Origin: an uncultured Candidatus Saccharibacteria bacterium
GTDB taxonomy: Bacteria > Patescibacteriota > Minisyncoccia > Phycocordibacterales > CAIZLB01
DNA: 63,650 nt
NCBI GenBank assembly: GCA_964627085.1
Contig: CAZVIP010000001.1
Location: 104,114-167,763 of the forward strand
Direction: 5' to 3'
In this document: positions 1 to 63,650 of the stretch, one piece after another
How positions within the stretch are numbered: position 1 is the stretch's first letter
How the letters are laid out: the number at the start of each line of letters is the position of its first letter
Translations under genes and position numbers: made by a program
The notes under the pieces: generated by a model
Database searches by the model: none
Told to the model about the DNA's origin: nothing
The model's input: the letters and a program-made list of their open reading frames with translations, nothing else

Positions 1-468
1 GAACTTCGAAAAGTTTTGGAAAAAAATTCAGACAAAATTGAATTCCACGATTTATCTGGGAGTACCGCAAAAAGACAAGGCGGGCAAAGATCTTTTCCTG
101 CAGGGGGTTTTGGAAAAAGTGGGGGACAAGGCGCCGAGATTAATTCTTTTGCATTTACGGACGCATTTTTTAATAAAGATAAAAGTACTGCAGTTTTTGC
201 ACTGCATCAATTGTTTGATAAAAATACTGCTCCTGAGGAAATCCATGGTGCACTTTGGTGGCAAACAAAAATTGCTTTTCAGGTTCTAAAGAAGGACAAA
301 AAAAGTGTGTCGCCTTTTGTGGTGGGTAAAACTGAGAGGTTTTTAAAGAAATGGGATGAGACCGAGCTCTGCTCTGTGTCTGACAAAATCGTCGAGATAT
401 ATCACGAAGCGCACCTAGGTAAAACAGATTTGAAAGATGGGTTGTTTAGGTTAGTTTTTGCTCTGTAG
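1..468 (+). CDS. C-terminal part of a DNA polymerase III delta (HolA)-like protein; 5' end lies outside the window
   Basis: Frame 1 is open from nt 1 to the stop at 466-468. The pattern FAFTDAFFNKDKSTAVFALHQLF..EEIHGALWWQTK resembles the HolA C-terminal domain. This is motif-level evidence only. Confidence 0.3.
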   Translation, partial: ELRKVLEKNSDKIEFHDLSGSTAKRQGGQRSFPAGGFGKSGGQGAEINSFAFTDAFFNKDKSTAVFALHQLFDKNTAPEEIHGALWWQTKIAFQVLKKDKKSVSPFVVGKTERFLKKWDETELCSVSDKIVEIYHEAHLGKTDLKDGLFRLVFAL

Positions 469-708
469 TCTGTCTACCAATATCTTATTTCGCTTCGTCT
501 TGATTGAATTGATTGGTGCTTTAGTAAAATCTTTGGAATTTAATTTTCTCCCAATGTTTGATTCAACACAACTGATGCAGAGCATGCCTTTGATTTTAGG
601 GTTTGCTCTTTTCCAAACTTTGCTATAAAGCATGTAATATTCATTCCAGGTATCCTTTTTACACTGAATGCAAAGGAAATTTTTGTGTAGTTTTGGTGTG
701 TTGTTCAT
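451..708 (-). CDS. small Cys-rich (CxxC...CxxC) zinc-ribbon-like protein
   Basis: 85-aa ORF with CIQC ... CISC pairs and a basic tail. No family recognised. Confidence 0.4.
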   Translation of the reverse strand: MNNTPKLHKNFLCIQCKKDTWNEYYMLYSKVWKRANPKIKGMLCISCVESNIGRKLNSKDFTKAPINSIKTKRNKILVDRLQSKN

Positions 709-775
709 ATTCCCTGGGGTAGGGTTTTGTTGATAATCAAATCTAGGAAAACAGAGATATTGGAGAATTTATTTG

Positions 776-848
776 TGCGCCCGGTTGGAATCGAACCAAC
801 GACCCTCTGCTTAAAAGGCAGGTGCTCTACCGACTGAGCTACGAGCGC
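776..848 (-). tRNA. tRNA-Lys (anticodon UUU)
   Basis: The reverse complement gcgctcgtagctcagtcggtagagcacctgccttttaagcagagggtcgttggttcgattccaaccgggcgca folds as a cloverleaf with a 7-bp acceptor stem, anticodon loop cTTTTaa and T-loop ttcgatt. Confidence 0.9.
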
Positions 849-931
849 GTGGAAAACAATATATCAATAAATTGCAGAAAAGTCCACAAATAGGCTATAG
901 TAACCCGTGTTACAAGGTCTTGGATGACCTG

Positions 932-1468
932 ATGTCACATTATATGAAAGATAAAACAGACTTAGTACTCATAATCCCTAATATTCGCAGTGCCCACAAC
1001 GTTGGGTCGCTCTTTCGATCTGCAGACGGTGCAGGGTTTGGTTTTGTGTATCTAGTCGGATACACATCAACGCTTTTGGATAAATTCGGAAGGATAAGTA
1101 AGCCCCAAAAAGAAATAGCCAAAACAGCGCTCGGTGCTGAAAAGATAATACCGAGTGAGTATGTACCCGAACTACCTACGGTTATTGCAAAACTAAAACA
1201 AGAAGGATATTTTGTTGTTGGTCTCGAGCAAGATGAAAATTCCATCAAAATCGAATCAAAAGAACAAAAAGAAAATTTGATAGAAATCTTAAAAGAAAAA
1301 AACAAAATCGCACTCGTAGTTGGGGAAGAGGTAAACGGCATGACAGAGTCTGACAAGTTGTTGGTGGATATGTTTTTGGAACTTCCAATGCGTGGTGAAA
1401 AAGAGTCTCTTAATGTCTCAGTTGCCGGTGGTATCGCGATGTATTTAATTGCAGAGATTGTCTTTTAG
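932..1468 (+). CDS. SpoU/TrmH-family RNA 2'-O-methyltransferase
   Basis: Motifs NIRSAHNVGSLFRSADGAG, VVGEEVNGM and LNVSVAGGIAMY match the SPOUT knot motifs. The ORF is open from a TTG at 872; the ATG at 932 is chosen as the more likely start. Confidence 0.75.
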   Translation: MSHYMKDKTDLVLIIPNIRSAHNVGSLFRSADGAGFGFVYLVGYTSTLLDKFGRISKPQKEIAKTALGAEKIIPSEYVPELPTVIAKLKQEGYFVVGLEQDENSIKIESKEQKENLIEILKEKNKIALVVGEEVNGMTESDKLLVDMFLELPMRGEKESLNVSVAGGIAMYLIAEIVF

Positions 1469-1534
1469 GTGATGGGTTTTATTTGGATTTTCGCTCAGCT
1501 TAAGATTAATTTGGTCAGCGACAGGGTTATGAAA

Positions 1535-2536
1535 TTAATACAACACTTGGTGCGTCTCACAAAAATGACCACTGCGGCCGCCAATAATTGAACGGATAAT
1601 TTTTCCTGAGCAATTTTTCTTTTCACAATCTGTGCCGGTCTTTCTATATGCTTTATGTTCACCTTGAAATTTTCCGCGCAAGCCATAAATATTTCTATAA
1701 TCAGACATTGAGTCACCACCAAAATCCAAACCTTTTTGTAAAACTTCTTTTGTGGCGAGAAACATTTCTTTTTTGTTTTTCTCTGGAATTTTTGCAAATG
1801 TGCTTCGTGGGTGCACTGATGCTCTCCATAGAATTTCATCAGAATATATATTTCCTATACCAGAAATTAATGTCTGATCCATGAGTGCTTGTTTGATTGG
1901 TGTTTTATTTCTTTTGTCCAACGCCTCACAAAAAATATTGAATGTGAATTTCTCATCAAGTGGCTCAGGGCCAAGATGACTAATTTCAGGGCTATGATTA
2001 ATGTTTTTTGTCTCAATGAGTGTAATTTTCCCAAACTTACGCATGTCTGACATGACCAAATGTTTTGATTTTTTCGTGCCAGTTTTAATTTCTTTTTGGA
2101 TTGTAATAACAAAGTGAATGAATCGGTTGAAAGGATCGGTGAGCGGATTTTCTTTTGACTGATCCATAGGTTTCCAGGGTTCGTTTATTGTCACCCCGCC
2201 CCCGTCACTACTTTTTTTAGGAAGTGTATTATGCGCACCGCTTTTATCAAATACATATTCTCCACACATAATATGTCCGGTCATTTTCATATGTATCAAA
2301 ATTGTGTGACCACTCGATAGGTCGATGAGAATGTTTTTTGCACGACGATGTGCCTTGATGATTTTTGCTCCAATTATTTTTTTGCGGAAAAGAGCAAAAA
2401 ACTCCGGATTCTTCACCTCATCTTTATTTTTGTAAAAAGGACTATTATAGTCAGTCCACACATCGGCTATTGTCCAATTTTTCGCAACTTCATTTATTCC
2501 ATCTACAGTTGTTTGTACCTCGGGTAATTCAGGCAT
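1535..2536 (-). CDS. mutM: formamidopyrimidine-DNA glycosylase (Fpg/MutM)
   Basis: N-terminus MPELPEV, an H2TH region (LMDQTLISGIGNIYSDEILW) and a C-terminal zinc finger CxxC..C..C. It is longer than typical because of an internal insertion. Confidence 0.85.
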   Translation of the reverse strand: MPELPEVQTTVDGINEVAKNWTIADVWTDYNSPFYKNKDEVKNPEFFALFRKKIIGAKIIKAHRRAKNILIDLSSGHTILIHMKMTGHIMCGEYVFDKSGAHNTLPKKSSDGGGVTINEPWKPMDQSKENPLTDPFNRFIHFVITIQKEIKTGTKKSKHLVMSDMRKFGKITLIETKNINHSPEISHLGPEPLDEKFTFNIFCEALDKRNKTPIKQALMDQTLISGIGNIYSDEILWRASVHPRSTFAKIPEKNKKEMFLATKEVLQKGLDFGGDSMSDYRNIYGLRGKFQGEHKAYRKTGTDCEKKNCSGKIIRSIIGGRSGHFCETHQVLY

Positions 2537-2678
2537 GGTGTTTTTATTGTGTATCCTCGTTTAGTATTTTTGTTTAATATCACACTAAGAAAAAAAGCGG
2601 AAAAAAGGTGGGGCAACTCAGAGCTTAATTCAAAGCTAAACCTAAACCCAAGACTAAACCCAAACCCAAATCAAACCC

Positions 2679-3281
2679 CTAGCCCAAAACCTTAAGCAAG
2701 GCTTTGATCTTTTCTCCGGTATCCTTTGATCTAATATCTGGGCCAAGTTTCTCAAGGGCTTCCTTCGCTTCACGGTGTGTGTATCCGAGTGATTTTAGTG
2801 CCTCAAGAGTATCGATATCACTTTGGTTAATAGGTGAGACGCCGGTGCTTGTGATACCTGTCTTTGGATCTGTATGTCCAATCGCAGCGAGCTTACCTTT
2901 GAGTTCGAGGACGATTTTTTCAGCTGCTTTTTTTCCAATACCTGAAATTGATGTGAGGTATGAGGTTTCCTCCATGACAACAGCGTCGCGTATCTTTTCA
3001 TAACCTGCAGCATTAAGGATTCCTAGGGCTGTTTTTGGTCCAACCCCTGAGACGGTGAGGAGGTGGTCAAACATTTCACGGCTCTCTTTGAGGATAAAGC
3101 CATATAAATCTATGGCGTCCTCGCGTACAGCTGTATATACCCAAAGACTCACGGGTTCGGCAATGCGCGTTATTTCTAGATCTCTTTCGGTCATTGAGAC
3201 TTTATATCCAACACCACCTGTTTGCACAATGGCGTATTTTTGTTCCTTATGGAGAAGTATTCCAGATAGATGGGCAATCAT
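2679..3281 (-). CDS. ruvA: Holliday junction branch migration protein RuvA
   Basis: MIAHLSGIL...GGVGYKV N-terminus, HhH motifs (VSGVGPKTALGIL, ISGIGKKAAEKIV) and C-terminal domain III. Confidence 0.9.
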   Translation of the reverse strand: MIAHLSGILLHKEQKYAIVQTGGVGYKVSMTERDLEITRIAEPVSLWVYTAVREDAIDLYGFILKESREMFDHLLTVSGVGPKTALGILNAAGYEKIRDAVVMEETSYLTSISGIGKKAAEKIVLELKGKLAAIGHTDPKTGITSTGVSPINQSDIDTLEALKSLGYTHREAKEALEKLGPDIRSKDTGEKIKALLKVLG

Positions 3282-3429
3282 GGCTGTATTGTATCAGATT
3301 GTAAAAATTATTGTTTTGAGTATTATGCAGGAGGAAAGCGGTCAATGTGCCCGAGTGGGCGCATCAGGTATCGCTAAGAATAACCAGTACAAACAATGTA
3401 TATTTGTATGTGCCAAACAACATCACTAT

Positions 3430-3663
3430 ATGAGCGCTAAACAAAAGACAGATAAAAGAGACAGAAAAAATCCCCCAACAATGAGACGTAATCTATTTAC
3501 TAAAATTGATCCTGATATTAAAGAGCTGGCAAAAAAGCTCGCCGCAGACAGCTGTATGACACTCGAAGGTTGGTCTGCAGCGGCAATTGAGGATGCTGTC
3601 AAACAGGGTGTCACCTTTAAATGGGTGAGAGTGCCTGGAGGGGCCAAGAAAACAGATGAATAA
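3430..3663 (+). CDS. small hypothetical protein (77 aa)
   Basis: Internal ATG of the 3055..3663 ORF, downstream of the part that merely shadows ruvA. Basic N-terminus. No family recognised. Confidence 0.3.
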   Translation: MSAKQKTDKRDRKNPPTMRRNLFTKIDPDIKELAKKLAADSCMTLEGWSAAAIEDAVKQGVTFKWVRVPGGAKKTDE

Positions 3664-3773
3664 CCTGTGAATTGAGTGATTTAATGCTAAATTTACCCCG
3701 CTACACCCCACCTGTGTTTTACATGGGTGGGGTGTTGTTAATTTTCCAGTCTGTGTTAATATGCACATTACAT

Positions 3774-4037
3774 ATGCCAATCACAAAATCTGCAAAAAAG
3801 GCACTTCGAGTCTCTGATCGTAAGCGAGTTGTAAATATTCGACGAAAGAAGACAGTTGAAGTAGCTGTAAAAAGTGTTAAAAAATTAGTTGTTAGTGGAG
3901 AAAAGAAGGCTGTAGCAGGCGCTATGTCACTTGCGTACAAGGCTCTCGACAAGGCTGCAAAGAACGGTCTTATCAAAAAAGGTGCTGCTTCTCGAAAGAA
4001 GTCACGACTCGCAGCTCTTGCAAAGAAAATCGCGTAA
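3774..4037 (+). CDS. rpsT: 30S ribosomal protein S20
   Basis: MPITKSAKKALRVSDRKRVVNIRRK... is a typical S20 N-terminus and the composition is basic and helical. The start is an internal ATG of ORF 3672..4037. Confidence 0.85.
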   Translation: MPITKSAKKALRVSDRKRVVNIRRKKTVEVAVKSVKKLVVSGEKKAVAGAMSLAYKALDKAAKNGLIKKGAASRKKSRLAALAKKIA

Positions 4038-4056
4038 TCTCAGTTTTAAATAAAAC

Positions 4057-4093
4057 AAACAAAAACAACCACATGATGTGGTTGTTTTTGTTT
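4057..4093 (+). terminator. rho-independent terminator after rpsT
   Basis: 16-bp stem aaacaaaaacaaccac / gtggttgtttttgttt with loop atgat and a T-rich 3' arm. Confidence 0.6.
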
Positions 4094-4190
4094 GTGGGTC
4101 ATGAAAATGATGTGGGACAAGGATTTACAGGTGGGCACTGCTGTGTATAGCCTGCGCACAGTATGTGCACAACTTGTAGTATAGGTGGAA

Positions 4191-4793
4191 CTAAAGACTC
4201 ACTCCAAAAATCTCTTCTTTGAGCTCTTTGCCGAGCTCTTTTTCAACTTCATGTTTTCTTGTTGATACTAGGTGCATAATAGTGTCTTTGACTTCTTGTG
4301 GTCTAGGAATTTGCTGGAAGGTGAAGTGTTTTTCTGATCCAGCTGATTGTACTTTGATATTTCCGAAATTGACCATAGTGGCAAGTGCGCCATCAACATC
4401 GAGGGATACGTCTTGGATTTTATCAATAGCAAGCTCAGAGACACTTCTGTTAAAGAAGCCATGTTGAATACTGTTAATAATTCGCATATTTGTCACAATC
4501 CATGAGTCGAGTGTGTACATAGTAAGAGAGTAGAAGAGTGAGTACCAAAGGATGAGATAGTACAAAGCCCAGAGCGCTGCGAAAAAGGGGAGTAGGTGGA
4601 GCGATGAAATCGCTTTACCAAAAATACCTAGCACAATAAAAGGGATGAAAAAACCAACTGTAATAGCGAATATTTTGCTCGCAATTGTAAACCAATGTCT
4701 GTGGAGGAAGATAATTACTTCTTCACCTTCTTTTTTACCCTCAAACCCATAGGATGTTGAATATAGGAATGAAAAAATACCTTTAATACTCAT
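4191..4793 (-). CDS. membrane protein with a bacterial PH (YdbS/YdbT-like) domain
   Basis: Two or three TM helices followed by ...VNFGNIKVQSAGSEKHFTFQQIPRPQEV, which is typical of bPH_2 domains. Confidence 0.45.
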   Translation of the reverse strand: MSIKGIFSFLYSTSYGFEGKKEGEEVIIFLHRHWFTIASKIFAITVGFFIPFIVLGIFGKAISSLHLLPFFAALWALYYLILWYSLFYSLTMYTLDSWIVTNMRIINSIQHGFFNRSVSELAIDKIQDVSLDVDGALATMVNFGNIKVQSAGSEKHFTFQQIPRPQEVKDTIMHLVSTRKHEVEKELGKELKEEIFGVSL

Positions 4794-4794
4794 A

Positions 4795-5043
4795 TTATTG
4801 ATTAAAATTAAATAGACTAATATTGCTTATATTAAGGATTTGACCAAAATCCACTTGAGAAAAGAGGAGTACTGCAACCATGGTGAGAACAAGCGAACCC
4901 GCGAGAAAGATAACCGCGATGCGCTTAGGTTGTCCACTCACACCGAAACGAATAAGGTGATAAAGAATAAAAAAGGAAGCCGTCCAATATACTAAAACCA
5001 CAAAAGCGAAAATTAGCTTGGCGATATCATTAGCTGTAAGCAT
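4795..5043 (-). CDS. small integral membrane protein
   Basis: 82 aa with two hydrophobic helices. The adjacent stop and start leave a 1-nt gap to the downstream gene, suggesting co-transcription. Confidence 0.4.
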   Translation of the reverse strand: MLTANDIAKLIFAFVVLVYWTASFFILYHLIRFGVSGQPKRIAVIFLAGSLVLTMVAVLLFSQVDFGQILNISNISLFNFNQ

Positions 5044-5092
5044 GGATAGATTATATCACCAAAAAACAGCCTGTAGTTGGATAGGCAGGTGT

Positions 5093-5632
5093 TTAACCCC
5101 GAGAAGTGCGTTGGTTGTATCTAAAGCTGAACCAGACTACTTCCATAGCCTTCAATTCTTCAATTGGCTCAAGTTTGTATTTTTGTAGGCCACTTTCATT
5201 TGTTATGCCGTAACTTGTTTTTTTATCTGCAACGAATCGGGCAGATTCTTGGGTGTTATTGGTATCTATGAATGAAAATTTAGTGTTATCAACTAAATTT
5301 TGTAGCACCGGAAGTGTTGCACAGGTATTTTCGTGTAAAACATCTCTTCCTGTTTTTTTCACCAAGAAAAGCCTTGGGTTTGGTATTGAAAAAAGTAAGC
5401 TTTTGTCCCAGTCAAAATGCTTAGCAAAGGTGAGTTCTTTAGCTATGTCATTTAGGTGGGGTACTAGCATGATTGTCTCGCTAGAGTTTGTTTGGATCAA
5501 TAATTCCTTGGCCTCTTGAAATGATTTTACAAACATAATCTCCGGGTTAAGACCGAACGACTCAATCATGTGCAAAACCGCCCTGTGACAACAGGTGTCT
5601 TCTTCTAGTGAAATTATTTTCTCAACTTTCAT
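5093..5632 (-). CDS. hypothetical protein, possibly a prephenate-dehydratase-like (PDT) domain without an ACT domain
   Basis: The C-terminal pattern NTQESARFVADKKTSYGITNESGLQKYKLEPIEE resembles the PDT-domain pattern (S..aa..va.g..d.aI.s..aa..y.L). Confidence 0.3.
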   Translation of the reverse strand: MKVEKIISLEEDTCCHRAVLHMIESFGLNPEIMFVKSFQEAKELLIQTNSSETIMLVPHLNDIAKELTFAKHFDWDKSLLFSIPNPRLFLVKKTGRDVLHENTCATLPVLQNLVDNTKFSFIDTNNTQESARFVADKKTSYGITNESGLQKYKLEPIEELKAMEVVWFSFRYNQRTSRG

Positions 5633-5685
5633 TTTACTTAATTAGCAATACTGTTGCTTTTCGCCTACGTGTTTACTTTAACTAG

Positions 5686-5757
5686 TGGTCCCATTAGGAA
5701 TCGAACCTAAATTTTGAGTTCCGCAAACTCATGTCCTATCCATTGAACGATGGGACC
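5686..5757 (-). tRNA. tRNA-Arg (anticodon GCG)
   Basis: The reverse complement ggtcccatcgttcaatggataggacatgagtttgcggaactcaaaatttaggttcgattcctaatgggacca has acceptor ggtccca/tgggacc and anticodon loop ttGCGga. Confidence 0.85.
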
Positions 5758-5821
5758 ATGGGGCTTTTTATAACATATTATATAGATAAAACAAAGCCCT
5801 ATGAATAGGGTTTTGTTGGGT

Positions 5822-6292
5822 TTAGAACCCTAACCTTTCCATTACTTTCTGCAGGAACGGTTCATAGTGTTCCTCTTCGAGGAGGTGGTGCAGTAGGAAA
5901 TCCCGGATATCCAATGGGCTTACACCTTCGATTGGAATAACGATAAGGGCACCTTTGACACCTCTAGGTTTAAAAAAAAGTTTAGATGGTTCATCAGTGT
6001 GGTCATTATTTTCAACCCAAAAAGAACGAAGTGTTCCAAAAGGTTTCAGTTCTTTGTCTATAAGGACACCAGCTTTGCTGATCTCGAAACGTACAAGTTT
6101 TGGCACTCGCTTGCTTGCAACAATAAGGGCAAAAGTGGACACAACTATTACAATTGCGAACATGATATTTCCAAGAATAACTGAGATAAGGGCGATTGAT
6201 CCTGCAATAATTCCTACTGCCCAATACCAGTCGCTTGTTTTTTCGACGTGATCATATTCAAGTGCTTCCCAAATTAGAGGTCCTTGTATCAT
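5822..6292 (-). CDS. membrane protein, function unknown
   Basis: 156 aa with two central TM helices. No recognised motif. Confidence 0.45.
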   Translation of the reverse strand: MIQGPLIWEALEYDHVEKTSDWYWAVGIIAGSIALISVILGNIMFAIVIVVSTFALIVASKRVPKLVRFEISKAGVLIDKELKPFGTLRSFWVENNDHTDEPSKLFFKPRGVKGALIVIPIEGVSPLDIRDFLLHHLLEEEHYEPFLQKVMERLGF

Positions 6293-6392
6293 GTTTGTAT
6301 TTTATCATAATTTAATGTGCAATATCTATTATTGGGTATATTGAGATATAATATTGAGGTTAGGTTTATATTTATAAGAGCAAAACACATAT

Positions 6393-9300
6393 ATGGAATT
6401 ATTTATACTTATTATAAGCATTGTTTTAATTATTAGACTTTGGATTAAGGTAGGGGACCTAGAGGCTCGAATTGATGGTCTTCAGGCTACTGGTAGTGAA
6501 GTGGCCAGTGCTTCTGTGGCTGATGCAAGTGCTCTTCATTCAGGTGAGCGTGTTGTTTCTGCGAGTACTCTAGACACAGGTGGTCATGACCTGAATCTTC
6601 CAGGTGCAACCGTACTAGATGGCGCAGGGGATTCTCGAACAACTGGACAGGTTACCGCTTTTGATGAAGTGGTAAATGATGCCAGTCACAAGGACAATAC
6701 TGAATTTGTCTGGGCAAAATACCTTGCGCGTGCTGGTGTATTTGCGATTCTCGTTGGTCTTGCGTTCTTGCTCAAGCTCGCAATTGACTATAACTGGATT
6801 GGTGTAATGGGACGAATTGCCATTGGCTTTATTGTTGGTATGACAGGTCTCGTTGTAGGACAATTGCTTAGACATAAATATAAATCATACTCTGATGTAT
6901 TAATTGGTGGTGGTATTGCAGTCTTGTATCTAACTATTTTTGCGGCTCATTATTTCTATGATCTTATTGGTGCGCCAGTTGCGCTTGGGCTCATGGTTGG
7001 TGTGACGGCACTTTCAGTCATGATGAGTGTTATTGATAACTCACCATCGCTTGCACGTATGGGTGTAGTAGGTGGTTTTCTTGCACCTCTTCTTATCTCT
7101 ATTGATAAAGCTGGCCTAGTAGAGTTACTTACATATGCACTTATTCTCGATCTTGGTGTACTTGCTATATCTTTCAAGCAGAGATGGCATGAACTTAACT
7201 TCATTGCATTCGTTGGTACATTTATTCTGTATGTGACCGCTTTGTCACAATCATTCACACAGGATTACAGGATGGTAGTGTTTATGTTTACAACCTGTTA
7301 TTTCTTGGTGTTCTTGGCTGTTTCAGTGATGCATCATATTTTGAGGAAAGAGAAATCTGCAAACCGAGATGTTGTCTTTATTACTCTCAATGCTATTTGG
7401 TATGGTGTTGCAACATATCTACTCCTTGCACCTATTACAGAGAATTTCTTAGGTTTCTATATGCTCGGCATTGCAATTATTTATGCAGTAGTCGCCTTCG
7501 TGTCATTTATTAGAGATAGGGAGGATAGGATATTGAATACATATCTTACTGGTCTTTGTGTGGTGTTCCTCACGGCTGCTGTGCCGATGCAGTTTGATGG
7601 AATGTGGATTACATCAGTTTGGTTCTTGGAGGCGGTGATTCTATTTTTTGTCGACTTTAGTCTAAGGGGCAAAAACCTATACAGCCTCGGAACTGTCGTC
7701 TTTGGTATGGGGCTATTCCGTTTCTTTGTACTCGACAATTTCCCGGTAGTTGAAAAGTTTGTTCCAGTGTTCAACTCACGTTTCGGTATGTTGATATTTA
7801 TTATTGTTGTGGCATCGGTACTTGCGGTTATTGTTCACAAAGCGTCAGTTGTATTTACTGAATACCTCAAGGGAATGGAGGCAGATAGTGCGAGTATGGG
7901 TGGTGCGAAAATCGAGGGCGCCGTTGCTGGTGGAGTAAATGGTACAAATGAAACACAGTCTGCACATTCAACAGAACAAAATACTGAAATACAAAAATCA
8001 AAAGAATCTTGGATAAATCTTGATGATATTAAAAACCTCAAGAATATTTCTGTTGCGCTCTTTATCATCATGAACTTGATTTCAATCTTTGCCATCACAT
8101 CCGAAATCGGAAGACATTACGATGCAAAAATTAATCAGGCATATGTAGAGCAGAGTACAAAGATAAATGCCATGAACGGATATCGAGGTGATATTACAAA
8201 TAATGAACAGGCGAATCTTTGGGAAGGTTACTATGACAAAGCACAATCGCTCCGCAATAGAGAAAATACTGCCGTATCAGTTGCTTGGGCGCTTTATGCG
8301 ACACTTCTTCTTGTTCTTGGATTCACAAAGAAGAGCAAAGCACTCCGGATCGCTGGCCTCATCCTTATGTTCGCAACCATGATTAAGGTTTTCCTTGCAA
8401 TATGGAGTATTGGTGGTGTGTATCGAGTGGTCAGTTCAATTGCAATCGGTGTCATAGCACTTGTAGGTTCATTCCTTTATGCAAAATATGCAGAGAGAAT
8501 CAAAGGGACAATAATCGGTACGCTTATCCTTGTTTTGATGTCGGGTGTATTCGGAGCTATGCCATCTGGGCTCTTTCATCCAAATTATGCAAACGCAGAT
8601 ACTGTGGTCGCAAATGCAAATGATCAAGTTTCAAAATATCAATTCAAATCAACACTCAATACAAATAGCCAGACGGGCTTAATTGAAGCAAATATTCCTG
8701 TTGATGTACTCACACATTCTGATTTGGTTGATATCAAAATTGTCGATCAAAACAGCACGGTTGTGCCATATACTATTATTTCTGGTAATAGTCGAAGCGC
8801 GGCAGGGACACAAGGTCTATCTGGTACAGGTAATGAAGATATTTCAGCGAGTATTTCCGACAGTGTTTCAAATAATGGCCAGTCATCAGCTATTTTGGAT
8901 TTAGGCAAAGACGGAGTCTTGCATGACTCGGTCAATCTTTCTGTCTCTGGCCCAAGTAATTTCTCTCGTAATGTTGAGGTGTATACAGCAGATACTAGAC
9001 TCCCGCTTACATCTTCTGCCTGGAACCTGGTTACAAAAAATGGCTATATTTATTCATATGTTGATGGAAATGCTGGTATTACATTAACAAACACAGCTGT
9101 CACATACCCAAAAAGCTCAGGCCGATACATTAAGATAGTTATTTCTTCAGAAAAGAAATTTTCAGACAAAGGTGACTCACTTAACCAAGACGGGTCTTCT
9201 TACATATCTATAAATGGTGCAATCATCGGACAAGTCTCTGGTGCATATCAAAACAGAAGTAAATCTGTGATGGATATAACTCCAAAGCAGGTAATTGTTT

Positions 9301-9941
9301 TGCAAAACAATGAAGAAAAGAGCACGGAAATCTCAATTGATCTTGGTGATTCTGGAATATATACAAACAAGCTTGATTTGAAATTACAGGATCCATCTGC
9401 TCAATTTATCAGAAGATATACAGTACAAGGCTCAGATAGCTTGGATGCAAATAACTGGAGACTTCTTGATAGTGGGCAAATATTCAATATCAAAAAAGAT
9501 TTATTCTCTGGATCTGATTTGCAAATTGATTATCCTGAAGTAAGAACAAGGTTCATTAGGGTAAACATATTCAACAAAGACGACAGTCCAATCACTTTTA
9601 GTCCTGATGTAAAACTGCAGAGTGTTGTACGTACAATTATATTTAGCTCCAACCCTGATGCGACATATACTATGTATTACGGTGTAGATTCTAGTTTGAG
9701 TGTTGCTCCACAGTATGATTTTTCAACTCTTGTTTCGTATCAAACAGCAAAGGCTTCAATTGGTAATATCACAACTGTTACAACAAACCCATTTTACAAA
9801 GCACCTGAATTACCAAAAAAACCATGGTCAGATAGAAATAAAATTATCTTGAATTCCACACTGGTTATACTTGTACTCCTTGTTGGTTCTATGATGTATA
9901 TCTACATCCGAAAAAATAGACAAGGTCCGCTTCTTGGGTAG
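6393..9941 (+). CDS. very large polytopic membrane protein: DUF2339-like multi-TM N-terminal two-thirds fused to a DUF3999-like extracytoplasmic beta-rich region with a terminal TM anchor
   Basis: 1182-aa ORF. An N-terminal helix carries an L..LEARIDGLQ coiled segment. It is followed by more than 15 hydrophobic helices in two blocks, then about 400 aa of Ser/Thr/Asn-rich soluble sequence, then a final TM (ILNSTLVILVLLVGSMMYIYI) and RKNRQ. Family names are recalled by architecture and were not searched. Confidence 0.5.
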   Translation: MELFILIISIVLIIRLWIKVGDLEARIDGLQATGSEVASASVADASALHSGERVVSASTLDTGGHDLNLPGATVLDGAGDSRTTGQVTAFDEVVNDASHKDNTEFVWAKYLARAGVFAILVGLAFLLKLAIDYNWIGVMGRIAIGFIVGMTGLVVGQLLRHKYKSYSDVLIGGGIAVLYLTIFAAHYFYDLIGAPVALGLMVGVTALSVMMSVIDNSPSLARMGVVGGFLAPLLISIDKAGLVELLTYALILDLGVLAISFKQRWHELNFIAFVGTFILYVTALSQSFTQDYRMVVFMFTTCYFLVFLAVSVMHHILRKEKSANRDVVFITLNAIWYGVATYLLLAPITENFLGFYMLGIAIIYAVVAFVSFIRDREDRILNTYLTGLCVVFLTAAVPMQFDGMWITSVWFLEAVILFFVDFSLRGKNLYSLGTVVFGMGLFRFFVLDNFPVVEKFVPVFNSRFGMLIFIIVVASVLAVIVHKASVVFTEYLKGMEADSASMGGAKIEGAVAGGVNGTNETQSAHSTEQNTEIQKSKESWINLDDIKNLKNISVALFIIMNLISIFAITSEIGRHYDAKINQAYVEQSTKINAMNGYRGDITNNEQANLWEGYYDKAQSLRNRENTAVSVAWALYATLLLVLGFTKKSKALRIAGLILMFATMIKVFLAIWSIGGVYRVVSSIAIGVIALVGSFLYAKYAERIKGTIIGTLILVLMSGVFGAMPSGLFHPNYANADTVVANANDQVSKYQFKSTLNTNSQTGLIEANIPVDVLTHSDLVDIKIVDQNSTVVPYTIISGNSRSAAGTQGLSGTGNEDISASISDSVSNNGQSSAILDLGKDGVLHDSVNLSVSGPSNFSRNVEVYTADTRLPLTSSAWNLVTKNGYIYSYVDGNAGITLTNTAVTYPKSSGRYIKIVISSEKKFSDKGDSLNQDGSSYISINGAIIGQVSGAYQNRSKSVMDITPKQVIVLQNNEEKSTEISIDLGDSGIYTNKLDLKLQDPSAQFIRRYTVQGSDSLDANNWRLLDSGQIFNIKKDLFSGSDLQIDYPEVRTRFIRVNIFNKDDSPITFSPDVKLQSVVRTIIFSSNPDATYTMYYGVDSSLSVAPQYDFSTLVSYQTAKASIGNITTVTTNPFYKAPELPKKPWSDRNKIILNSTLVILVLLVGSMMYIYIRKNRQGPLLG

Positions 9942-10055
9942 AATACCTGGATGATGTGATATTGTTATCAGCTATACAAAAAAGTACTTAAAAAAGGAGG
10001 GGCTTGGTGTGTTTTTATCAAATAATAAATATGGTGCTATTATTGTCTTAATAAT

Positions 10056-12221
10056 ATGAGCCTGTCCACCCACAAACCTTCCATCAGCTTAATCGTTCCT
10101 TTGTATAATGATGAAAATACCGTTACTGTTGTGGTGTCCAAAGCCTTGAGGGTACTACCAGAAATTTCAAGTGATTTCGAGATTATTCTCATTGATGATG
10201 GTTCGCCTGATAATGTAGGTGCTATTGCAGACGAGCTAGCAATGGAACATTCATCTGTAAGGGTTATTCACCATGAGATTAATAAGGGGTATGGGGCGGC
10301 ATTGCATAGCGGTTTTGAGGCTAGTCGTATGGAATGGGTTTCTTCAGTTGATGGAGACGATGAATATGATGTCATGGATCTTAAGCGGTTGGCGCCTTTG
10401 ACTGCTGAATCTGACCTAATCATCACATTCAGACACATTAAACTCTATTCTTCATATCGCATTTTTATTTCATATGTATATAACAATGTGTTGCGACTGC
10501 TTTTTGGTACAAAATTTAAAGACATTAATACTGGTCTGCGTATGATGCGTAGATCTTTGTTCCTTGATATCAACCCTGTTGTAACCAGTCCTTTTTTCGG
10601 TGCCGAACTTGTAATCAAGTCAGCAATAAAAAAATATAAAGTAAAAGAGGTTGGAATAAATACTTACCCTAGGAAATTTGGGTCAGGATCAGCCACCTCA
10701 GTAAAAAACATTTTCGCCACAATTATAGATATGTTGAAGTTATTTTTTCAGACCACTAGGTGGGAGATTGCTTCATTTGTTGCCATGTCGATTATTTTTT
10801 TTGTAGCAGGGGTGGGTATGGCGTTGAATAAACCACTTTGGTTTGATGAGCTCGCAACTTGGCATATTGCCTTCTCGCCTTCCTTTGCTCATATTTGGAA
10901 GGCTCTATTGCAAGGTGCTGATGTTCAGCCTCCGTTATATTTTGCCCTAACAAAGGCGGTAAGTTTCATTTTTGGGACAAACTTATTTACCCTTATTCTC
11001 CCTGCACTAGTTGCATTTTGGGGATATGTTTCACTTCTGTATTTTTATGTGTCCAGAATCACAAGTAAGAGGGTGGGGGTGTATGCGGTATTGTTCGCTC
11101 TTCTCAATTTTAGTTATGCAATTCAGGCACGTCCGTATTCTTTTGTATTGTTATTTGGTATGGGTGCTTTGGTCTCTTGGGCATATGCGACGCGTGGGAT
11201 TTCTCGAAATACAACAATTTCACTGATGTGTATCTCCTTGTTCCTTGCGTTCCTGAGTCATTATTATGCATGTATTATCATAATCCCACTTGCACTTGGT
11301 GAATGTATTCGTTTTTGGAGGGATAGAAAAATAGACACAAAGATGGCCTTAGGGCTTGGCAGTAGTCTTGTGGCGTACCTCTTGTGTTTACCTATTATTC
11401 TTTCTGCGCAAAAGTATTCAGAACATTTCTGGGAGGACCCGCAGTCAACAATTTTCTCCGGATATAAATATTTTCTCGGTGAGCATTATTTTAATTGGGT
11501 CACAGGACTTGTCATTGTCTCAATTGCCATAATCTTTGTCTTTAAAAAGTACCTGAAGCGGGATATATATAAAGTGGATTTACAGGCTTCTACTTCGTTT
11601 AATTTGCATGAAAAGGTTGCGGTTGGTGTTTTCTGCTTTTCTCCAGTTTTTGTATACCTTCTTTCATTGGTGACAAATGCGAGCACTTCAAGATATTCCA
11701 TTGCCCTCTGCATTGGTTTTCCTATTGTTTTTGCTTATATTGTAGGGAGGATTTCTTTTCAGAATAAATGTTTGAATAGGGTGGTGATTACGGGAATTAC
11801 CATGTTTCTGATCTTTATCCCTGTTATTAAATCAAAGACCTTGTTTAATTATTTCACATGGCAATCAGAAAAAAACCAGCGCTGTGTACGGGCTATTTCT
11901 GAACTACCTGAATACCCTAAGGCAATTGCAATAACAAATCATTTCGATTTTACGATGCTATACCACTATGTATCACCTGCGGTACGTCAGAGACTATGGT
12001 ATCCAACAGATCGTGACGGGGAGTTGAAGTATAAGAAGGAAGACGCTGATTATCGAACACTCACTGGTTTGCGAGGTGTGTATTATCTACCTGTGATGGA
12101 CACGAAGCAATTTGTTCAATCGAATGAATCATTCTGGATGATGGGATACCCTCAGTGGATTGGTGATGTGCCAGGCTCAGATAAACAGATGAAATATATT
12201 TCAGAGTGTGGCGGTTACTAG
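10056..12221 (+). CDS. fusion of a GT2 polyprenol-phosphate glycosyltransferase (DPM1/ArnC/GtrB-like) with a GT-C (ArnT/PMT, GT39/83-like) membrane glycosyltransferase
   Basis: The N-terminus SLIVPLYNDE...ILIDDGSPDN...DGDDEYD matches GT2 DxD motifs. The C-terminal roughly 480 aa have more than 10 TM helices, with the first-loop motif WFDELATWH typical of GT-C enzymes. Confidence 0.7.
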   Translation: MSLSTHKPSISLIVPLYNDENTVTVVVSKALRVLPEISSDFEIILIDDGSPDNVGAIADELAMEHSSVRVIHHEINKGYGAALHSGFEASRMEWVSSVDGDDEYDVMDLKRLAPLTAESDLIITFRHIKLYSSYRIFISYVYNNVLRLLFGTKFKDINTGLRMMRRSLFLDINPVVTSPFFGAELVIKSAIKKYKVKEVGINTYPRKFGSGSATSVKNIFATIIDMLKLFFQTTRWEIASFVAMSIIFFVAGVGMALNKPLWFDELATWHIAFSPSFAHIWKALLQGADVQPPLYFALTKAVSFIFGTNLFTLILPALVAFWGYVSLLYFYVSRITSKRVGVYAVLFALLNFSYAIQARPYSFVLLFGMGALVSWAYATRGISRNTTISLMCISLFLAFLSHYYACIIIIPLALGECIRFWRDRKIDTKMALGLGSSLVAYLLCLPIILSAQKYSEHFWEDPQSTIFSGYKYFLGEHYFNWVTGLVIVSIAIIFVFKKYLKRDIYKVDLQASTSFNLHEKVAVGVFCFSPVFVYLLSLVTNASTSRYSIALCIGFPIVFAYIVGRISFQNKCLNRVVITGITMFLIFIPVIKSKTLFNYFTWQSEKNQRCVRAISELPEYPKAIAITNHFDFTMLYHYVSPAVRQRLWYPTDRDGELKYKKEDADYRTLTGLRGVYYLPVMDTKQFVQSNESFWMMGYPQWIGDVPGSDKQMKYISECGGY

Positions 12222-12245
12222 TTTTCATGCGAAGTTTTGAATTAG

Positions 12246-12281
12246 AAAAAAGAGCGACACATTTCTGTGTCGCTCTTTTTT
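12246..12281. terminator. bidirectional hairpin terminator between convergent genes
   Basis: aaaaa-agagcgacac-atttct-gtgtcgctct-ttttt. Confidence 0.6.
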
Positions 12282-12297
12282 CTAAACCTAGTGCAAA

Positions 12298-13923
12298 TTA
12301 TACGAATGTAAGTGCAGTACCAGTTGAGCCACCACGACCTGTTCGACCAATTCGGTGAACATAGTCATCGTGTGTCTGTGGGATTGTATAGTTAATGACA
12401 TGTGAAATGTCTTTGACATCAATACCTCGCGCCGCAACGTCTGTTGCAACAAGAATATTGATAGTGTTGTCTTTAAAGAATCCAAGAGCTCGCTGTCTTT
12501 CTCGCTGGCGTTTGTCACCATGGATTGATGCAGCCTTGAAACCAGCCTCACGAAGTGCGTCATAGAGTCTTTCTACATCAGCTTTTGTTTCACTGAAGAT
12601 GAGGACTTTCTTTACTTCTTCTTGTTTAAGGATTTGAATAAGGGTTTCAAGTTTCTTTGATCGGTCAGAGACTCGAACAATGTCTTGTTCTACGTTATCT
12701 GTAGTCTTTCCTGATTGGATTTCAACAAGCACAGGGTCATTGACGAACTTGCTGATCAAACTTCTGATTCGATCAGGCATAGTCGCAGAGAAGAAGAGTG
12801 ATTGTCTTTCTTTTGGAAGATTGCTCAAAATATCTGTGATTGGTTCAACGAATCCCATATCAAGCATGTGGTCAACCTCATCGAGTACAACGTTGTTGTA
12901 GATTTCGAAGTTGATAAATCGTCTGTCAGCAAGGTCCTGAATTCGTCCTGGTGTACCAATAACAAAATGAGGGTTTCTTCGTAGGTCCTGAATTTGTGTA
13001 TAAGCAGGAACTCCACCTACACAAATTGCTGAGAATAATTTGAGTCCTTTTGCAAAGATTCTAAATTCATCTTCAATCTGAATAGCAAGCTCACGAGTAG
13101 GGGCAAGGATAAGAACACTTTGGTTCTGTGGATCCTTTGCTACTTTTTCGATAAGTGGGAGCAAGAAGGCTGCTGTTTTACCAGTACCTGTATTTGCAAG
13201 ACCGATAATATCTTTGCCGGCCTGTACGTGCTTGATTGACTGATCCTGGATTGGACTTGGTGTGACATACCCTTTGTCTTCAAGGTTTTTCTGAATTTCA
13301 GGAATAAAGCCGAAGTCAGCGAATGAATGTTTGATGACAACAGTTTGTTTTGAAGGTCCGACAGCTTTTTTGATAAAGCGCGACACATCAATCTGCTCAC
13401 CTCTACCACCGCGACCTCTGCCTCCGCCGCTTCGTCCGCCCCTACCACCGTATCCACCGTGGCCACCACCAAAACCGCCACGACTCTGGTGTCCACCACC
13501 TTGCCATGCATTCTTTAATGTATAGCTTCCGCCGTGTACATATTCGTTTCTGTTTTGGAATCGATCATATGATTTAGCAGCTGGACTTCTAGGTGAACTA
13601 AAAGGTTTGTTGTATGAAGGTGCAGGTTTGTATGCGGGTGCACCATAAGATGGGGCTGGTTTATAAGCTGGTGCACTTTGTGGGGCGCCATATGAGCCAG
13701 ACCCAGAATTTGATCTAGGTGCATAAGACTGCTTTGGTGCATAACTTGAGCTTTTTGCTTGTTCTGCAAAACTACCAACATATCTAAATCCTGGTGTGCT
13801 TTTTGAATTATTTTTACCGCCGTAATTGTCAGATTTTGATGCTCCTGTACTTCGGCTATTGCTTGTGCCATATGGAGCCTGGAAACTCTGATCACGTGAC
13901 GGTTTTCTATTGTTAAATGCCAT
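12298..13923 (-). CDS. DEAD-box ATP-dependent RNA helicase with a roughly 185-aa N-terminal low-complexity / RGG extension
   Basis: Q motif (GYVTPSPIQ), motif I ANTGTGKTAAF, Ia PTRELA, II written DEVD (VLDEVDHM), III SAT, VI HRIGRTGRGG. The N-terminus has the tandem repeat APAYKPAPSYGAPAYKPAPSY and the run GGFGGGHGGYGGRGGRSGGGRGRGGRG. Confidence 0.9.
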   Translation of the reverse strand: MAFNNRKPSRDQSFQAPYGTSNSRSTGASKSDNYGGKNNSKSTPGFRYVGSFAEQAKSSSYAPKQSYAPRSNSGSGSYGAPQSAPAYKPAPSYGAPAYKPAPSYNKPFSSPRSPAAKSYDRFQNRNEYVHGGSYTLKNAWQGGGHQSRGGFGGGHGGYGGRGGRSGGGRGRGGRGEQIDVSRFIKKAVGPSKQTVVIKHSFADFGFIPEIQKNLEDKGYVTPSPIQDQSIKHVQAGKDIIGLANTGTGKTAAFLLPLIEKVAKDPQNQSVLILAPTRELAIQIEDEFRIFAKGLKLFSAICVGGVPAYTQIQDLRRNPHFVIGTPGRIQDLADRRFINFEIYNNVVLDEVDHMLDMGFVEPITDILSNLPKERQSLFFSATMPDRIRSLISKFVNDPVLVEIQSGKTTDNVEQDIVRVSDRSKKLETLIQILKQEEVKKVLIFSETKADVERLYDALREAGFKAASIHGDKRQRERQRALGFFKDNTINILVATDVAARGIDVKDISHVINYTIPQTHDDYVHRIGRTGRGGSTGTALTFV

Positions 13924-14465
13924 TTTGTTTATTTATTTTAAATTGAATTCGATTGTTTTGAAGGTGGTGTCTTGGTCTGGATAAACCAGAAAACACTACA
14001 AATAGTGGCTTTTCGTATATATAACGAAATTGGGTATGTTTGGCTTGCGCTTTGTCCCAGAATGAATATGCCCGTATTAAAGATAGGGTCAGTATTGCCG
14101 TGGAATATACCTTATTTTATAAAGATTTTATAAAATACGTAAGGTTTTTTTGGCAAAAAGATATATCTTTTGCTCTGATTTGCTTGGTATTATGGAAAAT
14201 ATGGCTTAAATAAAGCGTTTCCAATAATATAGTCTGAAAATAGAGTTCAAAACAATAGAAGGTTTCTAATGTTGTACACCTACTATTGCTAAATAGAACG
14301 TCGAAGAAAATCTGCTCTCCGGAAATCCTTTAGAACAATTTGAGCTGTATAAACATACATTAACACGAAATGTTGGGTTTTGCAAGGTTATATGATATGG
14401 TTGTATTTATAGGCGGGTAATACACATATATATAGAGCTGTTTCGAAAGATGCACCCTATATCCA

Positions 14466-15806
14466 ATGACACGCATACAAATACATATGGCAACAGCAAA
14501 AAAAGACCTCGCACCAAATATTAAAGAATATCTCAAAACAAATTGGGATCTTATTGTTATTGGTGGTGGTCCTGCCGGCATGATGTCAGCCATCGTCGCT
14601 GCAGAGAAGGGAAAAAAAGTCCTTATCTTGGAGAAAAATGAAAAACTAGGTAAAAAGCTCCTCATAACAGGCGGTGGTAGATGTAATATGACAAATGCCA
14701 CATTTGATGACCGCAATCTACTCAAGAAATATGGCCAAGCAGAACAATACCTATATTCCGCATTCTCACAATTTTCAGTCAAAGAAACGATTAATTTTTT
14801 TGAAAAAGAGGGCCTACACACAAAGACCGAAGCAGAGAACAGAGTCTTTCCAATAACAGATAAAGCTCAGTCAGTCTGGGATGTATTGGTTTACAAAATC
14901 AGATCACTATATATTCAAGTTGCGTCTAATACTGAGGTCACAGGTCTTTCTGCAGAAGATGGAGTAATTAGAGCTGTATCAATCAAGACAGGGATTGTGG
15001 GTGCAAAGACAACTGAAAAATTATTTGCAAAAAAAGTTATTGTCGCAACAGGTGGTTTATCACATCCAGAGACTGGTTCCACTGGAGATGGATTCAAATG
15101 GCTTGAAACATTGGGGCATAAGATTATAAAACCATCCGTGTCGCTCGTGCCAGTTGCTATACAAGATGCTTGGGTAAAGAAACTCCAAGGTGTCACACTA
15201 AGTGATATCAAATTAACAGTTGTCAGCGATGACTATTCAAAGAAAATAAAAAAACAAAAACCAGTAAAGGGGCGATTATTGTTTACACATTTTGGTATTA
15301 CAGGTCCGACTATTTTAAATATGAGCAAATCAATCGCAGATTTGCTAGAGCACAGTAGTGTGTATGTATATCTCGATATTATGCCCGAGCATGATCATGG
15401 GGAATTGAACTCTTTACTCCAAAAAATATTTGATGAAAATAAAAATAAGCAAATTAAGAATGCGCTCGCTGGCACAATTCATGTTGGCATAATTCAAACG
15501 GTGCTTGATTTTGCACAAATAAAATCTGAAACCATGTGTAATTCAGTGACAAGACAGATGAGAATGAATTTGATTGATGTCATTAAAGGGCTAAAAATGG
15601 AGGTAAAAGGCTTGCTCGGTGAAGACAAGGCTGTTGTCTCAAGTGGGGGTGTCGATATAAATGAAATTGATTTCAAAACTATGGAATCAAAAATTGTGAG
15701 TGGTTTATATCTCGTCGGTGATGTAATTAACATCGACAGACCATCAGGTGGTTATAGTTTGCAGCTTTGCTGGACTACAGGGTATGTTGCTGGAATGAAT
15801 GTGTAG
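14466..15806 (+). CDS. HI0933/YhiN/BaiN-family FAD-dependent flavoprotein
   Basis: VIGGGPAGMMSAIVAAEKGKKVLILEKNEKLGKKLLITGGGRCNMTN is the family signature. The C-terminus reads SGGYSLQLCWTTGYVAG. The start could also be the ATG at 14487. Confidence 0.8.
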   Translation: MTRIQIHMATAKKDLAPNIKEYLKTNWDLIVIGGGPAGMMSAIVAAEKGKKVLILEKNEKLGKKLLITGGGRCNMTNATFDDRNLLKKYGQAEQYLYSAFSQFSVKETINFFEKEGLHTKTEAENRVFPITDKAQSVWDVLVYKIRSLYIQVASNTEVTGLSAEDGVIRAVSIKTGIVGAKTTEKLFAKKVIVATGGLSHPETGSTGDGFKWLETLGHKIIKPSVSLVPVAIQDAWVKKLQGVTLSDIKLTVVSDDYSKKIKKQKPVKGRLLFTHFGITGPTILNMSKSIADLLEHSSVYVYLDIMPEHDHGELNSLLQKIFDENKNKQIKNALAGTIHVGIIQTVLDFAQIKSETMCNSVTRQMRMNLIDVIKGLKMEVKGLLGEDKAVVSSGGVDINEIDFKTMESKIVSGLYLVGDVINIDRPSGGYSLQLCWTTGYVAGMNV

Positions 15807-15904
15807 CATTTGCATACGCACCGTTGAGTTGTTTTGCGCGCGATTTAAAACAATGCTCAATATTCACACGTGCACGAATTAAAAAGGATTTTATTTTCAA
15901 AATA

Positions 15905-16657
15905 TTATTTCTCCAAACCTTTCCACAATACTTTAAATAATTTTTTCTGGAATTCTGCAATCATTTCATTCTCGATTGTAATAACAGAGTTTGAATTGTA
16001 GTCGATGAATGCGACTTTGTTTCCATAAATGACTTCGGATACATCGGTATCGAAGACGTTATATTCATCGGGTATGACACGAACTGATTTTCCAAGACTT
16101 TTGGTAAAGCCTGTGGCTGATTTTTTATCACTGATAATGAATCGCTCGAGGTTTTTTCTATTTCTTTTATGGCGAAAATCTTTTGGTAACAAATGTTCAC
16201 GGGCAACAGTTAGTCGTGGACTATATCTATAATATGTATCATTCGGTTTGAGGCTATCTACAATATCGCTGAACACTGCCGTGATTGATTTTTCACCCTC
16301 AGTAAAAGAGACGATGGGTCTTTTGCCTTTGGTTGTGTACATGGTATTTAGTTTGAAGATCTCAGAGTTAAATTCATCCTCAATTTCATTGAATAGATTT
16401 TCAAGTACTGCAGGAGATTTTGCTGAGTATTGTTTGTTTTTCCCTTTAGGAGTTATTTGTATGAGACCGATCCGTAGTAATTCGTCTATGGCGAGATATG
16501 TTGCAGGTCTATGAATACCTGTTTTGCGAACAATGTCAGAAGGGGATAAAGAGGTATATTCGAGCAGTGTCGTATAAATATGCTCACCGTGAGCACTGAG
16601 GCCGATCTTTTGTAATATCCCATGTCTATCCATGCTTATAGCTTTGGTTTTTTTCAT
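15905..16657 (-). CDS. TrmB-family transcriptional regulator
   Basis: N-terminal winged HTH (YTTLLEYTSLSPSDIVRKTGIHRPATYLAIDELLRIGLI) plus a roughly 150-aa effector-like C-terminal domain. It is a paralog of the gene at 59026..59817. Confidence 0.65.
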   Translation of the reverse strand: MKKTKAISMDRHGILQKIGLSAHGEHIYTTLLEYTSLSPSDIVRKTGIHRPATYLAIDELLRIGLIQITPKGKNKQYSAKSPAVLENLFNEIEDEFNSEIFKLNTMYTTKGKRPIVSFTEGEKSITAVFSDIVDSLKPNDTYYRYSPRLTVAREHLLPKDFRHKRNRKNLERFIISDKKSATGFTKSLGKSVRVIPDEYNVFDTDVSEVIYGNKVAFIDYNSNSVITIENEMIAEFQKKLFKVLWKGLEK

Positions 16658-16894
16658 ATGTATATATTTGTACTATATTAGTACAAATCTAGCCTGTCAA
16701 TCTAAATATCTATTTAAATAATGTGCGATAATTGGCTCTCTCAACCACTGATACTAGTACAAATTAGCGACTTTTCAGAGACAAGAACCCGCCCTAGCCA
16801 TATATTGAATACAGAAAGAGCACATACAGCAAGTTCTTTTGTAAACAATGCTGAATACACCAAACAAAAAACACAGGACGAAGTCCATAACAAT

Positions 16895-17887
16895 ATGAAA
16901 AAAAACACTTTAACCACAAAAACCCTCGACGCTGAAGTCATCGGGAGGTTGGCCCAAAAAATGGAAGACATGGTGAGAAAAGCTATCAGTATCATCCAGG
17001 CCAATGCTCACAATGTGAATCCGGTTTGGAAGCTTGGCTATAACCAAAATGCCGGCGATATACCAGATGACTTTGCTACACAGGGCGACTTTGAAGCCCA
17101 GGAAATGTATCACAGTGAGATAGTTGGTGACCCGCTCTGCGCAGGTTTTGGAATTTTGGGTGAGGAATCACTCAATGTGCCATGCACGCATCAGGATCAC
17201 GATGTCTATTTCACTATCGATCCACTCGATGGCACTAAGGCCTATTGGCGCAAACAGTCGCACGGTGTAGGGACGATGATTGCCTTGGTGGTAAACGATA
17301 TTGTCGTTGCTGTGTGCATTGGCGATGCAAATACAGGTGAAATATACTGTTATGCTATTGACCCGCTGCACCCCAGTGCATATATCGTTCCGCCGACTCG
17401 CATCAGATTCGGTGTGCGCGAAGCGCTTGTCCCTGAGGTGGAAACTGTCTTAGGTTGCAAGTATCTGCATTCGAGAGAGCCTTTGCACAAAATCAGTCCT
17501 GTTATTACAGGTATGGTATGTGGCAAAGGTGATGCGCCGATCTTGTTCAAGGACATTGCGGTTGACGGTGGAAGTATTGGAATTTGTGTTGCCAAGCTCT
17601 GGAAGGGTGAGGTCGGTGCAATTGCCATGCAGACATCTACGCATGAGACACCGTGGGACAGGACTCCGGTAATTGGTATGAATGAAGCCCTTGGTTATCT
17701 GACATTACGCACAGATGAAAACGGTCGCTTCACCCAGTTTGTGCAAAGTCCACAAAAGTATGTCATCAAGAATGCTTTGGGCAGCGGTCACGAGAGCGTG
17801 GATTTGATTATTCACAAGGATAATATCCCACAGCTCAATAGTTGGCTTGCAAGTTGTCAGATGCCGGAGATTAAACTCCTGGCGTAG
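16895..17887 (+). CDS. inositol-monophosphatase / CysQ-family phosphatase (candidate 3'-phosphoadenosine-5'-phosphate phosphatase)
   Basis: Metal-binding motifs ILGEES, FTIDPLDGTKAY and ETPWDRTP (WD motif). The start is an internal ATG preceded by an A-rich region; the upstream part of ORF 16721.. has no coding features. Confidence 0.65.
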   Translation: MKKNTLTTKTLDAEVIGRLAQKMEDMVRKAISIIQANAHNVNPVWKLGYNQNAGDIPDDFATQGDFEAQEMYHSEIVGDPLCAGFGILGEESLNVPCTHQDHDVYFTIDPLDGTKAYWRKQSHGVGTMIALVVNDIVVAVCIGDANTGEIYCYAIDPLHPSAYIVPPTRIRFGVREALVPEVETVLGCKYLHSREPLHKISPVITGMVCGKGDAPILFKDIAVDGGSIGICVAKLWKGEVGAIAMQTSTHETPWDRTPVIGMNEALGYLTLRTDENGRFTQFVQSPQKYVIKNALGSGHESVDLIIHKDNIPQLNSWLASCQMPEIKLLA

Positions 17888-17992
17888 GGCTCTTTGTAAG
17901 AAAAATATGTCTAGAACATATATTCAAAATTAATCCACCTGCCTCTGTTACGGAGGCGGGTGTTTTGTTTGTCATAGTGAGGTATTGCCTAT

Positions 17993-18826
17993 ATGATAAA
18001 GGTATATATGGAAAAGAAGTTTTACTTTGTCTCTGGTTTGCCTCGAAGCGGATCAACCTTGCTTATGAATATACTCGCTCAGAACCCACGTTTTGGTGTG
18101 AGTGCTACGAGCGGAATTATGGATATCATGTTTGGTGTCCGAAATAACTGGGATTCCTTGGTTGAATTCAAGGCGCATCCAGATGAGGCTGCAAAAAAAC
18201 GTGTCATCAAGGGTATTTTGGAGAATTATTATGCGACAAGTGACAAACCGGTTGTGTTCGACAAGTCGAGAGGTTGGCTCTCTTTGATCCAAATGTATGA
18301 GTATATTTTTGAAAAAGAGGCCAAAATAATTGTACCTGTGCGTGATATGAGAGATGTGGTCGCGAGTTTCGAAAAACTCTGGAGAGCAAATTCAATGAAT
18401 ACTCAAATACCACAGGAGTCACAGTTTTATTTCGATTTTCAATCTGTCGAGGGGAGGGTAAAAGTGTGGTTACGTCCCGATCAACCTGTTGGGCTTGCAT
18501 ACAATAGAATTGTTGATGCGATTAAGCGGGGTTTTTCAGATAGATTGTTTTTTGTTCGATTCGAAGATTTGACCACTAAACCAAAGGAAACGATGGAGAA
18601 AATATATGCTTTTTTGGATGAGCCAGATTTTGAACATGACTTTAATACTGTAAAGCAGGTGACATGGGAAGATGATGAGGTGCACGGAATCAAAGGTTTG
18701 CATGATATTCGCCAAAAAGTTGAGCCAATCGAATCAAGTTGGAAAAAAACTCTTGGTCCGTTTGCGAAAGATATTGGCAATTTAAACTTTTGGGATACTG
18801 GCAATAGTCCAAATGGAATTTCTTGA
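17993..18826 (+). CDS. PAPS-dependent sulfotransferase-family protein
   Basis: FVSGLPRSGSTLL matches the 5'-PSB loop and IIVPVRDMRDVVASF matches the 3'-PB region. Size is about 275 aa. Confidence 0.7.
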   Translation: MIKVYMEKKFYFVSGLPRSGSTLLMNILAQNPRFGVSATSGIMDIMFGVRNNWDSLVEFKAHPDEAAKKRVIKGILENYYATSDKPVVFDKSRGWLSLIQMYEYIFEKEAKIIVPVRDMRDVVASFEKLWRANSMNTQIPQESQFYFDFQSVEGRVKVWLRPDQPVGLAYNRIVDAIKRGFSDRLFFVRFEDLTTKPKETMEKIYAFLDEPDFEHDFNTVKQVTWEDDEVHGIKGLHDIRQKVEPIESSWKKTLGPFAKDIGNLNFWDTGNSPNGIS

Positions 18827-18925
18827 GTATAATACAAGTATCAGATCATAAATTTGGTAGGTGAATTGTTTTTGTAATTTTTTCATTACAACCATGGTCT
18901 CCATTATTCAAATAATTTAATTCAA

Positions 18926-19462
18926 ATGCCTGAATACAACGAACAAGTAGTTAAACGATCTTCAAAAAAATCTTGGTTAAAGATCTTTATTATATTACTC
19001 ATCACTCACCTTGCTGTGGGTTTTGGTGGGTGGAAAATCGGAAGTGATGCAAAGAAAGTTCAAGTCACAGGACTCGTCACAGAGTTAAGTGCAAAAGACG
19101 TCGCTGCGTACGTAAAAAAAGTTTCTGCTCTAATGGCTGTACCTAAATCAGAGACACCAAAAGTTGTGGTGCTCAACAATGTAGACGAAATCGCAAAACA
19201 ACAACCATTTTTTATTGGGGCAAAAAATGGAGATGTTTTCCTTGTCTACAACGAGAGCAAGAAGGCGATAATATACCGACCAAGCGAAAATTTGATAATT
19301 AATGTCGGTCCGGTGTATGGAGAGCCTGAAAAAAAGCAACCCGAGCAAGTACAGAATAGTACAACTCCTCCAGCTCAGGATAATGACAGTGCAAGTACAA
19401 ACACAGGCTCTGAACAGAAAAAAACAACCGAAGCCACTTCTACAAAATCAATAAAAAATTAG
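18926..19462 (+). CDS. membrane-anchored hypothetical protein
   Basis: N-terminal TM (WLKIFIILLITHLAVGFGGW) and a Ser/Thr/Gln-rich C-terminus. The next gene starts 2 nt after its stop. Confidence 0.5.
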   Translation: MPEYNEQVVKRSSKKSWLKIFIILLITHLAVGFGGWKIGSDAKKVQVTGLVTELSAKDVAAYVKKVSALMAVPKSETPKVVVLNNVDEIAKQQPFFIGAKNGDVFLVYNESKKAIIYRPSENLIINVGPVYGEPEKKQPEQVQNSTTPPAQDNDSASTNTGSEQKKTTEATSTKSIKN

Positions 19463-19463
19463 C

Positions 19464-20366
19464 ATGTCGCACAGAACCAAAAAATACACCTCTGTAATAC
19501 TTATGCTGTTTTTTGGTTTTTTGATTTTGTCTTCACCTAGACTCGGAGTGGCACAGAGTGTTTCTGGTGCCGTGTACTCACTTGAGGGTGGTATTGTGTA
19601 TCAGGCAGGGGATCTGTCTGGTTCTACATACTCACTTTCAGGATCAGGTGATGCTGTTGTGGGTTCTACTGTTGGCGGAACTTTCTCTCAAAATCAAGGA
19701 GAGTTTGGAGGAGGTGCGTCTGCGCCAGGTGGGGTAATTCCTGTGTCATCGACGGGTAATTCTAGTGGTGTAGGGTATTCGATCTCGGCAGGTGGTGGCA
19801 ACTTGGTTATTGACGCATACTCTTACTATAAAAAGGATTTAACTTTGATTATTACATTCAGTAATCCAAGAGACGCGGGATCAATTGTGTTGGTAGGTCA
19901 GGCAGATTTGAGTCCGTTTAATCTCACTGCAATTAACCAAAATACTTTTCTTGTGAGATTTAATAATGTGGCACAAGGTGTATATACCCTTGGACTTGGG
20001 AAGCCAGCTCATACTGTTGGTGCACCCCTCGCACTATATTCAATTTCTGTAAATCAAGAAGGTAATGGGGTTGTTGGTGGTCCTGACTCTGTTATAGATA
20101 CAGGTGGCCAAGTACGGGTCAGTGAAAACCCTGTCCAAAACACCGGGACTACGAGTGGTGTTCAAAATAACACCAGTGTTAAACCATCGGAGACTCGCGC
20201 AGTTGACATTAATCCCGTTGCAACAACTGCAACTACAATCAAATCAGGTACTGTCTGCCATTTATTTGGAATCAAATGTGCTTACTTGCCACCGATTTAT
20301 ATACTTATAGTCTGTATAATTGGTTATCTGATGCATAAATTTGTTATATCTCGAGAGAAAGCATAA
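19464..20366 (+). CDS. secreted, C-terminally anchored surface protein
   Basis: Signal peptide (VILMLFFGFLILSSPRLGVAQS), a Gly/Ser-rich region and a C-terminal TM (PPIYILIVCIIGYLM). Confidence 0.5.
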   Translation: MSHRTKKYTSVILMLFFGFLILSSPRLGVAQSVSGAVYSLEGGIVYQAGDLSGSTYSLSGSGDAVVGSTVGGTFSQNQGEFGGGASAPGGVIPVSSTGNSSGVGYSISAGGGNLVIDAYSYYKKDLTLIITFSNPRDAGSIVLVGQADLSPFNLTAINQNTFLVRFNNVAQGVYTLGLGKPAHTVGAPLALYSISVNQEGNGVVGGPDSVIDTGGQVRVSENPVQNTGTTSGVQNNTSVKPSETRAVDINPVATTATTIKSGTVCHLFGIKCAYLPPIYILIVCIIGYLMHKFVISREKA

Positions 20367-20494
20367 AACACACAAACACTGGTCACTTTCCACACACCCT
20401 CCAGTACCGGATTACTCACTTTTAGTGTAAAATACATTAAGTACCCGTATGAGTTTCTCTGTAATTTCCTTGTCACTTTTACACACAGGCCCAT

Positions 20495-23400
20495 ATGTCA
20501 AAACACAATAAAAAAATCATAAAAATAGTCTCTTTTTTCATTGTGCTTTCGTTTACATTTCTCACAACCACGGCTCAAGCAGCTGTTCCAACACAATCAA
20601 TTGCATTCCATGGTCAACTCACAGCTTCTGGATCTGTGGTTTCTGGATCAAAGTCAATCATATTCCAATTCTACGATGCTTCATCTGGCGGATCTGCCGT
20701 CGGCTCTGCTATTTCAAAAACAACAACTGTTACTAGTGGATATTTCAGTGTAGTTTTCAGTGCCTCAGATCTTTCTAGTGTCGATCTGAATCAAGCTCTC
20801 TGGATTGGTGTCACTGTCGAAGGGGATGTACTTTCTCCGCGTCTTTCGATTAATTCTGTTCCATCTTCTATAAATACTTTTGGAGTTTTTTCATACGCAT
20901 CTGCACCAGCTGTCGGTTCGGCGGGTGCGCTTTATTACAATACCGGTGATTCAAAAACCTATGTATCAAATGGTGCTGCATGGATTGAACTTGGCGGAAG
21001 TCAGTGGACAACAACTGGTTCTGATGTGTATTACAACACCGGAAATGTCGGTATTGGTACCACAACACCAGGGTCAAAACTCGTCGTCGCAGGACAAATT
21101 ACAACTGACGGCCTCGTCAGTCTTTCAACAACAGCGACTTCAACATTTGCAGGCCCTGTCACTCTCGCGAGTCATTGTATCGCAGCAGAGACAAGATTCA
21201 GAAGAAGAAAGAAGGATCAAGACGGTGAAGTCGAAGAGGTCGACCTTGAAGCCCTCGAGATCGGAGACTATGTTGAATCATTCGATGAAACAACTCAAAC
21301 AGTTGTATTCAAGAAGATCGAAAACATTTTTGTTATGGGTATCAAATCAATCATCAAGATTGATACACAAAAAGGATACAGTATTAAAACAACTGAAGAG
21401 CATCCATACTATGTGACAATAGGAGAAGGGGAAAAAGGTCAGTGGGTCAAAGTGAAGGATATATCAGTTGGTGACGGTATTGCAGTTATTGACTCTGCCA
21501 ACCGAACAGTGTTCTTTGATATTGTCACTACAATCTCAAACCTTCCCGAAGAAGAAGTGTATGACCTTGAAATCGAAGGTACACATACATTCATCGCAAA
21601 CAACATTGTTGCACACAATACATATGTACAAGGTGGTCTTGGTGTCGGAGTACTCAACACTTCAGCAGGAACTTTTGCATTGAAACAAGCAACAACCAAT
21701 GCTGTTATCTTGGGTGATGTGTCAGGAAATACGAGAGGAAGTTATGCGCTTGATTTGCAGACGAGGAGATCTGTTGTAAATCAGATAGCCTTTGGAGCGT
21801 GTTCTACTGCGGTTGGAAATGACAATTGTGCATCTGGTTGTCGTTCTGCTTCTTTGGGTTGGGGTAATGCAGCAACAGGGATTTCATCTTTGGCAGCTGG
21901 TAGTAATAACACTGCTTCTGGTATAGATTCTTCCGCTGTGGGTTCCGGCAACTCTGCTTCGGCTAATTTTTCTTCTGCATTTGGTTGTAATAACTATGCC
22001 ATTGCTAGTTGTTCTACGGCATTAGGACTTAGAAATCAGGCTTGCGGTGTTAATTCTACTGCAGTGGGTAGTGTTATTGTCGCTTCTGGTGCGTGTTCTG
22101 TGGCAGTAGGGAATGATAATTGTGCATCTGGTGGTCGTTCTTCAGTTTTTGGTTCTCAAAACACTGCCTCTGGCTACCGTTCTTCGGCTTTTGGATCAAG
22201 TATAATTAACTCGACTGCAAACTCAGTTGAAATTGGAGCCTCAAACACAGAAAAACTCCAAATCTCATCTGCTGGAGTCAACTTTGTCACCGCAGGTGCT
22301 GGTGGGTTCTGTGTAAATGGTGTTGCGATGGGTGGTGATGTAAATAATCTTTGCTCAATTCAGGTTGGTTACTCTAACACTGCTTTTGGTAATAGTTCAT
22401 CTGCTGTAGGTTTTTGTAATAATGCAGCGGCTGTCTACTCTTCCGCTCTTGGTTATTTCAACACTGCATCAGGTTATTATTCAACCTCTGTTGGTCATCT
22501 CAACACTGCGTCTGCATGTTGTTCGTCTGCTCTAGGATCCTGCAACATGGCTTCTGCTAGTGGGTCAACTGCTGTGGGCCAACGAAATACCTCTTCTGTT
22601 ATGAGTTCTTCTGCTTTTGGCTTCGGTAATACTGCATCTGGTTACTATTCTTCTGCAATTGGTTTTAGTAATTGTACTTCTTGTACGGGTTCTACTGCAG
22701 TAGGTTATTGCAATACTGTGTCCAATTATTCTTCTTCAGCTTTTGGATCAAATATAACTAACCCAACTGCGTGTTCTGTTGAAATCGGAGCCTCAAACAC
22801 AGAAAAACTCCAAATCTCATCTGCTGGAGTCAACTTTGTCACCGCAGGTGCTGGTGGGTTCTGTGTAAATGGTGTTGCAGTAGGCGGAGGGAGTGGGGAT
22901 GTAAACGCACTCTCGGTTGTTGCTGTTGGATGTGGTAACAGTTCCTCAGGTACTTACTCTTCTGCTTTTGGAATTAGTAATTCCGCTTCAGGAAACTGCT
23001 CTTCTGCTTTTGGATATGCTAATACCGCTTCAGGATACCGCTCTTCTGCGTTCGGATCAAGTATAAATAACCCAACTGCGTGTTCTGTTGAAATCGGAGC
23101 CTCAAACACAGAAAAACTCCAAATCTCATCTGCTGGAGTCAACTTTGTCACCGCAGGTGCTGGTGGGTTCTGTATAAACGGCTCATTGGTCGGTGGTTGT
23201 TCAAATCCTAACGGACTATCACTTGTTGCTGTTGGATGTGGTAATACGGCATCTGCATACTACAGGTCTTCAGCATTTGGTATATGTAACTCTGCATCGG
23301 CGTGTTTCTCAACTGCAGTTGGTTCAAATATTACCAACTCAGCATCGTATTCTGTTGAAATCGGAGCCTCAAACACAGAAAAACTCCAAATCTCATCTGC

Positions 23401-24940
23401 TGGAGTCAACTTTGTCACCGCAGGTGCTGGTGGGTTCTGTGTAAATGGTGTTGCAGTAGGCGGAGGTGACGTGAATGCACTTTCTACGATTCAGGTTGGT
23501 TGTGCAAATACTGCTTCAGGTTATAGGTCTTCTGCTTTAGGGTACATGAACTGTGTGACAGAAGGCTTTTCGACGGCCTCAGGGTATTACAATGTTGTTT
23601 CAGGTGGAAGCTCGGTTGCGGTTGGAAATTTTAACTGCTCAACCTCTCTTAGTTCGCTTTCAGTAGGTCTTTCAAATACTGCATCAGCACAGTACTCTTC
23701 TAGTGTAGGTATTCAGAATCTGGCTTCAAATCAAGGCTCAGTGGCTTTTGGGTACTGCAACACTGCTTCAGGTTATTGTTCCTCTGCTGTCGGTAATACA
23801 AATACTGTTTCTGGTGGTGGAGCAAGTGGATTCGGTTATGGTAATACTGTCCCAGGTTACCGAGCGACTGCTTCAGGTTATTCAAATACTGCATCTGGTC
23901 AATATTCTGCAGCTTTTGGTTTTTCTAATCAGGCAAATTGTGATAGTTCACTTGTCTTTGGTAAGTGCTTAATAAATGATATTGCCGCTTCGACAATGGT
24001 TGGGCAGGCAGGTGGTTGGATAAGTTTATTGGCTAACGGTGAAATAAATACTTCATCCGGTGCCAGTCTTACATCTGGAGGAACTTGGACAAATGCATCT
24101 GACAGAAATCTCAAGGAAAACTTTGTTGAATTAGACAAAGAAGACATACTTACAAAAATCAACTCACTTCCACTTACAAAATGGAATTACAAGACTGAAG
24201 ATTCTTCTATAATGCATATAGGGCCTATGGCACAAGATTTCTATGCCACATTTGGTCTTGGTGGATCTGATAAGTCTGTATCAACTATTGATCCTGCAGG
24301 TGTTGCGCTTGTTGGTGTGCAGGCGTTGTCAGGAAAAGTTGATAATCTATATGTAGAATTGGGTCTACTTGCGACAAGTACTGATTCAAATTCGAACCAA
24401 GGTGGAATTATCAGTTGGATTAAAGCGCTCGGGGCAACTGTGGTTGATGGTGTTGCACACTTTGTAAATGTTGTTGTTGGAAAGATTACAGCTTCTGATC
24501 TTACAATCAAAAATGAAACTGATGTTCACAAGACTGGTTATGTGATTTATGACCGAGCGACAGGTGCACCACTTTGTGTTTTCTTTGAAAATGGAATTCA
24601 GAAAACTGAACCAGGTGAATGTGATGACTTACCTGTACCTCCTCAGCAAAATACTGGAGGTACTCCAGCGGGTGATACTAGTAGTACCGGTGACACCTCA
24701 AATGCAAGCAGTACAGATTCTGGCGGATCAGGATCAGATACACCATCACCAGGTGGTGATATAGGAGGCGGGGTGACTGATAATCAATCTGATACAGGCT
24801 CTACTCCGGCAGGTGATTCAGCTCCAACGGGCTCATCTGGATCAGATACGCCAACTGTAAATGACCCTGATCCGACACCTGAGCCTACGCCTGCTCCAGC
24901 ACCGGAACTAGGGCCCGCCCCGGCTCCTTCTACTGAATAA
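20495..24940 (+). CDS. 1481-aa secreted adhesin / tail-fibre-like protein: signal peptide, fibre N-domain, inserted Hint (intein/BIL) domain, YadA-head-like SxAxGxxNxAxG repeats, peptidase-S74 intramolecular chaperone domain and a Pro/Thr/Ser/Gly-rich tail
   Basis: Signal peptide MSKHNKKIIKIVSFFIVLSFTFLTTTAQA, NTGNVGIGTTTPGSKLVVAG fibre motif, dozens of 14-residue SSAFG..N.ASG..S repeats, and the SDRNLKENF...HIGPMAQDF S74 signature. Confidence 0.85.
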   Translation: MSKHNKKIIKIVSFFIVLSFTFLTTTAQAAVPTQSIAFHGQLTASGSVVSGSKSIIFQFYDASSGGSAVGSAISKTTTVTSGYFSVVFSASDLSSVDLNQALWIGVTVEGDVLSPRLSINSVPSSINTFGVFSYASAPAVGSAGALYYNTGDSKTYVSNGAAWIELGGSQWTTTGSDVYYNTGNVGIGTTTPGSKLVVAGQITTDGLVSLSTTATSTFAGPVTLASHCIAAETRFRRRKKDQDGEVEEVDLEALEIGDYVESFDETTQTVVFKKIENIFVMGIKSIIKIDTQKGYSIKTTEEHPYYVTIGEGEKGQWVKVKDISVGDGIAVIDSANRTVFFDIVTTISNLPEEEVYDLEIEGTHTFIANNIVAHNTYVQGGLGVGVLNTSAGTFALKQATTNAVILGDVSGNTRGSYALDLQTRRSVVNQIAFGACSTAVGNDNCASGCRSASLGWGNAATGISSLAAGSNNTASGIDSSAVGSGNSASANFSSAFGCNNYAIASCSTALGLRNQACGVNSTAVGSVIVASGACSVAVGNDNCASGGRSSVFGSQNTASGYRSSAFGSSIINSTANSVEIGASNTEKLQISSAGVNFVTAGAGGFCVNGVAMGGDVNNLCSIQVGYSNTAFGNSSSAVGFCNNAAAVYSSALGYFNTASGYYSTSVGHLNTASACCSSALGSCNMASASGSTAVGQRNTSSVMSSSAFGFGNTASGYYSSAIGFSNCTSCTGSTAVGYCNTVSNYSSSAFGSNITNPTACSVEIGASNTEKLQISSAGVNFVTAGAGGFCVNGVAVGGGSGDVNALSVVAVGCGNSSSGTYSSAFGISNSASGNCSSAFGYANTASGYRSSAFGSSINNPTACSVEIGASNTEKLQISSAGVNFVTAGAGGFCINGSLVGGCSNPNGLSLVAVGCGNTASAYYRSSAFGICNSASACFSTAVGSNITNSASYSVEIGASNTEKLQISSAGVNFVTAGAGGFCVNGVAVGGGDVNALSTIQVGCANTASGYRSSALGYMNCVTEGFSTASGYYNVVSGGSSVAVGNFNCSTSLSSLSVGLSNTASAQYSSSVGIQNLASNQGSVAFGYCNTASGYCSSAVGNTNTVSGGGASGFGYGNTVPGYRATASGYSNTASGQYSAAFGFSNQANCDSSLVFGKCLINDIAASTMVGQAGGWISLLANGEINTSSGASLTSGGTWTNASDRNLKENFVELDKEDILTKINSLPLTKWNYKTEDSSIMHIGPMAQDFYATFGLGGSDKSVSTIDPAGVALVGVQALSGKVDNLYVELGLLATSTDSNSNQGGIISWIKALGATVVDGVAHFVNVVVGKITASDLTIKNETDVHKTGYVIYDRATGAPLCVFFENGIQKTEPGECDDLPVPPQQNTGGTPAGDTSSTGDTSNASSTDSGGSGSDTPSPGGDIGGGVTDNQSDTGSTPAGDSAPTGSSGSDTPTVNDPDPTPEPTPAPAPELGPAPAPSTE
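21176..21619 (+). mobile_element. 148-aa mini-intein / bacterial intein-like (Hint) domain inside the adhesin ORF
   Basis: It starts at Cys228 (ASH|CIAAETRF, block A). Block B is KTTEEHPYY (TxxH), block F is VYDLEIEGTHTFIANN and block G is IVAHN|T, with Thr as the +1 residue. There is no endonuclease domain. Confidence 0.8.
22226..23456 (+). repeat. four near-identical in-frame direct repeats of about 100 bp within the adhesin gene
   Basis: Copies lie at about 22226-22327, 22778-22880, 23087-23181 and 23354-23456. Each reads gttgaaatYggagcctcaaacacagaaaaactccaaatctcatctgctggagtcaactttgtcaccgcaggtgctggtgggttctgt... and encodes SVEIGASNTEKLQISSAGVNFVTAGAGGFC.NG. There are only 1-3 differences between copies. 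Confidence 0.9.
24098..24350 (+). other. peptidase S74 (endosialidase-type intramolecular chaperone, self-cleaving) domain
   Basis: S1202-D-R-N-L-K-E-N-F..LTKWNYK..HIGPMAQDF..GVALVGVQAL matches the sDerlKenI...hiGfiAQe consensus as I remember it. Confidence 0.7.
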
Positions 24941-24956
24941 TATAAATTTTAAGAAT

Positions 24957-24986
24957 AAAAAAACCGAAGACATTCTTCGGTTTTTT
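24957..24986. terminator. bidirectional terminator between the adhesin gene and the convergent GT9 gene
   Basis: aaaaaaa-ccgaaga-cat-tcttcgg-tttttt. Confidence 0.65.
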
Positions 24987-25015
24987 ATTAAATCGCAAAT
25001 TATACTTTGCTCAAT

Positions 25016-25930
25016 TTAGTTGTTCAGCTTCTTAACAATGTCATTTGTATCGAAAATCACGTCATCACTAAATGGGTGTTCTGACCATATACCAGCAATA
25101 TTGTATGCATCTAGATATGCATCCGGTGAATGTCTGAATTCTATTTTCTCAGGATTCTTTTCAAATGCTTCTATGTGAGTATGTATTTCATATCCAAATA
25201 CTTTTGGGCTATTTGTCACCCAAACAACCACAGCGGGCAGTGCAAGGGCTCCGGCGACATGTGCAGCGAGTGAATCGACGAATAGTCTCTTTGTTGAAAA
25301 CTGAATTGCGCACATTGCTTCTCGGATACTAAATTCAATCCAGGTGGTGTTCGGGAGTGCGATCTGGTCTTTTCTTCGAATGTGAATAGTTCGGTAGCCA
25401 AGGTTGTTCATTTTGTCTACAACTTCTTCTGCTGTTTTCAAAGGTAAATCACGTGCCCATGATATGGGATAAGGCTGATTTGTGGCACCTCCGGAAGGCT
25501 GGATAAAAAATAACGGCTTTTTCTTTTCGATCTCAGTTTGAGCGGTGTCTGAGATTTTTTTGAGGACAGAAATATTTTCTTCACCTGTAAAATATAGTTT
25601 TGGTTGTTTTGTGGTGCAGGGCACTCCACATAATTTACACCAGGTCTCGATGACATGTTCACGTCGATAGAGGAAATCTTCGTCGTTGTATGGATCAAAG
25701 AAAAAGAGTGTCACGTCTCTTTTATACATATAATTTTCAAAGAAACCAGCATCTTTTGAGATATCAACTATTTTCGAGATATTTGGATTATTGACCCAGA
25801 TATCTATCCAAGGAGTAGTGATGACAATATCAGATTTTGGGTATTTGGCCTTGATTGATTCAATGACAGCAGTCGCTGCAATGTTTTTTCCCGCCCCTCC
25901 AGATATATTAAAAATAATTGTATGTGTCAT
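25016..25930 (-). CDS. glycosyltransferase family 9 (heptosyltransferase-like)
   Basis: N-terminus IIFNISGGAGKNIAATAVIESIKAKYP and C-terminus LFVDSLAAHVAGALALPAVVVWVTNSP match the GT9 patterns (iDSgp.HlAaA.g.P.V.lfG.t.p). Confidence 0.6.
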   Translation of the reverse strand: MTHTIIFNISGGAGKNIAATAVIESIKAKYPKSDIVITTPWIDIWVNNPNISKIVDISKDAGFFENYMYKRDVTLFFFDPYNDEDFLYRREHVIETWCKLCGVPCTTKQPKLYFTGEENISVLKKISDTAQTEIEKKKPLFFIQPSGGATNQPYPISWARDLPLKTAEEVVDKMNNLGYRTIHIRRKDQIALPNTTWIEFSIREAMCAIQFSTKRLFVDSLAAHVAGALALPAVVVWVTNSPKVFGYEIHTHIEAFEKNPEKIEFRHSPDAYLDAYNIAGIWSEHPFSDDVIFDTNDIVKKLNN

Positions 25931-25934
25931 GGGT

Positions 25935-26852
25935 TTATTTTTTATTACTGTGTGTTGATATTGAGATTAATTCATTACAGATTGCTTTTGCATTGTAGAG
26001 TGAATGCAGGTCAAAAGGGCAGTTGGGTATATTGCTGAAAGAAAAATCTTTGCGATTTGACTCTAGGAATTTTATTTTATCTGAGTCACCTTGAGGGGTG
26101 ATGTTTTTTTGTGATGAATATCCCCAAACGACTGGAGATTCATTGACCCAAAGTGTGACCGACTTTTTACCATGCGCAGCAGCAGCATGTGCAGAATATG
26201 AATTGATAGCAAGCAGGGTGTCACAGTACTGAATGGCGCAGAGTTTAAGGCGAAGGTTGAGATTGAGTTTACTGAGGCCTGGTATATTTGCGGTTTCAGA
26301 TATGTCTACGACAGCGAAGCTTTTTTGTGCCAGGGTTTCTACTATATTTTTGAGTAGGATTGGTGGAACTTTCTCGGCCCAGGTTGCCTGATTTTGTCCA
26401 AACTGTGCATGTCCAAATCCGTGTGCGATAGATTCTGATTCGATAAAGAATAAAGGCTTATCACTTTTTGTTAGTTTTTGGACTGCTTCTTTTTCTCGCC
26501 AAGTGAAGAAAAGTCGAGGTGTATTTGTTTTGACAGGTATCTTGTATATGTCACACCAGATCTCCTCGAGTGGTTTTTCGTTTTTGACATACTCTGTGGT
26601 CAGGGTTGGATTATGTCTGCAGATAATTGTATCGAGGCTTTTAATATAATCTTCATAAAAATATTCAAAAGCACCGATTTTGTATACTCTATATACATCA
26701 GGGTTGTGAAGCCATATTTCAGGAAAAAGAGTCACAACAACGATATTTCTATCTGGATAGGCGGATTTGAGGGAGTGGACGACTTTTGTTGCGACGAGAT
26801 TTGTCGGTATATCGAGGAGGCATTCAAATAAGAGGTATTTCTTGTTTTTCAT
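25935..26852 (-). CDS. glycosyltransferase family 9 (heptosyltransferase-like), paralog of the downstream gene
   Basis: Same length and architecture as its neighbour. C-terminus LLAINSYSAHAAAAHGKKSVTLWVNESP. There is a 4-nt gap to the next gene, so the two are probably an operon. Confidence 0.55.
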   Translation of the reverse strand: MKNKKYLLFECLLDIPTNLVATKVVHSLKSAYPDRNIVVVTLFPEIWLHNPDVYRVYKIGAFEYFYEDYIKSLDTIICRHNPTLTTEYVKNEKPLEEIWCDIYKIPVKTNTPRLFFTWREKEAVQKLTKSDKPLFFIESESIAHGFGHAQFGQNQATWAEKVPPILLKNIVETLAQKSFAVVDISETANIPGLSKLNLNLRLKLCAIQYCDTLLAINSYSAHAAAAHGKKSVTLWVNESPVVWGYSSQKNITPQGDSDKIKFLESNRKDFSFSNIPNCPFDLHSLYNAKAICNELISISTHSNKK

Positions 26853-26969
26853 AGGGGTATGAGGTGATTATACTACAGCGTGATGGTTGTGAGGAGCCTA
26901 GATATATTGCAAAAAGGGGCTAAGTATAATGTTTTTATGTAGGTTGCCGTGGTATTATTAGGTGCAAAT

Positions 26970-27371
26970 ATGAAAAACATTTCAAAAACAATCTCTGAAT
27001 ATAATAGTGTGCAAAAGGGTAATGTGCGGGAGGTTTGTGATTTTTTGGAAGGGCAGATAAATAAAAGTTTGAAAAAAAGCGAGTCAAAAATTTGGCACGG
27101 GACACCAGTTTGGTTTATTGATGGAAATCCAATTGTCTCTTATTCCGTTCGAAAAGACAGTAGAGTGTCACTTATGTTTTTTAGTGGGCAGAGTTTTGAA
27201 GAAGATGGTTTGGTGGGGCAGGGTAAGTTTAAGGCGGCAGAGATTTTTTATACTGAAGCAAAAGAGATTAAGGTGACACATCTTAAAAGATGGCTCAAGA
27301 AAGGGGTTGAGATACAGTGGGATTATAAAAATATCGTGAAGATGAAAGGGGTGTTGAGGAGGCTTAAATAG
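26970..27371 (+). CDS. DUF1801 (YdhG-like) domain protein
   Basis: KIWHGTPVWFIDGNPIVSYSVRKDSRVSLMFFSG pattern. Size is about 133 aa. Confidence 0.5.
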   Translation: MKNISKTISEYNSVQKGNVREVCDFLEGQINKSLKKSESKIWHGTPVWFIDGNPIVSYSVRKDSRVSLMFFSGQSFEEDGLVGQGKFKAAEIFYTEAKEIKVTHLKRWLKKGVEIQWDYKNIVKMKGVLRRLK

Positions 27372-27464
27372 GATAAGGAATGTGATTTGTTGGGGCACAA
27401 GACCGTCAATGGCTCATGTGGTTAAAACAATACAACAAATTTGGTTTTGATTTTTCAAAAATCA

Positions 27465-28148
27465 CTACTCAGACTTTTGGTATTTATAAACAATATCAAA
27501 AATACTATCATCAATAAGTTTTGCATAACCTGCTTTATTTGGATGAATTCTGTCAGATAGCATTAAATCTGGATTCAAAAATACACTGACTGTTAGAAAG
27601 GGTACTAGAGGTATGTCGTATTTTTTTGCTAAATCCTTATAGACGGCATCAAATTCTCTTTTGTAGGCTAGACCAGCGTTTAGTGGTGACTGCATTTGAA
27701 GTAGCAATATTTTAGGTTTACTTTCTGCGCTTTGTAGTATATTGATTGTACTTTCTATATTCATCTTCATTTCTTTGACAGGGAGCGCTCGCAAGGCATC
27801 ATTGCCCCCTATGCCCAAGATAACCATGTCAGGATTTTGATCCTTGATGAAACTTGCACGTTCATTGTTGCCTTTGGTGGTCTCACCGCTGATGCCAGCA
27901 TTAATCACTTTGATGTTTAGTCCTTTTGCTTTTAGTTTTTCCTCTAGCTGATATGGGTAACTTTCATGTAGGGGTAGTCCATATCCAGCGGTAAGACTGT
28001 CTCCAAAAGCAATAATTGTATATGTAGATACTTTGTTGGCTGTCTGAGTAATGTCTCCTTTGTTGTTTGTTGGGAAGAAGAAAAACCACGCCACACCTGA
28101 CAGCGCAATTAAACCAATAATGAATAAATATAATTTAATGTTCCTCAT
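27465..28148 (-). CDS. SGNH/GDSL hydrolase, TesA-like (thioesterase I / lysophospholipase L1 family)
   Basis: Block I IIAFGDSLTAGYG, block II GISGETT, block III ILGIGGNDAL and block V DRIHPN. It has an N-terminal signal/anchor. The start ATG at 28148 overlaps the stop of the permease gene by 14 nt (ATGAGGAACATTAA). Confidence 0.75.
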   Translation of the reverse strand: MRNIKLYLFIIGLIALSGVAWFFFFPTNNKGDITQTANKVSTYTIIAFGDSLTAGYGLPLHESYPYQLEEKLKAKGLNIKVINAGISGETTKGNNERASFIKDQNPDMVILGIGGNDALRALPVKEMKMNIESTINILQSAESKPKILLLQMQSPLNAGLAYKREFDAVYKDLAKKYDIPLVPFLTVSVFLNPDLMLSDRIHPNKAGYAKLIDDSIFDIVYKYQKSE

Positions 28149-30633
28149 AAGATAATAAATCGCGTAGTGGTTTTTTGTCTGTTCGCCACAGAATGCTCGC
28201 AAGTAGTAATACAAATAATAGAATCAGACCTAATGCTAGTATAAGCTCAACATCAAAAAAGACAATATTATTGATCTTGAGGTAAAGTTTCGTGATGAAT
28301 ACAGTTGCAATGACTGCTGTTAAATAACCTAGAAGACCGCCGATTAAAGTGGTGGAAATTGTCTCAAGATAATAGAGTTTCTCAATAAATGTCTTCTTGG
28401 CTCCAAGAGCAAGGAGTTGTGCGCTTTGTTTTCTTCTGCCTGCAAATGAGGAAATAATAAGGGTGACTATCAAGAACAGTGCCAAAATCAAAGGTGGTAA
28501 AGTGATAACGAATATTATGACCAAAAGCCCGTCAATGATATTGGTCGCCAGAATTCTGATTTCGCTCGTATCAACTGTCGATACATTTGGGAAATCTGTA
28601 GCCAGGAACTGTGTAAATGTATCTTTTTCAGAATTATCAAGATATGTATAGCCGAAAAAAGTGGCAGGGTATTTATCAAGATCAACCGGATTGAATACAA
28701 AAAAGAAGAAGGGCAGACCACTACGTGAGTCAGACTCTCTGATACTTGTCACGATGCTCTCTACTTCAAAACCCGAAACCGAGAATACCACCCTAGAGCC
28801 CAGTTTTATATTTGCTCTATCGGCAAAATCTTTATCTACCGACACTTCGTTTTTCTTGCCAGTTAGCCAATCACCCTGTATTACTTTTTCATTTGGGAGC
28901 AAATCGGTGCGATAGGTCAAATTATATTCTCGGCCAAACTCTCTGCTGACAGAACCATCGCCTAGTGCGACGCCTTTTTGTATATCAAGTCCATCAATGA
29001 AAAGTAGTCTCGCACCAACGTTCGGGAACATGGTGATCTCAGGAAAATTCTCTTGTATCTTTTCAGTCTGTGATTTTTGAATATCAATTACATAGACAGA
29101 AGGGAGTTTTTCTCCGAGGTCTGCCTTGATGTAATTACCCAAATTTGATTGTAAAAGGATTAGTAGTGAAAGCGAGGCGAGTGCAACATAGAGTGAAGTT
29201 AGTGAGACGACTCCAAATAATCCGTCTTTATGTTTGTATGATATGAGGGTCCTCGTCAAAAACTTAAATTTGTTTCTATTTTTATAGAACAGGCGAATGA
29301 TGTAGTAAAAGACGATGGCTAATACTATATAGATGATTACGATGATAGCTATACTGAGTAGGCCATAAGTGAAACTCTCAAGCAAAAAGATGGCAACAAG
29401 TGCGAGTGGTATCAGTGTTGATATAGTGATGACAAAGAAATTCGCTAAGGGTTTTTTCTCTCGGATATCGTCTCCGCCTGAGAGCAGTATCTTGGGATTT
29501 AGACTCATCAGGTTTTTAAGACTAGGTAGGAATGAGGCAAAAGAAATACTAAATATGACAAGTAATGTGAATGTTGCAGGCAATAATAAATCAACAAAAG
29601 GCAGTGCAAGGCCAAAGTTGTTTTTGACAAACTCCAGGATAGAGTTAAATAGGATGACAGAAAAGAATCCACCGACTATGGTTGAGAGAATTAAAATATA
29701 TAGCAATGACAAGGAGAGTGTGGTGACTAGCTTTTTTTTATTGAAACCCAGAGCTAGTAAAACGGCAAAACTTTTTTTCATCATCGATAGTAGATAGAGC
29801 ATGCCCGCATAAATATTTACTGCAGACAGAACACAAGAAAGTAAGACCGCTAAAACAAGAAACTGCTCCACTAAAGAAAGGCCTTCTACTAAGCCAGACT
29901 TGGTGATACCTGCAACTTGAACCTGTACACCGAGGTCTTTTGATCGTGTTATTACTTCACGTAGCTTGCCCGCATCGGTCTTTTCTACTAGATATACATA
30001 TGTATACTCTGACACGAGTAGCGACTTATCTATATTTGCCCGTGAGAATCCTTCTGCGCTGATATATACCTTGGGTAAGAAACTAAACCCTGACAAGAGA
30101 GACTTGCTATCTTTTTCGATCACCCCAGCGACTACATATGCAGTGTTTGCATATTGGATTGTCTCTCCAACTTTTACATTGAGCTTTTTTTCGGCATTAA
30201 TGTCTATATAGATTTCATTGCTGCCAGGGGTGTTGAATGTATTGTTTCTGATTGAAAGCCCTCCATAAACTGGAAAGTTATTATCTACAACAGTCATGGA
30301 GATCGGCGTGCTCAAATCGTCCTTTGTGATAATACCTGAGAAATTGTATTGCAAAGAAGATGTTGAGACCTTGATATCAGCACCAATCACATCGGCGAGT
30401 TGATTTTCTGTCAGTTGATAATTTGACTCAATTGATATGTCTCCACCGACGAGCTCTTTATTTTTTTCCTGCAAAAAGATTGAGCTTGAATTAGTAAAAA
30501 GTAATACAGTAAAAACAATTAATGTAGTGAAAGACAATGATAAAAATGGCAAAACAAAACCCTTCCATTGCCTCCAAAGTATACGGAAACTGAATTTAAA
30601 TATTGTTTTTAGATTAGACATTTTTTCTTTCAT
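28135..30633 (-). CDS. ABC transporter permease with two FtsX domains (YbbP-like)
   Basis: 832 aa with two 4-TM FtsX-type modules, each preceded by a large extracytoplasmic loop. It is translationally coupled to the upstream ATPase by a 20-nt overlap. Confidence 0.8.
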   Translation of the reverse strand: MKEKMSNLKTIFKFSFRILWRQWKGFVLPFLSLSFTTLIVFTVLLFTNSSSIFLQEKNKELVGGDISIESNYQLTENQLADVIGADIKVSTSSLQYNFSGIITKDDLSTPISMTVVDNNFPVYGGLSIRNNTFNTPGSNEIYIDINAEKKLNVKVGETIQYANTAYVVAGVIEKDSKSLLSGFSFLPKVYISAEGFSRANIDKSLLVSEYTYVYLVEKTDAGKLREVITRSKDLGVQVQVAGITKSGLVEGLSLVEQFLVLAVLLSCVLSAVNIYAGMLYLLSMMKKSFAVLLALGFNKKKLVTTLSLSLLYILILSTIVGGFFSVILFNSILEFVKNNFGLALPFVDLLLPATFTLLVIFSISFASFLPSLKNLMSLNPKILLSGGDDIREKKPLANFFVITISTLIPLALVAIFLLESFTYGLLSIAIIVIIYIVLAIVFYYIIRLFYKNRNKFKFLTRTLISYKHKDGLFGVVSLTSLYVALASLSLLILLQSNLGNYIKADLGEKLPSVYVIDIQKSQTEKIQENFPEITMFPNVGARLLFIDGLDIQKGVALGDGSVSREFGREYNLTYRTDLLPNEKVIQGDWLTGKKNEVSVDKDFADRANIKLGSRVVFSVSGFEVESIVTSIRESDSRSGLPFFFFVFNPVDLDKYPATFFGYTYLDNSEKDTFTQFLATDFPNVSTVDTSEIRILATNIIDGLLVIIFVITLPPLILALFLIVTLIISSFAGRRKQSAQLLALGAKKTFIEKLYYLETISTTLIGGLLGYLTAVIATVFITKLYLKINNIVFFDVELILALGLILLFVLLLASILWRTDKKPLRDLLSYEEH

Positions 30634-31309
30634 GTAGATTCTTATCTTTTAGTTCAATTATTCTGTCCATCATATTTGCTATCTCCATATCATGGGTGAT
30701 GATGATAAGGGTTTTTGATCTCTTGCTCACTTCTCTAAGCAGTAATTCTAGGATTAATCCACCGGTTTTGCGGTCGAGGCTTCCAGTCGGTTCATCTGCA
30801 AGAATAATAGCTGTATTCGATGCTAGTGCCCTTGCGATCGCAACTCTTTGTTTTTCCCCTCCAGACAATGTATTTGGAAAAGAGTCTTTACGGCCACCAA
30901 GACCAATTTCTTGCAATAGAGCATCTGCGGTTTCGTTTATGGTTTTGTCAGAAATCCCACCTCGTATATCAAGGGGTGCTTTTATGTTCTCTAGTGCAGT
31001 GAATGGACTAATTAATTCAAAAGATTGAAAAATGATAGAAATCTCATTGTTGCGATAATTTGCTAGTGCATTTTCTGATAAATTACTAAGTGCGACGTCT
31101 TTTACAAATATTTCGCCCTCGGTTGCTTTATCAAGGCCTGCAACCAAGGAGAGGAGCGTTGACTTGCCGCTACCAGAAGCTCCAACGATGGCAACTTTTT
31201 CACCTTCTTTAATTTCAAGGTTCGTATTTTCAAAGATGACCAAAGATTCAGCGTTAGTGGTGAATTCTTTTTTTAGATTATTGATCTTAATTATTGTTTT
31301 TTTATCCAT
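30614..31309 (-). CDS. ABC transporter ATP-binding protein (YbbA/LolD/MacB-ATPase-like)
   Basis: Walker A GASGSGKST, signature LSGGEKQR, Walker B ILADEPT and H-loop ITHD. Confidence 0.9.
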   Translation of the reverse strand: MDKKTIIKINNLKKEFTTNAESLVIFENTNLEIKEGEKVAIVGASGSGKSTLLSLVAGLDKATEGEIFVKDVALSNLSENALANYRNNEISIIFQSFELISPFTALENIKAPLDIRGGISDKTINETADALLQEIGLGGRKDSFPNTLSGGEKQRVAIARALASNTAIILADEPTGSLDRKTGGLILELLLREVSKRSKTLIIITHDMEIANMMDRIIELKDKNLHERKNV

Positions 31310-31467
31310 TTTGTTTAAAATTTGAGAGCATGATATGTGGGTAGTTTAACAAACTTTTGTGTATAAACTAAGCCTTTTGGTCGGGGGTGATTTTTGAAAT
31401 AAAGATTATATTTTTGAAATCGCAGTAACCCTCAAATACCTCTATAAATAAGGGTTTTTCTAATAGT

Positions 31468-32019
31468 TTGAGTGAATTCTCCCAGAGTGCATTTAAGTGG
31501 TATGATATGACTTATATGTCTCTGCTTTCATTCTTACGCCGCCAACGCGGTGTCTTCTTGGCTCGGTTGGAATTGATGATAGTTGTTCTTGTCCCAGCTG
31601 CTACGCTCTTCCTTCTTGTGGGTTGGTTTATTGATGCTAATCCGAAATATTCCAGCATTGGTGTATATATTATTGCGTTCGGTCCACTTGTAATTGCATT
31701 GGTATATTACATCTTTAAATACATAGCTTCGCGGCGTGATGGAGACAAAATAAATTTGCAGAGTGAGGTAAGGGAACCGACAGTAAACGGAAACGCTGTT
31801 GTGAGCAATGTTGGGGCAAGAAAAAATATTATACTTGGAATCGTTGTATTGTTTAGTGTGAGCGTGTTTGTATTCATCACTCTAAATATCATTGGATTCA
31901 ATGATTTGAATTTAGCTCAGACAAGTGACAAAGAAAAACTTATTTCGAGTTTTGTCTTAGGTCTTATTGCGGCTTCTGTGTTTTTTGAGAAAGCGTGGAA
32001 GTCGAGGTGGGGGAGGTGA
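31468..32019 (+). CDS. membrane protein, function unknown
   Basis: Four hydrophobic helices. TTG start in the ORF track, with ATG alternatives downstream. The last roughly 8 nt overlap a copy of the tRNA-Ser 3' end. Confidence 0.45.
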   Translation: MSEFSQSAFKWYDMTYMSLLSFLRRQRGVFLARLELMIVVLVPAATLFLLVGWFIDANPKYSSIGVYIIAFGPLVIALVYYIFKYIASRRDGDKINLQSEVREPTVNGNAVVSNVGARKNIILGIVVLFSVSVFVFITLNIIGFNDLNLAQTSDKEKLISSFVLGLIAASVFFEKAWKSRWGR

Positions 32020-32215
32020 GATTCCTCTTCAGTCGTGTTTTCTGCTTCGCTTTGCTCAGATCGAAAACACTCATTCAGAGTCGGGTCATAAAATGTGAGA
32101 TTCGGTCACAAATAATTTCTTCGCCGTCGCTCAGAAATTTTTGCGACCCCGACTCGCGACCTCGCCTGCTGGCTCGGTATACGCTCCGTCTTTCTCATCA
32201 GCACAACCTCTCGAC
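32012..32215 (-). repeat. tRNA-Ser-linked structured repeat region, a rearranged relative of the tRNA-Arg/His-flank elements
   Basis: Read on the minus strand downstream of tRNA-Ser, it contains gtcgagagg (compare gctcgagagg at 36584). It shares the motif gagcgacggcgaagaaattatttgtgacc (24/29 identical to 36707-36735). It has a hairpin gtgttttc...aagcgaagca gaaaacac. It carries two direct copies of the tRNA-Ser T-arm 3' half (gaatctcac; plus-strand 32095-32105 and 32012-32024). Confidence 0.5.
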
Positions 32216-32220
32216 AAAAT

Positions 32221-32255
32221 AAAAACACATTGCAGCAGTGCAATGTGTTTTTATT
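32221..32255. terminator. hairpin terminator downstream of tRNA-Ser
   Basis: aaaaacacattgc-agca-gtgcaatgtgttttt, flanked by A/T runs on both sides. Confidence 0.6.
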
Positions 32256-32261
32256 TTGATG

Positions 32262-32348
32262 CGGAGGAGGTGAGATTCGAACTCACGGGCCCCGTAAAGA
32301 GCCTCCTGTTTTCAAGACAGGTGCAATCGACCTCTCTGCCACTCCTCC
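32262..32348 (-). tRNA. tRNA-Ser (anticodon UGA), class II with a long variable arm
   Basis: The reverse complement ggaggagtggcagagaggtcgattgcacctgtcttgaaaacaggaggctctttacggggcccgtgagttcgaatctcacctcctccg has anticodon loop ctTGAaa and an extra arm ggctctttacggggcc. Confidence 0.9.
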
Positions 32349-32588
32349 GTAATCCGATTTGGTGTCGATTTTGATTGACACACAAGGTGGGTCAATCGGC
32401 CAAATAGGTGTCTGAGATAAATATCTCTTTGACCGATACATATTCGCATATTTCCAGGATATTTTCAATAGGGGGTATTTTCCAGCTTCTTTACTGGGCT
32501 CCAGGGGATTTACTAAGACAAGGTGGCGACCCAGAGCCTTTCTGTACTATACCTCTTATACTCTTTGGTATACACTGTCATCATGCAA

Positions 32589-33107
32589 ATGGCTGAAGCT
32601 AAAATACTAGGTATCGATCTTGGGACAAAAAGGGTAGGGGTTGCTTATTCAAATGTGGAGATGGATTTCGCTTTTCCTCTAAAAGTGATAAAAATCCAGA
32701 ACATACAATTAAATATAGAAAAACTTGCCGAAGATATTGTGCAGATTTTTAATGAGATAAATCCTGGCCTGGCAAAAGCAGACCGGCTTGATGTGGGTAG
32801 TGTAAGTGCAGGCGCGGGTGTGGGGGTGAGTGGGGTGAATATGGGTACGGGTGACGGTGTCGCCACAAACCCTAGAAAAATTATCATCGGCGATTCAAAA
32901 AATTTCAAAGGGGCAGAAAATCCGATTATGGTTTGGGTGCATGAGCTCAAAAAGATATTGCAAGCTAGAGGCTTTGATGTGCACCTTGTTCCAGAATTTA
33001 TGACCAGCGCTGAGGCATCGAGATTCCAAGGGGATACAAAACTACTAGATGCATCTGCTGCGACAATAATTTTACAAAGCTATCTAGACACAATTAATTC
33101 AAAATAA
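32589..33107 (+). CDS. ruvX: Holliday junction resolvase-like RNase YqgF/RuvX
   Basis: MAEAKILGIDLGTKRVGVAYS N-terminus and C-terminus EFMTSAEA...DASAATIILQSYLD. It contains a Gly/Val/Ala-rich insertion of about 45 aa. The start is an internal ATG of ORF 32523... Confidence 0.8.
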   Translation: MAEAKILGIDLGTKRVGVAYSNVEMDFAFPLKVIKIQNIQLNIEKLAEDIVQIFNEINPGLAKADRLDVGSVSAGAGVGVSGVNMGTGDGVATNPRKIIIGDSKNFKGAENPIMVWVHELKKILQARGFDVHLVPEFMTSAEASRFQGDTKLLDASAATIILQSYLDTINSK

Positions 33108-33121
33108 TATAAATACATAAT

Positions 33122-33550
33122 ATGAACGATCAAAACACAAACGAACCAAAAGACGAAGTCGTAGAACTTGCACCAGAAACATTGTCAGTGCCTGTGCCAA
33201 CATATATTTCATTTGATGAATTTGCGAAAGTAGAACTCAGAATCGGCAAGGTCTTAACAGCTGAAATTGTGGAGAAATCTGAAAAACTCCTTAAATTAAG
33301 TGTTGATTTTGGTGAAGTTGCGCCGCGACAAGTGGTCTCAGGTATTAGAAAGCAGTTTCAAGATCCAGCAGAACTTGTGGGTAGATGTTTTGTATTTGTT
33401 ACAAACCTTGAACCAAGACCGATTATGGGACTTTTGAGTCAGGCTATGATTGTTGCTGGTAAAAACAATGGTAATGAAAACGGAGAGGGTGCAGGACTCG
33501 GATTGATGAGTCCAACAATTGATTTGACCCCGGGAACTCTTTTGTCATAA
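33122..33550 (+). CDS. tRNA-binding domain protein (CsaA / MetRS C-terminal EMAP-like OB fold)
   Basis: FAKVELRIGKVLTAEIVEKSEKLLKLSVDFGE...RQVVSGI...FVTNLEPR pattern. Confidence 0.75.
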   Translation: MNDQNTNEPKDEVVELAPETLSVPVPTYISFDEFAKVELRIGKVLTAEIVEKSEKLLKLSVDFGEVAPRQVVSGIRKQFQDPAELVGRCFVFVTNLEPRPIMGLLSQAMIVAGKNNGNENGEGAGLGLMSPTIDLTPGTLLS

Positions 33551-33605
33551 TTTTTTGTAAAAGATAAGACAAAAAATAAATGCTCATGTTACAATAGTAG
33601 TAGTA

Positions 33606-34784
33606 ATGAGTCTGAAAAAATGGATTTCAAAATATATCCCATCACCAACCTACATGTCTATGTCGCATGTGGGTGTTGATATTTCTCCGACTTGTATTCA
33701 TATACTTGAGATTGTTAAAAAATCAGCACATCTTGAGCTTGGGCGACACGGTATTGAGCCACTCTCAAGTCCAATTAATTTTAACGAACCACTTTCTGCT
33801 GATGAGGGTTTGGTGACCTCACTTAAAAAGCTACAGAAAAAATATAAGTTAGATTTCGTTGAGATTTCAATCCCTGAGGATCATGCGTATATTTTCACTA
33901 TGGATTTACCTCATGGAACTGAGGAGGAAATACATAATCATATTGAGCTTCACCTAGAGGAAAATGTACCAGTATCACTCGCTGATGCGGTTTACGACTA
34001 TTTTGCAATTGAGAAATTGATTGAAGGTAGAGAAACTGCTGATAGCACAGGTCGATTAGCGGTAGCATCAAAAAATGACCCAGCAACACTTGGTAATGCG
34101 CAAAGTGGTGAGACAACAAATACTTTCCTTGCATCTATCTCCGTTGTCCAAAAATCTCTCATCGAACAATATATTGAATTATTTGAACTTGCAGGCATGA
34201 AACCTGTATCCTTCTTGATTGAAAATCAGGCTCTTTCAAAATCAATTATCAAAAATGGTGTACTTGATACAAAATTGATTGTGCATGTTGGTGAAAATAA
34301 ATCAGTACTCTCAGTTGTGAGTAATGGTTCTGTGCACTTTACTTCAACGGTAAATATTGGGAGTGAGGATTTCACAATAGCTATCATGAAGGAATTTAAT
34401 GTGTCGCGTGAAGAGGCTGTGCGTATGAAAACAGAGAGGGGAACAAATGAAGCAAATCAGAGCAGTATCTTTATGTCTTTAATTAACACCGCATCGGCGC
34501 TCAAGGATGAAATCGATAAGATTATTTTGTATTGGCAAAGTTATATTGCAAAAAGAGGCTACGCCTCTACAAACTCCGTGAACGGTCTAATCCTATCTGG
34601 CCGAGACGCGCTTATTAATGGATTCAAAGAATATTTGATCGCCACAGTTAAATTACCTGTTGAGACTGCAAATGTTTGGTCGAATATTTATAATATAGAA
34701 GACCGGATCCCGGAGATTGATTATATCGATTCGCTTGATTATGCGGTGGCTGTTGGGCTCGCTTTGCCAAAAATTGAAGATTAA
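33606..34784 (+). CDS. pilM: type IV pilus assembly protein PilM (actin-like ATPase fold)
   Basis: 392 aa. An N-terminal VGVDISP acts as the phosphate-1-like motif. It lies in a PilM-N-O order with the two small bitopic proteins that follow. Confidence 0.6.
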   Translation: MSLKKWISKYIPSPTYMSMSHVGVDISPTCIHILEIVKKSAHLELGRHGIEPLSSPINFNEPLSADEGLVTSLKKLQKKYKLDFVEISIPEDHAYIFTMDLPHGTEEEIHNHIELHLEENVPVSLADAVYDYFAIEKLIEGRETADSTGRLAVASKNDPATLGNAQSGETTNTFLASISVVQKSLIEQYIELFELAGMKPVSFLIENQALSKSIIKNGVLDTKLIVHVGENKSVLSVVSNGSVHFTSTVNIGSEDFTIAIMKEFNVSREEAVRMKTERGTNEANQSSIFMSLINTASALKDEIDKIILYWQSYIAKRGYASTNSVNGLILSGRDALINGFKEYLIATVKLPVETANVWSNIYNIEDRIPEIDYIDSLDYAVAVGLALPKIED

Positions 34785-34793
34785 TTTTTACAT

Positions 34794-35351
34794 ATGTTAC
34801 ACCTATTACCAGAATATCAAAAAAGAAAAGTAATTGGCGAGTATCGAATTAGGCTCGGTGTGGTTTTTGTGTGGTCACTTACCGTACTCTCTTGTTTAAG
34901 TGCAATCCTGACTCTGCCTGCATATATTTCAATCATTGGAGAAAAGAACAGTCTCATGGCGGAAAAAAATATCCACCAATCTGTGATCGATGCGGGGAAT
35001 AAGCAAGGTGGTGCAACAAAACTTGATATTACAAAGGCGGTTGAAGCGCTTGCCCCGTATCCAAATCCTTTAGTGCCAACACTTTTCGTGCAGGCACTAA
35101 GTAAGGGTGCAAATGGGATTTCGATTGATGGATACTCTTTGGTCCAAAATAATTCTACTGATCCAGTTGTTGTGGTTTTAAGTGGAAACGCTAGAACCAG
35201 AGAGTCATTATCGAACTATGCTCGCTCATTAAATGAAGTCTTTGGAAATGTAAAGTTGCCATTATCTTCGCTTGCTAAACAAGGGGATATTCCGTTCGAA
35301 TTTAAATTTCAGGCCGACTTTAAAACAGTAATGGAATATATCAAAAAATAA
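34794..35351 (+). CDS. pilN: PilN-like bitopic pilus assembly protein
   Basis: MLHLLPEYQKRK N-terminus (the conserved LLP motif), followed by a single TM and a roughly 130-aa periplasmic domain. Confidence 0.5.
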   Translation: MLHLLPEYQKRKVIGEYRIRLGVVFVWSLTVLSCLSAILTLPAYISIIGEKNSLMAEKNIHQSVIDAGNKQGGATKLDITKAVEALAPYPNPLVPTLFVQALSKGANGISIDGYSLVQNNSTDPVVVVLSGNARTRESLSNYARSLNEVFGNVKLPLSSLAKQGDIPFEFKFQADFKTVMEYIKK

Positions 35352-35352
35352 T

Positions 35353-35907
35353 ATGAAAAATAAAGATATTATTATCCTGGTCACATCATCAGTTTTGCTC
35401 ATCGGTTTTGTTTTTGGAGCACATTATTTTTACAAAAAAACAAATAGTACCAAAGAGGACATTATCAGCTTAAGTGGTGATGTCTCTGCGCTTAAGATCC
35501 AGGCGGATAGATTGATATCGCTCAGACAAGTTGCAGCATCAACAGGGGATGAGCTCACTGAGCTTGCACAATTCTTTGTCCCAGCCGACGGTGCACTTGC
35601 TTTTGTGGAATATGTCGAGAACCTGGCTCAAAAAAGCGCACTCACGTATCGCATCGAATCATTTGATGTTGTCCCTGATCCAAAACTTACTGAACAAGAC
35701 AAGGAATTACTTCGCACCTCTATTCGCACTACAGGTACATTAAAAAATACAAAGCTATTTCTTTCCTTGATTGAATCATTGCCATACAATGTCAAAGTAT
35801 CGAGAGCTGACTTACGAAGGACATCTCCATCGGTGGGTGTGGCGGTAACAAAAGATGAATGGTCACTAATTATTGATTTTACAGTAGTTAAAATCTCAGA
35901 AAAGTAA
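35353..35907 (+). CDS. PilO-like bitopic pilus assembly protein
   Basis: Single N-terminal TM, then a coiled segment and a ferredoxin-like C-terminus. Its start lies 2 nt after the pilN stop. Confidence 0.4.
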   Translation: MKNKDIIILVTSSVLLIGFVFGAHYFYKKTNSTKEDIISLSGDVSALKIQADRLISLRQVAASTGDELTELAQFFVPADGALAFVEYVENLAQKSALTYRIESFDVVPDPKLTEQDKELLRTSIRTTGTLKNTKLFLSLIESLPYNVKVSRADLRRTSPSVGVAVTKDEWSLIIDFTVVKISEK

Positions 35908-35939
35908 AATAAAGATAAAATAGACTCATCAAAACGCAA

Positions 35940-36314
35940 ATGAAAAAAATAGACTTAAAATCAATTAGCTTAAAAAATTTAGGAAAAAACCCAATGCAGG
36001 ATTGGTTTATAGTTGTCTTGGTTTTTTCTGTTTTGTTTTTATTTCTAATTATTTTCTCGGTTATCAATTTTGTCTCAATTAAATCTTTCATCAAAGACGG
36101 TCCTGTTGCAGTAGACGGGGTAGACCGACAAAAAATTAAATCAAAAGAAGAGGAGCTACGAGAGATTATTAATATCTATGTTGAAAAAGAGAAAAGTCAC
36201 GCATCTATTTTCAAAAACTCAAAAGCTGAAATAGAAAAACCTGTTGCAACGACAACTGCTAGTACAACAGCGAGTGTTGCGAGCACGACTGTGCCTGGGG
36301 GTACTGCTCAATAG
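35940..36314 (+). CDS. small bitopic membrane protein (possible further pilus assembly component)
   Basis: Single TM and a Thr/Ala-rich C-terminus. Assignment rests on position only. Confidence 0.3.
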   Translation: MKKIDLKSISLKNLGKNPMQDWFIVVLVFSVLFLFLIIFSVINFVSIKSFIKDGPVAVDGVDRQKIKSKEEELREIINIYVEKEKSHASIFKNSKAEIEKPVATTTASTTASVASTTVPGGTAQ

Positions 36315-36469
36315 GTTCTGTTAAATCTAGGTCAGATTGATTAGTTTGGCTAAAGCAGGTGTTGGGTTCGGGTATCGCGTTTGGTGTGTTTTGCATTGAG
36401 GGTGCCTGACGATTGATTGACCGCGAGCCACCTTGCTGTTATAAATATAGGGTATTTCAAATTTCACAC

Positions 36470-36541
36470 GCTCTCGTAGTTCAATGGATAGAACTGCGGA
36501 CTTCTAAGCCGTTAATGTTGGTTCGATTCCAACCGAGAGCA
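36470..36541 (+). tRNA. tRNA-Arg (anticodon UCU)
   Basis: gctctcgtagttcaatggatagaactgcggacttctaagccgttaatgttggttcgattccaaccgagagca has acceptor gctctcg/cgagagc, anticodon loop ctTCTaa (one A-G mismatch at the base of the stem) and T-arm gttgg-ttcgatt-ccaac. Confidence 0.85.
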
Positions 36542-36581
36542 CACTATAAAAAAACACCCACCCGGGTGTTTTTTTATAGTG
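36542..36581 (+). terminator. long hairpin terminator directly after tRNA-Arg
   Basis: cactataaaaaaacaccc-accc-gggtgtttttttatagtg. Confidence 0.65.
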
Positions 36582-36736
36582 TGCTCGAGAGGAAGCACGG
36601 GGTGCTTCCGTGTTGGAATCGAAGCCTGATTGAGCGCAGTTTGCGAGTGAAGCGAAGCAAAATGCCCAATCAGGGTACTGGCCCCTGTAAGGGGCGATTC
36701 CAACCGAGCGACGGCGAGGGGATTATCTGTGGCCAC
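36582..36736 (+). ncRNA. candidate structured element (tRNA-flank element, Arg copy, 'filled'), five helices plus a conserved tail motif
   Basis: tgctcg(P1)-agag-gaagca/cgggg/tgcttc(P2)-cgt-gttggaatc(P3)-gaag-cctgattg(P4)-agc-gcagtttgc/gagtgaagcgaa/gcaaaatgc-c-caatcagg(P4')-gtact-g-gcccc/tgtaa/ggggc(P5)-gattccaac(P3')-cgagcg(P1'). The tail is acggcgaggggattatctgtggccac. The helices covary with the His copy at 44343-44476. Confidence 0.5.
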
Positions 36737-36808
36737 AAAACTGAGACAGACCGAGAGGTTTGAAATATAAGAAAAGACCCCACGATTTTACTCGTAGGGT
36801 CCTGAGGA

Positions 36809-37681
36809 CTATCTGGACAGAACTTCAAAAGGACCGAAGCATAGGTAGGAATCAACAAACGCTTTGAATCCCACCATTGCTCGATTCAGAGATTCCAGTT
36901 CGTTTTCTTTTATCTCAATCTCGATAGCGAAATTGTAGGTATGGTTTCCAGCGTGGACGGAGTGGATTTGAATCAGATTCAATCCTTCCTGCTCAAACGG
37001 CAACAACGATCTGACCAATGCTCCTGGACTATGGGGTACCTTGAAAACTATCAGGACACGATTTTCTTTCCCGACCGATACATGGTGTGAAGCAGGTGCG
37101 ATGAGGAAGAATGTAGTGACGGCCTCTCCGTCCTCGAACGCTTCATCAAGAACCTTCAATCCGTATTTTCCCGATGCGGATTTTGGTCCAAGTGCCGCGG
37201 CGCTCAGGTATTCGTCGCTTTCAGCCACGAGTCTTGCGGCTTCACCATTACTCGAAGCATCGGTTGTCTGAAGAGCTTTGTTTGCGATTCGTCCTTTACA
37301 TGCCCCTAAAGCCTTAGGGTGCGCGACAATTCTGGAAATTTCAGATTCAGAAATACCGGGTTGCACCATCAAGCAGAAGTGGAGCTTCAGTCGAATTGCT
37401 CCGACTACACGGAAGTTACATTCACTCATACTTGAGTAAGTTTTCAGAAGCTCGATGAATGATTCTAGTGGTTCAGCTACCCTGCCTTCTGCTAGAGTTT
37501 CTATGGCGATGGCGCCATAGCCATCATGCTGCTGAATGAGCCTAAGGATTTCTCCGTTTGAGACTGCTGGTTGGCAGTTTACAGCATTTACTTTTGGAGC
37601 ATCGTATATTTCCGCAAGAATATCATAGGCATCGTGCGAGAATGTTGCCCCTATAGGACCAAGAAACGTTATGTTTTTCAT
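36809..37681 (-). CDS. pheA: prephenate dehydratase (PDT domain + ACT domain)
   Basis: ITFLGPIGATFSHDAY N-terminus. The ACT domain reads RVLIVFKVPHSPGALVRSLLPFEQEGLNLIQIHS...YNFAIEIE. The start is the internal ATG (MKNITF). GC is visibly higher than the backbone (30/60 in the line starting at 37141). Confidence 0.75.
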   Translation of the reverse strand: MKNITFLGPIGATFSHDAYDILAEIYDAPKVNAVNCQPAVSNGEILRLIQQHDGYGAIAIETLAEGRVAEPLESFIELLKTYSSMSECNFRVVGAIRLKLHFCLMVQPGISESEISRIVAHPKALGACKGRIANKALQTTDASSNGEAARLVAESDEYLSAAALGPKSASGKYGLKVLDEAFEDGEAVTTFFLIAPASHHVSVGKENRVLIVFKVPHSPGALVRSLLPFEQEGLNLIQIHSVHAGNHTYNFAIEIEIKENELESLNRAMVGFKAFVDSYLCFGPFEVLSR

Positions 37682-37975
37682 ATGCTTTATCTTTTTGTAT
37701 GTTGTTGTCAATATACTATTTCCACAAACAAAAACCGCCATCCGAGGGGATAGCGGTTTGTTTGTGGAGTTTCTACAACGCTAATTCACCCTTCGGATTT
37801 CCGAGTTCTTAAAAAAGAAACCAAAGAATGAATTTGTGTGTATCACATCCCCATAGTACCGAAGCTTATTTGTTTTCGCAAGTCGACCCCGACCGAGGTG
37901 TCCCCAAATTAATATTGCAAAATCTTCCAGACAATACCCATGGGGTCTCATTGTGAATTTTCCAAGGCCGAGCTC

Positions 37976-38086
37976 GAGCACACTATAAAAAAACACCCGT
38001 GTGGGTGTTTTTTTATAGTGTGCTCGAGAGGAAGCACGGGGCGATTCCAACCGAGAGACGGCGAGGGGATTATCTGTGGCCACAAA
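37976..38086 (+). repeat. second, 'empty' copy of the tRNA-Arg 3' flank (terminator hairpin + ctcgagaggaagcacgggg + cgattccaaccgag + tail motif)
   Basis: gagcacactataaaaaaacacccgtgtgggtgtttttttatagtgtgctcgagaggaagcacggggcgattccaaccgagagacggcgaggggattatctgtggccacaaa is near-identical to 36536-36740, apart from the hairpin-loop tetranucleotide, one tail substitution and the absence of the 92 nt at 36603-36694. Confidence 0.85.
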
Positions 38087-38157
38087 TTAAAAACCCGCGA
38101 GTTACCTTGTTAGGGGTTTCTCGCGGGGTAAAGGTTGATAACCAGAAAGGCCTTTCG

Positions 38158-38643
38158 TTAGTCTTCCTCCTGCAGGGTAAACTCACCACTCTCAAGACCA
38201 CTTGTTTGTTGGTTTTTTACTTGAACCTCAAGCCAAGCGATAAGTGTTGTGGCGATACTGCGTGCGATTTGCTCGTCAACATTTGCTGGGGCACCGCTGC
38301 AAGCAACGATAAGTCCTGGATAGTAAACTCCTCCTGCCCAGAAACAGTCTCCATCTTGCATAGCCGCAGGGTTTTTGAGCAGTTCTCCAGTGTCCATTTC
38401 GTGACGGGCGCATGTCATTGCTTTTGAGTTGGCAACGGCAGCGTAATCTCTTTTGTAATCTGTCGTGTTTGGTTGTCCGAGTGGTCCATGGTGCCTCGTC
38501 TCCCACATGTCACTTATCCTATCAGTTAGTGTGAGGATGGTTACATGGAGATGCTCTTTTCCATATAAGAATGGTAGTAGATCGTTGACAACTTTGATGT
38601 GTGCATCCACAACCTTGGTGATGACTTCATTTGGTATTTTCAC
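38158..38643 (-). CDS. hypothetical protein, possibly GlcG/HbpS-like (DUF336)
   Basis: WAGGVYYPGLIVACSGAPANVDEQIARSI resembles the GGg.pi...g..iGaiGvSG....DE.iA pattern. Weak evidence. The gene is GC-richer than the backbone. Confidence 0.3.
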   Translation of the reverse strand: MKIPNEVITKVVDAHIKVVNDLLPFLYGKEHLHVTILTLTDRISDMWETRHHGPLGQPNTTDYKRDYAAVANSKAMTCARHEMDTGELLKNPAAMQDGDCFWAGGVYYPGLIVACSGAPANVDEQIARSIATTLIAWLEVQVKNQQTSGLESGEFTLQEED

Positions 38644-38796
38644 GTATTTCTATTTTCTATTTTGTATCGATTTTATCGAATGTTGTTCTTCAAAGGACTC
38701 TATTTCCAGGCTTTTGAATAGACCTGAGTAGGGCAACTATATCCGTGCTTTGTTTTCTTGTAAAGAGTTGTATTTTCAAATCCCACTCCAAAAGTT

Positions 38797-38899
38797 AAAT
38801 AAAAACAGCTACCTCGCAAAGCTCGGCAACTGTTCTTTATTTAATGTGGGCAGCTGGTACAAACATATTTTCTTCGCAAGCTCGAAAATATGAAGTACC
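38797..38899 (-). repeat. two hairpins downstream of tRNA-Val that carry the same GAG..CGA(A) loop and stem as the inner P4 hairpin of the tRNA-flank elements
   Basis: On the minus strand, ggtac-ttc-atattttc-gagcttgcgaa-gaaaatat-gtt-tgtacc (38856-38899) has an inner stem identical to His 44397-44428. The second hairpin is aaataaagaacagttgc-cgagctttgcga-ggtagctgtttttattt (38797-38842). Confidence 0.6.
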
Positions 38900-38949
38900 C
38901 CTGCACCACGATTTTATAGTCGTTCGCTAGACTCTCTCCTTAGAATCTG

Positions 38950-39021
38950 TGGGCCATGAGGGATTCGAACCCCCGACCTTCGCAGTGTAAATGCGCTGCT
39001 CTACCACTGAGCTAATAGCCC
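38950..39021 (-). tRNA. tRNA-Val (anticodon UAC)
   Basis: The reverse complement gggctattagctcagtggtagagcagcgcatttacactgcgaaggtcgggggttcgaatccctcatggccca has anticodon loop ttTACac. Confidence 0.85.
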
Positions 39022-39102
39022 TCGCAGATAAGAATAAACCATATTTCAATTAATATCAAATATATGGACCCTTGAGTTGTTCTTATTACAAATATTGGTA
39101 TT

Positions 39103-39813
39103 ATGTCTGTAATGAGGAAGAGGGAACAAGAAATATCCATACAGCTTAGAAAAAAAGGTTTTTCACTAAATGAAATATCGGAAAGGCTTGGTGTACCAAA
39201 GTCTAGTGTAAGTAATTGGGTAAAAAGAATACCTATTACTGACAAACAAAGAATGGATCTAGATATACGTAGTAGAAGTATTGTCAGTATTGAGAAAAGG
39301 AGGCAAAGCAGGATTAAAAATGAATCTGCAAAAAGACAATCTGTATTCGATCTTGCAAAAAAAGATATTAAGAATTTAAAAAGAGAGGACCTGTTCTTAA
39401 TTGGAACTATGCTCTATTTTGCAGAGGGCGGCAAGAGCCAAAGAGGTCTGGTCAGGTTATCTAACAGCGACCCTAGAATGATTGAAATAATGATGCGTTA
39501 TTTTAGGGAGGTGTGTGAAGTTAAAGAGTCCAAGTTTAAGGGTCAGATTCATACTCATGAGCTAAAACAGGTAAAACCAAGTGAGATATACTGGTCTGAA
39601 ATTACTGGTATCCCTAGAGGTCAATTTTTTAAAACATATTATAAAGAATCAAAGACAGGTCCTATAGATCCAGCCCTAAAAAGTAAAAGATATCTCCAGC
39701 ATGGAACATTTGATATATACGTATGTGACACAAATCTATTTTTGAAAATCCAAGGCTGGATTCAGGGTATATATGAGAAACTTATGATAAGTCACACTGA
39801 TGTGTTAATGTAG
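39103..39813 (+). CDS. HTH-domain protein with a possible LAGLIDADG-like endonuclease core
   Basis: N-terminal resolvase-type HTH (LRKKGFSLNEISERLGVPKSSVSNWVK). The central LIGTMLYFAEGGKSQRG...NSDPRMIEIMMRYF resembles LAGLIDADG-type motif blocks. This is motif-level evidence only. Confidence 0.3.
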   Translation: MSVMRKREQEISIQLRKKGFSLNEISERLGVPKSSVSNWVKRIPITDKQRMDLDIRSRSIVSIEKRRQSRIKNESAKRQSVFDLAKKDIKNLKREDLFLIGTMLYFAEGGKSQRGLVRLSNSDPRMIEIMMRYFREVCEVKESKFKGQIHTHELKQVKPSEIYWSEITGIPRGQFFKTYYKESKTGPIDPALKSKRYLQHGTFDIYVCDTNLFLKIQGWIQGIYEKLMISHTDVLM

Positions 39814-40607
39814 TGGAAATGCAAACTAATACCCCACAAATATTATTCGAAAACAAGCACCTCATCGCAATTAATAAGCCTGCAGGTCTTGTTGTGCACC
39901 CAGATGGAAAAACAGATCAGCCAACCCTCTGCGATTGGATTATTTCAAAATGGCCAAAAATCAAAGGTGTAGGCGAACCTGTTATTTTAAACAAAGGCAC
40001 CGAAAAGGAAATTTTTATTGATAGACCAGGAATCGTACACCGACTCGACAAAGAAACTTCAGGAATAATGATTATCGCTAAAACTCAGGAGAGTTTTGAT
40101 CAACTTAAAACTCAATTTCAAGAAAGAGAGACAGAAAAAACATACCGCACATTTGTATGGGGTTTGGTAAAAGAAGACGAAGGTGTCATCAACCGTCCAA
40201 TTGGAAGAAGTAAAACAGACTTTAGAAAATGGTCTGCTGAGCGTTTTGCAAGGGGTGAACTCCGAGAAGCATCTACAGAATACAAAGTAATCGCAAGAGC
40301 AGACGATGTACCTTTTGGCCCAAATGAGACTGCAACTCAAAAGAAAATCGCACACTATGTGACATATCTCGAAGTCTACCCAAAAACAGGAAGAACCCAT
40401 CAAATCCGAGTACACCTCAAGGCCATCAATCATCCATTGGTTTGTGATTATTTATACGGCCCAAATCACCCACAGATTTTAGGTTTTGAGCGCACAGCAC
40501 TGCACGCTTTTAAACTGAAGATCACTGATCTAGATGGTGTTTTGCATGAATTTGAAGCTCCTTTGCCAGAAGACTTTTTGCGAGCAGAAAAAGTGATTGT
40601 CGGTTAA
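39813..40607 (+). CDS. RluA-family pseudouridine synthase (no S4 domain)
   Basis: Catalytic motif GIVHRLDKETSGIMIIAK, then ...YLEVYPKTGRTHQIRVHL. GTG start at 39813 or ATG at 39819. Confidence 0.85.
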   Translation: MEMQTNTPQILFENKHLIAINKPAGLVVHPDGKTDQPTLCDWIISKWPKIKGVGEPVILNKGTEKEIFIDRPGIVHRLDKETSGIMIIAKTQESFDQLKTQFQERETEKTYRTFVWGLVKEDEGVINRPIGRSKTDFRKWSAERFARGELREASTEYKVIARADDVPFGPNETATQKKIAHYVTYLEVYPKTGRTHQIRVHLKAINHPLVCDYLYGPNHPQILGFERTALHAFKLKITDLDGVLHEFEAPLPEDFLRAEKVIVG

Positions 40608-40642
40608 ATATTGTCACATTTAGGGTATGATAATATTAATGT

Positions 40643-41089
40643 ATGAAATTAAAAACATATAAAGTAACTCTGACTTTATTAACTCTTGCCGGATTTTTGT
40701 TCTCAGGCTATTTGAGTGCGATAAAGTTTTTTACAAATGTTTGTTTTGTAGGGGAGACATGCCCAAGTTTCTTGGGTCATCCAGCGTGTTGGTATGGATT
40801 CGGTATGTTCACGGTGCTTTTCGTTTCAAGTCTTGTTTTAATACTCCGAAGTAGTGCGCTCTATAGTGTAGCGAAAATTCATTCAGCTATCGGAGGGCTC
40901 GGAGTCTTGTTCTCTGGATATTTTGCGATACCAGAGATAATTTTGGTATTACAAGGGAAAAAGAGCTACATGTTCGGCCTCCCAACATGCGCCTATGGAT
41001 TCTTCTTTTTCACAACTATTTTCCTAGTGGCAACAATTTCTCTCCGAAAATGGTCGAAGGCCAAGGCTCTGGGACAAGGTCAGATATAA
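40643..41089 (+). CDS. four-TM membrane protein, function unknown
   Basis: 148 aa. A loop carries Cys residues (VCFVGETCPSFLGHPAC). Confidence 0.4.
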   Translation: MKLKTYKVTLTLLTLAGFLFSGYLSAIKFFTNVCFVGETCPSFLGHPACWYGFGMFTVLFVSSLVLILRSSALYSVAKIHSAIGGLGVLFSGYFAIPEIILVLQGKKSYMFGLPTCAYGFFFFTTIFLVATISLRKWSKAKALGQGQI

Positions 41090-41234
41090 ATAGGGTTCAG
41101 ATGGTATGTGGCGTACATGTGGTCATGTGGAGGTCATGTATAGTATAGGGATCAGGGTGCATACAAGACGGAACCCAAGTGAGGTACCCAGGGTACTTTA
41201 CATATAAAAAAGCTCTGCTATACTAGCCTCCTAT

Positions 41235-41711
41235 ATGGCAACACCTACAAAAACAGCTTCAAAGGGTACACCCCCAGCAAAAAAAGACATCAAAGTCGCA
41301 GTTCTTGACGTGGCAGCACGAAAAGATTTCGATATGCGAGCCGGTGATACAGTAAAAGTACACCAGAAAATTATCGAAAAAGGTAAGACTCGAATCCAGA
41401 TTTTCGAAGGTATGGTACTTGCTCGAAAGCACGGATCATCTCCATCTGCTACTTTTACAGTTCGAAAGAACTCTGCAGGTTACGGAGTAGAGCGAATCTT
41501 TCCACTTTATTCTCCAAACATCGAGAAAATCGAAGTTACTAAGCGAGCAAAGGTAAGACGAGCAAAGCTTTATTTCATCCGAGAAAAGGCTGCAAAGGAA
41601 ATCAGTAAGCGAATGAAAATGGAAATGATGAAGGCTGATACTTCAACAAAGGCCAAAGCTGAAGCTCCAGAAGCAGTAGAGGTTGCCGAAGCTGTAGAAT
41701 CTGCTGAATAA
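41235..41711 (+). CDS. rplS: 50S ribosomal protein L19 with N- and C-terminal extensions
   Basis: [33 protein letters not shown]...FTVRK...[18 protein letters not shown]. Confidence 0.9.
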
Positions 41712-41730
41712 TCACTTCTCTCTAGAAGTA

Positions 41731-41758
41731 AAAAACACACTGAAAGGTGTGTTTTTTG
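41731..41758 (+). terminator. terminator after rplS
   Basis: aaaa-acacac-tgaaag-gtgtgt-tttttg. Confidence 0.6.
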
Positions 41759-41883
41759 TTTATGGTGTTTTACTTGGCTGAATATGGTCGGTCGGTGGAA
41801 AAATCAGAACATAGACAGCACTTGAAAATAAAGGATTCTTTAGCTATAGTAGGGCATACTTTGGTAACGGAGTATGGAAAGAT

Positions 41884-41967
41884 GCGCGGGTGGTGAAATT
41901 GGTAGACACGCTACCTTGAGGTGGTAGTGCCCGCAAGGGCTTGGAGGTTCAAGTCCTCTCTCGCGCA
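41884..41967 (+). tRNA. tRNA-Leu (anticodon GAG), class II
   Basis: gcgcgggtggtgaaattggtagacacgctaccttgaggtggtagtgcccgcaagggcttggaggttcaagtcctctctcgcgca has anticodon loop ttGAGgt and a long variable arm. Confidence 0.9.
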
Positions 41968-41982
41968 CAAACTATAAGAGAT

Positions 41983-42016
41983 AAACAAAAACCGGCCAGA
42001 GTGCCGGTTTTTGTTT
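41983..42016. terminator. bidirectional terminator (tRNA-Leu / M16 peptidase)
   Basis: aaacaaaa-accggc-cagagt-gccggt-ttttgttt. Confidence 0.65.
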
Positions 42017-42027
42017 ATCATAATAAA

Positions 42028-43404
42028 TTAAGCACTCTTGCCCGGCTTAATAATTTCAGTGAAAACTATATTTTTATCAAGATACGTTGAGATAATATTT
42101 TGAATATCTTCATAGGTCACTTTAGAAATATAAAGAAGGAAATCTTGCAGAAGAAGGATTTCATTATTGTTCTTGATACCCTCTACAGCCACATCTACGA
42201 TACCACTTGTTGTTCGCTCGCGAGCGACAGTGTTTTCAATAACTAGATATTTTGTCTTTTCAAAATCTTCTTTGAATTGCCCCTTCTCAAAATCAGAGAC
42301 AATGCCCCAGATAATTGAGATGGCTTCATCTGTGTGGGCTTCGTCTACGCTACTTGAGACATTGAAGCCGATATAGTCAGGAGAGACATGTGAGCTCGCA
42401 TGCGCGCCATAGCACCAACTGTTTTCAAGGCGCAATCTTCTAAAGGCGAGTTCTGATAAGAGCTCGCTTGCAACACTGAGAGCTGCAATATGTGACTTCT
42501 CATCTTCTCTGTTACTCAGTCTTGGTTTTGCACTGTCGATACTGATTGATGTTTGCTGTCTGGTAGATAGGCCGACTTCTTCATATGTGTGCTCGAAGGT
42601 ATTCACTCGTGGTGCGCCGATTGAAGCTGGAACGTAGGGTTCTTTTGATTTTTCGCCGTTTGGGATTTTTTGGATAAAAGAGTGTAGGAGGTTTTTTAGA
42701 TCTTGCTCGTCTTTGCATGCGCCAAACAAATTACCTGCGAGGTAAATTTCCATATTCTCTTTTACAAAATATTTCTTATGAGTCTTCACTAAATCTTCAT
42801 GTGTGATAGCTATAATGGTTTCTGGCCATCCGAGAACTGAGGCCGAGCGCACTCGGTCGGGGAGGTCATAGAACATATTTTCTTTTTCCTTTTTGAGATA
42901 GGCGATTCTTTTTTCATTAAGTAATCTACCCCATGCTTCTTGGGTGATGACTTTTTGTTCGTGTTGCCAGCTTTTTTCGGTAAGCTTTGGATTCGTGATA
43001 ATACTAAAGATACCCGCAAGTGCCGTCTCAAAATTATGAGGTAATGTTTTCCCTGTCACAAAGAGCTCAAATAATCCAGTGTATGCGTTTAGCGTATCGA
43101 GCATGATAGTTTTGCTGAAGTCTTGAGTCTCTTTTTCATCCAAAAACATATCCGAACCATCAAAAAGCATATGTTCCAAAAAGTGCGCCGTGCCTTCACG
43201 TCCTGGTTCATCGTGCACCGCACCGAATTTGAATCCAATCCGCGCGTGGATACACGGTGAAAAATCGAGTTGTTTCGTATAGATACGAACACCGTCAATT
43301 TCATATTGGTTGAATTCATAAGGTTCATTTGTGACACCAGTTTTGATAATTGATGAAATATCGGCTTTTGTAGGGTTTTTCCAGCTATCTTTATTTATAC
43401 TCAT
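42028..43404 (-). CDS. M16-family (pitrilysin/insulinase-like) zinc peptidase
   Basis: Inverted zinc motif HFLEHMLF (HxxEH) near the N-terminus. Two-domain size (458 aa). Confidence 0.8.
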   Translation of the reverse strand: MSINKDSWKNPTKADISSIIKTGVTNEPYEFNQYEIDGVRIYTKQLDFSPCIHARIGFKFGAVHDEPGREGTAHFLEHMLFDGSDMFLDEKETQDFSKTIMLDTLNAYTGLFELFVTGKTLPHNFETALAGIFSIITNPKLTEKSWQHEQKVITQEAWGRLLNEKRIAYLKKEKENMFYDLPDRVRSASVLGWPETIIAITHEDLVKTHKKYFVKENMEIYLAGNLFGACKDEQDLKNLLHSFIQKIPNGEKSKEPYVPASIGAPRVNTFEHTYEEVGLSTRQQTSISIDSAKPRLSNREDEKSHIAALSVASELLSELAFRRLRLENSWCYGAHASSHVSPDYIGFNVSSSVDEAHTDEAISIIWGIVSDFEKGQFKEDFEKTKYLVIENTVARERTTSGIVDVAVEGIKNNNEILLLQDFLLYISKVTYEDIQNIISTYLDKNIVFTEIIKPGKSA

Positions 43405-43422
43405 GGATGCTATAATACCATT

Positions 43423-44061
43423 ATGTTGTATACAAGAAAGGGTGACGCAGGCACCACAAAAACATTCGGTTGTAATCAGCGGATTTCCAAGAGCTCAGCT
43501 ACTGCGGAGGCACTTGGCTCACTCGATGAAATAAATTCATTCTTGGGCTTAGTGAAGGTCAAAGTAAAGGCGGCCGGAATCTCTTTGATCCTAGATAGTG
43601 AAGTTGTTCCTATCGAGGCTATCATCCATGGTGTACAGGAAAATTTATTCATCATCCAGGCTGAGGTCGCTGGATATCCCAAGCCTCTCGATGCACAGAA
43701 AATCACTGTTGCAGAAAAAATCACCGATGCAGTTGAGGCCGAGCTTCCGCCAATCAAAACTTTTTTCATTTCCGGCGGGACTGAGCTCGCTGCGATATTT
43801 GATATTGCTCGCACAATGGCTAGACGCGCCGAGAGAAGGGTGGTGGCTGTCTACGAAGAATTAGAAAATGAAAAAGCCTCGGCCGAACAAAAAGATACAG
43901 CAGCAGACAATGCCACTGACACGGATTCTGGAAGGCAGACACCTACTATTGATGCAAACACTCTTGCATACCTCAATAGGCTTTCAAGTGTCTTGTATGC
44001 CCTCGCAAGACATGCAAATCATTCATCAGGGATTATCGAGGAGAGCCCAAGTTATTCTTAG
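43423..44061 (+). CDS. PduO-type ATP:cob(I)alamin adenosyltransferase-family protein
   Basis: MLYTRKGDAGTT N-terminus (the TRxGDxGxT motif), then LGSLDEINSFLG and ARRAERR helices. Confidence 0.8.
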   Translation: MLYTRKGDAGTTKTFGCNQRISKSSATAEALGSLDEINSFLGLVKVKVKAAGISLILDSEVVPIEAIIHGVQENLFIIQAEVAGYPKPLDAQKITVAEKITDAVEAELPPIKTFFISGGTELAAIFDIARTMARRAERRVVAVYEELENEKASAEQKDTAADNATDTDSGRQTPTIDANTLAYLNRLSSVLYALARHANHSSGIIEESPSYS

Positions 44062-44230
44062 CCTGTGTCTTATAAAAAAGGCTGTGCGTACAGTTTACTA
44101 CTTTGTTGTTCGCAAGTGCTTTGATGGCTCCTGGACTTTTTGCCCATTTTTCTGTATAAAGAGTGTGTCAGCCACGTTTTAGATCTGTGGCCATCCAGCC
44201 GCGCACCAAGGACATGCTGACAAACAATAT

Positions 44231-44304
44231 GGTGACTATAGTTTAGTGGTAAAACTCCGGTTTGTGGAACCGGTATCGAGAGTTCGATTCTCTCTAGTCA
44301 CCCA
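44231..44304 (+). tRNA. tRNA-His (anticodon GUG) with an encoded G-1 opposite C73
   Basis: ggtgactatagtttagtggtaaaactccggtttgtggaaccggtatcgagagttcgattctctctagtcaccca has anticodon loop ttGTGga and T-arm gagag-ttcgatt-ctctc. Confidence 0.9.
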
Positions 44305-44308
44305 CGAG

Positions 44309-44334
44309 AAAAAATCCCCGTCAGGGGATTTTTT
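44309..44334 (+). terminator. hairpin + T-run directly after tRNA-His
   Basis: aaaaa-atcccc-gtca-ggggat-ttttt. Confidence 0.65.
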
Positions 44335-44342
44335 CGTAGTGA

Positions 44343-44476
44343 GGTGACTAAGCAAGCGCGGGGCGCTTGCGGGAGAGAATCGAAGACCTTTTGAGCATAT
44401 TTTCGAGTGCATCGCACGAAGAAAATATCCAAAAGGTGTACTGGTCCTGTAAGGACCGATTCTCTCTAGTCACCCA
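44343..44476 (+). ncRNA. candidate structured element (tRNA-flank element, His copy)
   Basis: ggtgacta(P1)-ag-caagcg/cgggg/cgcttg(P2)-cgg-gagagaatc(P3)-gaag-accttttg(P4)-agc-atattttc/gagtgcatcgcacgaa/gaaaatat-cc-caaaaggt(P4')-gtact-ggtcc/tgtaa/ggacc(P5)-gattctctc(P3')-tagtcacc(P1')-ca. The 3' 19 nt are a verbatim copy of the tRNA-His 3' end. Confidence 0.5.
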
Positions 44477-44490
44477 CGCAAAAAGAAAAC

Positions 44491-44527
44491 ACGCCATCCA
44501 GCTTCTGCTGGATGGCGTGACGTTTTT
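44491..44527. terminator. strong bidirectional terminator
   Basis: acgccatccagc-ttct-gctggatggcgt (12-bp stem), with T-runs on both strands. Confidence 0.7.
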
Positions 44528-44565
44528 CATTTGTAACCTACCGCCGGAGCGGTGGGTGTTATGCC

Positions 44566-45729
44566 TCAATCTTCGTTAAGGGTCTGGAGTGTGAATCGGT
44601 GTTCAGACACGCTTGACTCATTGGTCAGCCTTGACCAATGGATGGGTTTGAAGGAATCACCAAAAGCTCCGTCTTCACGATAGTCGTCTTCCAGGAACAA
44701 TACAGCGCCATGATTTTGCGAGAGGTTATTGCTTGCAAAACTCGGCCATCGTCTATACCAGGTCGCCTGCTCAGATTTCGGGTAGAATCCAATGTGCGTG
44801 TTGCAGTATGAGTGTAGTTTGGGTAGCGCAATGGTTGGAACATCAAACTTCCAGACACCCATTTTGTCTTGGTTTGCACGATTGAATTTCCGACGAACTT
44901 CTTCGACATCAAATCCGATCATCATAAAGCCAATACTGAATCCTCCATACCACAAAGTAGCTGTGTCGCTTCTGGGGATTGTGAGGAACTTGTAGCTCAT
45001 TAGGTTGTTTGAGCCCACCGTTCTCTGGATCTCATCAAGGATATTACGCATTTTACATGCGCTCTCTTCAAAGATAGTGGTTGGGGAGAACGGATGCAAT
45101 AGTATGCTTTGGTCAAGAATGTGCTCTCTCATTTCTGGGAAAGTCTCCAAGACACTGTTTGTGAGTTCACGCACTGGCACAACCAACTCATTTTCAAGGC
45201 CGCTGATGTCTTTTGCTGCCTCGCTCAATCTGGTCACAAATAACCACCTTGCGAGAAGGAATACACGATCTGCATCAGGGATGAGGATTGTGACCTGAGT
45301 TGTTTGTTCAAGGGGGGTGACTTCACCTTCGAGGATATTTCCTTTGATGGTGAGAGCCCGGAGTAGCTTCTCGTATGCGTGAGAGTGCCCGTCGCGCAGA
45401 AGCGTCGAGAGCAAAGTCAGCATAACTTTCCGCGGTGCAGACCATTTCGTGAAGTGTCGAAGTGCTTCTGTGGGTGAGAACCCAGACTTCGTCCTGTATT
45501 CAAAGCCAAGAATTACCTCGGGATTGAAACTGTTGAAGTTACCTCGGCATTTACCGAAGGCCTTGTTTCCTCCAAGTTTTTGGAAAAGCATTTCCATTTG
45601 CTCGGCAGGTGTTAGTGTTTGCACGCTGGGTGCGGTGGTGACCAGTGCAGTTTTTTGGTCTGTTTGGACTGCTGTGTCTGTCTTAGGCATTTTATGTTCC
45701 TCTAAGTAGCAATCCCTGGGGATCGCCAT
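44566..45729 (-). CDS. hypothetical protein (387 aa), no recognisable family
   Basis: Long ORF with a GC-rich composition relative to the backbone. No catalytic or NTP-binding motif recognised. The start may be the internal MPKTD. Confidence 0.55.
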   Translation of the reverse strand: MAIPRDCYLEEHKMPKTDTAVQTDQKTALVTTAPSVQTLTPAEQMEMLFQKLGGNKAFGKCRGNFNSFNPEVILGFEYRTKSGFSPTEALRHFTKWSAPRKVMLTLLSTLLRDGHSHAYEKLLRALTIKGNILEGEVTPLEQTTQVTILIPDADRVFLLARWLFVTRLSEAAKDISGLENELVVPVRELTNSVLETFPEMREHILDQSILLHPFSPTTIFEESACKMRNILDEIQRTVGSNNLMSYKFLTIPRSDTATLWYGGFSIGFMMIGFDVEEVRRKFNRANQDKMGVWKFDVPTIALPKLHSYCNTHIGFYPKSEQATWYRRWPSFASNNLSQNHGAVLFLEDDYREDGAFGDSFKPIHWSRLTNESSVSEHRFTLQTLNED

Positions 45730-45972
45730 TGTGTATAGCGTTCTCCTGGGACAACACTAAGAATTTCAAAGAGCCTCATGGTAATCCGTGACGGTTCAAT
45801 TCCAAGGACAATAATATGCTCAAAGAGGTGAATGTCAAATAGTTATTTCTCACACTACCTTTCAAATATATATAAAATTGAAAAAAGCCGTCGCGGGGTT
45901 GCCGCGACGGCTTCGAATGTGTTGCATGGATGCTGTGATTGCATACATGTAACAGATGGTTGTGGGTTTCGG

Positions 45973-46917
45973 TTACTGCAAACCAATTGACCGCAGGAAT
46001 GCAATGTCATGTTCGAGGTGGTATATGCCCGGGTGCGTTGAGTCGCAAAGACCCAGCTTGCCATCACCCATACCAAGGCCGAATCCATCAATAACATCAA
46101 GGTTGAACGGCTCTACTCCTTTGGTGAAAGAGCAGCCGCCCTTCTGGAGAAGTGCATTGATCACAGCAACATAACCTTGGAAATCAATCTGGTTTAGAGG
46201 ATTGTTATCCACATGAGACAGCAGTCGCCGTAGGTAGTTGACGAATTCGATGAATCCGAGCTTTTCTGCTTGGATGATACGTTTCAGCAAGTCAACACCA
46301 ACCTTTCTTTGGAGGGCGTGGCCAGTATCGAAATGGAAAAGCAGATTTTCCAGTCTCAAAACCACGCTGATCAAAGCCTCGTAAATTTCGTTGAAGGCAT
46401 TTGGGGTGCCGTCCTCGGTATCATTGAGTGCCTCAAGTGCAATTCTGAAATTGTATTTTCTTGCCAGGGCATTGAGGTGTTGCAGCCAAGTTTGAAACAC
46501 GTTTTTGTTCCAGGCACCGACGCCATTTTTTGGATACTGCTTGCACCATGTGGTGTGGGCAGGCCCAACCACCATTGGTAGGCCGAGACCGGCTTCATGC
46601 AGGGCGATACCGTATTTCAATTGGGGTTTTAACGCCTCGATTATTCTGCTGTGGTCATCAGGGTTTTGGGTGTCACCCATGTCAGGGGTGATGAATAGGC
46701 AGGCTTGCCCGCGCATCCCGGCTGCCAAAAATTGTTCAGTAAGAACAGCTGGGGTCAAGACTTTTTGATCTGCGATTGTTGCAGGGACGAAAGTCATCCC
46801 GGAGTATCCCAGTGTTTTGCTCTCTACGAGCCACCCTGGCAGGTTTTCTGGAGTGATGGATGCCCCGTGCGCGAGGCTGTGACTGAATAGGCTCATGGTT
46901 TGGTCCGCGGCTTTCAT
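45973..46917 (-). CDS. xylose-isomerase-like TIM-barrel protein (sugar phosphate isomerase/epimerase family)
   Basis: The motifs IALEALN, HFDTGHAL and GFIEF are typical of the AP_endonuc_2 TIM-barrel metal-ligand pattern. My hand count is 34/60 GC in the line starting at 46561. Confidence 0.65.
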   Translation of the reverse strand: MKAADQTMSLFSHSLAHGASITPENLPGWLVESKTLGYSGMTFVPATIADQKVLTPAVLTEQFLAAGMRGQACLFITPDMGDTQNPDDHSRIIEALKPQLKYGIALHEAGLGLPMVVGPAHTTWCKQYPKNGVGAWNKNVFQTWLQHLNALARKYNFRIALEALNDTEDGTPNAFNEIYEALISVVLRLENLLFHFDTGHALQRKVGVDLLKRIIQAEKLGFIEFVNYLRRLLSHVDNNPLNQIDFQGYVAVINALLQKGGCSFTKGVEPFNLDVIDGFGLGMGDGKLGLCDSTHPGIYHLEHDIAFLRSIGLQ

Positions 46918-47121
46918 GGTTTTAGTTGTGGTTTGAGTTATGTCATACCCACAGTCAAAGAACAGGGCTTTTGCCCGTATTCAGAGAAAGATTCTGTGGG
47001 CAAAAACAGCATAATGTTGCCATTTTTGCGAGTAATGTCAAGAATTTTCTAATCGTAGGTAATACTGCTATAAATACAGCAGATAAATTAACTCAGACGT
47101 TTTTCTTGATATACTCTATAT

Positions 47122-48825
47122 ATGCAAATATTCGTAGAGTTAAGTGTTATTGTCTTTATGACAACGGTTGTGGCAGGTATTATGAGGTTACTTAAACAGC
47201 CACTTATAGTGGGATATATTCTCTCTGGAATTATACTTGGTCCATATGTACTCAATTTGGTGCATTCAACTGAATATGTGGAGCTCTTTTCAAAAATAGG
47301 AATTTCAATTCTACTCTTCATTGTCGGACTCAGTCTCAACCCAGAGACTGTAAAAGAAACAGGGAAGTCATCACTTATTGTTGGGCTTGCACAGATTATT
47401 TTAACATCAGCACTAGGGTTTGGACTTATGAGACTTCTTGGTTTTGATGTGGTGTCATCGGTCTATGGAGCAATTGCCCTCACCTTCAGTAGTACAATTA
47501 TCGTCCTCAAGATGCTTTCTGACAAAGGAGACTTCAATAAGCTATATGGCAAAGTCGCCATTGGTGTGCTTCTTGTACAGGATGTAGTTGCAACACTTGT
47601 CTTGCTTATTATCTCTGTCTTTGGAGGTGAAGCAGTGGCAGGGGTGACAATTGGAACCACACTTAGTCTTTTATTGATCAAAGGTGTACTGACGACAATT
47701 ATTTTGTACATCATTAGTAAGTATGTCTTACCAAAATTATCAAAGAATCTTGCAAGTTCACAAGAACTTCTCTTCTTGTTCTCTATTGCTTGGGGTCTTG
47801 GTATGGCATCGTTTTTCTACTATATTGGTTTCTCAATCGAGATCGGCGCGCTTATTGCGGGTGTAACCCTATCGGTTTCAAGTTATGCATATGAGATTGG
47901 TTCGCGCATGAGACCGCTCCGAGATTTCTTTATTGTTTTGTTCTTCGTACTCCTTGGATCACAGATGGTTTTATACGATGCGGCTGCAGTGATTGTTCCA
48001 GCCCTTATACTGTCGGCTTTCGTGCTCTTGGGAAAACCAATTATTGTTCTTGTAATAATGAACTTACTCGGGTTTAGAAACAGGACTGGATTTATGGCAG
48101 GCCTCACAGTTGCACAGATTAGTGAGTTTTCACTCATATTAATGACCCTTGGTCTTACAACAGGGCACCTCAGCAGAGAGGTGGTATCCATGATTACTCT
48201 CGTAGGTGTTATCACTATCTCTGGATCAACGTATCTCATGATTTATTCAGAGCGAATATTTAATGGGTCAAAGAGATTCTTGACACTCTTTCAACCTAGA
48301 AAACATTTGAAAAAAGAATCAAAGTTGCATCACGAGAGCAGTGAAATGATTATTTTCGGTTATGACCGAGTTGGTTTTGATTTTGTTCGTGTAGCACAAA
48401 GTTTGGGTTCAAAATACATGGTAGTTGATTTTAATCCAGAATCAATTAGTAAAATGCAATCACAGAATATCCCATTCAAATTCGGCGACGCTGAAGATAT
48501 TGAGTTTTTGCAAGAGATTTCACTTGGCGATGCAAAAATAATTGTTTCAACTATTCCTGATTTTAGGACAAATAAAATACTGGTATCTCACTATAGAAGG
48601 TTTAATCAAGAGGGGATAATTATGGTTATCTCGCATGATATCAAACAGGCACGTGAGTTATATCTTGAAGGTGCAACATATGTCATCATGCCGCATTACC
48701 TTGGTGCACACCACGCATCGTCTATGCTATTTGAATACGGCTTTGATATCGCAGGATTTGAGAAAGAGCGTAACAAACACCTTATCCACCTCGCGCACAG
48801 AGAAATGATTTCAAAGACATTGTAA
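47122..48825 (+). CDS. CPA2 cation:proton antiporter (Kef-type) with a C-terminal RCK/TrkA-N domain
   Basis: About 12 TM helices (GYILSGIILGP...), then IIFGYDRVGFDFV, a Rossmann GxGxxG-like motif of RCK domains. Confidence 0.85.
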   Translation: MQIFVELSVIVFMTTVVAGIMRLLKQPLIVGYILSGIILGPYVLNLVHSTEYVELFSKIGISILLFIVGLSLNPETVKETGKSSLIVGLAQIILTSALGFGLMRLLGFDVVSSVYGAIALTFSSTIIVLKMLSDKGDFNKLYGKVAIGVLLVQDVVATLVLLIISVFGGEAVAGVTIGTTLSLLLIKGVLTTIILYIISKYVLPKLSKNLASSQELLFLFSIAWGLGMASFFYYIGFSIEIGALIAGVTLSVSSYAYEIGSRMRPLRDFFIVLFFVLLGSQMVLYDAAAVIVPALILSAFVLLGKPIIVLVIMNLLGFRNRTGFMAGLTVAQISEFSLILMTLGLTTGHLSREVVSMITLVGVITISGSTYLMIYSERIFNGSKRFLTLFQPRKHLKKESKLHHESSEMIIFGYDRVGFDFVRVAQSLGSKYMVVDFNPESISKMQSQNIPFKFGDAEDIEFLQEISLGDAKIIVSTIPDFRTNKILVSHYRRFNQEGIIMVISHDIKQARELYLEGATYVIMPHYLGAHHASSMLFEYGFDIAGFEKERNKHLIHLAHREMISKTL

Positions 48826-48862
48826 ATCACCGAACTGTATCTATAAGCTAAATTCAAAAAAA

Positions 48863-49447
48863 ATGAAAGTAAAATTCAATCAAATTACATGGTACTCTAA
48901 AATCCTTAGTATATTTTTTATTTTCGGAGTTTTCCCAATTGTTATTTTCTACATCGCACTCGAATATCAAAAGACCGTAAACGTTATTACATACGGACAG
49001 ACAGCGGCAGAAGAATTGCACAGTTCAAATAATTATGAAAAAAAGGCCTATAGAGGCACAAATGCAAAACAGGCAGAACTTTATTTGATTGGAAGTTGGA
49101 GCAATGATCAAGATACTTCATATGTATTTAAGGTCAAAGATGAAAATACATTTATTGACACCGTAGGTGAAAGTGTGACAGCCTCAGGGTCTTGGGTCTT
49201 GCGTGATCATTTGAATGAAACAAAATATTCTGAGACCGAATATGAGCGTGCATTATATTTGGAGAAAGATAGTTTGAATAGAAGTGATGTCAAAGAGGTG
49301 CTTTATTTTAAAGTTGTACTTTTGAATCAAAACAATTTAGTGTTGCAGTCTCTCAAAGATGGAAAAGTCCAAACCTTCATCAAGAAAGGATCTGCTGTAA
49401 TAAATAAAAATCCAGAATCAGTTGGCACAACGACAACAAGGGAATAA
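48863..49447 (+). CDS. membrane-anchored hypothetical protein
   Basis: N-terminal TM (ILSIFFIFGVFPIVIFYIAL) and a roughly 150-aa soluble domain. Confidence 0.5.
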   Translation: MKVKFNQITWYSKILSIFFIFGVFPIVIFYIALEYQKTVNVITYGQTAAEELHSSNNYEKKAYRGTNAKQAELYLIGSWSNDQDTSYVFKVKDENTFIDTVGESVTASGSWVLRDHLNETKYSETEYERALYLEKDSLNRSDVKEVLYFKVVLLNQNNLVLQSLKDGKVQTFIKKGSAVINKNPESVGTTTTRE

Positions 49448-49461
49448 GGGTAATTACAATT

Positions 49462-50805
49462 TTACAATTCAGGTATAGCAGAGGACTCGATTTTTTTGCT
49501 TTTCACTAGACGTAGATATTCTTGTATTGTCTTTTTGCCATCAAATATTTCTTTGGCCATATCAATGCCTACATATCGGAAGTGCCAAGGTTCATAAATA
49601 TATCCCGTCTCAGATTGCTTGCCTGCTGGATAGCTGATGATATATCCATATTTATAGCTGTTCTGCGCGAGCCATGCACCTTCTTTTGCAATACCAAATT
49701 TACTGTTTGGTCCTGTGTACTTGATACTTTTTCCTGTGAGATCAACGGTTGTACCGAGCTGGTGTTCGGAGTGTCCTGCTTCTGCAACACCTGCAAGACC
49801 ACCTTTGCCCAGTGTTTTGAGATAGTGTGCGGTTAGCAATTTCTGAGTATTTGCACTGCGGTATGCAGAAAAGACAGCGAGCTCATGTCCTGATTTTTTT
49901 GCCTCAGCAAATAGTTCGTCTAATTTTTCCGCGGGTTCTCTTGAGAGGCACATGACACCAACTGTTCGGACTGTGCGAGGGAGGCGGATAAGGTCACTTG
50001 GTATATAGTCGAGTGGGACAGAATTTCGTCTATCTACATTTTCAAATGATCTGTCTTGGTCAGGGTTTGCGTCTGGACAAAGTTCCTTGAAATATACAGA
50101 GTCAAAGAAAAAACGTGTCTCATCGGTGAGCGTACCTGTTGGTTTAATGTTTAATTTCTTTTGCAAAGCAATAAGTGAACTTCTTGTTTTGGCTCCAAAA
50201 GTACTGCTGATAAAAGTTGGTTTGAATGTTGGATCAAAAATACTGAGCAAATATTGCATAAGTCTCACATCACTCCCTTTTGAATTTAGTTTTAAATCTC
50301 TGGTAAACCCTCCGATTTGTTGCCATTCTTTGACATATCGAATGTCGAGCTTCAAATCTTCTTGTTTCATTTGTAGTGCATTGAGATAAAGGCTGGCCCA
50401 AGCACTCTCGGGTGACTGTTTTGGTTTTTTGATTCCATCAGTAGAGCTCGCAGTCGTGCTTGCAAATCCATCAGGGTAGAGGGCATTGTTGGTGCTCGTA
50501 CTTTGTTCATCGATAATACTGATATTTGAACTTGTACCGAATTCATCGATATTTGCCGAATCAATATTGTCACCTGTTAGTGAGTTTGTGTCATATCCAG
50601 ATTTGTTTTTTTGGGAAAAAGAGAATACAGACAGCACTCTCTTGGCAACATTTGAAGTTGCATTTGCTACATATGAAAAAGATGTTTTGTACCCATCCTT
50701 AATTTCAGGGTATGACAAGAATAGGTAAGTACCAAAGGCGGACACAAGCACGAGCAAAATAATGGCGATAGCTGTTCCTTTTGGATGTTTTTGGATCGGG
50801 GGCAT
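49462..50805 (-). CDS. M15B (VanY-type) D-alanyl-D-alanine carboxypeptidase with a peptidoglycan-binding domain and N-terminal anchor
   Basis: PG_binding_1-like GSDVRLMQYLL...TGTLTDETR. Catalytic motifs SAYRS..TQ, SEHQLGTTVDL and EPWHFRYVG. Confidence 0.8.
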   Translation of the reverse strand: MPPIQKHPKGTAIAIILLVLVSAFGTYLFLSYPEIKDGYKTSFSYVANATSNVAKRVLSVFSFSQKNKSGYDTNSLTGDNIDSANIDEFGTSSNISIIDEQSTSTNNALYPDGFASTTASSTDGIKKPKQSPESAWASLYLNALQMKQEDLKLDIRYVKEWQQIGGFTRDLKLNSKGSDVRLMQYLLSIFDPTFKPTFISSTFGAKTRSSLIALQKKLNIKPTGTLTDETRFFFDSVYFKELCPDANPDQDRSFENVDRRNSVPLDYIPSDLIRLPRTVRTVGVMCLSREPAEKLDELFAEAKKSGHELAVFSAYRSANTQKLLTAHYLKTLGKGGLAGVAEAGHSEHQLGTTVDLTGKSIKYTGPNSKFGIAKEGAWLAQNSYKYGYIISYPAGKQSETGYIYEPWHFRYVGIDMAKEIFDGKKTIQEYLRLVKSKKIESSAIPEL

Positions 50806-50874
50806 ATTAAGGTTTGCTTGGATGGGATTGATATATTGATAGGGAGTATATGAGTATTTTGTTATAATCTTATC

Positions 50875-51219
50875 ATGAAAAAATTGAAAAAGAGTGTCGG
50901 ATATGCTGTAAAAGGAGTCTCACATGTATACAAAAATGAGAGGAATTTTCGGATTCATATATTCATTGCACTCTGTGCTGTTGCCCTTGGCATATATCTA
51001 GATTTTGCACCGTGGAAATGGGTTGCATTCTTCATTGTAACTGCTCTAGTGCTCTCACTTGAAATTATTAATTCTGCAATTGAATATACATGGAATCACC
51101 TTGAGCCGAATCATCACCCTGTAGCAGGTGTAGTCAAGGATGCAATGGCAGGTGCCGTGCTCGTGTCTGCTTGTTTGGCATTTTGTGTCGGGATAGTGCT
51201 ACTCTTTTGCCCAAATTAA
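50875..51219 (+). CDS. dgkA: diacylglycerol/undecaprenol kinase (DgkA family)
   Basis: GYAVKGV....ERNFRIH, then EIINSAIE, then KD.AAGAVL; three TM helices; 114 aa. Confidence 0.8.
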   Translation: MKKLKKSVGYAVKGVSHVYKNERNFRIHIFIALCAVALGIYLDFAPWKWVAFFIVTALVLSLEIINSAIEYTWNHLEPNHHPVAGVVKDAMAGAVLVSACLAFCVGIVLLFCPN

Positions 51220-51271
51220 ATTCTCGATAATGAAGGTGAAATCTTATTAAATCATATATAATCTATCTACA

Positions 51272-51838
51272 ATGATTCAAAACCCTTTTCTCCAAGCAGT
51301 ATTAGGTCTAGATAATACAGTACTCTCGGCTGTGCCAGATATACAAAGCTTATTTATAACCAAGATAGTGCTATTCATCACCGCGCTAGGTGATCCCTTG
51401 TCTATACTTTTTATTTCATGTGCTGTTATTCTTATCTTTTGGTTTTTTAATACAAAAAGCCATGCACTACAACTCTTATTATCAATGATGGTTGCTTCTG
51501 GAACTATTCTGACACTTAAGTATATTGTCCAAAGAGCAAGACCAGAATATGGACTAATTGCAGAGACAGGATATTCATTCCCAAGTGGACATGCCCTCGC
51601 GGCCGCTGTCTTTTTCCCGGTGCTTATCTATATCGTCAAAGGATATATCAAAAGACCAATATATAAGGCTCTATATATAGTTGGTATGGTTATTTTCATG
51701 TTATTGATTGGATTCAGTCGATTATATCTTGGTGTACATTACTTAAGTGATGTGGTGGCCGGTATTTTGATTGGCCTAATAATTAGTGCTGTCTCGATTT
51801 TGGTCGCAGAAGCATACCAAAGCCGTAAGGTACGATAG
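51272..51838 (+). CDS. PAP2-family phosphatase (candidate undecaprenyl-diphosphate phosphatase)
   Basis: Motifs KYIVQRARP, SFPSGHA and SRLYLGVHYLSDV. Confidence 0.8.
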   Translation: MIQNPFLQAVLGLDNTVLSAVPDIQSLFITKIVLFITALGDPLSILFISCAVILIFWFFNTKSHALQLLLSMMVASGTILTLKYIVQRARPEYGLIAETGYSFPSGHALAAAVFFPVLIYIVKGYIKRPIYKALYIVGMVIFMLLIGFSRLYLGVHYLSDVVAGILIGLIISAVSILVAEAYQSRKVR

Positions 51839-51902
51839 TATAGGTTGCATGAGGGTGAGGGAGGTGTATAATACCTGTACTAATAGTTAACTTGTAAAGT
51901 AT

Positions 51903-52520
51903 ATGACATTTTTAAATCAACTCGGATGGAGATATGCAACTAAGAAATTTGACGAAACCAAGCCTTTAACAAACGAAACAATACAGCAGATTGTAGACGC
52001 AGCCGTAATGGCACCGTCTTCATTTGGTCTACAGCCATTTCATATTACTGTAGTCAAAAATCCAGAGATTAATGCCAAGCTCCGAGCTGCTGCCTGGGAT
52101 CAGGAACAACTTACATCAGCTGGAGCAGTCATTGTCTTTTCAGCAAAGGACGGAGCTCTCGCTCGAATCGAACAGTATCTTGAGCTTGCATCAGGTGGTA
52201 ATCCTGAAATAAAGACAGCTATGGAAGGGTATGCAGGTATGATGCGAGGTGCACTTGGTTCACGAACACCTGATCAGATTGCATCTTGGTCTGGCAAGCA
52301 AGCATATATTGCTCTTGGTTTTGCTATGGCTGCCGCTGCAGAACTACAAGTTGATTCATGTCCTATGGAAGGATTTGATCCAGCTGGTTTCAAGGATATC
52401 CTTGGTCTATCAGCTGATCTTACTCCATGTGTTATTTTGCCAATCGGATATAGACATGCAGATGATGTCCTCCGACCAAAGGTGCGATTCCCGAAGTCTG
52501 ATATGGTTTCGGAGATTTAG
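51903..52520 (+). CDS. nitroreductase-family NAD(P)H flavin oxidoreductase
   Basis: WRYATKKFD N-terminus, APSSFGLQPF, and the size and pattern of the NfsB/NfnB family. Confidence 0.8.
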   Translation: MTFLNQLGWRYATKKFDETKPLTNETIQQIVDAAVMAPSSFGLQPFHITVVKNPEINAKLRAAAWDQEQLTSAGAVIVFSAKDGALARIEQYLELASGGNPEIKTAMEGYAGMMRGALGSRTPDQIASWSGKQAYIALGFAMAAAAELQVDSCPMEGFDPAGFKDILGLSADLTPCVILPIGYRHADDVLRPKVRFPKSDMVSEI

Positions 52521-52584
52521 TCACCCTGCTAAAGGGGGGGTGTCCTGTTGACTATGTGCGAATTTTTCTGTACACATAGATATA

Positions 52585-53154
52585 ATGAAAGATTCAAAAA
52601 AAGACTTTAAAAATAGCTTTGAGAGCAAGGTGACTACCTGGATTGGATCCAGGTCATCCCTTGTCATTCATACGGCTGTGTTTTTAGGGTCTTTTTTGCT
52701 TATATTATTTGGTGTAAAGGCGGAGGCTGTATTTCTCTTTCTCACTACTATTGTTTCTCTTGAGGCAATCTATCTAGCGATATTTATCCAAATGTCAGTA
52801 AATAGAAACACAGAGAGTTTGCTCGAGGTTGAGGAGGACATCGAAGACATTCAAGAGGGCGTCGGTGAAATCACCGAAGAAATCGAAGAGCTCCAAGAGG
52901 ATGTCGAAGAAATGCAAGAAGACGTCGATGAAATTACCGAGGAGATTGATTCTATCCAAGAAGATGTTTCTGAAATCTCGGAGGACCTCGAAGAAATCCA
53001 GGAAGATATCCAAGATGAAATTGCATCAAATGATACTGAGGAAAAAATTCGAATAGAGAAGCATGAAATCACTCACGCACAACTATCTGAATTGCAAAAG
53101 ACTTTGGCTGCACTCATGCAGGAAATCGAAAATTTAAAATCTAACTCTAAATAG
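52585..53154 (+). CDS. DUF1003-like membrane protein with an acidic heptad-like repeat tail
   Basis: Two TM helices ending in LEAIYLAIFIQMSVNR, followed by 8-9 repeats of the type EE(I/V)(E/D)E(I/L)QEDV. Confidence 0.5.
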   Translation: MKDSKKDFKNSFESKVTTWIGSRSSLVIHTAVFLGSFLLILFGVKAEAVFLFLTTIVSLEAIYLAIFIQMSVNRNTESLLEVEEDIEDIQEGVGEITEEIEELQEDVEEMQEDVDEITEEIDSIQEDVSEISEDLEEIQEDIQDEIASNDTEEKIRIEKHEITHAQLSELQKTLAALMQEIENLKSNSK

Positions 53155-53155
53155 C

Positions 53156-54031
53156 ATGCAATATTTATTTGGTAATCCAATCAAAACAGAAATTAAGGCA
53201 AAGCTCAAAGAAATAATTGATTCTGCTATAGAGTCAGGGGCTGTATCGCCACGCCTTGCCATCATCCTAGTAGGGAACAATGAAAGGTCTGCAGTATATA
53301 TAAGACAAAAAGAAAAATTCGCACATACAATTGGCGCAGAGGTGACTGTGCATACTTTTCCTGCTGATATCGCTGTTAATGAATTGGTCCGAAGTTTGGA
53401 TGCTCTCGCGGAGGATAATGGTGTACACGGAATTATTATTCAGATGCCGTTGCCGACTCTTTTTACAAAAGATGATTTAGAGAGAGTGATTTCAACAATT
53501 CCACATGCAAAGGATGTAGACGGTCTCACGTCAATCAATGCAGGGTATCTATTCCAGGGTTCAACACATGCTATTGTTCCCGCAACAACAAGAGGTGTTA
53601 TCAATATGCTCGCGCACTACAATATTGAAGTTGATGGGAAAAATATCGTTGTAGTTGGCCGTTCAAATTTGGTTGGCAAGCCTACGGCGATCGCACTTTT
53701 GAGTAAAGGCGCAACGGTCACTATTTGTCATAGCAAAACAAAAGATTTGGATAATTATATTAGACAAGCGGACATCGCCCTGTTCGCAACGGGTATTCCA
53801 GGTATTGCTGGCAAGCATAATTTGAGAGAAGGGCAGGTGGTTATTGATATTGGAATTTCACTTAAACCTACAGGCGGGATTTGTGGTGATGTTGATCACG
53901 AGGGTGTCGATACTATTTTGGGACAAAGCGGATCCATCTCTCCAGTACCAGGTGGTGTAGGTCCACTCACAATAGCTGGCCTTTTCCAGAATCTCATTGA
54001 CCTATATATGAAGCAGGTGAGTATACAATAA
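53156..54031 (+). CDS. folD: bifunctional 5,10-methylene-tetrahydrofolate dehydrogenase/cyclohydrolase
   Basis: LAIILVGNNERSAVYIRQKEK, HGIIIQMPLP, VVVGRSNLVGKP and PVPGGVGP motifs. Confidence 0.9.
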   Translation: MQYLFGNPIKTEIKAKLKEIIDSAIESGAVSPRLAIILVGNNERSAVYIRQKEKFAHTIGAEVTVHTFPADIAVNELVRSLDALAEDNGVHGIIIQMPLPTLFTKDDLERVISTIPHAKDVDGLTSINAGYLFQGSTHAIVPATTRGVINMLAHYNIEVDGKNIVVVGRSNLVGKPTAIALLSKGATVTICHSKTKDLDNYIRQADIALFATGIPGIAGKHNLREGQVVIDIGISLKPTGGICGDVDHEGVDTILGQSGSISPVPGGVGPLTIAGLFQNLIDLYMKQVSIQ

Positions 54032-54089
54032 AAATAAAATTTAAAATAAAACTCTGCTATAATACATGCATATAAATTAATAGTATTAT

Positions 54090-55091
54090 ATGGCAACTAA
54101 TCAAGAGCAAAAAAGTAAAGCAGGTGCAGACACTGCATCAAAGTCAAAGAAAAGTTTTTTTCATTTCTTTAAAAATGTTTCAAAGCATCAGCTAAATATG
54201 GATGATGGTCAGATTACAAAGTTCATGAAAGTGACTGGACTTATCTTATTGTCACTCCTTTCAGTTTTTGTTTTCGTAAAGACAATTAATGAAGTAAAGA
54301 ATTATTCAACTATTGGTGAATATACAATGCCACCGTATTCAATATACGTAAATGGTAAAGGTGAGGTTTCAGCACCAAAGGATCAAGCTGTCCTTACATT
54401 CAGTTCAAATGGAAAAGGGAAGACGGCCGTAGATTCAGAATCTGCTGCGGCAGTTTCAGTGAATAAGGCACTCGCTTTCCTCAAAGAAAAAGGAATCGAA
54501 GACAAGAATATTTCTACAGTATCCCACGGTACATATCCAACATATGACCAAAAGGTTAAGCCTTGTGTAGTTGATGCAAAGGCGACCGTAGTTGGTTCAG
54601 CGCCAGTATCTGCGCCATCTTCTGTAAAGAATACTCTCGTTGCTGAGCCAGCAATCATGGTTGCACCTATTGCTCCATGTAACTCATATGAATCAGTTGT
54701 GTCTGGTTATGAGACATATCAGTCAGTGGAGGTAAAAATCTCTGGTATCGACAAGAACCCAACACTCTCAGGTGAAATTGTCACTGGCCTCACAGCTGCT
54801 GGGGTACAGGTAAGTGCGGTGGAAAATAGAATCGCTAACTCTGATGCGCTCAAAGCAGAAGCAAGAGCACTCGCTATTGCAGATGCAAAACAGCAGGCAA
54901 ATCAAATTGCTCGTTCACTTGGTATCAAGCTCGGCAAAGTTGTCTCATTTAGTGACAATGATATGTATCCAAGTGCTGCTCCTATGATGTATTCAGCAGA
55001 TGCAGGTATGGAAAAAAGCGTTAGTCCACAAATGCCAGCCGGTGAAGCAAAGATCACATCAAATATCTCAGTTTCATTTGAAATCCGATAA
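54090..55091 (+). CDS. SIMPL/DUF541-domain (26-kDa periplasmic immunogenic protein-like) membrane-anchored protein
   Basis: TM anchor, then the C-terminal pattern AIADAKQQANQIARSLGIKLGKVVSFS...AGEAKITSNISVSFEI. Confidence 0.7.
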   Translation: MATNQEQKSKAGADTASKSKKSFFHFFKNVSKHQLNMDDGQITKFMKVTGLILLSLLSVFVFVKTINEVKNYSTIGEYTMPPYSIYVNGKGEVSAPKDQAVLTFSSNGKGKTAVDSESAAAVSVNKALAFLKEKGIEDKNISTVSHGTYPTYDQKVKPCVVDAKATVVGSAPVSAPSSVKNTLVAEPAIMVAPIAPCNSYESVVSGYETYQSVEVKISGIDKNPTLSGEIVTGLTAAGVQVSAVENRIANSDALKAEARALAIADAKQQANQIARSLGIKLGKVVSFSDNDMYPSAAPMMYSADAGMEKSVSPQMPAGEAKITSNISVSFEIR

Positions 55092-55206
55092 ATTGGTGTA
55101 AATCTCACTCAGAGTACTCTTGATTAGGGCTTTGACGGATAGATTTGGCAGGAACATGATAGGTTGACAAATCAGAAAACCGCGATAAAATAAGGATATT
55201 AACAAT

Positions 55207-55234
55207 AAAAACACCCCAGGGAAGGGGTGTTTTT
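55207..55234 (+). terminator. terminator upstream of secE
   Basis: aaaa-acacccc-agggaa-ggggtgt-tttt. Confidence 0.6.
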
Positions 55235-55249
55235 AAATAGAAAAATTAT

Positions 55250-55429
55250 ATGGCAGTAAATCAATATATTAAAGATACAATCTCGGAAATGAAGCACGTA
55301 AGCTGGCCTACTCGAAAGCAGGCAACTCTATATACTATTCTTGTCATTCTCATCTCTCTCGTCATTTCTGCATACCTAGGACTCCTCGATGCTCTCTTTG
55401 TTAAGTTGCTCAATGTGTTTATCAGTTAG
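55250..55429 (+). CDS. secE: preprotein translocase subunit SecE (59 aa; below the ORF-track cutoff)
   Basis: Translation is MAVNQYIKDTISEMKHVSWPTRKQATLYTILVILISLVISAYLGLLDALFVKLLNVFIS. It has the E..KV.WP.r.e motif and a single TM, and it lies directly upstream of nusG. Confidence 0.75.
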   Translation: MAVNQYIKDTISEMKHVSWPTRKQATLYTILVILISLVISAYLGLLDALFVKLLNVFIS

Positions 55430-55495
55430 ATAGAGGTTCTGTAGGGATTTTACGAACAAATATTTATAGGAGGTTAATAATTAATTAAAAATACT

Positions 55496-56038
55496 ATGTC
55501 AAAACAAGTAGAAGGCGATCGAAATTGGTATGCTATTCAGACATACTCTGGATACGAAAATGCGGTGATGAGAAACCTCAAACAGCGTATTGAATCTCTT
55601 GGTATGGAGGACAAAATTTTCAATGTCCTTGTCCCAACTGAAAAGAAAATCAAAATTAAGGGTGGAAAAAGAATTGAAGAAGAGGAAAAAATCTATCCAG
55701 GTTATGTTCTTGTAGACATGATTGTAACTGATGACTCATGGTATGTTGCCCGAAACACTCCTCGTGTAACAGGATTCGTTGGTTCTGGAAATATCCCAAG
55801 ACCTCTAGATAAAAACGAAATTGAAATGCTCTTCAAGCGCATGGGCTCTGAGCATGTAAAGCATACAACTGATCTTACAGTTGGTGACTTGGTCAATATC
55901 ACAGATGGTCCTTTCAAAGAAATGGAAGGTAAAGTCGCTGAAGTTGATGATGAGCGAGGTAAGGTCCGAGTTCTTGTATCAATGTTCGGTCGTGAGACTC
56001 CAGTTGAGCTCGACTTCTTGCAGGTGAGGAGAGTGTAG
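55496..56038 (+). CDS. nusG: transcription termination/antitermination protein NusG
   Basis: WYAIQTYSGYENAV (NGN domain) and C-terminal KOW (GDLVNITDGPFKEMEGKVAEVD). Confidence 0.9.
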   Translation: MSKQVEGDRNWYAIQTYSGYENAVMRNLKQRIESLGMEDKIFNVLVPTEKKIKIKGGKRIEEEEKIYPGYVLVDMIVTDDSWYVARNTPRVTGFVGSGNIPRPLDKNEIEMLFKRMGSEHVKHTTDLTVGDLVNITDGPFKEMEGKVAEVDDERGKVRVLVSMFGRETPVELDFLQVRRV

Positions 56039-56077
56039 GTTCTGAGGTTTGCCTCGGAGCGCACAGAGAGTATTTTT

Positions 56078-56110
56078 AACAAAAGACACCCGGTATGGGT
56101 GTTTTTTGTT
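56078..56110 (+). terminator. terminator after nusG
   Basis: aacaaaag-acaccc-ggtat-gggtgt-tttttgtt. Confidence 0.6.
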
Positions 56111-56148
56111 AAATTTGACAAGTATATACAAATGTATATACTCTAGAT

Positions 56149-56400
56149 ATGTCTACTGGCCAAGTAAAAAAATGGGGAAATAGCCTTGCAATTCGTCTAC
56201 CAAAAGAAGTGGTGGACAAATTAGGTGTTGTTGATGGCATGAATATTCAGATAGAAATTCATGATTTAAAAAAAGAGGTCACTATTCGCCCGCAAAGAAA
56301 AGTCATACCTCCTTTAGATGAACTGGTGAAGCAGATCACACCGGAGAATCTCCACCCTTTGTTCGATTGGGGCAAACCAAGAGGAAATGAATTTTGGTAG
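56149..56400 (+). CDS. mazE: AbrB/MazE/SpoVT-family antitoxin
   Basis: QVKKWGNSLAIRLPKEVVDKLGV is the swapped-hairpin barrel signature. 83 aa. Confidence 0.75.
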   Translation: MSTGQVKKWGNSLAIRLPKEVVDKLGVVDGMNIQIEIHDLKKEVTIRPQRKVIPPLDELVKQITPENLHPLFDWGKPRGNEFW

Positions 56401-56573
56401 GAGTGAGTGTCTGGTTGTTGTGTGCAATTTCACGTGTAATGTGTGACATGGCGCAACGTGATGTATCACACCAAGCGTAATACGAAATAATGCACGACGT
56501 TCTATAATTATTTATCAAAATTTAATCTCACATTGTCTATGATTAGATAATGAATTTTCCATCACCATTTTAT

Positions 56574-56915
56574 ATGTCAAACCTATATATTCCCGAGCGT
56601 GGCGATATTGTATGGATGGATTTTGACCCGGTCCTAGGTAGTGAGCAGGGTGGGAGACGGCCTGCGCTAATACTTACATATTCAAATTACAATGATCGCT
56701 CTGGGATCTGTGTAGTCTGTCCAATTACAACACAAACCAAGGGGTATCCATTTGAAGTGCGAATACCAGAGGGTCTATCTGTGGAGGGCTCAATCCTCAC
56801 AGACCAAATTAAATGCCAAGATTGGAGATATAGAAATATCCAAAAAATCACCTCCCTCCCGATAGATCAGATGACTGAGGTACAGGATGTGTTGAGGAGG
56901 CTGTTGTTGGATTAA
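56574..56915 (+). CDS. mazF: MazF/PemK-family endoribonuclease toxin
   Basis: YIPERGDIVWMDFDPVLGSEQGGRRPALILT...VCPITTQTKGYPFEV. The start is the internal ATG; the ORF is open from 56550. Confidence 0.8.
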   Translation: MSNLYIPERGDIVWMDFDPVLGSEQGGRRPALILTYSNYNDRSGICVVCPITTQTKGYPFEVRIPEGLSVEGSILTDQIKCQDWRYRNIQKITSLPIDQMTEVQDVLRRLLLD

Positions 56916-57321
56916 TACTCGGTTAGTGTGCAGAGATGGGTCTAACATATGACACGATAAGGATCGTCTTTTTGCTAGAGCGTCCAAGCTATTGAGCCAC
57001 TGCGCCCCCTTGCAAAAACCCCCAAAAATCAGTACTATAGTGCCACTGCTTCTAAGTACGTGCCGATGCGTAACAGACAAGGGTACTATTATATTCCTTC
57101 TGGATTCTGCCTAATTTCTTCAATATATCATTGAGAAATTAATGGCAGGCTCCAAATAAGGATATATCAGACGCTCCTGAATCTATATCGGAAGACCTTT
57201 GTATCAGATGGGCAACAGAGGGAATATGTGTGGAAAGGCTTGCGCAGAAATGCTTGAACTCTTTTCTCCATAAATTTCCCAAAAAGTTCAACATATATTT
57301 ATTATAATTTCATATATCAAC

Positions 57322-57747
57322 ATGGCTAAAAAAGTAATTAAGTCTCTAAAGCTCCAGATTCCTGCAGCAAAAGCAAACCCAGCTCCACCAGTAGGTCCAG
57401 CTCTCGGTCAGGCAGGTGTAAACATTGGTGAATTCGTAAAACGATTCAACGATGCCACACAGTCTATGATTGGTGACATTATCCCAGTAGTTATTTCAGT
57501 TTTCGAAGACCGAACTTTTGATTTCGTTCTCAAAACTCCTCCTGCTGCAAACCTTGTTAAAAAGGCTATCGGTATCGAGTCAGGTTCTGGCGCACCAAAT
57601 GCAAAGAAGGTTGGAAAAATCACACGAGCACAAGTTCGAGAAATCGCTGAGCGAAAAATGGTAGACATGAACGCAAAGGATATCGAAGGTGCTATGAAAA
57701 TGATTGAAGGTACATGCCGATCACTCGGTGTGACTGTTACAGAGTAA
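57322..57747 (+). CDS. rplK: 50S ribosomal protein L11
   Basis: [43 protein letters not shown]... Confidence 0.95.
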
Positions 57748-57875
57748 TCTGAAATCACCTGAAATTTTCGATGTGATTCACTCATGTGAACACAAAACAA
57801 AACACCATCCGCGAGGGCGGTGTTTTGTTTTCGGTCATTTGCGGTAAGGGTAGGTGGCTTGTATACTTTGACTAT

Positions 57876-59099
57876 ATGAAAGAAATGCCAATCCAGAGAT
57901 TTGATGTCGGACAAGATGGGGTGTCAGTACAAGAGTCAGGTAGTCAAGATAATTCAGAAAAAGAAGCAGAATTTAAACGCTGGGCAAGTACCGAGTTAGA
58001 TATTGGATTAGGTGCACTTTCTCCGCATGAGGTTTTTTATACAAGAAGAGCTTATGAATCAAGTGACGATCAAGGGAAGAAAAATCTCGGACATTTCCTC
58101 GGGCACTATGAGATCGCGGGGTCTGCTGTGCTTGTGGCCGCAGAATACCATCCTGAAATTACCAATACCTTGGTCTCTGGTTTTGCTACAGGAAAAGGTA
58201 TTACTGGTGATGAACTATATGGACAGGCTGCAACAGAGAGCTTTTATGTGTACGAAAGGACGCAAAAGGGCAAGGAATTTCGTGCAATGCTCCAAGAGTT
58301 CAGTCTTCTGTTCTCATCAATTGAGGATGTAACTGCTTTGATTTCAGAATCAGATTTGGACTGTGATAAAAAAGCGCTGAGTGAGCAGCTGTTTGAGGCT
58401 TTTGCTCGAAAGGGTGCAGATTTAGTTAAATTTTTTACCATGATACAGGAAGGTGATCTGCGCGCAAGTGAATACAATGTTGAGGATGTGAATACAGCGA
58501 TGAAGGCTTATTCAAGAACTCTTTTATTGCTTAGAAATTTCTTTTACACCGATTTGAGGGAAAACGGTGCACAGAAATTTGAAAAATACCCCGTCAAGAA
58601 AGGTCAGTCACCAAAATATAAAGTTACTGATAAATTTACTGGTTTTGTAAGTGAGATGAAATGGTTTATTCGACCACAGGCAGACAAAGATGGACAGGCA
58701 CGTATAAGTGTTGAGATTAATTTTGATACAGAGAGCCCAGATCCTGCATTCAAAGAGCTTTTTGAACAAACAACTACAAGACTTAAAGATGGCCAGGCTA
58801 TAAAGGAAGAAAAAAATAGCACATTTAGATTGAGTGTAGATAGGGATACAACTAATCCAGAGCAACCAATTGTGTCGCTTGATATTGGTAGGGCACAGTT
58901 TTCGGGTACAACATTTATACGTACCGGTGATAAATTTGGAAATATGCTCGCAACTGTTTCAACAGAGGCAAACCATACACCTTTTTCATTTGATCCAAAC
59001 TTTGCACAAGAAGACATCTTTGGATCTATCGCTTCAAAATTTGAGCAGTATATCTCTGGCCCTCAGACCACAGAATCTCAAACAGAGCATCAAATGTAG
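57876..59099 (+). CDS. hypothetical protein (407 aa), no recognisable family
   Basis: Starts after a hairpin/T-run at about 57800-57832 that follows rplK. No motifs recognised. Confidence 0.5.
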   Translation: MKEMPIQRFDVGQDGVSVQESGSQDNSEKEAEFKRWASTELDIGLGALSPHEVFYTRRAYESSDDQGKKNLGHFLGHYEIAGSAVLVAAEYHPEITNTLVSGFATGKGITGDELYGQAATESFYVYERTQKGKEFRAMLQEFSLLFSSIEDVTALISESDLDCDKKALSEQLFEAFARKGADLVKFFTMIQEGDLRASEYNVEDVNTAMKAYSRTLLLLRNFFYTDLRENGAQKFEKYPVKKGQSPKYKVTDKFTGFVSEMKWFIRPQADKDGQARISVEINFDTESPDPAFKELFEQTTTRLKDGQAIKEEKNSTFRLSVDRDTTNPEQPIVSLDIGRAQFSGTTFIRTGDKFGNMLATVSTEANHTPFSFDPNFAQEDIFGSIASKFEQYISGPQTTESQTEHQM

Positions 59100-59817
59100 T
59101 TTTAATATCTGGGTTTTGGATAATTGTAGTCACAAGGAATTCTCCATATGAAGTTAGGGCAACTTTGTCACCATAGATAATGATCTGAGCAGGGATTGAA
59201 AGTTTTTCTTTTGGTAATAGCACACGATTAACGTTTCGTGTGGTGTCTTCGGTCTTCATTGTTATTTCACTATCTTTTTCATGTGGGGTGATGGCTCTTG
59301 CTTCAATGCCTGCTGCAATTTGCTTTTTGATTTGTCTTTCAACAAGTGCGGCTAGCTCAGGTCCTTTATTGTCAAAAGGAGAGCGAATCAGTTTGATCGG
59401 TTTACCTTCTAGTAGGATATCTTCATATAAACTCTCGATACCAGCAATGCCTTCAAGGAAGCGGGTATTTGGCCTACCTGAATACATATTGTAATCAGAG
59501 ACCATGCTGCCGAGTACGGTATTCAGGCTCTTTTCAGCTAGATTTAAGGTTTCCTTTCGTTTTTCTATAGTTTCCGTGAGTTTTTGTGGATGGGCAGGGG
59601 AAAAGAGCGCCACCTTCTTATCTATCTTCTCGATAAGGCCCAGTGCTAGTAATTGGTCTATTACCTTGTAGCAGAGGCCTCTTTTCATATTGCTTAATTG
59701 ACTGATTTTACGAGCGGGGAGCACGCCATTTTTGAGGAGGATTTCATATATTTGTGATTGTTCAAGGCTAAGTCCTGCACCTGCAAGGAAGTCTTTGTAT
59801 ATATTTGTCATATTCAT
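59026..59817 (-). CDS. TrmB-family transcriptional regulator (paralog of 15905..16657)
   Basis: Winged HTH LSLEQSQIYEILLKNGVLPARKISQLSNMKRGLCYKVIDQLLALGLIEK plus a C-terminal domain. Its 3' end overlaps the convergent gene by 74 nt. Confidence 0.65.
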   Translation of the reverse strand: MNMTNIYKDFLAGAGLSLEQSQIYEILLKNGVLPARKISQLSNMKRGLCYKVIDQLLALGLIEKIDKKVALFSPAHPQKLTETIEKRKETLNLAEKSLNTVLGSMVSDYNMYSGRPNTRFLEGIAGIESLYEDILLEGKPIKLIRSPFDNKGPELAALVERQIKKQIAAGIEARAITPHEKDSEITMKTEDTTRNVNRVLLPKEKLSIPAQIIIYGDKVALTSYGEFLVTTIIQNPDIKTTFDALFEILWSEGQRYTAQILKR

Positions 59818-60667
59818 ATGACAATAATATCATTATTTTAGTATGATGCATAGTAAATAAGGGTATTATGTGGATAACTTTTGTCATAAAGTGTCACAGA
59901 CATGTTGACAGTACCGCATACGCATGTTATCGTATTGTCAGAACATAAGGGAACAAAAGGATAGCTAAAAGCAACCAGATGAACCTAAACGAAGAACATT
60001 ACAAAAGAGGTGAATAAAAATTTGTTTCTCAAACTCTGATTTAGCTATATTGTCTCATTCAATAGAACGCAGACAGTTTAGTTAGAAGGTGACCACAGCC
60101 GGTAAGTGTGGATAGAGGAGAGAGTGAGAGAAATGTAGGGTGTAGACATCAGGCTTTGATACATTGATCTGATTTGGACAAAATTCAAATCAGACAATCG
60201 GTATCTTGGTTGGATCATCCATTCTTGAAAACCAAATTTTTGAACATCTATTTCCAATTTGAATCGGCGACTTGCACAAGGGCTCGGAAATCCCAAGCAA
60301 CAAGCCTCGACCTATAAGGAAGATTCAACAAACGATTACTTGATATACCAGCTCTGTGTCCTTTGTCTAAAAACATTGAGATATACATGGAACATATCGA
60401 GGGGATATCGTGGGTATCAAAGACTTAACCACTCTTGGATATCTAAATATCCCATTTGGATAACTTTCTGAGGAGAGAGTAACCAAAATCGAGGGATAGT
60501 GAGACGATCGCGTCGCACTATGGATTTTGAAAATTTCATAATTCAATATCTTTGACACGAGTAATACTTGTGAACAAACAAAGGTGGCGAATACCTAAAA
60601 CAAACAGCGATGCACCAAAGTGATGCTAAGAGGTTTGTTTTGTAAGTACTGAATACTGATTCAGTGT

Positions 60668-60837
60668 CTTATTCACCCCGCAAACAATTGTTGGGTGATA
60701 AGTTCAAACCGGGAGGCAACTCCCAATACACTTCTTGTTGTGTATATAAAAATGTAGGTCAACAAAAAACAGAATCCTACAAAAAACAAGAAACGACGTT
60801 TTCAACCGCGTCGAGAAATAAAGGGGGAAGTATTGTT
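60668..60837 (+). repeat. 170-bp leader module L, copy 1 (upstream of small gene A)
   Basis: cttattcaccccgcaaacaattgttgggtgataagttcaaaccgggaggcaactcccaatacacttcttgttgtgtat...gaaacgacgttttcaaccgcgtcgagaaataaaggggg. It is near-identical to 62549-62718 apart from small indels that break any common reading frame. Confidence 0.85.
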
Positions 60838-61143
60838 ATGTTTAGTTTTTTAAAACGTTTCTTTGGAAAAAAAGCTGCAGGCAAAGTTCAAATTCAGCCC
60901 CCTACTTGGGTGACTGCTCCTAAGCAAGAGGGGTGGGATGCCTCAATACAGGTTGCTCGCATCGACCCTGTCGATGCGAGACGCTGGGCAGATAAACTCA
61001 GTTCACCAGCTGTTCCATACTGGTTCAGTGCTGTCGGAACCGATGAGCAGCACTGTCAGCAGTGCACGGCTACGGTCTCATTGAAGGAAGGGGCTTCACT
61101 CGAAGAGATCAAGGGATGGGTTAAAGAAAATTACCCTGCTTGA
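60838..61143 (+). CDS. small hypothetical protein A (101 aa), N-terminus MFSFLKRFFGKK
   Basis: An ATG preceded by aaggggg, 9 nt upstream. GC-rich coding. It shares only its first 5-6 codons with gene C. Confidence 0.55.
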   Translation: MFSFLKRFFGKKAAGKVQIQPPTWVTAPKQEGWDASIQVARIDPVDARRWADKLSSPAVPYWFSAVGTDEQHCQQCTATVSLKEGASLEEIKGWVKENYPA

Positions 61144-61149
61144 TTGGTC

Positions 61150-61206
61150 ATCCCGCGTCACCTGCAAAGTGGTGAGTTTTATTTGTTGGCAAACAAACAG
61201 TTGGTT
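61150..61206 (+). repeat. trailer module T1, copy 1
   Basis: atcccgcgtcacctgcaaagtggtgagttttatttgttggcaaacaaacagttggtt contains the hairpin tcacc-tgcaaag-tggtga and recurs at 63593-63650. Confidence 0.8.
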
Positions 61207-61479
61207 CAGGGGATTAATTCCTCCGACGCGCACCATGGTGGTGCAACTGAGGGAAGCGCGTAAGTCTTCCCTCAAATTATTCAGGATGAAAGCGTAACGT
61301 TTTTATCCTGATAGTTTTTTATTCATATGACATTCATATTTCGACAGGTGAAGAGCGGGGATACTAGTGCCCGCTATCTCCACCTGTTGAGAATCTATTC
61401 AAAGACAGTTAACAACAAAACAAAACTGTTCTGCGATCCAAAAGTGGTCGCAGGTGTTTTTGATAGGTGGAATTGATAT

Positions 61480-62400
61480 ATGTATAAATTCGCTTTACTC
61501 GATCCACGGAGCATCCCAGCCGCCGGCGAAGCCAATGATAAGGTGTTCGTTGATTTAGTTTACGGTATCGAAGTTACAGTGCCTGCTCTCGCAAAGCGCT
61601 GCGCCTTCAACCTCGACCCCCAACACACTGGCGGTGACGCCGGCCGTGCAGCTATCGAAGATGCGATGATGGTCGAACTTCCCAGCGAGGATTACACTCT
61701 CGCGACAGTTCGTCCTGATTTGGATGCGATAGGCACCATGGCAATCTTCAATCTTCGGGCAAAAGGCGAAAGTCTTGAGTCTGTAATGGAGCGAGTTGTA
61801 ATGGTTGCCAATGCCGACAAGTTTGCACGCGGCGGTTACACTGGCCCGAAGCCCCTCCCAACACGGGACAACCCGTGGGACGAAAGCTCGGCAACGGCCG
61901 AGTCTTCACGTCCGCTCGCAGCAATAGCATCAGCGGTCATGGACTTCAAGGTCTCGGTGACCGACCGCGTCGCCGTGATGGAAAAATGGTTGTTGAAAGG
62001 TGAGGAACCTCAACAATATCGCGAATCCGTTGAGAAGGAGCGGCTTGATTTAATCACCGCACTCGAAAGTGGAGCGATCAAATACGAGACTTGCTCCGAA
62101 GGCAGAATTGCGGTGGTGGAGAGCACCCATCGTGCAGCTACCCTGGTTGGCTACTCGTTAGCTCCAGTGGTGATCGCGCGCAACCCGGCCTTCAAGATGG
62201 GTGGTGGCGAGGCGCATGTGAAATTCACAGTCTGTGCCTTCGAGCCGAAGTTTGCAGATATCAAGTCTGCACTCGCCGAACTCGCAACACTCGAGGCTGG
62301 ATGGGGAGGGTCTCCAACGATTGGCGGTTCTCCGCAAGGGGTTTCTTCAACGCTTACTCTTGACCAGGTGATCGAAGTGGTGAGTCGTCACCTCAAATAG
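61480..62400 (+). CDS. hypothetical protein B (306 aa); weak DHH/DHHA1-like phosphoesterase features
   Basis: GC-rich ORF (35/60 in the line starting at 61621). Possible metal motifs are NLDPQH and RPDLDAIG, and a C-terminal GWGGSPTIGGSPQG is reminiscent of the GGGH motif region. This is weak evidence. Confidence 0.55.
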   Translation: MYKFALLDPRSIPAAGEANDKVFVDLVYGIEVTVPALAKRCAFNLDPQHTGGDAGRAAIEDAMMVELPSEDYTLATVRPDLDAIGTMAIFNLRAKGESLESVMERVVMVANADKFARGGYTGPKPLPTRDNPWDESSATAESSRPLAAIASAVMDFKVSVTDRVAVMEKWLLKGEEPQQYRESVEKERLDLITALESGAIKYETCSEGRIAVVESTHRAATLVGYSLAPVVIARNPAFKMGGGEAHVKFTVCAFEPKFADIKSALAELATLEAGWGGSPTIGGSPQGVSSTLTLDQVIEVVSRHLK

Positions 62401-62416
62401 TTTACTCAACGTGGAC

Positions 62417-62553
62417 ATGAGTTTCTCTTTTCTCATAAATAGAAAAAAATAGATGCCCTACACAAGAATGTGGGTTGGACGCTGAAATGCGTTTTGTAAA
62501 ACTGGCTTGGTAGCCGGTGCTTTCGCAGAATTCAAGAAAATTCTGCATCTTAT
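62417..62553 (+). repeat. module R2, copy 1 (about 137 bp), fused directly to leader L copy 2
   Basis: atgagtttctcttttctcataaatagaaaaaaatagatgccctacacaagaatgtgggttggacgctgaaatgcgttttgtaaaactggcttggtagccggtgctttcgcagaattcaagaaaattctgcatcttat recurs at 63045-63181 with about 4 substitutions. Confidence 0.85.
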
Positions 62554-62718
62554 TCACCCCGCAAACAATTGTTGGGTGATAAGTTCAAAACCGGGAGACA
62601 ACTCCCAATACACTTCTTGTTGTGTATATCAAATGTGGGTCAACAAAAATAGAATCCTACAAAATAACAAGAAACGACGTTTTCAACCGCGTCGAAAAAT
62701 AAAGGGGGAATAATAAGT
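62549..62718 (+). repeat. leader module L, copy 2 (upstream of small gene C)
   Basis: See copy 1. It ends with aaataaagggggaataataagt followed by GTG. Confidence 0.85.
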
Positions 62719-63039
62719 GTGTTTAGTTTCTTAAGAAAATTTATTGACAACGTAAGTGGGAAGTGGGTCGTAGAAATCACAACAAAATCCAACCAAGGTG
62801 ACACTATCCTGTGTCGCCTAGGTTGTCAGAGAGAAGGTGTCACAGGCCCATTGAGGCCTGTATTCGTCCGTGGTGTGACTCTGGCAGAGGAGGTGGTAAA
62901 AAAGATAAACATACACCTCCAACAAAATGAACAGTGGACTGCATGTAAGGCAGTTGCCACTATCAGGCTGGCAACCCCAGAGGAATCTCGGGTTGCGATC
63001 GAATATTGCTGCTTAAGGGGTAGCGTAATTCTTGAGTAA
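62719..63039 (+). CDS. small hypothetical protein C (106 aa), N-terminus MFSFLRKF (GTG start)
   Basis: Same leader and same first codons as gene A, but an unrelated body. Confidence 0.5.
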   Translation: MFSFLRKFIDNVSGKWVVEITTKSNQGDTILCRLGCQREGVTGPLRPVFVRGVTLAEEVVKKINIHLQQNEQWTACKAVATIRLATPEESRVAIEYCCLRGSVILE

Positions 63040-63044
63040 TACAA

Positions 63045-63181
63045 ATGAGTTTCTCTTTTCTCATAAATAGAAAAAAAGAGATGTCCTACACAAGAATGTG
63101 GGTTGGACGCTGAAATACGTTTTGTAAAACTGGCTTGGTAGCCGGTGCTTTCGCAGAATTCAAGAAAATTCTGCATCTTAT
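63045..63181 (+). repeat. module R2, copy 2
   Basis: See copy 1. Here it is followed by unrelated sequence instead of leader L. Confidence 0.85.
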
Positions 63182-63239
63182 CCGGAACATAATTTCTTAA
63201 AGCTCAATAGTATGAGACGAGAAATTGTGATTCGGTAGG

Positions 63240-63590
63240 ATGAAAACCTATGTCAAATCAAATCGACCACGTGGATACAATCGCGGGTACAAAGGGGAAG
63301 ATCCTTTGGGTGGTATGAAAGTCTTGCTTTGCAGGATGTTTGAGGTCTCTGGAATAATTTCCGGAGACACCCAGGTAAAGTTTGGCAAATTTTGCCAAAC
63401 TTTCGAGGAAGCACAGGGCTTCCCTCCAGAGCCTGGGGTGTATGTCGCCGACTTGACCTCGACCGAGGTCAAGGAAGTCACCCTTAAAGAGGGTGACACG
63501 GCAGAGGCCCTACTGGATCGGATGCAGACAAACCCCATCGGAGGATTGGAAACCTGGGGCGACTGGCTTCAGAGGTTGGTAAATCTCTAA
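63240..63590 (+). CDS. small hypothetical protein D (116 aa)
   Basis: GC-rich ORF followed 3 nt later by trailer T1 copy 2. Its C-terminal VTLKEGDTAEALL resembles VSLKEGASLEEI of protein A. Confidence 0.5.
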   Translation: MKTYVKSNRPRGYNRGYKGEDPLGGMKVLLCRMFEVSGIISGDTQVKFGKFCQTFEEAQGFPPEPGVYVADLTSTEVKEVTLKEGDTAEALLDRMQTNPIGGLETWGDWLQRLVNL

Positions 63591-63592
63591 TA

Positions 63593-63650
63593 TCCCGCGT
63601 CACCTGCGAAGTGGTGAGTTTCATTTGTTCGCAAACAAACAGTTGGTTTC
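63593..63650 (+). repeat. trailer module T1, copy 2 (runs to the window edge)
   Basis: atcccgcgtcacctgcgaagtggtgagtttcatttgttcgcaaacaaacagttggttt. Confidence 0.8.

Follow-up and report, generated by a model that had tools for sequence, protein, structure and literature searches.

In the hyperplastic regions of T4-type phages, regulatory cassettes with terminator stem-loops, called PeSL (promoter-early stem-loop), sit between small, non-essential, mostly ORFan genes (Arbiol et al. 2010, PMC2839356; Comeau et al. 2014, PMC4122927). It has been proposed that recombination between PeSL copies causes insertions, deletions and replacements (PMC2839356, PMC4122927). RNA structures in consecutive intergenic regions have also been described for the DUF1874 motif (Weinberg et al. 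2017, PMC5737381). The locus discussed here lies at the end of a stretch of 63,650 nucleotides (the window) from a Patescibacteria genome of 0.9 Mb, a metagenome bin of 23 contigs. It resembles PeSL in that short conserved stem-loop sequences are repeated and that unrelated bodies, mostly ORFan, lie between near-identical copies. The features of the locus in the window are the following:

57786-59099, + strand: up437, with which the island begins, an orphan of 437 aa with no profile matches
59026-59817, - strand: TrmB-family regulator (Pfam TrmB), divergent from the array
59818-60647, + strand: ORF-free head region with a promoter and two boxes, its length given as ~750-850 nt
60648-60837, + strand: L copy 1 (repeat match 60668-60853), with hairpins Ha (60648-60665) and Hb (60668-60702), three more hairpins and the Shine-Dalgarno sequence AAAGGGGGAA
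60838-61143, + strand: gene A, 101 aa, the ORF filling the space from the Shine-Dalgarno/ATG of L to T1
61144-61320, + strand: T1 copy 1 (repeat match 61150-61320), six hairpins
61321-61479, + strand: leaderB, the conserved 5' leader of gene B itself, from nhmmer matches
61480-62400, + strand: gene B, 306 aa, predicted DHH/DHHA1-fold protein (AlphaFold2 and Foldseek)
62401-62548, + strand: R2 copy 1 (repeat match 62417-62553), four hairpins and a terminator-like site
62549-62718, + strand: L copy 2 (repeat match 62549-62734)
62719-63039, + strand: gene C, 106 aa, GTG start, orphan
63040-63176, + strand: R2 copy 2 (repeat match 63045-63181), 98% identical to copy 1
63177-63339, + strand: lead2, an Hb-type hairpin and a conserved start region that covers the first 33 codons of gene D (63240-63339)
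63240-63590, + strand: gene D, 116 aa (~88-91 aa from a later start), orphan
63591-63650, + strand: T1 copy following D, truncated at the contig end (repeat match 63592-63648)

All three families of repeats recognized in the first-pass annotation, L, R2 and T1, were found where it had placed them, and its order for the array, L-A-T1 ... B-R2-L-C-R2 ... D-T1, was confirmed. The window stops inside this array. It resumes on contig C7 as L-E-T1-GNAT-lead2-F-T1, and the D-T1(short)-L-E joint that bridges D to E is present in an independent assembly, ENA contig L026. Past D, L026 continues with the first 100 nt of T1, the hairpin GGAGAACGCGAAAAGTTCTCC, L and gene E. The last 55 nt of the T1 after D are identical to C7:423-477, which is the k=55 graph overlap; the tandem order is backed by k=55 graph overlaps and by the independent contigs L020-23 and L026. 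The complete array is ~5 kb long and has seven genes, A, B, C, D, E, a GNAT acetyltransferase gene and F, the last three of which are located on C7; the window holds the first 3 kb. No alternative arrangement was seen, except in the 135-nt end of L026, which may be mis-threaded.

The array is part of an island of ~9 kb that consists of up437, the divergent TrmB regulator, the promoter, the ORF-free leader and then the array. A phage or plasmid accessory-gene array had been suggested at first; the island is instead chromosomal, with rplK on one side and folA/thyA/glyA on the other. Searches of Pfam, PHROG, PADLOC and NCBIfam gave no match for up437. A single up437 homolog was seen, 37% identical, beside the TrmB/B array of genome G236, which belongs to another family and has the island head in common with the window. 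The island, tested via up437, was not found in 40 relatives. The regulator has a TrmB winged-helix domain at its N-terminus (PF01978, E 2e-10, 40.8 bits against a cut-off of 25.6), and TrmB homologs with identities of up to 51% lie beside gene-B arrays in contigs L013/14, L017, L042, L045 and L050. In the head region a sigma70-like promoter (59905-59933, TTGACA-17-TATCGT with TG) is directed into the array, and two GAGGAGAGAGTRA boxes are present, GAGGAGAGAGTGA at 60115 and GAGGAGAGAGTAAC at 60470. The rest of the genome lacks these boxes. The equivalent 860-nt gap in G236 has two of them in the same order, together with a promoter at the matching place. The head region has an RNA fold z-score of -4.0 and no Rfam match.

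The repeats L, R2 and T1 are genuine, with 88-98% identity between copies. High identity among modules is also expected from recent copying alone. L copy 1 is 92% identical to copy 2, from which it differs by indels, and 96.5% identical to the copy before gene E. The near-identity of the two window copies extends, as first reported, through the Shine-Dalgarno sequence AAAGGGGGAA and the first codons MFSFL(K/R), gene C beginning with GTG, and the earlier description of L as non-coding stands. L copy 1 has a fold z-score of -3.4 and its Ha+Hb unit one of -4.6. The extra hairpin Ha precedes every copy of L, with a different sequence each time, and the last hairpin of R2 copy 1 (62525-62546) doubles as Ha of the next L. 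T1 copy 1 (fold z-score -4.8) is 86-88% identical to the C7 copies after E and F, and the T1 after D is 95% identical to it over the 57 nt present. Each of the hairpins named at first (gggag-gcaa/acaa-ctccc, cgacg...cgtcg, gcagaatt-caagaa-aattctgc and tcacc-tgcaaag-tggtga) is present and has a predicted fold, but T1 is more than the last of these, as it comprises six hairpins over ~175 nt. Terminator-like U-runs follow its first and last hairpins, and terminator-like sites were found at 61156-61175 and 61281-61311.

A fourth reused module, lead2, had been missed. It is common to genes D and F and is 90% identical between them, and it may include a 22-codon upstream ORF that ends in an ATGA overlap. 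In leaderB a long hairpin, UCGACAGGUGAAG...CACCUGUUGA, is followed by a terminator-like hairpin and U5 directly 5' of the Shine-Dalgarno sequence GGUGG. Matches to leaderB were obtained with nhmmer directly 5' of gene B in G236 (8e-09) and G226 (5.5e-06).

The modules are conserved, structured and strand-specific. At least 7 of the 8 junctions fold as Ha+Hb (z-scores of -4.6 to -9) with differing stem sequences, and the sense strand folds better than the antisense strand by 2-15 kcal/mol in 10 of 12 modules. Compensatory pairs number 4 in Ha (among copies), 6 in T1 and 7 in leaderB (three genomes); these covariation counts are small, with 2-4 copies per module. The eight inter-gene regions are all versions of a single common unit. 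Its order is post-stop hairpins, terminator-like Ha, Hb, leader, strong Shine-Dalgarno and 6-8 fixed first codons; in Hb the base is fixed (TTATTCA...TGATAR) and the upper stem is free. Each ORF exactly spans the gap from a Shine-Dalgarno/ATG to the next module. Terminator-like sites, consisting of a hairpin and a U-run, are enriched (9 against 3.1 expected; 11 against 2.6 expected). The only good sigma70-like match is that at 59905-59933, and none was detectable in L or any other module. Since the promoter lies only in the upstream head region, the proposal of a shared promoter/leader holds for the leader, whereas a shared promoter does not follow. If the U-run hairpins were efficient terminators, the downstream genes would be left without an obvious promoter.

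Genes A, C, D, E and F are orphans. Gene A has no homologs among 5.8 billion proteins. A search of 1.84 billion representatives with D returned P0121, which is F, and P0124, which is the 88-aa short form of D, both of them entries from the organism of the window; beyond these there were only weak matches to large proteins with several matched stretches. The gene caller likewise starts the D' of L026 later, giving an 88-aa product. The gene bodies had been described as unrelated. This is the case for B and C and for C and A/E, between which no homology was found, gene C having only its first 7-9 residues in common with A and E. It does not apply to A and E (BLASTP 6e-08, 27% identity) or to D and F (BLASTP 9e-33, 50% identity overall), which are paralogs.

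Gene B differs from these genes in its distribution. More than 680 homologs at 60-83% identity were found, and those named by their sources are labelled Patescibacteria/Paceibacterota/Minisyncoccales. In the order, 11 of 401 genomes have gene B, none of them in the family of the window organism, and the top match (83% identical) comes from a different family. Gene B is a widely transferred anchor gene of such arrays and not lineage-specific cargo. Leaders or trailers are reused in B arrays elsewhere (L013, L041, L043, L044 and L050). In its closest relative, in a related array of genome G286, gene B lies between copies of a 115-nt repeat. One copy has a type III hammerhead match at E 8e-05, in whose alignment the CUGAUGAG...CGAAAC core is seen, and the other has one at E 0.17; hammerhead III lies beside gene B in G286, L018 and L019. 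One other contig, L019, has a Y1_Tnp fragment close to gene B.

A structure check of the proteins had been proposed, and it was run for B. The AlphaFold2 model (pLDDT 86, pTM 0.81) has a predicted DHH + DHHA1 two-domain fold, and the top Foldseek matches are PAP phosphatase 8a8k, RecJ2 7ykv and exopolyphosphatase 2qb6 (probability 0.97-1.0) and NrN 9lq9 and PggH 7d62 (0.94-0.95). The fold is shared with DHH/DHHA1 phosphoesterases such as NrnA-type pAp phosphatase/nanoRNase, archaeal RecJ2, PggH and NrN. However, B has no match to a Pfam or NCBIfam model, and a PDB profile search gave nothing relevant. The canonical DHH triplet was not recognized among the invariant columns, read by eye; a DxD-type motif, RPDLDAIG, and a glycine-rich C-terminal motif with GGS, GWGGSPxIGGSPQG, are found there.

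The GC content of the gene bodies is 45-55% (gene B 54.8%), that of the modules 39-45% and that of core genes ~40%; the contrast reported earlier, 50-58% against ~38%, is real but smaller. GC3 is 0.30-0.37 in core genes and 0.56 in gene B, which elsewhere has 0.68-0.78. The bodies of the array are GC3-rich, and the modules that enclose them are AT-rich. An elevated GC3 might have a cause other than foreign origin. The island is best read as probably acquired horizontally, given the raised GC3, the patchy occurrence of B, the absence of up437 from relatives, and a head and leaderB common to G236 and G226.

The way in which modules and bodies are combined bears most directly on how the array arose. 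L is found with T1 and with R2, leaderB with R2 and lead2 with T1, and L is also joined, in decayed form, to the GNAT gene. The bodies are ~50-56% identical at the nucleotide level under forced global alignment, against 88-98% for the modules. Identity stops at codon 7-9 past L and at about codon 31-33 past lead2. At the other end T1 starts at the stop codon or within ~6 nt of it, and a weaker identity (~80%) between A and E reaches ~60 nt into the coding end. The mixed combinations and the sharp loss of identity a few codons in imply that the mosaic needs recombination between modules. This agrees with the original suggestion that modular recombination places different ORFs behind a shared leader; against it, copies of L, R2 and T1 are confined to this locus, and A/E and D/F are paralogs. 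The rest of the genome and 60 relatives gave no further module copies, and neither did GTDB representatives or JGI metagenome contigs when scanned for exact words. Local duplication with decayed paralogs, the outcome that the first-pass annotation had set against its own proposal, is borne out to this extent. Tandem duplication in place of ancestral units (L-gene-T1 and lead2-gene-T1), followed by decay and without ongoing exchange, is nevertheless rather unlikely. The bodies would evolve very fast or die, and the flanks would be conserved as constrained regulatory sequence; the paralogs, the confinement to one locus and the tracing of every junction to one ancestral unit would all be explained. 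However, L is found on the A/E family, on C and, decayed, on the GNAT gene, bodies of three kinds that are unrelated to each other, and R2 on the unrelated B and C; L is paired with both T1 and R2, and identity falls abruptly, not gradually, within coding sequence. The copies of L before A and E are 96.5% identical and their genes 27%, so duplication would need coding DNA that evolves far faster than the adjacent non-coding DNA.

Three other explanations are much less probable. The modules are hairpin-rich, near-identical and placed at gene boundaries, as would be expected if they were MITE, REP/BIME-like or Y1-mobilized hairpin elements inserted between existing genes, and the Y1_Tnp fragment in L019 would fit as well. 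This is very unlikely, as all copies in the 0.9-Mb genome are at one locus, the Hb base motif is no more frequent in the genome than in shuffled sequence (40 matches against 18-45), and the modules are always in sense orientation, with L holding a Shine-Dalgarno sequence and first codons. Neither terminal inverted repeats nor target duplications came to notice in passing. An integron-type system, in which the folded modules are ssDNA sites for a dedicated recombinase that moves cassettes, is scarcely credible. The array does have a conserved head followed by a one-directional row of small, variable genes of foreign composition, with gene B common across families and structured elements in consecutive intergenic regions, as in the DUF1874 motif (PMC5737381). 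There is no IntI-type recombinase at the array head or elsewhere in the island, though, and a whole-genome PF00589 search gave a single tyrosine recombinase, at C1:61486-61971, ~100 kb away. T1, L and R2 are strings of 4-6 short independent hairpins whose ends lack long-range pairing, not single long R/L-box hairpins, and no GTTRRRY core was seen at the module boundaries, read by eye. The repeats are near-identical, whereas attC is conserved in structure only, and unlike attC they hold the leader, Shine-Dalgarno sequence and start codons of each gene. The absence of an integrase, attC-type symmetry and reverse transcriptase, already remarked on for the window, thus extends to the genome, apart from the one distant recombinase. 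A diversity-generating retroelement finds no RVT_1 match in the genome; the repeats are non-coding and their differences, in alignments inspected by eye, are not adenine-specific. Assembly or binning artefact, with A and E, and D and F, as alleles in a chimera of coexisting strains, deserves hardly any credence either. The genome is a bin, and the 55-mers common to the end of C1 and the start of C7 are also the signature of a graph bubble. Yet a single contig holds both L and both R2 copies, and T1-leaderB-B-R2 and L-C-R2-lead2-D recur at 99.7-99.9% identity in Logan and ENA contigs assembled independently (L-C-R2-lead2 at 99.7% in ENA contig L023). Since contigs from other runs match the junctions, the array is not an assembly artefact, and the chimerism raised earlier as a possible refutation was not borne out. 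L026 moreover holds the unique D-T1(short)-L-E joint that the tandem order requires.

What, then, would the modules do? We lean towards the view that they punctuate expression and also mediate recombinational shuffling, within a horizontally acquired chromosomal island. As RNA, they would terminate or cleave the message behind each gene and guard its ends, and they would give each gene a standard translation start. As DNA, their near-identity suggests that they may serve as homology handles, with module copies from this organism only. Unequal crossing-over and gene conversion between modules could duplicate cassettes (A/E and D/F) and could place one leader or trailer on bodies that are unrelated, as with L on C and the GNAT gene and R2 on B and C. 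The same processes would keep the modules alike even as the bodies diverge or give way to others.

By analogy, the modules are best explained as filling the slot that hammerhead ribozymes occupy around the same anchor gene B in the related array of G286. Gene blocks flanked by hammerhead or twister ribozymes likewise have sense-strand structures in consecutive intergenic regions, and gene B is common to the two arrays. In contrast to ribozyme arrays, the modules end in a hairpin and U-run like intrinsic terminators, and Rfam gave no ribozyme in 59800-63650 (E<=1) or C7:1-12000 (E<=0.1), nor any family that fits a module. The best reading is that the array would work in the manner of the PeSL cassettes, by which ORFans are shuffled in T4-type phages. 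Several differences are apparent. PeSL carries a strong sigma70 promoter, whereas the modules have no recognizable one. The modules are also much longer (140-190 nt, with 4-6 hairpins), include the Shine-Dalgarno sequence and first codons, and come in several types (L, lead2, T1 and R2). For the present array no recombination products such as mini-circles or strain differences were observed. Its setting differs as well, and it would represent PeSL-like punctuation in the bacterial chromosome of a tiny-genome Patescibacteria.

The repeat families L, R2 and T1 are real, and the account of these families, their order and their genes in the first-pass annotation was confirmed by sequence comparison. 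The array runs to the end of contig C1, of which the window is the last 63.6 kb (genome 0.9 Mb, 23 contigs, ~40% GC). In this genome no copies of the modules were found besides the array and the start of a second contig, C7.

Features of the array and its surroundings (window positions unless C7 is named)
57786-59099: up437, a 437-aa orphan upstream of the array
59026-59817: TrmB regulator, divergent (Pfam E 2e-10)
59818-60647: ORF-free head region, 850 nt, with a sigma70-like promoter at 59905-59933 (TTGACA-17-TATCGT)
60668-60853 and 62549-62734: L copies, 92% identical with small indels
60838-61143: gene A, 101 aa
61150-61320 and 63592-63648: T1 copies, the second cut by the contig end
61336-61479: leaderB, conserved upstream of B (nhmmer 8e-09 in genome G236, 5.5e-06 in genome G226)
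61480-62400: gene B, 306 aa
62417-62553 and 63045-63181: R2 copies, 98% identical
62719-63039: gene C, 106 aa, GTG start
63240-63590: gene D, 116 aa
C7 start: L (cut), gene E (117 aa), T1, GNAT acetyltransferase, the module lead2, gene F (214 aa), T1
C7 after the array: one small ORF, followed by core genes (folA, thyA, dCMP deaminase, glyA and argS)

Overlaps of exactly 55 nt between many contig ends point to assembly from a de Bruijn graph with k=55. C7 opens with a 55-mer of the L copy before A, and C1 closes with a 55-mer of the T1 copy after E. Taken alone, these overlaps could reflect a tandem array or a two-allele bubble. In the independent ENA contig L026, D is followed by the initial 100 nt of T1, then by a new hairpin (GGAGAACGCGAAAAGTTCTCC), L, E and T1, with a unique T1-to-L joint. 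Because L026 supplies the D-T1-L-E joint in an independent assembly, the tandem order is settled, and the two-strain bubble prompted by the overlaps was set aside. The first 135 nt of L026 are an F-type leader, which may result from mis-threading through a 75-nt exact repeat. Other independent contigs carry T1-leaderB-B-R2 and L-C-R2-lead2-D at 99.7-99.9% identity. The organism is represented in Logan contigs from ERR4853120, ERR4853122 and ERR4853127 and in the ENA assembly ERZ15610084. From the content of C7, the L026 joint and these contigs, the array order is therefore L-A-T1 / leaderB-B-R2 / L-C-R2 / lead2-D-T1' / L-E-T1 / GNAT / lead2-F-T1. The 55-nt end overlaps (C3/C17, C4/C14, C4/C21, C8/C13, C10/C19, C11/C20, C15/C16, C21/C23 and C1/C7) could serve to scaffold this bin. 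At the far island edge C7 has a strong bidirectional terminator-like hairpin (2290-2331) and a 113-aa Cys-rich orphan ORF (2366-2707, GC 47%), with core genes next.

Genes A, B, C and D each exactly occupy the gap between a Shine-Dalgarno/start and the next module. They are taken as coding because an open frame as long as each ORF has a chance of <1% per gene in random 50% GC sequence. The gene bodies have a GC content of 45-55% and a GC3 of 0.43-0.56; the core genes have a GC3 of 0.30-0.37 and the modules 39-45% GC. The GNAT gene, with a GC3 of 0.30, is native-like, unlike its neighbours. The gene bodies had been described as unrelated; E is a paralog of A (27% identity) and F a paralog of D (50% identity). 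The start of D and F is uncertain because a 22-codon ORF in another frame (MSNQIDHVDTIAGTKGKILWVV; 63252-63320) lies within the conserved 5' part common to both, with its stop overlapping an in-frame ATG of D (ATGA), and because the gene caller on L026 chooses a TTG even further downstream as the start of its D. Translational coupling to an upstream ORF is possible for D and F. Nothing significant was found for A, C, D, E, F, G or up437 in Pfam, PHROG, PADLOC or NCBIfam, and large protein searches with F, A/E and D/F gave no relatives beyond the window organism. For A/E and F the matches were solely genes of the window genome itself; for D/F an 88-aa entry also came up, apparently the short form of D as called on L026. 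The remaining weak matches, to large proteins with several matched stretches, were judged spurious. The AlphaFold2 model of D/F has a pLDDT of 52.

How can the flanks of these genes be better conserved than the genes themselves? The L copies before A and E are 96.5% identical and the genes behind them 27% identical. R2 is 98% identical behind the unrelated genes B and C, and L is combined with T1 around A and E and with R2 around C. After L, identity stops abruptly at codon 7-9, and T1 starts at the stop codon or a few nucleotides away; between A and E a weaker identity (~80%) reaches ~60 nt into the coding end. For D and F, lead2 and the first ~30 codons are 90% identical, after which nucleotide identity drops to ~56%. 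Plain duplication followed by decay would account for the paralogous pairs; it cannot yield non-coding flanks that are far better conserved than coding sequence, nor can it put near-identical flanks on unrelated genes. Recombination between modules is preferred because the flanks outlast the coding sequence and recur on unrelated genes. Such recombination, whether unequal crossing-over, gene conversion or the replacement of gene bodies through their homologous flanks, would be the economical explanation. Of the modular recombination proposed in the first-pass annotation, the modular reuse thus stands, and the recombination is probable in view of the mosaic and the conserved flanks.

Conserved, structured modules of the sense strand mark every gene border. 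The cargo that they separate is foreign or orphan, and the head is conserved. Each module is a string of short hairpins in the predicted RNA fold (z-scores -4.8 for T1, -3.4 for L and -2.2 for R2). A common core of two hairpins, Ha and Hb, is found in at least 7 of the 8 gene-to-gene junctions, with z-scores of -4.6 to -9 when folded separately. The stem of Ha differs by setting (CTGAAT/ATTCAG, GCAGAATT/AATTCTGC, GGAGAAC/GTTCTCC, GAGGGAAG/CTTCCCTC), and a U-rich linker comes after it. Above the fixed base of Hb, (C/A)TTAT(T)CA...TGATA(A/G), the stem is free to vary: L has CCCC/GGGG, T1 has GGATGAAAGCG/CGTTTTTATCC when it follows A or E and AAAT.../...ATTT when it follows F, and lead2 has CCGGAA/TTCGG. 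Because this core is shared at the junctions, the final hairpins of T1 and the initial hairpins of L are regarded as the same element, and a single predicted ancestral unit is behind all inter-gene regions. Compensatory changes (RNAalifold) were seen in 6 pairs of T1, 4 of Ha in L and 7 of leaderB across genomes. In 10 of 12 module copies the sense strand folds better than the antisense strand, by 2-15 kcal/mol, suggesting RNA of the sense strand. Sites with a terminator-like hairpin and a U-run are enriched three- to four-fold. The shared promoter that had been suggested was not borne out, as no sigma70-like promoter was found in any module.

L also fixes the Shine-Dalgarno site and the first codons: MFSFLKR in A, MFSFLRK in C and MFSFLKK in E. 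A decayed L start region (ATGTTTAGTTTAATAAAAAAA) lies ahead of an internal MFSLIKK of the GNAT gene, and this Met11 is probably the true start of the GNAT ORF (C7 635-1066). The MFSFLKK start is not general in such arrays; it was seen in this array alone, with near-variants in the genomes G236 (MLSFFKK) and G292 (MFS...).

Searches for the modules elsewhere were largely empty. Rfam gave chance-level matches alone on the region at E<=1, L and T1 gave nothing real by BLAST against 60 relatives, and T1 was not found in IMG/VR. With nhmmer, all modules were compared to ~15 gene-B loci and only leaderB matched. A single L match in an exact-word scan of JGI metagenome contigs was rejected as an unrelated GC-rich coding region, and a single T1 match in GTDB genomes (Terasakiella) was judged to be chance from the exact-word scan alone. 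A role of Hb as a genome-wide protein-binding or REP-like motif was rejected, as the motif is not enriched.

Searches of Pfam, NCBIfam, PHROG and PADLOC gave no match for gene B. Its homologs at 60-83% identity number more than 680, and those named by their sources are labelled Patescibacteria, Paceibacterota or Minisyncoccales. Gene B is GC3-rich in every lineage examined (0.56-0.78). Its AlphaFold2 model (pLDDT 86) resembles DHH/DHHA1 enzymes, with structural matches to PAP phosphatase (8a8k), RecJ2 (7ykv), exopolyphosphatase (2qb6), NrN (9lq9) and PggH (7d62). The invariant residues include RxDLDAxG and GWGGSPxIGGSPQG; no DHH triplet was seen among them. By tblastn, gene B was found in neither GenBank phages nor PLSDB plasmids. 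An IMG/VR profile search gave four distant relatives (26-43% identity) on predicted viral contigs of 19-173 kb (L052-L055), with no ribozymes near them. L052 is ~50% GC overall and its B-like gene 56-58%.

Equivalents of leaderB are found at L050:7250-7405 (-) and L042:7495-7675 (-), so that it is present in three genomes of three families. It has no match in Rfam. A long hairpin (UCGACAGGUGAAG...CACCUGUUGA), whose inner pairs show compensatory changes, is followed in the 3' part by a terminator-like hairpin and U5 that abut the Shine-Dalgarno site. Because of this arrangement, leaderB looks like an undescribed attenuator or riboswitch-type control element.

Leaders or trailers are reused between adjacent genes at the B loci L013, L041, L043, L044 and L050. 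In G286, the genome with the closest B (83% identity), B is bracketed by two copies of a 115-nt repeat (L041 = G286:C15, 6161-7393). In a region-restricted search these matched the type III hammerhead with E 8e-05 for one copy and 0.17 for the other; both score under the Rfam gathering threshold owing to a 39-nt insert in stem II. In the stronger copy the CUGAUGAG...CGAAAC core is intact, and a similar site lies upstream of B in L019. Judged by position, T1 and R2 fill the slot that is taken by these putative hammerheads in G286. A ribozyme core is undetectable in the present array.

up437 is absent from 40 relatives, the same genus included. Gene B occurs in 11 of the 401 genomes of the order and in no relative within the window genome's own family, and its best match, at 83% identity, is in another family. 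G236, from a different family, has the same head: homologs of up437 (37% identity) and TrmB (51%), a promoter pointing into the array (TTGACG-17-TATACT) and an 860-nt gap (L050:8386-9246). Two purine boxes of the window's head region, GAGGAGAGAGTGA at 60115 and GAGGAGAGAGTAAC at 60470, with no other site in the window genome, are found in that gap in the same order. The first gene of the G236 array starts with MLSFFKK, and 16 of 18 nucleotides match the start of A. In four further contigs or genomes a TrmB homolog is found next to gene B. Given the absence of up437 from relatives, the patchy B, the G236 head and the TrmB genes beside other B genes, the island as a whole looks like a transferable unit whose head is conserved. 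The 850-nt region may act as a long leader RNA or as a site of regulator binding; tblastn gave no signal for the idea that it is a decayed form of the 212-aa gene that comes first in the G236 array.

Elsewhere in the window, a second TrmB-family regulator (15905-16657, -) is divergent from a GC-rich (47%) gene at 16721-17887, in which we take by eye an inositol-monophosphatase/CysQ-type DPLDGT motif to be present; the neighbouring gene at 17993-18826 is presumably sulfotransferase-like, also by eye. This is a second pair of TrmB and a compositionally odd nucleotide-phosphatase-like gene (15905-18826). At 20495-24940 a 1481-aa repeat-rich surface-type protein carries a Hint/intein-like insert (CIAAETRF ... 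THTFIANNIVAHN, ~residues 245-390) that precedes a long region of 42-nt-period repeats.

Patescibacteria have tiny genomes and many genes of unassigned function. We know of no genetic tools for them, and to our knowledge little is known of how they gain, express and reshuffle accessory genes. Three layers are compactly combined at the locus. The head, which is transferable, carries a regulator and a long leader; the anchor gene, of DHH fold and widely transferred, brings a conserved leader of its own; and the orphan genes sit in standard hairpin modules whose conservation exceeds that of the genes. The orphan proteins and the uncharacterised DHH-fold enzyme family are candidates for conflict or signalling roles. 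The explanation that we favour with moderate confidence is that the modules punctuate expression at the RNA level and shuffle cassettes at the DNA level. As RNA, they would end or cut the message after each gene, their hairpins would cap the message ends, and they would give a standard translation start. Transcription could be polycistronic from the head promoter with processing, or could proceed cassette by cassette. As DNA, the modules would provide homology for duplicating, grafting and swapping cassettes, and conversion would keep them uniform.

A bolder joint reading, which we consider unlikely as a whole, is that the locus is a Patescibacteria-specific, integrase-free cassette platform with borders set at the RNA level. 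Its head, comprising TrmB, a promoter directed outward and a leader RNA of ~750 nt that carries two GAGGAGAGAGTRA boxes, would drive exchangeable single-gene cassettes, bordered by hammerhead ribozymes in some lineages and here by the undescribed multi-hairpin T1, R2 and L. These modules would form a novel type of processing or self-cleaving element, or else serve as substrate for a dedicated nuclease, and would also supply the homology that moves cassettes. The cargo, a DHH-type nucleotide-cleaving enzyme and fast-evolving orphans with a fixed M-F/L-S-F-L/F-K-K start, would act in conflict with phages or hosts.

Several known systems differ from this array. The first-pass annotation had suggested a phage or plasmid accessory array or a cassette-exchange system; because the flanks are chromosomal, the locus is read as neither phage nor plasmid. 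The array is not an integron: the sole tyrosine recombinase of the genome is 100 kb distant, and the modules do not resemble attC sites. Diversity-generating retroelements have a reverse transcriptase, which is lacking here. A dispersed REP/MITE family does not fit either, as every copy is at one locus and the motif shows no genome-wide enrichment. Of the systems described so far, the promoter-early stem-loop (PeSL) cassettes of T4-type phages (PMC2839356, PMC4122927) come closest, although the modules here are longer, have no recognisable promoter and lie within a cellular chromosome. Should the modules prove to be punctuation and exchange points, they would give these unculturable bacteria portable parts for expression (leader, Shine-Dalgarno/start region, terminator), and the PeSL principle would extend from phages to cellular chromosomes and be linked to the ribozyme-flanked arrays of relatives.
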